A DNA stretch of 34,188 nt from a virus (lineage: Duplodnaviria > Caudoviricetes), in the IMG/VR virus record IMGVR_UViG_3300042191_000021, positions 1 through 34,188 of that record; one strand, 5' to 3'. Positions 1 to 34,188 of the stretch are shown here, in pieces (position 1 is the stretch's first letter; each line of letters starts with the position of its first letter). A model generated the notes under the pieces. That model ran no database searches. It saw only the letters and a program-made list of their open reading frames with translations, and was not told where the DNA came from. The position numbers and the translations under genes were made by a program.

Positions 1-1
1 T

Positions 2-43
2 CTGGCCGACGCCATCCTCGCAGCCCTAAAGGAGCAGCCATGA
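2..43 (+). CDS. 3' end of a small phage protein (partial)
   Basis: Reads ...LADAILAALKEQP*; its TGA overlaps the next ATG (ATGA at 40-43). Confidence 0.5.
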   Translation: MADAILAALKEQP

Positions 44-261
44 AAAAGACAGGTGACACGCTGCCGCAGACACGCTTGGCAGTCGAATTGCGGCTTTTGA
101 CGGATGCGGCCATGAGAGTAGACCCGCAGAACGGTAGCCATCGCGCCGCACTCACACGCTTGAAGGCCATGATTGCGGCGAATCCAGTCGGGTTCCGGTC
201 CAGTCATTGTCGCCACAACATGGGATCGCGGCGATTGGCTTGGATCGAGAGGGCGCTATGA
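40..261 (+). CDS. hypothetical protein
   Basis: AAGGAG SD upstream; ATGA overlaps at both ends. Confidence 0.6.
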   Translation: MKKTGDTLPQTRLAVELRLLTDAAMRVDPQNGSHRAALTRLKAMIAANPVGFRSSHCRHNMGSRRLAWIERAL

Positions 262-530
262 CCCGCAAGAATGCCTACGTTTGGTTGTTTGGAGAGGAGC
301 GCACAGTCCATCCCGTCTTCCATTTGCTCGGCAAGTATGAGTCGCTAGAAGATGTCTACGCCGATGGCGCGAGCGGTAAGGCCAAGCAGTTCTCTAAGTG
401 CGGCCTACTCCTGACCCTCAATCCATTTGCCTACGGCGGTGTCACGCGAACACTGCACTTCGCTTCGCATCTGCGTTACGACCACGCCTCTGCGATTGGC
501 CGCGAATGCCGGACATGCTTCCATGTCTGA
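258..530 (+). CDS. hypothetical protein, possible Zn-binding (C...CxxC)
   Basis: Start moved to ATG 258 (GAGGG SD, ATGA overlap with the previous stop). Confidence 0.6.
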   Translation: MTRKNAYVWLFGEERTVHPVFHLLGKYESLEDVYADGASGKAKQFSKCGLLLTLNPFAYGGVTRTLHFASHLRYDHASAIGRECRTCFHV

Positions 531-1290
531 CCCGGTCGTTCTCTCGTCTAGTTCGCTGTCTGAGTACCTGAGATGTGGGTACCAGTTTTATCTGCACAGA
601 ATCCAAGGTGTGCGCTGGGCGCCTTCGGTGCGCTCCACGATTGGGGTAGCAGTTCACGCTGCGGCGGAAGTCAACCTCGCACAGAAGATCACAACCCGCG
701 AGGATGTGCCGCAGAACGACATGCTCGATGCGTTCAGTACCTCGTTCGATACCGAAGCACAGGAGATTGAGACACCCGAAGAATCACTAGGGGCGGGCAA
801 GGATAGCGGCGCGCTGCTCACCAAACTCCACCACAAGGAGGTGTCGCCGGTCATTCAGCCGGTGCTGGTCGAGCATCAGGTCCAATATCGCGTCGGCGAT
901 ATCGAGGTCAGTACCTTTCTGGACACGGTAGACGAGGAAGATCGCGTCCTCGATCTCAAGACCACGCTACGCAAGCCGGACTTCGCCAAGCACCTACTAC
1001 AGATGACGCTGGGGGCGGTGGGGTTTCGGCAACAGACTGGCAGACAGGAGACAGATGTACGCTTGGATGTACTGGTCCGCAACAAGACGCCTAAGTATGT
1101 GCCGCTGGAGTGGGGCGGATCAGTCAGCGACCAGAGCATCAAGGCATTCGCCGATACGGTGAAGGTGGTTCACGACGGCATCATGGCGGGCAGGTTCCCG
1201 ATGAACGGGCCGCAATCTCACTCGTGCTCTTGGTGCCCTTATACCTCGATCTGCCCACTGTGGAAGGGCCGCACGCCACCTACAAAATAA
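523..1290 (+). CDS. PD-(D/E)XK nuclease, Cas4/RecB-like, with Fe-S cluster cysteines
   Basis: N-terminal SxSSL..Y..C, GxAVH, D...DLKT catalytic motif, Q motif and C-terminal CSWCPYTSIC. Start moved to ATG 523. Confidence 0.85.
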   Translation: MSDPVVLSSSSLSEYLRCGYQFYLHRIQGVRWAPSVRSTIGVAVHAAAEVNLAQKITTREDVPQNDMLDAFSTSFDTEAQEIETPEESLGAGKDSGALLTKLHHKEVSPVIQPVLVEHQVQYRVGDIEVSTFLDTVDEEDRVLDLKTTLRKPDFAKHLLQMTLGAVGFRQQTGRQETDVRLDVLVRNKTPKYVPLEWGGSVSDQSIKAFADTVKVVHDGIMAGRFPMNGPQSHSCSWCPYTSICPLWKGRTPPTK

Positions 1291-1294
1291 GGGC

Positions 1295-1323
1295 TTGCGC
1301 CCTGACCCCGCATATCGTATAGT
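1295..1323 (+). promoter_or_regulatory. sigma70-type promoter
   Basis: TTGCGC-17 nt-TATAGT, followed by GGAGGAG SD and ATG 1343. Confidence 0.7.
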
Positions 1324-1342
1324 CGTCTAGTACGGAGGAGAA

Positions 1343-1513
1343 ATGGCTAGAACACCGCAGGGCACGCAGCACATCGCATGGACTTGTCTGTCCTGCGAGT
1401 TTATCAACTGTTGGAATTGGGAGCCGGACGAAGGTGCGCCGCTTAGTCCGAAGATCACGATGACCTGTGATAACTGCGGCCGTAAGACTGAGATGAAGTT
1501 GGTCAAGGAATGA
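1343..1513 (+). CDS. 56-aa zinc-ribbon protein (not in ORF track)
   Basis: MARTPQGTQHIAWTCLSC...MTCDNCGRKTEMKLVKE*; strong SD; ATGA overlap with 1510. Confidence 0.75.
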   Translation: MARTPQGTQHIAWTCLSCEFINCWNWEPDEGAPLSPKITMTCDNCGRKTEMKLVKE

Positions 1514-1968
1514 CAGAGAAGCCGAAGATCATCTACGCCGTGACCGAGGGCGACTACAGCGACTATCGAGTCCAAGCCTTGTTCACGACAAAGGCTCTAG
1601 CCAATGAGCACGCTAAGTCGTTGACCAAAGATTACTCGACGGCGGATGTAGAAGAGTTCCTGCTGTTCGACCGACCCGTTGGCAAGAAAACGGTCTATTC
1701 AATCAACGCTCGTATCTGGCCGGACGGCACAGTGACAAGTGAGCACCGTGATCGCGGCGATCCAAAGATGGACCGCAGTGTGCAACTGGAGTACGGCGAC
1801 TACACGGGTATTCCGAAGCCGATCATGGAAGCAAGGCTCTTGCAGGCGCCGTATAGCGGCAAGGATTGGCTAGTGCGTGTCTCCGGTACTGACAAGGCCC
1901 GCGTGATGAAGTCATTTCAGGATCGCGTGGCACAGGGCCGCGCTCGAACATTGGGGATTGAGGCATGA
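1510..1968 (+). CDS. hypothetical phage protein
   Basis: N-terminal IYAVTEGDYSDYRV..LF pattern seen in small phage proteins; coupled overlaps. Confidence 0.7.
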   Translation: MTEKPKIIYAVTEGDYSDYRVQALFTTKALANEHAKSLTKDYSTADVEEFLLFDRPVGKKTVYSINARIWPDGTVTSEHRDRGDPKMDRSVQLEYGDYTGIPKPIMEARLLQAPYSGKDWLVRVSGTDKARVMKSFQDRVAQGRARTLGIEA

Positions 1969-2168
1969 GAAAAGCAGATGCAGGACTCGGCTACTGGACA
2001 TGCGAAGCGCCGCTAACCGATAAGCAACGCCACGAGGATATGACACTCTTGGCACAGATCATGCTGCCAGATGAAGTCTATCTGGTACGCGGCCAAGCCT
2101 ATTGGGTCAATGCCCATGAGTGGAGTTGGCATACGCTCGATGTACGGACGATTGGAGAAGAGGGATGA
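1965..2168 (+). CDS. hypothetical protein
   Basis: ATGA overlaps at both ends. Confidence 0.6.
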   Translation: MRKADAGLGYWTCEAPLTDKQRHEDMTLLAQIMLPDEVYLVRGQAYWVNAHEWSWHTLDVRTIGEEG

Positions 2169-2401
2169 GCAGCGACGAGGAGAAGTTGGCGACGAAATGG
2201 AAGCGTCTTGAGTACGAGAAGGTCTCTCGATTTTTGGAGTTCGTAGAGCCTACGGTTCATTGGTGCGGCACCGATAACTGCCAGCATCGCGGATCGGAGC
2301 ACGGCGTGAACAACAAGTGTCTCGTCTGTGACTGCAAGACCTTCTCGTCCCGCACCTACGGTGAGGACATGGCAACCATATTGAGGTTCGTAAACTCGTG
2401 A
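2165..2401 (+). CDS. small Cys/His-rich protein
   Basis: CGTDNCQH...H...CLVCDC; start ATG 2165 after GGAGAAGAGGG. Confidence 0.6.
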   Translation: MSSDEEKLATKWKRLEYEKVSRFLEFVEPTVHWCGTDNCQHRGSEHGVNNKCLVCDCKTFSSRTYGEDMATILRFVNS

Positions 2402-3393
2402 CCGAAGAGACTACCGCCGTGGATGGCGGCGAAGAGGCCGTAGACCTGTCGATCAAGCCGGACGAAATCGACTGGCGTGTCGGGTCCACCTACGACGGAC
2501 GCGACGGCAAGATGGGGATGCTCTTGGGCTACATCAACGCGCGCTTGTGCATGGAGAAGTTGGACCTACTCGATCCCAAGTGGTCGAGCCACATCGAGCC
2601 AATCGAGTTGCGCGGCGAAGCGGGCGTGCGCTGCACGCTGACGGTCGGCGGAGTGAGCCGCGAGGATGTTGGCACCGTCTCTGACATCGAGTCACTCAAG
2701 GGCGCTTTCTCAGACGCGCTCAAGCGGACGGCGGTTCACTTCGGGATTGGCCGCGAACTGTATGACCTTCCAAGTATCGGTGTCCAGTGTGAGGTCAAAA
2801 GCAACGGCAAGGTTGGCAAGCCCAAGGCTCTGCCGGTCTGGAAGAACAACCGCTGGACGATTGACCCGGCACTCGGATGGGTGAAATACGACCACGATCC
2901 GCCAATCGAAAAGCCACGGCCCGTGAAGGTCAATGTCACGCGGGATGCGCCCGTCGCCCTTCATCCCTCCCACGAAGCACAGGCCACGATGGATGCTGTC
3001 CTCGGAGTGACTGGCGGCGAAGAGGTAGATGGCCTACCGCCCATTCCGGCCGACGCACAGGGTCAAGGAACCTCATGGATTGAGCAGGAAATCGGCCAAG
3101 AGCAGCCCGATGTGGTCGAAATCACGCCGTCTACGGTCGGAAAGGTGGAGCGCGGCGGAGTCACGGATCGCGCTAATGAATCGCAGATCAGACAAGTCAA
3201 GATATTCAGCAAGTCACTCAAACTCGGGCCGCATGGCGTGATTGACGAGTACAACAGCCTGTTCGCGGCGAATCTCACGCTGCCCGAAGACAAGAGGGCC
3301 GCATCAGACGCACTCTTGGTCCTATTGGATGCCATGAGCAACGCGCAGATCAGCAAGTTGATCCAGCGGTTCTCGGAGATGGAGTCGGCATGA
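2398..3393 (+). CDS. Rad52/Rad22-family (Sak-type) single-strand annealing protein
   Basis: EIDWRV...YINAR...LD...W...REDVG...KGAFSDALKRTAVHFGIGRELY is the Rad52/Sak core signature. Confidence 0.9.
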   Translation: MTEETTAVDGGEEAVDLSIKPDEIDWRVGSTYDGRDGKMGMLLGYINARLCMEKLDLLDPKWSSHIEPIELRGEAGVRCTLTVGGVSREDVGTVSDIESLKGAFSDALKRTAVHFGIGRELYDLPSIGVQCEVKSNGKVGKPKALPVWKNNRWTIDPALGWVKYDHDPPIEKPRPVKVNVTRDAPVALHPSHEAQATMDAVLGVTGGEEVDGLPPIPADAQGQGTSWIEQEIGQEQPDVVEITPSTVGKVERGGVTDRANESQIRQVKIFSKSLKLGPHGVIDEYNSLFAANLTLPEDKRAASDALLVLLDAMSNAQISKLIQRFSEMESA

Positions 3394-3590
3394 CATTGGT
3401 GAACACGAACGAGTTGCGCCGGGAATTTGTCCGCCTGCTGACGACTGATAGCCATACGCAGGATCGAAGACGACGCGAGTTCAATCAGGCCATCTTTGCG
3501 CCAGAGGGATGGGCCGTATTCAACGGAACCGACCTCGATATGGTCATGGAGAAGTTCGACAAGGCCATCAAGAGCACGGTGCGCCCGTGA
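3390..3590 (+). CDS. hypothetical protein
   Basis: GGAG SD; overlaps both neighbours. Confidence 0.65.
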   Translation: MTLVNTNELRREFVRLLTTDSHTQDRRRREFNQAIFAPEGWAVFNGTDLDMVMEKFDKAIKSTVRP

Positions 3591-4075
3591 GCCGCGAGTT
3601 CATCAAAGGGACTGGACCGGCGTGCCCACACTGCGGCAATACCAAATCGAGGCGAATGAACAATGGCTGGTCTGAACCGGAAGACTACTATCTACGACTC
3701 AAGCGTTGCGATGGATGCGGCGAGAAGTTCACGACCGCCGAGGTGGTGATCCCGCCAGACAAGACGACCTTCTACCGCTTGGATGGAGAGGGGCGCCGAT
3801 ATCGCCGTGAATACTGGCGCACCCACTACTCCAAGGCCGGTAACCGTCTGCGCGGCAAGCAACGCAAGTCAGACCAGTTACATATCACCGTCAGGGTGAC
3901 TCCGTTCATCAAAGGGCCGCAGACTGAATGTATGCGCGGCCATCCGTTCACTCCCGAGAACACCTACAACAAGTCCAATGGCTGGCGCGGATGTAGAACT
4001 TGCCGTCAGGTCGGAATGCACTCGTACTACCTCCGCAATAAAGAAGACTGGAACGCAGGAAGGCGTGGCCGATGA
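3587..4075 (+). CDS. NrdR-type zinc ribbon fused to a C-terminal CxxGH...CRxC zinc domain; probable DNA-binding protein
   Basis: CPHC...RLKRCDGCGEKFTTAE and CMRGHPFTPENTY...RGCRTC; GTG start overlaps the previous TGA. Confidence 0.7.
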   Translation: MSREFIKGTGPACPHCGNTKSRRMNNGWSEPEDYYLRLKRCDGCGEKFTTAEVVIPPDKTTFYRLDGEGRRYRREYWRTHYSKAGNRLRGKQRKSDQLHITVRVTPFIKGPQTECMRGHPFTPENTYNKSNGWRGCRTCRQVGMHSYYLRNKEDWNAGRRGR

Positions 4076-4215
4076 CACACCAGCATCAACCGGGATGGAA
4101 TAGGTGCCCGAAGTGCGGCATCACAGCGCCGCTTGACTGTCCGGTATGCTTACAGGTTCACGAAAAGTTGCATCACAACAAGCGAGCCAGAAGACTCAAG
4201 AAGGTAGAAGCATGA
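4072..4215 (+). CDS. 47-aa zinc-finger microprotein (not in ORF track)
   Basis: MTHQHQPGWNRCPKCGITAPLDCPVCLQVHEKLHH...; ATGA overlaps at both ends. Confidence 0.65.
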   Translation: MTHQHQPGWNRCPKCGITAPLDCPVCLQVHEKLHHNKRARRLKKVEA

Positions 4216-4439
4216 TCGAACGAAAGTGGCGGCTATGGCGGGTCTATCATGCCTTTGATAGCACAGCGCAGCGCACGGGCGAATGCTCCCTTGGTTCGAT
4301 CACGACTGGCTGCCCTCACAAGATCAACTGGTACGAAGCGGTGCGTTTCTTCGCCGACGAACCATACCGCTCACCACGACCCAGACGAGGATTCCAACCA
4401 ATGGTAGACGGCATCGACTACGACAGCAGCGAACAATGA
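4212..4439 (+). CDS. hypothetical protein
   Basis: Start ATG 2 codons into ATGA overlap at 4212; coupled to the next gene at 4436. Confidence 0.55.
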   Translation: MIERKWRLWRVYHAFDSTAQRTGECSLGSITTGCPHKINWYEAVRFFADEPYRSPRPRRGFQPMVDGIDYDSSEQ

Positions 4440-4870
4440 ACCATACAGGCATGACGCGGCGCGAAGGCGTACTCTCCTACCTCTCCAAGCGCGAGGGACA
4501 ATGGGTTCCCGGCTTAGAGTTGATGAACGAACGGGTTGGAGGATTGCGAGCCGGTGCCCGCATCTACGAACTCCGCAAGAAGGGCTATCAGATCGACAAG
4601 CGCCCGAGCAAGACCTCTGATGTAGACGAGTATCGACTATCGGGAAAGGACAGTATCGCAATCGAAGTGCCCGTTCCCTATGTCTCATGGTCAGCGCATC
4701 GCGGCGGGTTCAAGGCGCTGCTCAACGGCTCCCATCTACAAGTGTTCTCTAGTCTGGACCGTACCCAGTGGTATTGGACCTCGAAGGGCAGGATGAAGGA
4801 CAGCGGCGGACCGGGAACCTTGGATGCCACGAAGCGGGCGGCGGTCCTTGCGGTGCTGAGTCACCGATGA
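4436..4870 (+). CDS. winged helix-turn-helix DNA-binding protein
   Basis: VLSYL...ARIYELRKKGYQI...YRL pattern of phage wHTH proteins; start moved to ATG 4436. Confidence 0.75.
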   Translation: MNHTGMTRREGVLSYLSKREGQWVPGLELMNERVGGLRAGARIYELRKKGYQIDKRPSKTSDVDEYRLSGKDSIAIEVPVPYVSWSAHRGGFKALLNGSHLQVFSSLDRTQWYWTSKGRMKDSGGPGTLDATKRAAVLAVLSHR

Positions 4871-5115
4871 GCAACGAGGCTGCGGAGCGGCTGCGCGGTA
4901 TCCCCACGCAGTTGTACGGCTGCTTGGAGCGGTCATGTGACCACGATTACACCGAGGAGTGCATAGACGACGCCGAGACAACCCTCGCCGACGAGCGCCG
5001 CGCCACGGTGGAGCGGATACGGGCGGCGCTCGTCATCCACAACGAGTGGAACTGCACCAATGTCCTGTGGCCCGATGAAGTCAATGCCATCCTCGACGCG
5101 GAGGACGAGCGATGA
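4867..5115 (+). CDS. hypothetical protein
   Basis: ATGA overlaps; ends NAILDAEDER. Confidence 0.6.
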   Translation: MSNEAAERLRGIPTQLYGCLERSCDHDYTEECIDDAETTLADERRATVERIRAALVIHNEWNCTNVLWPDEVNAILDAEDER

Positions 5116-5363
5116 TTGGTGCAATCTGCGGGGGAGCGCCTTACATCTGGGCGACCGAGGATGCACCGGAACGCTGGTGCTTCAATGAACGCAAGCGACG
5201 GACGGGGAAGTTTGTCCTCCGGGCCGATTGGGAGAAGGGAACTGTGCCTATCGAGCCTGCTGGTTGGTATGAACCGATCTGGGTTTACGAGTGTGATGGC
5301 TGTGGTGAGGATGGACGGGCAGGCTTCGGCGGCTACTATGGGGCGGTGAGCGCATGGGAATGA
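5112..5363 (+). CDS. small Cys-rich protein
   Basis: C...C...CDGC; GGAGG SD; coupled overlaps. Confidence 0.6.
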   Translation: MIGAICGGAPYIWATEDAPERWCFNERKRRTGKFVLRADWEKGTVPIEPAGWYEPIWVYECDGCGEDGRAGFGGYYGAVSAWE

Positions 5364-5587
5364 CAGGAAAATGTCTCTGGATGGGAACGCACCATAGCGG
5401 GCGAGCCTTCGAGATCATGGTCGGTCCTGATCTTCCGAATCTAGCGCAGTGGGACGACGACCTAACGAGAACGCCGCCGCCTTTGCCGCGAGCATTTACC
5501 TGCGAGGAGCATGAGGTAGTGATCCGAGCCTACCTAGAGCGCCACTACCAGCCGCGCCGCATGGCATATCGGGATGGCCGACCATGA
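5360..5587 (+). CDS. hypothetical protein
   Basis: ATGA overlaps; C...CEEH. Confidence 0.55.
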   Translation: MTGKCLWMGTHHSGRAFEIMVGPDLPNLAQWDDDLTRTPPPLPRAFTCEEHEVVIRAYLERHYQPRRMAYRDGRP

Positions 5588-5988
5588 CCTATAGCGAGGC
5601 CGCTTACGCTCTCGGATTCGAGTTGTGCGCCCAAGAGATGTGCAACAAGAGCACACTCGACCATCGCAAGGGCACGCTGCGCGGCTCTACCCTGCATTGG
5701 ACCGACCGCCGCGTGACGAAGCCGGGACTGCGGCGCTTCCTGATGCTTGCGGCCAGCCACGATATCTACTCCGTGCCGCGCTGGGCGCTGATCTGGAATC
5801 GCAATGTATGGGTGGTGGCCGCCGCCGAGAAACTGCGTGTGCGGCTCCCGTCCCGTTACAGTGACGAAGACCGCGCGAAGGTAGCATGGGAGTTGCGCGA
5901 CACCCACGATCCGACCTACGAGCAGCAAGCCGCACTTCGTTGGGCGGGCCGCAGAAATAGACTTGCGCCCAGAATGAGCACTCGCTAG
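5584..5988 (+). CDS. hypothetical protein
   Basis: ATGA overlap; 134-aa ORF in the operon frame. Confidence 0.6.
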   Translation: MTYSEAAYALGFELCAQEMCNKSTLDHRKGTLRGSTLHWTDRRVTKPGLRRFLMLAASHDIYSVPRWALIWNRNVWVVAAAEKLRVRLPSRYSDEDRAKVAWELRDTHDPTYEQQAALRWAGRRNRLAPRMSTR

Positions 5989-5991
5989 GAT
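5963..5991 (+). promoter_or_regulatory. sigma70-type promoter upstream of the replication gene
   Basis: TTGCGC-17 nt-TAGGAT; same CTTGCGCCC context as the promoter at 1295. Confidence 0.65.
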
Positions 5992-5997
5992 GACCAC

Positions 5998-6164
5998 GAC
6001 GATTCTCGCGGCCCGTACCCGCTTGACTCGTTTGGCTCTAGCGAGCCGTGGTGCTGAGTCGGGCGGTAGCCAGTCCTGCCGCTCGACTCGCCCGAATTAT
6101 TCGCGGGTCGGGGAGACGCCTCCTACCGTTTCTCCGGCCCGCGACAGCCAGTAGGAGGGCATGT
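5998..6164 (+). promoter_or_regulatory. structured 5' leader, candidate cis-regulatory RNA
   Basis: 14-bp hairpin 6056-6089; 18-bp hairpin 6101-6144 whose loop CCTCCTAC is complementary to GTAGGAGG (6151-6158). Confidence 0.65.
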
Positions 6165-7091
6165 GTGGCAGAACGCAAACGACTCACCGGATTCATGTTG
6201 GCGGATGCGGCGTTTGCCGCAGACCCCAAGTTCTTACGCCTCGCCCGTAACTCTCCCACACCAGCCGCCTATGCCGCTGCCGTGGGTGTCTTCTGGTTGG
6301 TGTTGGCCGATGCCCGACGCGCCCGATCTCCCAATGTCAACTGGGATGACTACGAGGACTACGCTGAACAAATCACCATGCTCCAAGGGGTCAGATTGTT
6401 GACCAAAACCGGCTTTCAGGCGGTGCCTTTCGAGAAGTATGCCCCCGTCTACCAGTCTCCATTTGACCGAGAGCGTAGTAAGAAGAGTGGGTCACTACCA
6501 GACCATACACCAGACTACACAGAGATACACACCAGTACGCAAGATGACACTCACATAGGCTGGACTGGGCTGGACTCTTCTAAATCTCCTCTCCCCACGG
6601 AAGGGGGTGTGGGGGAAACCAATGGGCTTCCTTCCGAGAACGACTCTGCCACGCTCGCCTGTCGCATGATGTTCGATGGCGGCAAGTGGTTGGGGGATAG
6701 AGACTATGTTGCATCATGGGACAACATGGACCGTCGCTACACAGCAGGGTGGGTTCAAGAGGAGTTGCCTATCGCCTATGACCTCTGCCGTAAGGCACGA
6801 CAGGATGGCAGGGTTCTCCCCTATGACTTGCGCCGCATGACTGAATTGCAATGCGCCGAGAGAGTACGGGTCGAGGAGAAAGACCGTGAGCGTCTGCAAT
6901 CCCAACGCTTAGTCGCAGAAGAGGCAGAGCGTCGTCAAAAGACGACTTCAATGACAGATGAAGATCGAGAACGCCAAGCACTTTTCCGCAAAGCCACTCG
7001 CATTTGGACGAAGAGCGGCATGGTCGGAAATGTACCAGAAAAGATTGAAGAGTTGCGTTCGTGGGTCGCCGCTAATGAGAACCCAGCATGA
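6165..7091 (+). CDS. putative replication initiator (replisome organiser-type)
   Basis: Start moved to GTG 6165 (AGGAGG SD, 6-nt spacer). N-terminal D..F..DPKF..L, low-complexity middle with EGGVGE, internal DNA periodicity, and position before HNH/RusA genes. Confidence 0.65.
   Translation: MAERKRLTGFMLADAAFAADPKFLRLARNSPTPAAYAAAVGVFWLVLADARRARSPNVNWDDYEDYAEQITMLQGVRLLTKTGFQAVPFEKYAPVYQSPFDRERSKKSGSLPDHTPDYTEIHTSTQDDTHIGWTGLDSSKSPLPTEGGVGETNGLPSENDSATLACRMMFDGGKWLGDRDYVASWDNMDRRYTAGWVQEELPIAYDLCRKARQDGRVLPYDLRRMTELQCAERVRVEEKDRERLQSQRLVAEEAERRQKTTSMTDEDRERQALFRKATRIWTKSGMVGNVPEKIEELRSWVAANENPA
6496..6560 (+). repeat. 10-nt-periodic TACAC-type repeats, probable origin iterons
   Basis: TACCA/TACAC/TACAC/TACAC/TACGC/GACAC/TAGGC start at 6496, 6506, 6516, 6526, 6536, 6546, 6556. 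Confidence 0.6.
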
Positions 7092-7459
7092 CGAGGATGC
7101 CCGCCGAAGTAGTAGAGGCTGTCTTCAAACGCGACAGGGAGAGGCTCGCGGCAGAGATCAAGACTCGCGGCGGCGCAACCGAGTGGCTGGGCGACCGGAT
7201 GCGAATCCTAGCGCCGTACAACTTCTCGATCTGCCCCGCCATCCTGATCGACCCAGATGAGTTCGGCAAGTGCTGGGGCCGCTGGACGATGGATCATGTG
7301 AACAAGCAAGCAACACGCGGCAAACGGGCGCCGCACAGTCTCGCTACCGTTATCAGTTTGTGTGAGGGCCACACCGAGCCGGGCATGAAAGCGGGCCATG
7401 TCTGGAATACCGCCAACAGACCCCTCATCCGCACCTATCTCTTGGAGGCGAACGCATGA
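7088..7459 (+). CDS. HNH-like nuclease-fold protein
   Basis: C...CWGRWTMDHV...LCEGH resembles the CxxC-DH-LCxxH pattern of HNH proteins. Confidence 0.6.
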   Translation: MTRMPAEVVEAVFKRDRERLAAEIKTRGGATEWLGDRMRILAPYNFSICPAILIDPDEFGKCWGRWTMDHVNKQATRGKRAPHSLATVISLCEGHTEPGMKAGHVWNTANRPLIRTYLLEANA

Positions 7460-7716
7460 GACGTTTTTACTTCGACCGGCAGACCGATGTGAGCGGCACC
7501 AGCGGGACGGGTGCCGTGGTCGAGGGTGTCCAGTTTAGTGACGGCCAGTGCGTGGTCCGCTGGCTTACATTTCTGTCGAGCGTGGCGATCTACAAGAACA
7601 TCGAGAACTGCGTTACGATCCACGGCCACGACGGGTCAACCGATCTTCACTGGGTAGATGATGAGCCAAGTGCGCCGCCAACCAGCACCGAACGTCCTCC
7701 GGGCTGGACTCCATGA
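7456..7716 (+). CDS. conserved small phage protein
   Basis: DVSGTSGTG.V.EGVQFSDG..VVRW...IHGHDG motif that I recognise from phages of GC-rich hosts; function unknown. Confidence 0.75.
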   Translation: MRRFYFDRQTDVSGTSGTGAVVEGVQFSDGQCVVRWLTFLSSVAIYKNIENCVTIHGHDGSTDLHWVDDEPSAPPTSTERPPGWTP

Positions 7717-8009
7717 TCGAACCGATAAAGGACGTGGTGTGGAGCGGCGAATTCACCATCCACGATCCATCTGACATGCTCCTGACATTCGATGAAGGAC
7801 GGCGGCTAGCCATCTATGCCGACAGGCCGATGATCTTCTTCCGGCGCTGGTTCTACGAACTGATGGTCGCGTTCTTCGGCTGGACTTACCCGCAGATCGT
7901 GGTGTGGAGCGGCGAGATTGGCCGCATCACCAAATTAGAAACCACTGAACTCGAAGACGGACGACATCGCGTCGAGTGGACTTCCCAAATCGAGAAGGTT
8001 GACCCATGA
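7713..8009 (+). CDS. hypothetical protein
   Basis: ATGA overlaps; internal VVWSGE duplication. Confidence 0.6.
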   Translation: MIEPIKDVVWSGEFTIHDPSDMLLTFDEGRRLAIYADRPMIFFRRWFYELMVAFFGWTYPQIVVWSGEIGRITKLETTELEDGRHRVEWTSQIEKVDP

Positions 8010-8200
8010 ACAGTCATTGGGGCAGGCTGATAACCAGCGTAGTGGTGGGGGTTGTTGCGGCGGCGCTCTTGTGGTTCGGTACCATCGCCGTTATCCTGCT
8101 CAACAACGTGGTTCCAGTCTGGCCGTTCGCCATCGTTGCGGCGAGTTTGGCCGCAGCCCTATACCTCGTTGATCTGTTGACCGAGGGAGAGAAGAAGTGA
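8006..8200 (+). CDS. small membrane protein (2 TM)
   Basis: Two long hydrophobic segments; coupled overlaps. Confidence 0.65.
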   Translation: MNSHWGRLITSVVVGVVAAALLWFGTIAVILLNNVVPVWPFAIVAASLAAALYLVDLLTEGEKK

Positions 8201-8535
8201 CTGGGTGCCAGCATCTCGATACTTGGTTCGACCGCACGCTCTGTGCTTGCGCTGCGCCGGACGACTACAACGGTGTCATGCACACCATCTGCGTGGATTG
8301 CGGCGCGATCTTAGGGCCAGACGGGGCTCGGCACCAAGCCTATCTCGATTCGATCCCCGACACGCTGCTGATGGACACGCCAGATGACCAAGAGCGACTG
8401 GCACTCGCCGTCCATGCTGTCGGCAGGGCTTGGTATCGAGAATCGGGAGAGATCGAAGATCGACACATTGAGTCCAACTCAGACCAACTCGCCGCCGAGA
8501 TCATGCGGGCGTTGCGAGCGGCAGAAACGATCTAG
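8197..8535 (+). CDS. hypothetical protein with Zn-binding N-terminus
   Basis: CQH...CAC...CVDCG. Confidence 0.6.
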   Translation: MTGCQHLDTWFDRTLCACAAPDDYNGVMHTICVDCGAILGPDGARHQAYLDSIPDTLLMDTPDDQERLALAVHAVGRAWYRESGEIEDRHIESNSDQLAAEIMRALRAAETI

Positions 8536-8951
8536 TGCCGTCCTTCACCCTTAGCATTCCCGCCGCGCCGCCGAGTGTCAACTCAAGTTACAAAATCGTG
8601 CGGGTGCCGCACAAAGGCGGCGGCTCTCATCAGCAACTAGCCAAGACCGAAGAGGCATGGGCCTTCCAGACTTATGTGGCGCTGCTATGCAAGAAGGCGC
8701 GGCCAGCCGACTTCGCGCCCTCTGGACAAATCAGGGTGCGACTGGCATTCTTCACAAAGCGCGCGACAGATGCCGACAACATGATGAAGATAACGCTGGA
8801 TGGTATCAAGTTCGGACTCGGAACAAAAGAGGGGCGCGGCGGCAAGGCAGTACCGCTGTACGACGACGCTTTATTCCTGCCATGCTGCGTAGCAAACGAG
8901 AGCGGCCACAAAGAGCCGAAAGTAGAAGTCGAGATCGAGTATGACGCATGA
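8535..8951 (+). CDS. rusA: RusA-family Holliday junction resolvase
   Basis: PPSVN...DADNMMKITLDGI...DD catalytic pattern. Confidence 0.85.
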   Translation: MPSFTLSIPAAPPSVNSSYKIVRVPHKGGGSHQQLAKTEEAWAFQTYVALLCKKARPADFAPSGQIRVRLAFFTKRATDADNMMKITLDGIKFGLGTKEGRGGKAVPLYDDALFLPCCVANESGHKEPKVEVEIEYDA

Positions 8952-9231
8952 GGTAGGGCATCTCAAACCCGTGAGTGGCGCCACTGAAAACCGACCGACG
9001 TGCTACTCCTGCCGTATGCGGGTTCGGCTTCCCCTGAAAGACCCGCCGAACGACTACAACCTCATCAACATCGACCGCTATCAACTCAAGGAACTTCGCA
9101 ATGTGGCCCACACCTTCGACACGCTGACCGGAGAACTGTCACCGCAAGAGAGAAAGGAGTATCAATTCTCAGCGGTGGACTTCATCGAATGGATGGCCGT
9201 GGATATTGCGTACCGGCACCCAAAAGAATGA
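8941..9231 (+). CDS. hypothetical protein
   Basis: Overlaps RusA stop; H...CYSC. Confidence 0.55.
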   Translation: MTHEVGHLKPVSGATENRPTCYSCRMRVRLPLKDPPNDYNLINIDRYQLKELRNVAHTFDTLTGELSPQERKEYQFSAVDFIEWMAVDIAYRHPKE

Positions 9232-9392
9232 CCGATCAAACCGACGAAGTGGAAGACTCTGCTCTACGTATTTTCAACGCAGATTCCGCAGCGACCCTAT
9301 ATGCCGAGAATCTCGCCGCCGAACAGTCCGACACGATTACAGACCATGTAGACACAGGAGATACCCATGTCAACGCCCCTAAAGTGGATTGA
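9228..9392 (+). CDS. small acidic hypothetical protein
   Basis: ATGA overlap at 9228. Confidence 0.45.
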   Translation: MTDQTDEVEDSALRIFNADSAATLYAENLAAEQSDTITDHVDTGDTHVNAPKVD

Positions 9393-9534
9393 GGCGGCCA
9401 AACGCTATCAGCAGCAGCGTGAAGAGGAACGCAACGCGCGTCGCAAGACAGAGGCAAACGAAACGACGCTGGGCTACATCGTTGACACCAATGAGTTGTG
9501 CCCTGATTGCCAGCAAAAAATCATGCGGCCATGA
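9367..9534 (+). CDS. 55-aa protein with CPDC (not in ORF track)
   Basis: AGGAG SD; MSTPLKWIEAAKRY...LCPDCQQKIMRP*; ATGA overlap with 9531. Confidence 0.65.
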   Translation: MSTPLKWIEAAKRYQQQREEERNARRKTEANETTLGYIVDTNELCPDCQQKIMRP

Positions 9535-9722
9535 ACGATCTTGGCACGCGCATACGGTCTCGTATCCTTGAGTTGAATTACGACCTTGAGCGCCCCGATG
9601 GTAAGCAGCCGACTAGGAGGGATTCCGGCACAATCCTCTCCGTGCGGCTGGCAATCGAGGAATTCAGGCGCGAGGCGCTCCGCATCGTTGATGAAGAGCA
9701 GCACGAGAATTACCTCAAGTGA
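9531..9722 (+). CDS. hypothetical protein
   Basis: ATGA/GTGA overlaps. Confidence 0.55.
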   Translation: MNDLGTRIRSRILELNYDLERPDGKQPTRRDSGTILSVRLAIEEFRREALRIVDEEQHENYLK

Positions 9723-10138
9723 TCGCCGCCTTTGCCGCGAACCACTCCCTCGATGTCAGTCGCATCGCCATGCACTTGCTCGACCAGTTGTACGGGCTGC
9801 CCAATGCCACGATGATCTTGTTGCGGCGGCCCCGCGAAGGAATGCCGGGCGAGTTTGAGCAGACTGCGGCCAAGTTGGCCGATACCCTCGGCTTCGAGAT
9901 CGACTGGCGCGTGCCAGAGGAGGGTGGCCGAGCCGCCGTCATGGGGCGTAACATCCAGATGGCGCGTGATGCCAACACCATGATCTGCTACTTCGACCAC
10001 TACCCCGGCGACTTGACCGGCACCGGGCACTTGCTCGACAAAGCGATTGAAAACGACAAAGCCGTCGTCCGCGCATATTCCTGCGAAGACGACGGCATTC
10101 AGTTGGTAGGGAGTTGGGAGCCTGCGCTTGTGACATAA
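9719..10138 (+). CDS. SLOG-superfamily (YspA/DprA-like) protein
   Basis: GRAA.MGRNIQMARDA...F......GTGHLLDKA matches the RN..M / GT.H SLOG pattern; N-terminus divergent. Confidence 0.55.
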   Translation: MIAAFAANHSLDVSRIAMHLLDQLYGLPNATMILLRRPREGMPGEFEQTAAKLADTLGFEIDWRVPEEGGRAAVMGRNIQMARDANTMICYFDHYPGDLTGTGHLLDKAIENDKAVVRAYSCEDDGIQLVGSWEPALVT

Positions 10139-10139
10139 T
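10131..10139 (+). promoter_or_regulatory. extended -10 element, possibly for a leaderless transcript
   Basis: TGA-CATAAT with a 6-nt gap to GTG 10146; no SD. Confidence 0.45.
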
Positions 10140-10145
10140 CGGCTC

Positions 10146-10673
10146 GTGCAGTTATCAGTCGGGCAACGCCGCTACACCGCCCACCATATCCTGAGCCTCG
10201 CCCAAGAATGGCGCATGTCGATCCCGGTCCACATTCACGGCAAGGATGATAATGGTGCGATGCTCGGCAAGGACGGGGCGCCGAACTTCTCCGCCGAATT
10301 CCTGCATTGGATCGACTACTCGTGGTCGAAGAAGGGCCACAAGCCGACCGACGATCCGAAGGGCGGCAGCGTCTACCAGAAGACGCCGCAGCGCCAACGC
10401 ACGACGCGAGCCTTTCGCAAACTCCGCAAGCGTGCGCCGCGTGAATTCGATATTGCCTACCTACTGTGTGTCCTCGATCCGATCTCGGAGATCAATTGGG
10501 ATCAACGCGCCAAAGAGGGACGGCCATTCAGCGATGAGGACTTGGATGCGGCCATAGATCGCACGGCCCGCAAGATGAACGAGAAGTCTCGCCGCAAAGA
10601 AACCGAACACTACGACCGCGAGACCACCTTGTTTCTAGCGTGGAGCGCCGTAGACAAGTTATCGCGCTGGTAA
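10146..10673 (+). CDS. hypothetical protein, candidate transcription regulator
   Basis: Last gene of the early arm; basic helical C-terminal half. The function is a positional inference only. Confidence 0.6.
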   Translation: MQLSVGQRRYTAHHILSLAQEWRMSIPVHIHGKDDNGAMLGKDGAPNFSAEFLHWIDYSWSKKGHKPTDDPKGGSVYQKTPQRQRTTRAFRKLRKRAPREFDIAYLLCVLDPISEINWDQRAKEGRPFSDEDLDAAIDRTARKMNEKSRRKETEHYDRETTLFLAWSAVDKLSRW

Positions 10674-11936
10674 CTAGGCCGTGATCTGGATATTGATCTC
10701 CGCTGTTGCTACTGACCCATCGTCATAGGGGAAAATCACTACATAGTAGGTCCCAGCAGACAATGTCGCCGTGATACTTTCACTGTAATTGAATGGGTTG
10801 TCCGGGTCTGTTCCACTCGCACCCCAAGCAATGTAGTTAGCATTGATTGGTGATCCCGGCCCAAATAGATTCAGACCCATGTAGTCCTGCGAGCCAAGGG
10901 TATCGACTAGTACGGTATGGCTCGCAGACAAGGTGAACTTGATCCATCCTGTGTGATCGGTGGTAAATGAGTCAGTAGGGTCAGAGACCTCGTGGGTAAG
11001 CGAGGCGGCGCTGATAAAGGCACCCTTTACGGCTGTAGAGATACCCCAGTCCACCGCGCCCGCAATCGAGTCGCTGATGTAGATGGCCGAGTCACTGATC
11101 CATGCACGGGCACGAATGGCACCCTGCATGATGGCATCCGCAGTGAACGAGCCGGTGCGGATGATTCGTAGGTAGGCGTCGGCCAACAACGACCCAGATC
11201 GCGCGACCCTAAAGACCGCGTTGGCATATAGGCGTTGCAGGTTGTGTCGATAGCCTTGCTCTCGCGCAGTAATCCTAGCGTCGAGTTCGGCGAGGACCGC
11301 TTCCATGTTCTCGTCTTTGAGATAGACGCCAAAGGCTTGCGCGAGGATATGGTCTGAATCTCGGTCGAGGCCGGAGTGCTCGGTCCAGCGGTTATGCCGC
11401 ATCCGGTTGTAGACGATGTAGGAGTCGGCGCCAAACGAGCGGCTGGTGGTCTTTCTGAGGATCGCATCGGCGGTCTTGCTGCCGCTAGTCGTCTTGAGCA
11501 AGATGGCATTGGCCGCAAACGAAGACGAGGTAGTTTTGAGAAGAACCGAGTCAGCAGTAAACGAGTCTTCGATGGTCGGAAGAGTGATGTATGAGTCTGC
11601 CGTGAATGAGCCAGACTGTGCTTTGAATATAATCGCGTTGGCGGAGAACGAAGACAAGATCGTGTCGAGAAGAACCGAGTCGGCGGTGAATGAGCCACTG
11701 ACTGTCGTAATCGGAAGAGTAATGTAGGCATCGGCGGTGAATGAGCCGGACTGGGTCTTGAACAGAACGGCATCGGCGGTGAACGAGCCAGAGCCGCTAC
11801 TCTCGGCAAGCCCAAGGACGATATTCCCTAGTCGGCTGTCACTGGTTCCTAGTTTGCCGGTAAGTATTGTTGGCGATGACCCGGCATCAAAGGCATCTAC
11901 ATCAAATGTAGGAGTATCAAACGGGTTGGCGGGCAT
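10674..11936 (-). CDS. fibre-like virion protein with 14-aa repeats and a C-terminal PPC-like beta-sandwich
   Basis: About 12 SFTADA repeats; C-terminal WIKFTL...ESITATLSAGTYYVVI. Confidence 0.75.
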   Translation of the reverse strand: MPANPFDTPTFDVDAFDAGSSPTILTGKLGTSDSRLGNIVLGLAESSGSGSFTADAVLFKTQSGSFTADAYITLPITTVSGSFTADSVLLDTILSSFSANAIIFKAQSGSFTADSYITLPTIEDSFTADSVLLKTTSSSFAANAILLKTTSGSKTADAILRKTTSRSFGADSYIVYNRMRHNRWTEHSGLDRDSDHILAQAFGVYLKDENMEAVLAELDARITAREQGYRHNLQRLYANAVFRVARSGSLLADAYLRIIRTGSFTADAIMQGAIRARAWISDSAIYISDSIAGAVDWGISTAVKGAFISAASLTHEVSDPTDSFTTDHTGWIKFTLSASHTVLVDTLGSQDYMGLNLFGPGSPINANYIAWGASGTDPDNPFNYSESITATLSAGTYYVVIFPYDDGSVATAEINIQITA

Positions 11937-11983
11937 AATACCGCCTTCCCGGTCTTGCGACCCACGGTGTACGGGTGGTCATG

Positions 11984-12508
11984 TCAATCCACCGTATAGA
12001 GGCCGAAAGCCGCTCCGGCAATTACCCCAATCGTCGCGTCGTCGATCCGTTGGCAGAGGGTGTACTCCTGAGCAGTGGCAAGAGTGACGATATGCGTCCT
12101 AACTTGCAAAACGACGCCGATTCCGGTGGCTAGATCGGGAACTAGTTGTTGTGCGTTGGGGGTCATTGACGACCCACCAAGCAGGATCGAGAGGCCCCTA
12201 TAGTTACCAAGGGTTGACGCATCGAACCCAGCAGCACCGAATAGGATGGCTCGCCGCCCATTGAGTGCAGACGGGATAACGATCTTAGTCGGCGTACCGA
12301 TTGCCCAGCAGCCGTCAGTGTCCTCATCTTCTGTATCAAAACTGATTGGCTCAAAGGCCCCCGACGAGGATTGTGTCTGGCTTGTTGAGCGGCGAACCAA
12401 CGTCACAGATAGGCCACTAATATGATCCGCATTCCAGTCAGAGGCCCTGACCTGAGTAGCATCAGCGCCATCAGATTTGGCAGATGTAAAAGCGTGCGTG
12501 ATGGGCAT
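11984..12508 (-). CDS. putative receptor-binding/minor tail protein with a C1q/TNF-like head
   Basis: N-terminal THAFTSAKSDGAD...WNADH anchor-type motif; ISFDTEDEDTDG.W...TKIVIP..G pattern. Confidence 0.65.
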   Translation of the reverse strand: MPITHAFTSAKSDGADATQVRASDWNADHISGLSVTLVRRSTSQTQSSSGAFEPISFDTEDEDTDGCWAIGTPTKIVIPSALNGRRAILFGAAGFDASTLGNYRGLSILLGGSSMTPNAQQLVPDLATGIGVVLQVRTHIVTLATAQEYTLCQRIDDATIGVIAGAAFGLYTVD

Positions 12509-13180
12509 TTATGCCGCCCCCAACCTGACTACGTTGGTCTTGCGACCAAATCGCCCATCGGTCCCGATGCCGAATTGCACATTAGTCCCCTCGGAGGTGA
12601 ACTTGATTGTGATCGTCAGGTCGCCATCGGCGGTGTGCGTATAAAGACCGGCCATGTTTCTATACCCAGAGATGTTGTGTTGCCCGATACGATCAACATC
12701 GGTCGCGCCCTGTGCCTGTATGAACAGCGCCCCTCCGAGACCGGGGCCAGTGGTGCAATACGATCTACCCGTAATGAAGTAGACGCCTGCCTTAGCCCCA
12801 CTGATGACATGTGTGTGCAGGGTCGTTGTCGTTCCACTACCACCAGTGGTGGTGATCTGCGTATCGGTCGAGGCCGTCCATCCCTTAGTGCGTGTCTCCG
12901 CATCAAATATCCCTGCCGTCAACACATGCGTTACTGCCGCCGCATTAGAGTGGGAAGCAGCCGGGAATCGGGCCGACTCCTCTGCCTCGCGGGTAACGGT
13001 CCAGTCCTTGTTGCCGGTCCCACCAATGGCCGTGACCAGCATGAACTCATCGTCAATGCGGATGCGGAAGTTGGCCGTCAGCCCAGATGGCGGCGAGTCA
13101 TTCACCGACAAGGCCGTAACGGCTGAGTCTATGGCCCCATTCAGCGTGGTTGCGAAGTCGTTGACGAAAGTTTCAGCCAT
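12509..13180 (-). CDS. minor tail/fibre protein
   Basis: N-terminal TTLNGAI....T.L.V...RIDDE.M.VT...WTVTR...ASH..A.V domain common in tail proteins. Confidence 0.7.
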   Translation of the reverse strand: MAETFVNDFATTLNGAIDSAVTALSVNDSPPSGLTANFRIRIDDEFMLVTAIGGTGNKDWTVTREAEESARFPAASHSNAAAVTHVLTAGIFDAETRTKGWTASTDTQITTTGGSGTTTTLHTHVISGAKAGVYFITGRSYCTTGPGLGGALFIQAQGATDVDRIGQHNISGYRNMAGLYTHTADGDLTITIKFTSEGTNVQFGIGTDGRFGRKTNVVRLGAA

Positions 13181-13189
13181 GCTGCGCTC

Positions 13190-13519
13190 CTAGCAAGTAG
13201 CGTCGATAAGATAGGCGTTGGCAGTAAATGAACTGTCCACCGTAGCGTGCAGCGAAGCATCTGCGGTGAATGATCCCACTTGGCCCTGATGGATGTAGGC
13301 GTTGGCGGTCAGGGTATTGATTCGCAGGATATAGGCGTCCGCCGTAAACGACAGGACCACGCTGTCAGGATTGGCTTCGATAAAGGTGAGGCGGCTATCC
13401 AAATCGACTAGCACATCCTGAAGAACGGCGTATTGAGGGTAGCGGCCAATCGGAGCCGACAGGACGGCCGTGGTGGTGTCTTCTACTCCGAAGTGATCCA
13501 GAGTGCGGTCATGTGCCAT
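13190..13519 (-). CDS. small virion protein with a His-motif domain and four 14-aa-type repeats
   Basis: SFTADAYI/TLTANAYI/SFTADASL/SFTANAYL; N-terminus aligns to an internal part of 10674..11936. Confidence 0.75.
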   Translation of the reverse strand: MAHDRTLDHFGVEDTTTAVLSAPIGRYPQYAVLQDVLVDLDSRLTFIEANPDSVVLSFTADAYILRINTLTANAYIHQGQVGSFTADASLHATVDSSFTANAYLIDATC

Positions 13520-13534
13520 TTCGTGCCTCTGGGC

Positions 13535-15115
13535 CTACGTCGTTCGACAGAGAACGAAAATCGAGTCGGTCGCCACCGGAGCACTGGCAAAGGTGATCTC
13601 TCCCGCCACCGGATCAGAGGCGGTGTACTCGAAGTCGGGCCGCTGGAACAGTCTATTGAGATAGACTTCCTGCGTACCGTTGATGTAGCCGATGCCGTTC
13701 GGCAGATCGAAAACCGTCGTGGAGCCGTCAGGCGCAGGGGTCGGCGTGAACTGGCCGAACGAGCCATAGGCGGTCGAGGTCGAGGCATCGTTGGCCGTCG
13801 AGACCACGGTATCCAACAGACTGGTCTGCCTCTTGAGCAGATAGCGCCAGAAGGTGAACGGGTCGTTGGCTTGCAGACCGAAGATGCCGTCGAAACGGAA
13901 GTACGGCAGACCATCCGAGGTGGTCGGAACGGATATCTTGATCTGACGGAGCGGCAGTTGTAGCACGAGCCCTTGCGGGTGGTCGGCGTCGTGCAGCACA
14001 TACAGGATGAAGGTCACCAGATCGCCGGGCCGCAGATGGTCCTTGTTGCCACTCACCGTTGGAACATCATCGCTGAACCACGCCAGAGAGATGCGGAACT
14101 GTGGGTAGACCAGCCCACGACCGTTGGCGGGGTCCACACTATTGGGAGAACCCGACACGATCAGGTTGGAAAGAAGGTCCACTCCAGCCTGTGACTTGTA
14201 GAGCGGCTCACCGAACTTGGTAAAGGGAGCCTGCCAGCGACCATGCTTGGCGATGGCCGTCGCATTCTGAGAACGAGAGAAGACCGTTCCCCCCGCAGCC
14301 CCAGCGAAGAACGAGCCGCCCCACACGAAGGCATCATCAATGATGGCTGTCCCGTCCTCCACGATGTCAATCTCGCGGAATCCGTAGGTCCCACCTTGGA
14401 ATGAGGACGGACTGGCGGCGATCACCCGATTGTTGGGAACATCGGCGAATCCCCACTTCGCCTCTGAGTTTTCGACGGCTCGATAGACCAGTTGCTTGGA
14501 CGCATTGAAGTAGTAGATCGCGCCACAGATCAAGGCAAACTCGTCCATCTGGTCGCGGAGTTTGGTGCCCTGCTGCTTGTAGGCAAAGTACGGAGTATTC
14601 GGCTGATCCACGGCCGGGATGGGCTGGGCCACCCGCTCGACTAAAGTGGTCGTGTCGAATCCGGCTGGCATGTCCACAAAGTTGGCAAACAGATATTCGA
14701 TCAGCGTGTCGTCATACGAGTCGATGGGCTGCGTCGGAAGGTGCGAGAGGTAATCCGCCGTATTCCGCAGCACCAACTTGTCGAACAGGATGTTGTAATC
14801 CACGCCGCGCAGCGTCCAGATGCGCTGCTTGACCTGATCCGAGGTCGGCGTGACGGTGTCCACCACCGGGAAGGCAAACTTGCGGGTGATCTGCGTCACA
14901 TAGCCACCGAACATCAGTTCGCCATCGGTGGACATGGTGACTTCCTTGCCGGTCACGAACGAGAACACCTGATCGGGGTCCTTGACCTCGAACTCGAAGG
15001 TGCCCGGCACCGCCGACAACTGCGCCTCGAAGTTGACGGTATGGAAGATCACCGAGGTACTGACCTCAGAGCCGTCGTAGGTAATGCTAATCGTGCTCGG
15101 GAATGGTGATGGCAT
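13535..15115 (-). CDS. tail tip hub-like protein (paralog 2)
   Basis: Downstream of the TMP; FGGYVTQI...GVDYNILF; C-terminal DGSTTVF...VYLN...ITFASAP module. Confidence 0.75.
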   Translation of the reverse strand: MPSPFPSTISITYDGSEVSTSVIFHTVNFEAQLSAVPGTFEFEVKDPDQVFSFVTGKEVTMSTDGELMFGGYVTQITRKFAFPVVDTVTPTSDQVKQRIWTLRGVDYNILFDKLVLRNTADYLSHLPTQPIDSYDDTLIEYLFANFVDMPAGFDTTTLVERVAQPIPAVDQPNTPYFAYKQQGTKLRDQMDEFALICGAIYYFNASKQLVYRAVENSEAKWGFADVPNNRVIAASPSSFQGGTYGFREIDIVEDGTAIIDDAFVWGGSFFAGAAGGTVFSRSQNATAIAKHGRWQAPFTKFGEPLYKSQAGVDLLSNLIVSGSPNSVDPANGRGLVYPQFRISLAWFSDDVPTVSGNKDHLRPGDLVTFILYVLHDADHPQGLVLQLPLRQIKISVPTTSDGLPYFRFDGIFGLQANDPFTFWRYLLKRQTSLLDTVVSTANDASTSTAYGSFGQFTPTPAPDGSTTVFDLPNGIGYINGTQEVYLNRLFQRPDFEYTASDPVAGEITFASAPVATDSIFVLCRTT

Positions 15116-15118
15116 CTC

Positions 15119-17980
15119 TCATCCTCCCGAATAACAAGCGTAGACCGTGGCGGGAGGGTCGAACGCATCGCCGCCGCCCACCGGAACATTGGTGTGCATC
15201 ACGACCAACCCTTCACTCGGGAGTTCATCATAGTCGTACCAAGCGAGCCGCAGTCCATTGACCCAGACCTTGGTGGTGCCCGGCTGGTAGACATTGGCAG
15301 TCTGGTAGTAGGTCAATGACGGATCGACACCATCGGGAGTCGGGATACGCGCTAGATTCGCGCAAGCATAGCCGACTGGCGCATCTGTTGGCGGTGCAGT
15401 CAGTGGATCATCACATGGATCAAGCCCGCAGGGTAGATATACATAGGCGTTCCCGGCACCGCCAGTTTCGTTGGACTCGACCCGTGCCTTACTCCCATCC
15501 ACCTCGATGATGCCTCCACCCGGACCATTCGTCCAACCAGACCCGAGACTCATCTCCGTTGTGCCCCAAGCGCCGGTTTCCGTTCTAGTGAAGGTATCCG
15601 TCAGGGTGGTTTCGGCGTACCCTGTAACTGTGACCTCGGACAACTCCATGTAAGACCCGGTGGTCTGGCTTGCGGCGTCTGTATGGAAGAGCAGATACGA
15701 CAATACTGTTGGGTCAATGGCGGCACTAGCATGTGTAGATGAAACGAGCCAGAACCCCGGTTCTGTGTCTCCATCTTTCCAAGCCTTCGCCTTTACGGCC
15801 AGAGATTCGATCCGTAGTTTCACCCAGAAGAAAACGTCTGCCCCGAAAGTGAAGGCCAGCGTATTCGATGGGCTAGAGAAGTAGGTCCCGCCAGATCGTC
15901 CCTGAGGGTCAAGGTAGAGGTCGCTATTAGCATCTCCGCCCTGCATGTTGACATAGACCGAGCCGAAGGTATTGCCACCTTGAAATGTAGCGGCCTCACT
16001 GATTTGGAATTGACAGGACAGCGGGTCGTTGGTATCGACTCGATGGAATCGCATCTTGGCGGTGACTTCGATGGGGAGCGACCAGCAAGAGCCGTAGTAT
16101 CCGAATCCTCCGTTGACGCAGTATTCCTCGATAAAGAGCCTGACCCCTTCTACGAATCCGATGCTAGTACCGTCCGCAGCAAGGGTGATCCAGACTCTTA
16201 GCCGGGGATAACTGGTGGCAATCTGATCTCTACTGAACTCTTCACTCCAAGCATCAGGTTCATCAAGGGTGGCCTCCCATACTTTGAACCGAATGGCTAG
16301 CGTCTCGACTCGCCATCGTACCTTGAACCGAGCGGTGGCCCGTCCCATTAGGGCGACGACCGATCCACCTGTCTGGTATCCATCTGATGGTCCGGTGCCA
16401 TCACCGACCAGAGGGAAGGTGATGTAATCCAGCCCGGTCGTTGGGTGCCATCTCAGACGAAACTCGATCCGGTCGAATGGCCGACCGCCCACGCCCGCTG
16501 GTGTCTCAAGTCCGAAAATGGCTCGCCCATAGTCAAATGCACCACTGACCTCGTTTGGCTGAACGCCATAATCCTTTTCCCACCTAGCGGTAAATGTGAT
16601 ATCGAACGGAAGGTTGGTGGCCTGTATCAAATCTATCGTTTGACTGCCAGACGGAACAGCCGGACGATAAATCTTGGCCTCTTGACCGTTTACACTGAAG
16701 TAGTTGCTTGTTGGATTCGTCCAAGTGCCAGACGGACACTCCGCTATGCCCCAACCAGTGGTTTCAGTACGAGTGAATGTCTCCTTGCATTGACATTGGG
16801 TACATGGATCGTAGGATGGGAAGCCGGGGATGTTGAGATCGAGCACCGGGAATGCTGGGAACGGTGGGAATGGGAAGAAATCGAAGCCGGTCCACGGCTG
16901 GTTGATCTCGTGGCTCAAAGTCAAATCCCACCTCACATCTTCCTTGGTGGGGAAGGTGATCTTCATGGATCGAATAGGGATAACCTCGGTAAAGCCGAAT
17001 ACCGCAGAGCGCAGCGGCACCTTCTGGCCGCATACCAGTCCAGCGGTATAGACAGCGCACTGCGCTGATCTCTTGTCATCCTTACCACCGCGTAGGGATT
17101 GCGGCGAGCCATAGACATAGGAGTTCGATACCGAGTCGGCCGTGGCTTGCTTCCAGATGGCTTGGAATGGAGCGCCCAGTTGCCAGCGACCATGCGCGGT
17201 GATCGAAGTCGTATCAGTGGCGCGAGAAAACACCGGACTGCTAGAGCCTTGGCCCGCACCCCATACCAGCGCGTCGTTGACCAGATTAGAGCCGTCGTAG
17301 TCGATCTCAAGATCGCGGCACCCAATCTCGCCGCCAGTAGGATCGTCGGAAATTCCGAACGGAGCATCAGCCGTCTCTACATCGGTATGTACCACCTCCT
17401 TGTCGGGCCGAATGTAGTAGATGGCCCCGGTAACTGAAGTGATCCAGCGCATGAAGGTAGACCATGTCCAACCCGCGCTGGCCTGAATCTCGGTATCGGT
17501 CGAGGGAGTGCCGACGCTCGTAACGAGTGAAGTTCCCAGTCCATCGTCGCTCAGATCGAGATGGTTGGCGATGTAGTAGTCGATGACCGTGTTGTCGGCG
17601 GTCCCGGCTGGGAACGAAGTAAGGTAGCCATTCTCGGGAGTGACCTTGTCATACAGCACGCGCCGCTCGAATAGGATGTTGTAGTCCGCTCCCTCTACTT
17701 CCCAGTAGCGCGGCGTGAGATTCACTTTGCAACGGCAGTCGTAGGAGTCGAACCAGTATCCCCGCTTGATCTGCATGGCATAGCCGCCCCATGAGCGGAC
17801 GCCGTCTACATCAAGCGTGATCTCCTTACCGACCGTGAAGAACTGCGTCTGGTTCGCGTCTTTGACTCGGAAGTGACAGGTTCCCGCCCGACCGTTGACG
17901 GCAGAGGTGAATTCGGCATCGGCGAAGATCACGGCGTCAGTACGGTCAACCCCATCCACCATGAGGATTTTGACGCTCAT
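15119..17980 (-). CDS. tail tip hub-like protein (paralog 1) with lectin-like beta-sandwich domains
   Basis: Directly follows the TMP; WGGYAMQI...GADYNILF; two KVW/KAW...EP..W domains. Confidence 0.75.
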   Translation of the reverse strand: MSVKILMVDGVDRTDAVIFADAEFTSAVNGRAGTCHFRVKDANQTQFFTVGKEITLDVDGVRSWGGYAMQIKRGYWFDSYDCRCKVNLTPRYWEVEGADYNILFERRVLYDKVTPENGYLTSFPAGTADNTVIDYYIANHLDLSDDGLGTSLVTSVGTPSTDTEIQASAGWTWSTFMRWITSVTGAIYYIRPDKEVVHTDVETADAPFGISDDPTGGEIGCRDLEIDYDGSNLVNDALVWGAGQGSSSPVFSRATDTTSITAHGRWQLGAPFQAIWKQATADSVSNSYVYGSPQSLRGGKDDKRSAQCAVYTAGLVCGQKVPLRSAVFGFTEVIPIRSMKITFPTKEDVRWDLTLSHEINQPWTGFDFFPFPPFPAFPVLDLNIPGFPSYDPCTQCQCKETFTRTETTGWGIAECPSGTWTNPTSNYFSVNGQEAKIYRPAVPSGSQTIDLIQATNLPFDITFTARWEKDYGVQPNEVSGAFDYGRAIFGLETPAGVGGRPFDRIEFRLRWHPTTGLDYITFPLVGDGTGPSDGYQTGGSVVALMGRATARFKVRWRVETLAIRFKVWEATLDEPDAWSEEFSRDQIATSYPRLRVWITLAADGTSIGFVEGVRLFIEEYCVNGGFGYYGSCWSLPIEVTAKMRFHRVDTNDPLSCQFQISEAATFQGGNTFGSVYVNMQGGDANSDLYLDPQGRSGGTYFSSPSNTLAFTFGADVFFWVKLRIESLAVKAKAWKDGDTEPGFWLVSSTHASAAIDPTVLSYLLFHTDAASQTTGSYMELSEVTVTGYAETTLTDTFTRTETGAWGTTEMSLGSGWTNGPGGGIIEVDGSKARVESNETGGAGNAYVYLPCGLDPCDDPLTAPPTDAPVGYACANLARIPTPDGVDPSLTYYQTANVYQPGTTKVWVNGLRLAWYDYDELPSEGLVVMHTNVPVGGGDAFDPPATVYACYSGG

Positions 17981-20900
17981 TAGGAGACCGCCGCGCCGCG
18001 ACCACCAAGAAGACTGATCTTGCGACTGATGCTGACTTCAACCTCACGAGTGATGCGGCTCACCAGTTGCTTCAAGTCGTCATCGCTTCTCACAACATTG
18101 CCGCTGACCGAGATGTTCAAAATGATCTGCTGTCCTGCGCCGCCGCCCATCGCCATCTCTCGTGGATTGCGAAGGATGGCAACTGTCTCGGCCCCAGCCT
18201 CACCGATGGTCATCTTAGTCGGGCTGCCAATCACGCCGAGGAACCCAGTCTGGGCCGCCCTTTCGCGGAACCCAGAACTAGAGGTCCCCGCATTTGCACC
18301 ACTGCCAGCCCCAGTCCCAGTGTTGTAAACGCTTGAGATCGCAACCGAGGCTTGCGTCATAAAGACGCCCCATGCCTTGGCGGTCTGCTGGAGGATGTAC
18401 GAGAATCCTTCTGCGGTCTTTGCCATAATCTGGGCGGCACCCTGCTGCATGGCGTTGATGCCCTGCATTCCTTCTTGAACGTAGGTGCCAGCCCGCTGTA
18501 CGAGTTGATCTTGGAGCGCAGACAAGTGTTCGATGGCTTGCTGGGCAGCGGCCGTATCGACCGCAACCTTGATGCCCTGATTGAGCAGACCGATCTGCGC
18601 CTGAACGTCAGTCAGTTGGCGGCTAAAGCCGGTGTCCTGAATCTTGAACTGGATCGGAAGCGCCTCACCAGCGATACCAGCCTGCTGCTTCTGGATATCG
18701 AGTTGCTTCTGGGCGAACTCGGCCTCGATCTTGGCTTCCTCGATGCGAGCCGCTCGCTCTGCCGGAGTCGCTCCGGGCGCGACGAAGCCAGCCAGCGCAA
18801 CTTGGAAGTTCAACTGGCGTTGCTGCTGCTGGATCGACAACTGCTGTGATTGCAGAGTCAGTTCTTGAGATTGGCGGCCCAGCGCAATGTTCTGCTTCTC
18901 AAGGATGCCGAGGTTATCACCGCTGGTCGATCCGATGCGACCCGTGATCTGAAGCAAGTCAGTCTCGGTGCGATGGGCGATACGCAGTTGCTCGTTGTAC
19001 TGCGCGACCTGAAGGTTAGTCTGTTCCTGCTGGACGCCGATCTTCAATCCGCTGATCGTAGAACCGACGCTGCTGATCTGCTTCTCAAGTGCCTTGAACT
19101 CGGCCAGTTGCGATCTGGGCACCAAGGCTTCAAGCGCAGATTGGCCGTCTGCCTGCATCTTGACCAGTTGCTTATCTACATCAGAGATCATCGGGGCGAG
19201 TGCATCAAAGGCTCCACCGAATTGCTTGGCACTCGCGTCGAAGCCAGCACCGCCAAACGCACCACCGAATTGGGCGGGGATCGGAATACGCTGGCCGCCA
19301 ACCGTAGTCGGAGTACGCTGCGTTACGCCTGTACCGAAGGCCGTCAGAGGATTGGCGGCTTGTGCCAGAGCGAACTGTGCTGGGATGAACATCCGACGCT
19401 GCGTGAGAGCCTGCTCGCGGAACAAAGCCTTCTGGGCGTCAATCATGGGCTGTTGTTCGGTCAGCAAATCCTGAACGGATGGCTTTGGAAGGTTCTTGAA
19501 TGCTTCTTTTACGCCAGTAACCAGTTCTTCAGCAGTCAGCACCTTGCCCGTACCAGCCGCCGTCAGCACCAAGCCTCGATCCGCCAGAGCATTGGCAAGG
19601 TCGCTGGCTTGAGTACCAGTAAGAGTGCCTTGAGATGGAAGCCTACTTATCTCACTCTGTTGTCTCAGGGCAGCAGTCTTACTGACACCAGCCTCGGTCT
19701 GATCTTTGATGGTGATGCCCAGCGAGGAGAGTTCTTGATTCAGAAGATCAACGGTCTTCTGATTGTTCGCGGCCAATGCTTCTGGTGTGAAACCACTAGG
19801 CACCCTGCCAGTGATATTCGAGGTTGTGAATCCTGCTTCAAGGTCTTGGCGCAGTTGTTCGACTAGACCCTTCTGTGCGCCGATTCCAAATATGCCACCA
19901 CCGATTGAACTGGTGATGCCCGGCGTACCCTGAGCATTCTGGAAGTTGAAGTTGGCTTGCAGAAGATCGCGCTGCTGCTGGAATGCGGCCAATCCTGCCG
20001 AGGTCTGCGCTTGTGCGAGCAATTGAGGACGAACCTGCTCGGCAGCCGCACCCTTGAATCCTGCCCCGGCGAAGACTTGAGCAATCGCCTGATCGGCCAG
20101 CCCGGCTCTCTGTTGTGTGATCGACGCGAGGGTGTCAGAGACCTGTCCTGCAACTTCACCAAAGTTGGTGGCGCGAGCAATGGCTGGCTTCAGCGCCTCT
20201 GCCATACCACCAACAATGGCTGTAACGGCCTGCATCCCGACGCCGAACGCGAGTCCACCAGCGATACCACCAATGAAGCCTGCGGCGAGATTGCGAAGTC
20301 CACCGCCAGCCGCCTTCTGGGCCGCGATGGAGAGTTCGGTGGCGTTCTTGGTAGCCACTTGATACTGATTCCCCAGATGCTCGACTACTTCGCGCTGGGT
20401 ATTCAGTTCAGCCCTGATCGCCTTCTTCTGGGCAGGGTTCGTAGAAGCGGCGTATGCCCGCTCCATCTGGAACTCCTTGTCCTTGGCAAGCGTCAAGCGT
20501 TCTTGAAGTTGACGCTGTTCAGTGAGAGCGGCGGCGGCCTGTTGCTGTGTCTCACGAGCCTCAGAGCCGCCTAGTCTGGTCGAAATCAGACCAGCAAGGA
20601 ATGTACCGGGCGCCCTAACCGTAGTTGCTTGACGGGCCGCGATCAGTCGAGTCTGGGCGGCGATTCTGGCCTGCACGCCCTCTTCTAGTTCTGGAGTGGC
20701 GCCGATAATTGACTCGCGCTCATCGGGACCAATTTTCCGAGTTGGCTGAGATGGTTTCTCGGATGGCGGGCGTCGTCTGCGTCCGAATCCAGCAGTCGAA
20801 GGCAGGCGATTCTCGGCGGCGGTCTGAGCATTCGGGCCGAACTCTCCGGTAAGAGCCCGCAGTTCACGTTCCTGTTCTGAGACATCGGAGGAGACTGGCG

Positions 20901-21765
20901 GCTGATAGATTTCGGCGGCTTTTGCGGTGGGCGCCACCGTTGGTCGCGCAACGGGCTGCATGACGCCCGAAAGGAAGCGGCCAGTAGCCGGATCACGCTG
21001 GGCACCTGCGGCACGCGCAAATCCGCCAGCCTGACCGGGACGCAGTCCTTGTGCGGCAGCCCGTTGTGCGGCGACATAGTCATCCTGCGCCCGCATATTC
21101 TCGTATAGATCGTCGCGGCCCGGAGTGAATCCATACCTAGGCGGTCGGAATCCACCAATGCCGAGCGGCTGACCACCTACCGCATAGCCTTCGCCGCCAC
21201 CAACCGCTCCGCCGCCGCCTTGTGGATGAACGCGGGCCAGTCCGCCAGTGGGCGTGGTGTATTGAATCGTCCTCTTTTCTGCATTGGCCTGCGCCTGTGC
21301 GACAGCCTTGGGATCAACGCCTGCGGCGCGTGCCACAGGAGCCATCGTGGACCGCGCAACGGGCTCGGCTCCACCACCGGGCGATCCAGACATGGTGAAC
21401 GAACTGGGAGGTGCCTTCTCCCAGCCAACCCAGTTGCCCTTGACATTGACCGTTATGGTCCCGATTTGCCCTGTTAGCCCCTTGACAAATGTATTGGTGG
21501 CGGTCTGCGAAGGCATAGCCATTTGAAGTGGCACCGTGAGACCGCCAGCGGCAGGATCGCGGAACAGACGCGAAATATTGCGGCGTGCATCGAGCACCGC
21601 CGTCGCAGAAGGTATTTGGATTTGAGCGCGAATCTGGAGGTTGACGTTGCCATATTTCGAGACAAACTCGCGCATCCGCAACTCAGACTGTTGCAGGACG
21701 GAGAATAGGCGTGATGCGTCACCGCTTACTTCAGCGGACAGACCACCGATATTGTCTTCAGCCAT
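17980..21765 (-). CDS. tape measure protein
   Basis: 1261 aa, Ala/Gln/Gly-rich and helical; RDPATGRF motif; C-terminal GEAGAE; follows the chaperone genes; AAGGAGGTGA SD. Confidence 0.9.
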   Translation of the reverse strand: MAEDNIGGLSAEVSGDASRLFSVLQQSELRMREFVSKYGNVNLQIRAQIQIPSATAVLDARRNISRLFRDPAAGGLTVPLQMAMPSQTATNTFVKGLTGQIGTITVNVKGNWVGWEKAPPSSFTMSGSPGGGAEPVARSTMAPVARAAGVDPKAVAQAQANAEKRTIQYTTPTGGLARVHPQGGGGAVGGGEGYAVGGQPLGIGGFRPPRYGFTPGRDDLYENMRAQDDYVAAQRAAAQGLRPGQAGGFARAAGAQRDPATGRFLSGVMQPVARPTVAPTAKAAEIYQPPVSSDVSEQERELRALTGEFGPNAQTAAENRLPSTAGFGRRRRPPSEKPSQPTRKIGPDERESIIGATPELEEGVQARIAAQTRLIAARQATTVRAPGTFLAGLISTRLGGSEARETQQQAAAALTEQRQLQERLTLAKDKEFQMERAYAASTNPAQKKAIRAELNTQREVVEHLGNQYQVATKNATELSIAAQKAAGGGLRNLAAGFIGGIAGGLAFGVGMQAVTAIVGGMAEALKPAIARATNFGEVAGQVSDTLASITQQRAGLADQAIAQVFAGAGFKGAAAEQVRPQLLAQAQTSAGLAAFQQQRDLLQANFNFQNAQGTPGITSSIGGGIFGIGAQKGLVEQLRQDLEAGFTTSNITGRVPSGFTPEALAANNQKTVDLLNQELSSLGITIKDQTEAGVSKTAALRQQSEISRLPSQGTLTGTQASDLANALADRGLVLTAAGTGKVLTAEELVTGVKEAFKNLPKPSVQDLLTEQQPMIDAQKALFREQALTQRRMFIPAQFALAQAANPLTAFGTGVTQRTPTTVGGQRIPIPAQFGGAFGGAGFDASAKQFGGAFDALAPMISDVDKQLVKMQADGQSALEALVPRSQLAEFKALEKQISSVGSTISGLKIGVQQEQTNLQVAQYNEQLRIAHRTETDLLQITGRIGSTSGDNLGILEKQNIALGRQSQELTLQSQQLSIQQQQRQLNFQVALAGFVAPGATPAERAARIEEAKIEAEFAQKQLDIQKQQAGIAGEALPIQFKIQDTGFSRQLTDVQAQIGLLNQGIKVAVDTAAAQQAIEHLSALQDQLVQRAGTYVQEGMQGINAMQQGAAQIMAKTAEGFSYILQQTAKAWGVFMTQASVAISSVYNTGTGAGSGANAGTSSSGFRERAAQTGFLGVIGSPTKMTIGEAGAETVAILRNPREMAMGGGAGQQIILNISVSGNVVRSDDDLKQLVSRITREVEVSISRKISLLGGRGAAVS

Positions 21766-21780
21766 AACGCATCACCTCCT

Positions 21781-22038
21781 TTATCCCATCGGAACGGTTA
21801 TCGTCTCAACATTGTCATCATGGAGCGCAGCGTTGATGGCCTGTTGAGTCGGATCGTCCGTATCTTCGCCGCTTCTCGCCTTGTCGATGGCCTCGGATTC
21901 ATAGTTGTAATGATCCAAGTAGGTGTCCCGCATCTGGACATATGACCGATACGGGACCTTCTTCAACTGGTCTGGAGTTAGTCTCCAGAAATGGGCGACC
22001 TTGTTGAAATGGTATCGCCCCAGACTCAGTCTTTTCCC
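21781..22038 (-). CDS. tail assembly chaperone, -1 frameshift extension (gpGT-like C-terminal part)
   Basis: The -1 frame from GGGAAAA reads GKRLSLGRYHFNKVAHFWRLTPDQLKKVPY... and stays open to 21781. Confidence 0.8.
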   Translation of the reverse strand, partial: GKRLSLGRYHFNKVAHFWRLTPDQLKKVPYRSYVQMRDTYLDHYNYESEAIDKARSGEDTDDPTQQAINAALHDDNVETITVPMG

Positions 22039-22346
22039 GGCTCTGGTGCCTCCGCCTTGTCGGTGTGCAGATCAGTGACGGCCTTGGCAAGCGCATTGAC
22101 CTTGAGCAGCGGCATCTCGCCGATGTCATCGAGCGTCAACTTTGGATCGCTGGCGCTCTTGGTCATCATCAGCCGAGTCAGCAAGACGCCGTTGATGGTG
22201 CCATCCTCCCGCTTCGCCAACTCCTCGCACTTGTCATACGCCTTCGCCGAAATCTCGGTGAAGTGGTAGGTCTTTCCCTTGTAGGTGACCTCGGATGAGC
22301 CGAACTCCGACTCATCCTGCGGCACAATTACTGGTCGGCTGGACAA
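22026..22346 (-). CDS. tail assembly chaperone (gpG-like)
   Basis: Lies between the tail tube genes and the TMP and ends at the slippery site. Start is TTG 22346 (AAAGGGG SD) or GTG 22325. Confidence 0.8.
   Translation of the reverse strand: MSSRPVIVPQDESEFGSSEVTYKGKTYHFTEISAKAYDKCEELAKREDGTINGVLLTRLMMTKSASDPKLTLDDIGEMPLLKVNALAKAVTDLHTDKAEAPEPGKD
22032..22038 (-). promoter_or_regulatory. -1 programmed ribosomal frameshift site G GGA AAA
   Basis: CCG GGA AAA GAC TGA at the end of the chaperone ORF; X XXY YYZ in the correct phase. Confidence 0.85.
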
Positions 22347-22630
22347 AGTGTGACCCCTTTCATTACGAGTAGACGCCCGTTCAGCGTCGTTTCTGCGGCA
22401 TCGGCGAGGATGTAGGTCTTGCCCTTGCCGATATCGACCGACACGCGCTTGACCATCTCCTCTTCGTTCCACGCCGCTTCATTGATGTATGACAGGTTAC
22501 CCCTGAAGAGATAGGTTTCGGCATCTTCCGAACGAAGCGTCCAGTTAGCAAAGTAGCCGATCAAGGCTCCTGCTGACGGAACGGTGACCTGTCCCTCTAC
22601 GCCGCTGATCGAGTTTGCAAAGACTCCCAC
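22328..22630 (-). CDS. tail-tube-like protein (probable paralog of 22757..23137)
   Basis: SISGVEGQVTV...IGYFANWTL resembles KLHGKNGKIVF...VAVKNQWTL. Confidence 0.6.
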   Translation of the reverse strand: MGVFANSISGVEGQVTVPSAGALIGYFANWTLRSEDAETYLFRGNLSYINEAAWNEEEMVKRVSVDIGKGKTYILADAAETTLNGRLLVMKGVTLCPADQ

Positions 22631-22650
22631 GGATTACCCCTTTCTATCGA

Positions 22651-22720
22651 GACAAACCAAAAAGCCAGCCCCATAAACGATACTCGCGCCCGTTTGCGCG
22701 GATCGTATATGAGACTGGCT
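22651..22720 (-). terminator. intrinsic terminator with an extended stem
   Basis: AGCCAGTCTCATA/TATGGGGCTGGCT 13-bp stem plus two inner stems, followed by TTTTGGTTTG. Confidence 0.7.
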
Positions 22721-22756
22721 GATCGGTTGTAGACCATCGGGTCTAGTTTAGACGAG

Positions 22757-23137
22757 TTAGATGGTCGTCCACGGGCCACTTCCACGGAAGTTCCCAGAGA
22801 TGCGGACGGCATCGGTGTTGCTGGCCGTGATGGAAGCGTCCATGAAGCCAGAGCCAGAGGCCACGAGGGTTGAGTCGTCGCTATACAGTTCGATGAGACC
22901 GGCATCTGCGGCAGAGGCCGTCAGCAGCAGATCGCCGCTGTTATCGAGCAGGCCATTGTAGGTTCCGCTGATGTCTCTCAGGCCCACGAGGTAGGTCTTG
23001 TTGATATCGCCGAACACCGTGGCGTCCACGAAGTCTCGATTGAGGTTGAGGGTCCACTGATTCTTGACGGCGACCGTTACGCTGTTGAAGACGATCTTGC
23101 CGTTCTTACCGTGGAGTTTTGTACCTGAGTTCGCCAT
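22757..23137 (-). CDS. major tail tube protein
   Basis: HGKNG...WTLNLNRDFVDATVFGD..KTYLVGLRDISG tube signature; position after the tail terminator. Confidence 0.85.
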   Translation of the reverse strand: MANSGTKLHGKNGKIVFNSVTVAVKNQWTLNLNRDFVDATVFGDINKTYLVGLRDISGTYNGLLDNSGDLLLTASAADAGLIELYSDDSTLVASGSGFMDASITASNTDAVRISGNFRGSGPWTTI

Positions 23138-23153
23138 GTTTCGCTCCTATTCC

Positions 23154-23585
23154 CTACAACGGCTGGTCTGTCCAGATCGAGTAGGTTCCGCCGACGCGGT
23201 AGATTTTCTTGCCCTCTTCCGTCACTTCCGAGAGTCTTATTCCCGCAATGCGACGGCAGAAGAGGATGGACTGGCCGGTGACTGCGGCGAGGTTGTCCTC
23301 GACCGTGGTACATACGACCGAGTCGAGGTTACTGGCCTCGACCTGACTCTCCGACGTAGCCTCGATATCCACCGCTGCCCGAATCGTGCGATTGCTAAAG
23401 TCGTCGTCATACGGCGCATACACGAATCGGTAGGTCAGGTGTGGATACTTGGTTCCTGTGGGAGCGATGTCCTCGTGAATGCCGTGGAGTGTCCCACTGG
23501 TGGTCGCGGCATTGAGCGCCGAGTTATTGGCTCGGATTGTTTGCACGAGGGATTGAATGATGGGGGCTTCGGTGGTTCGCGTCAT
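23154..23585 (-). CDS. tail terminator (tail completion) protein
   Basis: GIHEDIAP....YP.L pattern; synteny. Confidence 0.75.
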   Translation of the reverse strand: MTRTTEAPIIQSLVQTIRANNSALNAATTSGTLHGIHEDIAPTGTKYPHLTYRFVYAPYDDDFSNRTIRAAVDIEATSESQVEASNLDSVVCTTVEDNLAAVTGQSILFCRRIAGIRLSEVTEEGKKIYRVGGTYSIWTDQPL

Positions 23586-24172
23586 CGGATCACCTTTGCC
23601 AATCGTGCCCGGAATGCTTCGCGTTGCTGGGCAATCGCAGGGCGCAGGTATGGCTGGGCACGACTGCGATGCGTGCCCAGTTCGACAAATTTGGCATACG
23701 GCGTCGGCGAGACAGCCCTGCCGATCACGGTCTGCCCGTCAGTCTCGGCTGGCTCGGCGCGAATCTCGCCGCGCAACCGACCACCGAGGTAGTTCTTGCC
23801 GCCAGACTTGAAGTTGGCTCTACCAGACTTGAGTTCGTATCGTCCGCGCGAGGTGAGCGGTGTGTTGAATTGCAGACGGCCCGGTCGAATCAGGATGCGG
23901 CGCGGGCCGAATGTGTGGATGCGTGAGGCTGCCGTGCGCTGGGTACGAACTCGCCCCGGCGCTAGTCCGAGCCCAGAGCGCAGATGGGCTTCGGCCGCAG
24001 CCTCTTCGATGCTTTGGAGAGTGGCTTTGCCAACCGATCCCTTGAACACCTTGCGGACCGGAGCCTTCTCAATCGCCGTTGCCGCAATCTCGGCGGTCGT
24101 TTCGTTTACGGCGGCCTCGATACCACTCAGGATGCTCCGAAAGATGCGATCTGCCGAGAAACTAACGGTCAC
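23582..24172 (-). CDS. HK97 gp10-family neck protein with a large insertion
   Basis: APV...GRLR..I...YAKFVELGT....AQPYLRPA; start moved to GTG 24172 (GTGA overlap). Confidence 0.85.
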   Translation of the reverse strand: MTVSFSADRIFRSILSGIEAAVNETTAEIAATAIEKAPVRKVFKGSVGKATLQSIEEAAAEAHLRSGLGLAPGRVRTQRTAASRIHTFGPRRILIRPGRLQFNTPLTSRGRYELKSGRANFKSGGKNYLGGRLRGEIRAEPAETDGQTVIGRAVSPTPYAKFVELGTHRSRAQPYLRPAIAQQREAFRARLAKVIR

Positions 24173-24525
24173 TCCAACCTCCGCAGCGTACATCGCAGCA
24201 AAGGCAGGTAGGTAGACTCGGCGTTGGTGTCGCTCACGATGAAGGTATTGCCGCCGATGACCACCTGATCGCCGGACAGAATATCCGTGCCTACCGGCAG
24301 AAAGAGCCGATAGGTATTGACGAGCCCCTGAATTCCGCCGACCTCAGTGATGACGGCCTGCGGCTCGCTATACATCCAGCCGTTGACGGTAGAGACGGCG
24401 GTGAATGTAGTCACATCATCGCCGTACGGTCCCTCGCTGATAGACAGGCGATTGATGATGACTGGTGTAATCATGCCGCTCAGGGCTACTTCTCGGACGC
24501 CCCTCAGTTCGGCCTCTGACAACAT
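24169..24525 (-). CDS. head closure (stopper) protein
   Basis: YRLFLPVGTDI..GDQV.IGG..F.V pattern; synteny. Confidence 0.8.
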   Translation of the reverse strand: MLSEAELRGVREVALSGMITPVIINRLSISEGPYGDDVTTFTAVSTVNGWMYSEPQAVITEVGGIQGLVNTYRLFLPVGTDILSGDQVVIGGNTFIVSDTNAESTYLPLLRCTLRRLE

Positions 24526-25421
24526 TAGGAGCCACCATAGACACTGAGGAAGCGATAGGGCTCAAGAAGGCTAGCGGCCTCATCTGGGATAGCGTCGTCG
24601 TCTCTGCCGCGAACCGGAGCACTGCGACTGATCTCCACCTCGGCCACCTTGATGCGACCTACCCCGACCATGCCTCTGGCCGCGAACCGAGACTCACCGA
24701 TCATGTGGGTTGCAATCGAGCCGGTCGCGCTGGCGATGGCATTCGGCAGGGTGTGGTTGTAATCCAGCGTCACGGTGTCAGTAGCGGCGGGCATGTCATC
24801 GAAGACAACGACGCCTTCGTTGTAATCGAGCGCAAAGCCGGTGGTTACTTCTGAGCCGTTGACATAGACGGTCGGTGTGACATCGGCATCCCACCATTGA
24901 TTCTGGGCGCGGAAGGTCTCACCGTCTGTATCGAGCAGTTCCTCGCCGACAATCGGGAAGGACCAACCGTAGGTGTAGTCCATCTGTCCGACCGGACGCG
25001 CCAGCCCGAGGTTTGGGATCAGGGCCGAGCCGAAGATGCCGACGCTGGTGACGGCCAGCGATACGACCTCAACGTAACCCTCTGAATGGTTGATGAATAG
25101 TTCGCTGGCAGCGATCCCGACATACTGCTGATTGGTAACGACCACGCGGAACTGGCTGATGGCCTTGATGGGGCGATGCCATGCGTAGAAGCGGCGCTGT
25201 CCTGCGACCAGATCGGAGCCCATCGCCCACGAGTGCTGCTCGCCGACCACTGTGCCGCCGCGAAAGTCATGTGGTTGCGGCAGATTGGGTACTGCACAGT
25301 AGGTATTCACCCGAGCCGACGCCCGAGCCAAGATGTTGCGAACCTCCACTTCCTCGAAGGCAGAGAGGTCCACTCCGAATCCCATGACCCGGAATGCTTC
25401 AGTGGTTAGGTAGTTCGGCAT
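24525..25421 (-). CDS. head-tail adaptor with inserted domains
   Basis: YLT...ILARASARVNTYC...P.AI..A...LLEPYR; unusually long at 298 aa. Confidence 0.8.
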   Translation of the reverse strand: MPNYLTTEAFRVMGFGVDLSAFEEVEVRNILARASARVNTYCAVPNLPQPHDFRGGTVVGEQHSWAMGSDLVAGQRRFYAWHRPIKAISQFRVVVTNQQYVGIAASELFINHSEGYVEVVSLAVTSVGIFGSALIPNLGLARPVGQMDYTYGWSFPIVGEELLDTDGETFRAQNQWWDADVTPTVYVNGSEVTTGFALDYNEGVVVFDDMPAATDTVTLDYNHTLPNAIASATGSIATHMIGESRFAARGMVGVGRIKVAEVEISRSAPVRGRDDDAIPDEAASLLEPYRFLSVYGGS

Positions 25422-25452
25422 TTACCCCTCCGGGTTATGCCCCTGTAGGTAG

Positions 25453-25511
25453 TGGGGAGCGGCGAGGGGTCGCGCCGCTCCCCAACTTACCCCTCGGGGA
25501 GAAACGAGGGG
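25453..25511 (-). promoter_or_regulatory. two tandem GC-rich hairpins with pyrimidine loops after the capsid gene
   Basis: 7-bp stem 25490-25511 and perfect 12-bp stem 25453-25484; both have 8-nt loops; no U tract. Confidence 0.6.
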
Positions 25512-25520
25512 CTTCAATTA

Positions 25521-26804
25521 CTAGGCGTGCTTGACCCTGATCTTCGCGCTGAACGAAGGCGCTCCGACCATGAGACCGAACATGCCGTAGATGATGAACA
25601 GTTTGGTCAACTGCCCACCAACACCAATCGGAATCTCCAGCGTGGTGAACGAGTCAGAGCCGAGGTACGGCAGGGCGATGTTCGACTCGTCAAGGACATA
25701 AATATCCGAGACAAGGTTGCTGGAGTATGTGGTCGCGGTGTAGGAGCCAATCGAGTCTCCGGGCACCGAGATCAGCGGCAAGGTGCCAGACGGGGTGTTC
25801 ACACCATTGGTGACCACGCCGGGAGCAACTTCCATCGTTGGCGGCATATACCGCACGAATTCCAACTGCTGCTGGTTGAAGGCGTTGTGCTCATCAGACC
25901 GCAGATAGACAGCACTCGGCGACCCACCGGAGTTGACGATGCCAGTCACGGCGTCGCCGAACTTGTCGGTGATGCTATCGGGAGTACCGCTGGTCGGATC
26001 AGCGTTGACCGCATTGGACTGATTCAGGATCGACCGCAGGCCGGTGAACGCATTGGCGTCATACAGACCCAACTCGTTCGAGGCCGTCCCACCAGAGTCA
26101 GAAGCCTGACCTTGGAAGATGGTCTTCTGCATCTTGTGGGCAAGTGCCCGCAGTCCGCCTTCGAGTTCCAACTGTGCCGGATCGAACCCAGCCCCGCCCT
26201 GAATGACCGCGAACTGGCTCTTGAGCGACACGCCGACGCGCCGAGCAAGAACGCCAATGTTGGTCGTCTGGCGGACGTAGGTGTTCTGGTCGTCGGTAAC
26301 CGTACCGAGTTCGGCCATGAACTGGGCATCACCGTAGTCGGTGATCTGGTTCCATGCGTGGACAAGACCGTTGGCGGGAATCTTCCTAAAGCGATTCCAT
26401 GCCGGGAAAATCTTGACGAACATGGCATACAGGACAGGATCAAGGTCCTGCCGCTGAAGTGCCGCAGCGCCGGTCGAGTCCAGCGCCTTGGTCATAATCG
26501 GGCTGTTGAAGGCAGCCGCCAGAGGAGCACCGCCGTTGGCGATGAACTGTCCTAGCGGGATACCAACATCAGATCGACTGACCTGATCGTTGAAGATTGC
26601 ATTCAGTTCGCCCCATGACTTCTGCATGAGACGAGAACGCAACTCGTACTGGTCCGAGCGCGTCATCACTGGCGCACTGGACTGGACATCGGGACTGGCC
26701 GGGGTGGCGTCGGCAGTTACCGCAGCCGCCTTATCGAGCAGTCCGCTCTTGGTGAACTCTTCGAGAGCCTCGTGGACTTTCTGAAGAGCGGGGTCAATTG
26801 CCAT
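25521..26804 (-). CDS. major capsid protein (HK97 fold) with an N-terminal propeptide
   Basis: 427 aa; follows the protease/scaffold; ALQRQDLD...HAWN...TIFQG...FTGL pattern. Confidence 0.85.
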   Translation of the reverse strand: MAIDPALQKVHEALEEFTKSGLLDKAAAVTADATPASPDVQSSAPVMTRSDQYELRSRLMQKSWGELNAIFNDQVSRSDVGIPLGQFIANGGAPLAAAFNSPIMTKALDSTGAAALQRQDLDPVLYAMFVKIFPAWNRFRKIPANGLVHAWNQITDYGDAQFMAELGTVTDDQNTYVRQTTNIGVLARRVGVSLKSQFAVIQGGAGFDPAQLELEGGLRALAHKMQKTIFQGQASDSGGTASNELGLYDANAFTGLRSILNQSNAVNADPTSGTPDSITDKFGDAVTGIVNSGGSPSAVYLRSDEHNAFNQQQLEFVRYMPPTMEVAPGVVTNGVNTPSGTLPLISVPGDSIGSYTATTYSSNLVSDIYVLDESNIALPYLGSDSFTTLEIPIGVGGQLTKLFIIYGMFGLMVGAPSFSAKIRVKHA

Positions 26805-26807
26805 GTG

Positions 26808-28172
26808 TTACTCCATCTTCTTGAGGACTTCGGGGCTGTAGATTCCAGCGAACTTCTGGTCGAACGCTTCGACCTTGGCGTGGAACACAGCCTTGCGGCC
26901 CAAGGGTGCGTTGGCGATATCAAGCACGATCTTCTTTGCGAAGTCGAGATTGGCTTGGATATCATCGCGTTCTGCTTGTGCGGCACGAAGAGCCTCGCTG
27001 GCCGCGTCACGTTCCTTGCGGAGTTCCACCATCTCGCGGGTGGTGGCCTTCAGCATGTCTGCGAGCGTTTCGGCACTACGAGTCATCGTGTCACTCAGCG
27101 ACACTTCCTCCTCGGCGGAGGCTTCGCCATCGGACTCAGGGGCACTCTTCTCAAGTTCCTGCGCGGCGTCTTCCTCGGTCACCGGCTCGGCCGGATCAGA
27201 GGTAACGGGAGAAGTCGAGTCCGATGACTCGACCGATTCAATAGAGGCAGAGATATCAGGGATGATGTCTTTCTGATCCACCTCTAGGGGAGTAGATATC
27301 AGGTTCACGTCGGCCTCGGCGTCAGGCTTGTCTTCGGGCTTGTCTTCAAAATCTTCGGGTTCGCTGGTGTCGGCTACATCCTCTGCCTCGGCATCCCCCT
27401 CGGTGTCCTTGGTAATGTCTGGCTCGGCAGCCTTCTTGGACTTACTCTTGGACTTGGCCGGAGTGGCTTCCATGTCGTCCACTGGGGCGTCGGTGTCCAC
27501 CACCACCGAGTGCTCACCCTTGCCGTTGTGACTAACCCAAACCTTGGCCTTCTCTGTGTCCGGCTCGGCATCGGCGTGGAATCCAGCATTGGTGTCCTCG
27601 GCTTCCCCTTCGTCCTCAATGGCCGCCTTGTATGCCTTAGTTGCATACTCGACAAACGAGCGAGGATTCTGTGGGATGCCGACGATGCTGGCTTCCAGAA
27701 GCCGCAAGTCGTTGAAGGTGTAACCACCAGAAGTGTTCTTGGTGGCAGAGTCGGGCGGGATCATGGCGCCGATAGAGGTTCCCAGTTTGACGCCGCTCTG
27801 GATGGCAGAGTGGGTCTGGACATTCTCTGGGTTCTGGTCGAAGACCACGATACCCATGCCCAGTTCGTAGATCGGCTTACCGTTGCCGTCCGTGCCAGCC
27901 TGCTTGACACTGGCCTCTTCGACGGAGCCGAGGATGTCGCGCGGCACATTGTAGGAATGGTTGCGGAAGACGGTCATGCCCTTGGCCGAGGCCGCCATGC
28001 TGTTGAGGGCATTGAGGGTTACCTCGTCCCCACCAAGGTCAACGACGCTGGACGAAGCGATGGTACGGAGACGGAGTTTCCCGTCCGTCCCACTGAAGGG
28101 AGTCAGGGCGCCGCTGAAAATCTTGAACTCAGCCGTCTTTGCTTGTGTCTTATCGACAGTCTGAACGGTCAT
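26808..28172 (-). CDS. prohead protease fused to a scaffold region
   Basis: ASSSVVDLGGD, NHSY, GTSIGA and LLEASIVGIP.NP of HK97-type proteases, then an acidic linker and coiled coil; start moved to ATG 28172 (AAGGAGG). Confidence 0.9.
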   Translation of the reverse strand: MTVQTVDKTQAKTAEFKIFSGALTPFSGTDGKLRLRTIASSSVVDLGGDEVTLNALNSMAASAKGMTVFRNHSYNVPRDILGSVEEASVKQAGTDGNGKPIYELGMGIVVFDQNPENVQTHSAIQSGVKLGTSIGAMIPPDSATKNTSGGYTFNDLRLLEASIVGIPQNPRSFVEYATKAYKAAIEDEGEAEDTNAGFHADAEPDTEKAKVWVSHNGKGEHSVVVDTDAPVDDMEATPAKSKSKSKKAAEPDITKDTEGDAEAEDVADTSEPEDFEDKPEDKPDAEADVNLISTPLEVDQKDIIPDISASIESVESSDSTSPVTSDPAEPVTEEDAAQELEKSAPESDGEASAEEEVSLSDTMTRSAETLADMLKATTREMVELRKERDAASEALRAAQAERDDIQANLDFAKKIVLDIANAPLGRKAVFHAKVEAFDQKFAGIYSPEVLKKME

Positions 28173-28224
28173 ACGAAAGGGTCCTCCTTGTGGGCGCGGC
28201 GGCACTTCTGGCCGTTATCCGCAT

Positions 28225-28255
28225 ACAGAAAGAGCGCACCTAGTGGCACGCTCTT
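28225..28255 (-). terminator. probable intrinsic terminator
   Basis: AAGAGCGTGCC-ACTA-GGTGCGCTCTT followed by TCTGT. Confidence 0.55.
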
Positions 28256-28278
28256 GTCGTAGATGAGTGAAGTGTGGT

Positions 28279-29469
28279 TTAGGTTGACTGCTCGTGCAGT
28301 TCTAGCGCGATAGCCTCGAATCCGTCTGCGGCGGTGTCCCAACTGAAGGTCTTAGCGTGCCTGACGCCTGCCGCACTCAGTTTGCGGCGCTCGCCGCGAT
28401 TGTTATAGAGCCGTTCGATTGCGGCGCTGAAGGCTGGCACGTCTGCCGCCATCATGTCCTGCCCGCCCGGAGCCGTAACTTCGTATCCCGGCTCGATCAA
28501 GATGCCGCCCGGTCCCACAACCTCGGGAATGGCTGAGAAGTTCTGGGCGACCACCGGAACGCCGCACGCCGTAGCCTCTCCGATGGTCAGTCCCCAACCC
28601 TCGCCCTGACTGGTGGTTACGAACACATCTGCGGCGTTGTAGAGCGCCACCAAATCTGCGGTCGCCCATCCTTGGAAGGTGTTGTAGTCCTTTGGCAAGT
28701 GAAATCGGTCGAGGGTATCAGGATCACGGGTGAACAGGTCCGGCATCGAAACGCCGCCAGACTTGTCGTTGCCCTGACAATGGAAGTGGACATGAATGTC
28801 GGAGTGCTTATGCATGACCGGCACGAGCGCCTTCCAAGTGCTGGCGAAATCCTTGCGGCCACTGTTGCGATCTACTCGCAGAACGAGGAAGCCATTGGGG
28901 TCATAGCCGAACGCGCGCTTGGCATCCCGCTTATTAGTGATCTTGTGTCCCTGACTGGTGACGACTGGGTGCTCTGGCGATGCGGGATGGAAGGTATCGG
29001 TGTCGGTGCCGTGGTAGATCACTTCCGAACCGGGAATCTGATCCTGTCCGAACTTGCAGTAAGCGACTGGCCGAGACACCTTCGGAATGATGTCCCATAG
29101 TTTCGGCCCGTTCAGTCCATCGCGCGGCTGGTAGGTGATCAGCGGTCGATAACGCAGTAAGACTTTCTCACTATCCCACGGGTTCTCCATCAGCATGGTC
29201 AACATGATGAATGGATCATTCAAGATGATGACCACATCCGGCTCGACCTTGGATAGAACCTCTACGATCCGACTGTAGCCGTAGGTGTCGGTCGGTACTA
29301 ACAATGTTGGTACAAAGGCCCGCACGCCGGGGACGCCATCCTCGCCGCGATAGTTTGCTCCGAGAACGCTGACTTCATGTCCCTTGGCTACCAGTCGTGA
29401 AGTGATGGCGTGAGTGACGGTAGCGAACCCGGTTGTGGCTCCGTAGTCGCCGAGGAAAAGTATTCGCAA
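28279..29469 (-). CDS. GT-B fold glycosyltransferase, GT4 family
   Basis: MRILF...TGF; RNSGRK; YNAADVFV..S.GEGWGL...EA.ACGVPVV (E-x7-E motif). Confidence 0.92.
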   Translation of the reverse strand: MRILFLGDYGATTGFATVTHAITSRLVAKGHEVSVLGANYRGEDGVPGVRAFVPTLLVPTDTYGYSRIVEVLSKVEPDVVIILNDPFIMLTMLMENPWDSEKVLLRYRPLITYQPRDGLNGPKLWDIIPKVSRPVAYCKFGQDQIPGSEVIYHGTDTDTFHPASPEHPVVTSQGHKITNKRDAKRAFGYDPNGFLVLRVDRNSGRKDFASTWKALVPVMHKHSDIHVHFHCQGNDKSGGVSMPDLFTRDPDTLDRFHLPKDYNTFQGWATADLVALYNAADVFVTTSQGEGWGLTIGEATACGVPVVAQNFSAIPEVVGPGGILIEPGYEVTAPGGQDMMAADVPAFSAAIERLYNNRGERRKLSAAGVRHAKTFSWDTAADGFEAIALELHEQST

Positions 29470-29478
29470 GTTGACCCC

Positions 29479-29799
29479 TTACTGTCTGCGAACGGTCACC
29501 GTATTGACTGGATTGGTGGTCTGCACCCGTAGATCGACAAATGTGATCTCGAACTGCGCGATATAGTCTCCCGGTACGGCGAGATCGTTCGCTCCCCAAC
29601 TATAGACCACCTTGCCAGTAGTTGGGTCAGCGTCGATGTCTGCGGCGGCGTTGACAGTGTACCGCTTGTCATCGGCCTTCCGCATCTGGAAAGCCACCGT
29701 GCAATCGGTCAAGTCCTGCGGATTGCCGGTCACCGTATTGAACAGCGTGGCCGTTAGATCGGGCCGGGTGTCTCCTGTCACAAAACTAGCGTCAGTCAT
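29479..29799 (-). CDS. stand-alone BppU N-terminal-like beta-sandwich protein
   Basis: GDTRP.L.ATL...DLT..TV.F.MR...GKV.Y.W...D...GDY.AQFEITF. Confidence 0.75.
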   Translation of the reverse strand: MTDASFVTGDTRPDLTATLFNTVTGNPQDLTDCTVAFQMRKADDKRYTVNAAADIDADPTTGKVVYSWGANDLAVPGDYIAQFEITFVDLRVQTTNPVNTVTVRRQ

Positions 29800-29810
29800 T
29801 CATTGATACC

Positions 29811-30134
29811 TCAACCGTCTCGACTGGCTCGCTGGATGGCCCATTCAATGTAAGTGGGACCCAGCAATACAACCACAACGAGTGCTCCATCTATCGCCCT
29901 AAGCCAATCTACCTGTACAGCGTAGATGATAAAGATGATGATGCGAATGACGAACCACAGGCTGGTGAGTGCCACCAATGCAAAATACCGACTAATGGCT
30001 CTGGCTAGGCGGTCTTCGCTTTGGCTGATACGGTAGAGAAGTAAAAGGTGGTAGGTAGATCGGGCTCCCATCACTGATGCCACAATCATAATTCCGATCT
30101 CAATGAATAGTATCGACTCTAAAATAGGGTTCAT
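29811..30134 (-). CDS. membrane protein (3 TM), possible holin-like
   Basis: Three hydrophobic segments; ATGA overlap. Confidence 0.65.
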   Translation of the reverse strand: MNPILESILFIEIGIMIVASVMGARSTYHLLLLYRISQSEDRLARAISRYFALVALTSLWFVIRIIIFIIYAVQVDWLRAIDGALVVVVLLGPTYIEWAIQRASRDG

Positions 30135-30340
30135 ATGCGGCGCCGTTCTGGGCGATGCCCTCTATTGTGATAGCGTCGATTAGCAGAAACCAGAGCAAGT
30201 TGGGTGAGGGCTAAGGCGTGTAACTCGCGGCTCAGTACCCTTGCGTTGAATAACACCCGATCGCTCTCTACCTCTAAAGCACCGATCTCTTGGCTGTGGG
30301 ACTTTTCCATATCGCTCTTTTTGATCCACGGCCAGCGCAT
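30131..30340 (-). CDS. small basic hypothetical protein
   Basis: MRWPW start; coupled to both neighbours. Confidence 0.6.
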   Translation of the reverse strand: MRWPWIKKSDMEKSHSQEIGALEVESDRVLFNARVLSRELHALALTQLALVSANRRYHNRGHRPERRRI

Positions 30341-30573
30341 TATTGGCTCCCGTCTAATCTGCCACGATACGCTTCCATGAAGGCCCGCACGGCAATCGTC
30401 AATTCTCTCATGGCATCCACTTGTGCGGCGCTGATTTCAACGGCACGATCTGCTCGCCGTTCTTCGCGCTCCCACCGACTCCGAGGACCGATGGTATTTA
30501 CCACAAAGAGGACGACGATAACGGATGGTATGCCGTATTTCACAATCGCATCAAGCATCACGTCCACAGGCAT
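30340..30573 (-). CDS. membrane protein (1 TM plus coiled coil), possible holin-like
   Basis: YGIPSVIVVLFVV followed by a charged helix. Confidence 0.65.
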   Translation of the reverse strand: MPVDVMLDAIVKYGIPSVIVVLFVVNTIGPRSRWEREERRADRAVEISAAQVDAMRELTIAVRAFMEAYRGRLDGSQ

Positions 30574-30579
30574 ATCCCC

Positions 30580-33120
30580 CTAGACCAACACTGCATCGGA
30601 AGAAAGCGTATCGGTTTGCGCCTTCTGGATTATGGCGTTGGCGGTGAACGAACCAATGGTCTGTGTGAATCCAATCCGAGCCCAGATGGTGGCGGCAGAT
30701 ATCGTTGCCGACACACGCTCCTCGACCACTGGGGCTGTGGCGATGTCGGCATGGATGTTCGCGGCGCTGATCTGAGAACGAATGTTCTCGGGAGTGAGTA
30801 CAGCCGAGATATTGGCCGCTTCCAGCGTGGCATAGATTTCACCGAGATGCTGGAGCGCGATCCACGCATCTGCCGTGAACCCAGTCGATTGCGTCTCTCG
30901 CAGGATCGCATTAGCGGTGATCGAAGAGGTCGATCCGCGAACCAGTACGGCGTTGGCGGTGATAACGCCTTCGGTTGCCGAGATGAATGAAGCGTCTGCG
31001 CTGAACGAACCAGACTGCGCTGCCCTGACAATGGCATTGGCAGAGATGCTGCCGGTCTGCTCTCGTTGTATGACAGCGTCGGCATCGAAGGAGCCGGATG
31101 AAACATGCGGCGCAAGGACTGCATCGGCGCTGAAACTGCCGCTTTGTACCCGCAGAATGACCGCATTTGCGGTTGCATTTCCTGTTTGCGGGCGCAGCAA
31201 GACTGCATCTGCGGTGAGGGCGCTCGTTCGCCCTTGTCTGAGCACCGCATCGGCGTTGACGCTCGCCGTAGCAGTCTTTGATTGGATTGCATCTGCGGAA
31301 ATGCCCGCAGCCCTTGATGCAAGGAGGACTGCGTTCGCTCCGAGTGTAGCAGATGTAGTTCGCAATACAACTGCATTGGCATCAAACGATCCGGTTTGAC
31401 CTATCCGCAGAATGGCATCGGCAGTCAGGGAACCGCTCTGGGTCTTTTGTATGACAGCGTCGGCAGTGATGCCGAAGGTGTTGACGCCCGCAATCCATGC
31501 GTTGGCAGCAAAGGAGTCGGACTGTCCTTTGAGTAGAACGGCGTCGGCGCTGAATGAACCGCTGTTTGTCTGTGAACCGAGAATCAGGGCGGCATTGGCC
31601 GTGAAGGAGCCGATTTGACCAACCCGTAGAACCGCATCGGAAGTCAGACTTCCAGATTGCGTGACTCGCAGGATGGCATCTGATGTGAGCGACTGGCCGA
31701 CGGATGCGAACAGCACCGCATCAGCGGTGAAGGCAGCGGACTGTGCGCGGAGCAGCACCGCGTCGGCTGTAATCGAACCAGATTCAGTCCGCAGGAAAAT
31801 AGCGTCGGCGGCAATACTGTTGGTCTGCGTGCGGAGCAGGATTGAATCGGCAGTTAGTGAGCCGGAGATCGCAGCCTTGATGACCGCGTCAGAGGTGAAC
31901 GCGCCCGTTCCAGTCCCGGCGACCCACGCATCGGCGGTGAACGAACCCTCCTGCGTCCGCCGCAGGATGGCATCTGCCGTGAAGGTCGGCATGATGACGG
32001 CATTCGCCGTGAATGAGCCGCTGACTGTTGCCTTGATGACCGCGTCGCTACTGAGCGATCCAGTCTCGGTCGCCCTGAAGACGGCATCTGCCGTAAGCGA
32101 ACCAGAGCGTCCGACACGAAGTACGGCATCGGCGGTGAATGCAGATGTGATCGTCTTGAAGAAGATCGAGTCGGCCGCAAACGACCCAGTCTGAATTACT
32201 CGCAGGACCGCGTCGGTGACCAGAGAGCCTGTCTGTGTGCGGAAAATGATCGCGTTCGCTGAGACTGACCCGGTCTGTTCTCTGAGCAGCACAGCGTCGG
32301 CCGTGAAGCCAGAGACCGCTCCTACCGTGTTCGTATAGACATCGCTCCACGGACCCCAGATTGGATCGAGCACGGCATTGGCCGTGAATGAGTCCTCAAT
32401 GGTTGTCCCACCACTCGCTAGTACCGCATCCGCAGACAATGCACCAGACCGGGTCTTGAATAGGATCGCGTCGGTACTGATCGAATCGTCTATCGTTTTG
32501 AGGAGAACCGAGTCGGCAGTAAATGAGCCGACCTGAATCGCAAGCAGAACAGCATCAGCCGTGAATGAACTTTCGACGGTCTGGACTCCACTTGCCAGCA
32601 CCGCATCAGCGGTGAACGAACCCTCGATAGCAACGGCGAGAATATTCGCGTCTGCGGTGAACGAGCCTGACATGATCTTGAGTAGGACCGCATCAGCAGC
32701 AAAGGTCGCTGTCTGAGTAACTGACATCACCGCGTCGGCCGTCAACGAGCCGCTAATAGTGGCGAAGACCGAAACCGTGTCTGAGGCCGAGAGGACCGTG
32801 TAAGTGCCACCGGAAGTCGGAGCGCCTGACATGCGGATCGTGTACGAGCCCGCCGCCTCGCACGATACCGTGATGGCGTTGTTCGTCTGCGAGTTGGTGT
32901 TGACGAGCGGGTTGGCGTTTGCGGTGATGAGGCCGGTGCCGGATGCGGCGATGGTGACGAAGCCGCCACCGTCATCGACCTCCCACACCATGTCGTAACG
33001 CTGCACACCGCCAGACCCCGAGAAACCGGGGTCGCCGCTGAACACGAACGTGTCGTTGACAGCAGCACTGACCGGGTCCGCCGGTTCCCAGAAGAGGATG
33101 CTATTGAGGACTTTCGCCAT
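30580..33120 (-). CDS. large virion fibre-like protein with about 46 14-aa repeats
   Basis: N-terminal Ig-like beta domain (about 118 aa), then [GS]S[FL]TADA[VI]L repeats to the C-terminus. Confidence 0.8.
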   Translation of the reverse strand: MAKVLNSILFWEPADPVSAAVNDTFVFSGDPGFSGSGGVQRYDMVWEVDDGGGFVTIAASGTGLITANANPLVNTNSQTNNAITVSCEAAGSYTIRMSGAPTSGGTYTVLSASDTVSVFATISGSLTADAVMSVTQTATFAADAVLLKIMSGSFTADANILAVAIEGSFTADAVLASGVQTVESSFTADAVLLAIQVGSFTADSVLLKTIDDSISTDAILFKTRSGALSADAVLASGGTTIEDSFTANAVLDPIWGPWSDVYTNTVGAVSGFTADAVLLREQTGSVSANAIIFRTQTGSLVTDAVLRVIQTGSFAADSIFFKTITSAFTADAVLRVGRSGSLTADAVFRATETGSLSSDAVIKATVSGSFTANAVIMPTFTADAILRRTQEGSFTADAWVAGTGTGAFTSDAVIKAAISGSLTADSILLRTQTNSIAADAIFLRTESGSITADAVLLRAQSAAFTADAVLFASVGQSLTSDAILRVTQSGSLTSDAVLRVGQIGSFTANAALILGSQTNSGSFSADAVLLKGQSDSFAANAWIAGVNTFGITADAVIQKTQSGSLTADAILRIGQTGSFDANAVVLRTTSATLGANAVLLASRAAGISADAIQSKTATASVNADAVLRQGRTSALTADAVLLRPQTGNATANAVILRVQSGSFSADAVLAPHVSSGSFDADAVIQREQTGSISANAIVRAAQSGSFSADASFISATEGVITANAVLVRGSTSSITANAILRETQSTGFTADAWIALQHLGEIYATLEAANISAVLTPENIRSQISAANIHADIATAPVVEERVSATISAATIWARIGFTQTIGSFTANAIIQKAQTDTLSSDAVLV

Positions 33121-34187
33121 TACGCACCACCTCGCACGCGGCGATACCAGACGCCGCTATCGAGAGGATTGGTAATGGTCAGGCGGGCTTCGTTACCCGA
33201 GAACGAGTTATTGACTCCACCGGCCGGGATCGACTGCCAAGTGCCGCCATCCCAGTATTCCCAACTCGTCTGATCCTGATTGCTCTTGTAGGAGCGGAAG
33301 TCAGGACCATCGAAGGTTGCGGCCTTGTCGATCTCGATGTGGAAGTGCATCGAGCCAGCCGCCTGCGGCATGGTGAATACCAGCGTCGGCGAAGCGTCCA
33401 TCGGGACGTTGTTGATCGGCGTCGTCCAGATCGGCTTGCCGATCCGACTGAGGGCCGCGTCAGCGGTGAAGGATGCGGCGCCCTGAGTCCGTAGGACAGC
33501 GTCAGCCGTAAGGGTCGATGTCTGCTGGACCCGCAGAACTGCATCGGCCACGAAGGTCGAACTCTGCGTTGCAAGCAAGATTGCATCGGCAGTTAGAGAG
33601 CCGATCTGAGTGCGGAATAGGACAGCATCCGCCGCAATCGAGCCCGACTGACTAAATGTTAGAACCGCGTCTGCGCTGAAGGAGCCAGACCGCCCAATCC
33701 GCAGGACCGCATCTGCGGCCAGCGAACTACTGATCGTAGCCCTCAAAATGGCATCTGTTGTTATTGAGCCGCTGACCGTCTTGGAGAGGATGGCGTCGGC
33801 GTTGAACGAGCCGCTCTGGGTACGAAGCAGAACGGCATCAGCGGTCAGACCGCCACTCTGCGTCTTCAGGATCACCGCGTAGGCAGTGAACGAGCCCTCA
33901 ACCGTCTGTGCCCCAGCCGCTAGAACCGCGTCGGCTGTAACCGACCCAGACTGGACGACTCGCAAAATCGAATCAGCCGCGAATGATCCGGCAATCGTCT
34001 TCTTGAAGACGGCATCGTATGTCAGTGATCCACTCTGGGCCTTGAACAGAATGCTATCTGCTGTGAATGAACCGCTCTGGGTTCGCTTCAGGACAGCGGC
34101 GGCAGATAGGCTGCCAGATTGGCCCCTGAGCAGAATGGCGTCGGCAGTAAGAGAACTCGCTTGCGTTCGGCGCAGAACAGCGTCGGC
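33120..34187 (-). CDS. fibre-like repeat protein with a C-terminal FN3/Ig-like domain (5' truncated by the window)
   Basis: Frame is open to the window edge; about 18 repeats visible; C-terminal P...P.N....PTL.F...HIEID....F...L.SGVWY.RVR. Confidence 0.8.
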   Translation of the reverse strand, partial: ADAVLRRTQASSLTADAILLRGQSGSLSAAAVLKRTQSGSFTADSILFKAQSGSLTYDAVFKKTIAGSFAADSILRVVQSGSVTADAVLAAGAQTVEGSFTAYAVILKTQSGGLTADAVLLRTQSGSFNADAILSKTVSGSITTDAILRATISSSLAADAVLRIGRSGSFSADAVLTFSQSGSIAADAVLFRTQIGSLTADAILLATQSSTFVADAVLRVQQTSTLTADAVLRTQGAASFTADAALSRIGKPIWTTPINNVPMDASPTLVFTMPQAAGSMHFHIEIDKAATFDGPDFRSYKSNQDQTSWEYWDGGTWQSIPAGGVNNSFSGNEARLTITNPLDSGVWYRRVRGGA

Positions 34188-34188
34188 A

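Follow-up and report, generated by a model that had tools for sequence, protein, structure and literature searches.

A conserved hairpin with an anti-Shine-Dalgarno loop before a likely replication-initiator gene in a virus of the Caudoviricetes

A hairpin that displays an anti-Shine-Dalgarno (anti-SD) loop precedes the gene of a likely replication initiator in a Caudoviricetes virus, and it is a real, conserved and uncatalogued element. Judged from sequence, it is likely an RNA switch that sets the amount of replication protein. The window, by which we mean the whole stretch of 34,188 nucleotides that was analysed, is a linear virus record that is about half complete. A preliminary description of this DNA had proposed an RNA switch. 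Its view of an RNA element directed at the SD of a likely replication gene is supported, and loop and SD covary in relatives. The upstream two-fold switch which it envisaged is not the conserved part. The element would represent a translational control RNA that is defined by its shape and by a loop tracking its own SD, and that members of a poorly known group of phages employ both at replication genes and at genes following the capsid gene.

The plus strand of the window carries early-type functions between 427 and 10673, assigned by likeness to an exonuclease, an Erf-like annealing protein, an HNH protein and RusA, and the minus-strand genes resemble head and tail genes. A glycosyltransferase (PHROG 2170, E 3e-29) is encoded within the head gene cluster, at 28279-29469 on the minus strand. 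The element lies in the gap that separates a 134-aa ORF, whose end is at 5988, from a 308-aa ORF that starts at 6165 (Table 1).

Table 1. Positions of the leader elements, the downstream gene and the second element in the window.
Feature	Position	Strand	Basis and remarks
Likely sigma70-type promoter (TTGCGC, 17 nt, TAGGAT)	5963..5991	+	7/12 consensus matches; start site inferred at ~5998
54-codon open frame; begins 1 nt past the upstream stop, spans both hairpins, ends within the SD	5990..6154	+	sequence
5' leader module: small hairpin 6035-6048 and segment 6019-6030	5998..6054	+	one X4 contig; predicted transient pairing with 6055-6066
HP1, 14-bp hairpin	6056..6089	+	folding; 5' arm 6061-6069 stands where relatives have their SD copy
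P2, 18-bp stem (-34 kcal/mol) with anti-SD loop 6119-6126	6101..6144	+	folding; long-stem counterparts in L002, L004, L005 and L006
SD region GUAGGAGG (6151-6158) and GTG start (6165)	6151..6167	+	sequence; homolog alignment
Likely DnaD-like replication initiator; two helical domains (N and C) joined by a disordered linker	6165..7091	+	weak matches
Candidate origin iterons, imperfect repeats of 10-12 nt within the linker	6497..6541	+	sequence
Second element, gap between major head gene and next ORF	25421..25511	-	SD copy 25495-25489, stem 25483-25454, loop match 25470-25464, SD 25430-25424, ATG 25421

Every element named in the preliminary description was found at its given position. The stem of P2 (6101-6118/6127-6144) indeed has 18 contiguous pairs, 3 of them G-U, and its loop CCUCCUAC is, as first described, the exact complement of the SD letters. 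The loop is unpaired with a predicted probability of 1.0. Across the window the SD is its sole exact 8-nt target besides the loop's own opposite strand, and no further exact target stands ahead of any window gene. The segment 5998-6180 folds with a z of -5.2, a stability equalled by 0 of 200 shuffles. A detector requiring a stem of at least 12 bp and a loop complementary to the SD, written after the examples had been seen, returned 10 matches of at least 8 nt and 55 of at least 7 nt in 1,292 shuffled windows, and the real window gave 2; the chance rates are 0.008 and 0.043 matches per window at 8 and 7 nt, respectively. A plain nested hairpin between loop and SD, for which the stem would have to open, costs 8.9-27.9 kcal/mol across the loci, and thus the loop is displayed and its pairing must be tertiary or between molecules.

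The 308-aa ORF had been called a replication gene, and this is likely, the support being weak PHROG, fold and Atlas matches together with iterons in relatives; on the same grounds the protein is likely a replication initiator with an internal origin. The protein itself has no direct Pfam or PHROG match, and one of the 27 homologs scanned matches PHROG replication initiators (E 4.5e-4). Its structure model (pLDDT 84.8) has two helical domains joined by a disordered linker, and its weak fold matches include phage proteins of the DUF1376 and Lin1244-like kinds. The two DnaD domains, N and C, are matched in the correct order at Z 4.9-5.4, all below Z 8, and Foldseek against the PDB returned no match for the model. 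L002 and L004 have clear 10-bp tandem repeats at the linker position that corresponds to the repeats of the window. The start at 6165 is common to nearly all close homologs (one is called 10 residues further in), and R4, K5 and R6 are at least 90% conserved in an alignment of 44 rows, i.e., the protein and 43 homologs. An alternative start at 6048 was rejected, as the alignment rows shown begin in register with the GTG, and for this reason the leader does not code for the protein's N-terminus.

Ten loci of this rep family were compared, namely the window and nine that had been found by protein-based searches and not by RNA. A long stem whose loop is complementary over 8-11 nt to its own SD is clear in five of the ten, looser in one and absent from L003, L115, L116 and L117; in three of these four the upstream gene ends at most 7 nt from the start. 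The four clear relatives of the window (L002, L004, L005 and L006) have stems of 17-23 bp with loop-SD complements of 11, 8, 8 and 8 nt, and the looser form (L114) has a 9-nt match lying partly within the stem top. The letters of loop and SD vary from locus to locus (CCUCCUAC/GUAGGAGG, GAAUCAUCCUC/GAGGAUGAUUC, CUACUCCC/GGGAGUAG, CUUACUCC/GGAGUAAG and GCAACCCUC/GAGGGUUGC), giving five different pairs, each Watson-Crick over 8-11 nt; in CUUACUCC/GGAGUAAG one base has been added on both sides. When loops and SDs are swapped, a loop matches its own SD over 7-11 nt and a foreign one over 0-7, except among four loci with the common SD core GGAGUA, and about four letters of every match are SD core that is fixed by the ribosome anyway. 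By this comparison, loop and SD change together across the rep-family relatives. Within the stem, 4 of 19 pairs show two-sided changes among the three alignable leaders, a level that 9 of 500 shuffles reach over the whole structure, with little power to be had from three sequences. A conserved aptamer core was not found across the six leaders, which have 10 scattered invariant columns out of 135.

A second site recurs upstream. The four clear relatives carry a 5' copy of the SD, located 77-86 nt upstream of the SD and pairing over 8-11 nt with the loop. A TAnnnT hexamer starts 15-16 nt before this copy, and it is found at -104 to -113 in all four and is missing in the other five loci. Predicted energies of SD copy with loop are close to or above those of loop with SD in these four and in L014, a locus described below. 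The window has only an imperfect, buried copy (6061-6069, aligned to the relatives' site, 89 nt from the SD) and L114 has none. In the window this 5' arm of HP1, a hairpin that exists as previously reported, could pair with 6123-6131 (duplex -10.4 kcal/mol, three G-U pairs) and is predicted to be buried in HP1; forcing the pairing as a nested fold costs 25.9 kcal/mol. In L002 (4907-5004) the 5' copy is a near-repeat of the entire initiation region, and its GTG opens a short frame that ends in the 3' arm of the hairpin. Alternating CG runs lie just upstream of the -10 hexamer, at the expected place of a -35 box, in L005 (~345-360) and L006 (~110-125).

The candidate promoter of the window scores below the scanner threshold. 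One contig of another study (X4) matches 5962-6054 (93 nt) with 7 differences, its upstream DNA being unrelated, and another contig of that study keeps both promoter boxes 17 nt apart around an altered spacer; with this support from two contigs of one other study, the promoter is likely. The sequence CCGTACCC at 6011-6020 is identical to the iteron unit within the initiator genes of L002 and L004, the window's own repeats being different, and GTAC also occurs at the promoter of L002, L005 and L006; these may possibly be sites of initiator autoregulation. All six element loci have an open frame that crosses the stem and ends at -24 to +1, mostly begun at an upstream stop. Such frames by themselves turn up in 37-94% of shuffles and the coupling test also fired on unrelated frames, so that the leader frames are only suggestive. 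A conserved leader peptide was rejected, as neither the peptide nor the frame of the window and its counterparts is conserved.

We give an even chance to a reading in which P2 represses translation of the initiator in cis through a strained pseudoknot between loop and SD, which would form once 1-3 pairs at the base of the stem have frayed. The 6-nt linker had been thought too short for a simple pseudoknot, and with ideal A-form coordinates this is correct for the intact stem, which needs 59 Å where the reach is 42-49 Å; however, at full stretch 1-2 frayed pairs suffice. The intact stem is unspannable in six of the eight loci modelled, and L005 and L006, on their longest stems, need 4-5 frayed pairs. 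A rough energy balance, using fixed penalties and the same helix coordinates and ignoring linker stretching, gives -1.7 to -6.4 kcal/mol at two frayed pairs and -3.0 to +1.7 at three. In each of the six protein-found element loci, a small set in which three are close kin, loop and SD are 31-37 nt apart. This constancy is predicted by pairing in cis and not required by pairing in trans, and together with the energy balance it favours the cis knot.

Under the cis reading, a transcript from the promoter at 5963-5991 would have no ribosome traffic on its leader, the knot would form and the gene would be off. Relief could come by two routes. In the relatives the 5' SD copy, which is transcribed first, would take the loop and leave the gene on, a pairing that is possible with the stem intact because a linker of 13-24 nt exceeds the major-groove span. 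Alternatively, ribosomes entering from the upstream early genes would melt the stem and re-initiate. Since the SD copy of the window is buried in HP1, ribosome melting is the more likely route to the on state here. It was also observed that 6004-6022 is able to form three short helices with the 5' arm of P2, predicted to arise before the 3' arm is made, which might be a kinetic route to a nested off fold.

An unlikely reading, but one that deserves serious weight, is self-antisense action in trans, where the stiff stem bars the loop from its own SD, and the loops of leader RNAs that are short or have been processed pair instead with SD and SD copy on other transcripts, which would give immunity or copy-number feedback. 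The geometry of the intact stem, too short for cis pairing, is in its favour, and so is the presence of complementary sites both upstream and downstream of the loop in L002, L004, L005, L006 and L014 (the upstream site of the window being imperfect and buried), a layout like that of P4 (PMC4825925). SD copy and SD are moreover predicted in small hairpin loops suited to kissing in L004, L005 and L014, and in L014 a U6 run follows the stem directly. Yet the rep loci have no U run after the stem, neither C4/CI nor IsrK is matched in Rfam, and the constant loop-to-SD distance is left unexplained. For distinguishing cis from trans, the six loop/SD pairs found in nature could serve directly as swap controls. 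The cis case would make the element an unusually long-stemmed SD pseudoknot, and the trans case a one-strand form of antisense replication control. A related and rather doubtful idea is that of a protein-free copy counter: the stiff stem would block pairing with its own SD, the 5' SD copy would mask the loop in a lone transcript, and leaders would kiss and silence each other as their numbers rise. If this were true, initiator synthesis, and perhaps post-capsid stoichiometry, would be set by RNA-RNA handcuffing without an antisense gene.

The stem may also be read as a processing switch. The lambda N leader is an analogy for switching by RNase III, and processing steps are common at capsid genes. 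The 17-20 bp stem would here be a site for double-strand RNase, whose cleavage removes or frees the anti-SD loop, so that host RNase III sets initiator output. Long, nearly perfect stems are retained while their sequence drifts freely, and the same module stands after capsid genes, which speaks for this reading; the 5' SD copy, however, is not in itself needed, and we consider the reading improbable as a complete explanation. It can coexist with the cis knot, as its trigger.

Similarly improbable is the model of the preliminary description, in which 6019-6030 and 6079-6090 compete for the 5' arm of HP1 and thereby control access to the SD. The 11/12 repeat behind it is present and modestly unusual (26 of 1,000 shuffles), the 5' module is retained in one X4 contig, and as the chain grows the alternative stem is predicted to be the earlier of the two folds. 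It is predicted, however, only while the chain end lies at 6068-6084, gives way to HP1 once 6088 is reached and is 9.3 kcal/mol worse in the full leader. Against control of the SD by this switch, the alternative stem is predicted to leave P2 unchanged, and the four clear relatives showed nothing that corresponds to it. Two of the differences in the X4 contig also weaken the stem from -20.2 to -16.2, as computed against the partner arm of the window, the contig's own partner arm being outside the match. The repeated AGCCAGT (6068-6074 and 6146-6152), remarked on earlier, was rejected as a signal and is explained by chance, an exact 7-mer repeat arising in 660 of 1,000 shuffles. Finally, an ordinary terminator or stabilising hairpin with a functionless loop-SD match is very improbable: long GC hairpins are common between phage genes and one RNA-model match in a host genome was such a terminator, but the protein-found loci hold five different matching pairs, the 5' copies covary with them, and about 0.008 matches are expected per window by chance.

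Among known systems, SAM-II and preQ1-II riboswitches are SD-sequestering pseudoknots in which loop-SD pairing is the off state. Unlike them, the present element has no conserved core beyond the SD-linked letters, a far longer stem and no metabolic gene. In phage P4 the CI RNA pairs with upstream seqA and downstream seqC and halts expression of replication genes (PMC4825925, PMC3632133). P4 seqA/CI/seqC, P1 C4 and IsrK resemble the element in having a replication-gene leader and one RNA complementary to sites on both sides, a layout that the window itself shows only with an imperfect, buried upstream site, whereas the element is a single long hairpin of free sequence, with no C4/CI fold and no Rfam match, and is directed at the initiator's own SD. 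I-complex plasmids combine an antisense RNA with a leader peptide and a pseudoknot that activates, and in I-complex repY/repZ, as in R1 tap/repA, initiator translation depends on the loop of a hairpin, on a pseudoknot and on coupling with an ORF lying upstream (PMC8053102, PMC10724649). In the I-complex, the pseudoknot activates and an antisense RNA from the other strand blocks it, whereas here loop pairing would cover the SD. No SD-freeing pseudoknot of the repY/repZ kind was found, the downstream partner of the loop being the SD itself. Further differences from repY/repZ may be the non-conserved upstream peptide and the lack of an antisense promoter seen in the window: minus-strand TAnnnT is absent from +250 to -60 in the window and L004, and single, unaligned ones occur in L002, L005 and L006. 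The element would work like the P4 and I-complex controls and yet lacks defining features of each, namely a match to the C4 and IsrK covariance models and an SD-freeing pseudoknot, respectively. In its modelled mechanism it may be a variant form of known SD-masking controls.

Searches for known matches agree with the earlier remark that this is not recognisable as a known riboswitch, as Rfam gave no gathering-level match in the window. The best Rfam match to 5938-6168, the mgtE motif (RF04316), shows likeness at the promoter and at the SD/AUG end. It was rejected as an identity: it scores 18.1 bits (E 0.02), far below the gathering threshold of 200, the downstream gene is unrelated, and leaders of the relatives give no match to it. 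In the part of PMC11109978 covered, the motif is described from no place other than upstream of mgtE in Thioalkalivibrio, where a stem has the SD at its base. Other weak Rfam matches were likewise rejected. Covariance models of C4, c4-2, c4-a1b1 and IsrK gave no gathering-level match in the window and are not among the matches at E up to 10. Neither the protein, nor a distant homolog, nor the leader has a match in GenBank phages, and one 29-nt plasmid match was disregarded. Scans of viral contigs with the single protein and with the first alignment found no locus. Pattern scans of viral contigs gave the loop-display fold in 1/9 (L014), 1/12 (the same L014 contig) and 0/43 cases; the third held 0 clear cases among 42, with L031 borderline and judged a plain SD-covering stem. 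No description of the motif was found in the literature covered, including the available parts of PMC10690425, PMC5473149, PMC6524683 and bioRxiv 10.64898/2026.10.21.760802. Several supplements lay outside this scope, and of these the PMC11109978 supplement and some PMC10690425 files may bear on novelty.

The module is reused at other genes. On 212 kb of rep-family contigs with 1,995 SD-like starts, the detector returned 8 matches; six of them are the rep leaders, and the remaining two each follow immediately upon a major head gene. One of the latter is the second element of the window, and no relative was found for the protein downstream of it. A hairpin of 7 bp encloses its SD copy, and a TTG frame of 31 codons extends from the stops of the capsid gene as far as a TAA that immediately precedes the ATG. 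The other, in L125 (G305) on the minus strand past a major head gene ending at 7847, has a 17-bp stem, a loop that is the 9-nt complement of the next gene's SD, a 5-nt linker and no SD copy. A full three-site element, whose SD copy has its own ATG, also stands before an unrelated 69-aa Cys-containing ORF in L014 (431-545, minus strand), and the detector found one borderline site in 246 kb of pattern-matched loci from other viruses. An RNA model built from three leaders recovers L014 (E 6e-6) and did not find the window or L002 leaders; its match in one of 141 genomes was rejected as a terminator between convergent genes. The rep family occurs in 1 of 301 genomes of the phylum of L002, and one locus of the set belongs to a Coriobacteriia MAG.
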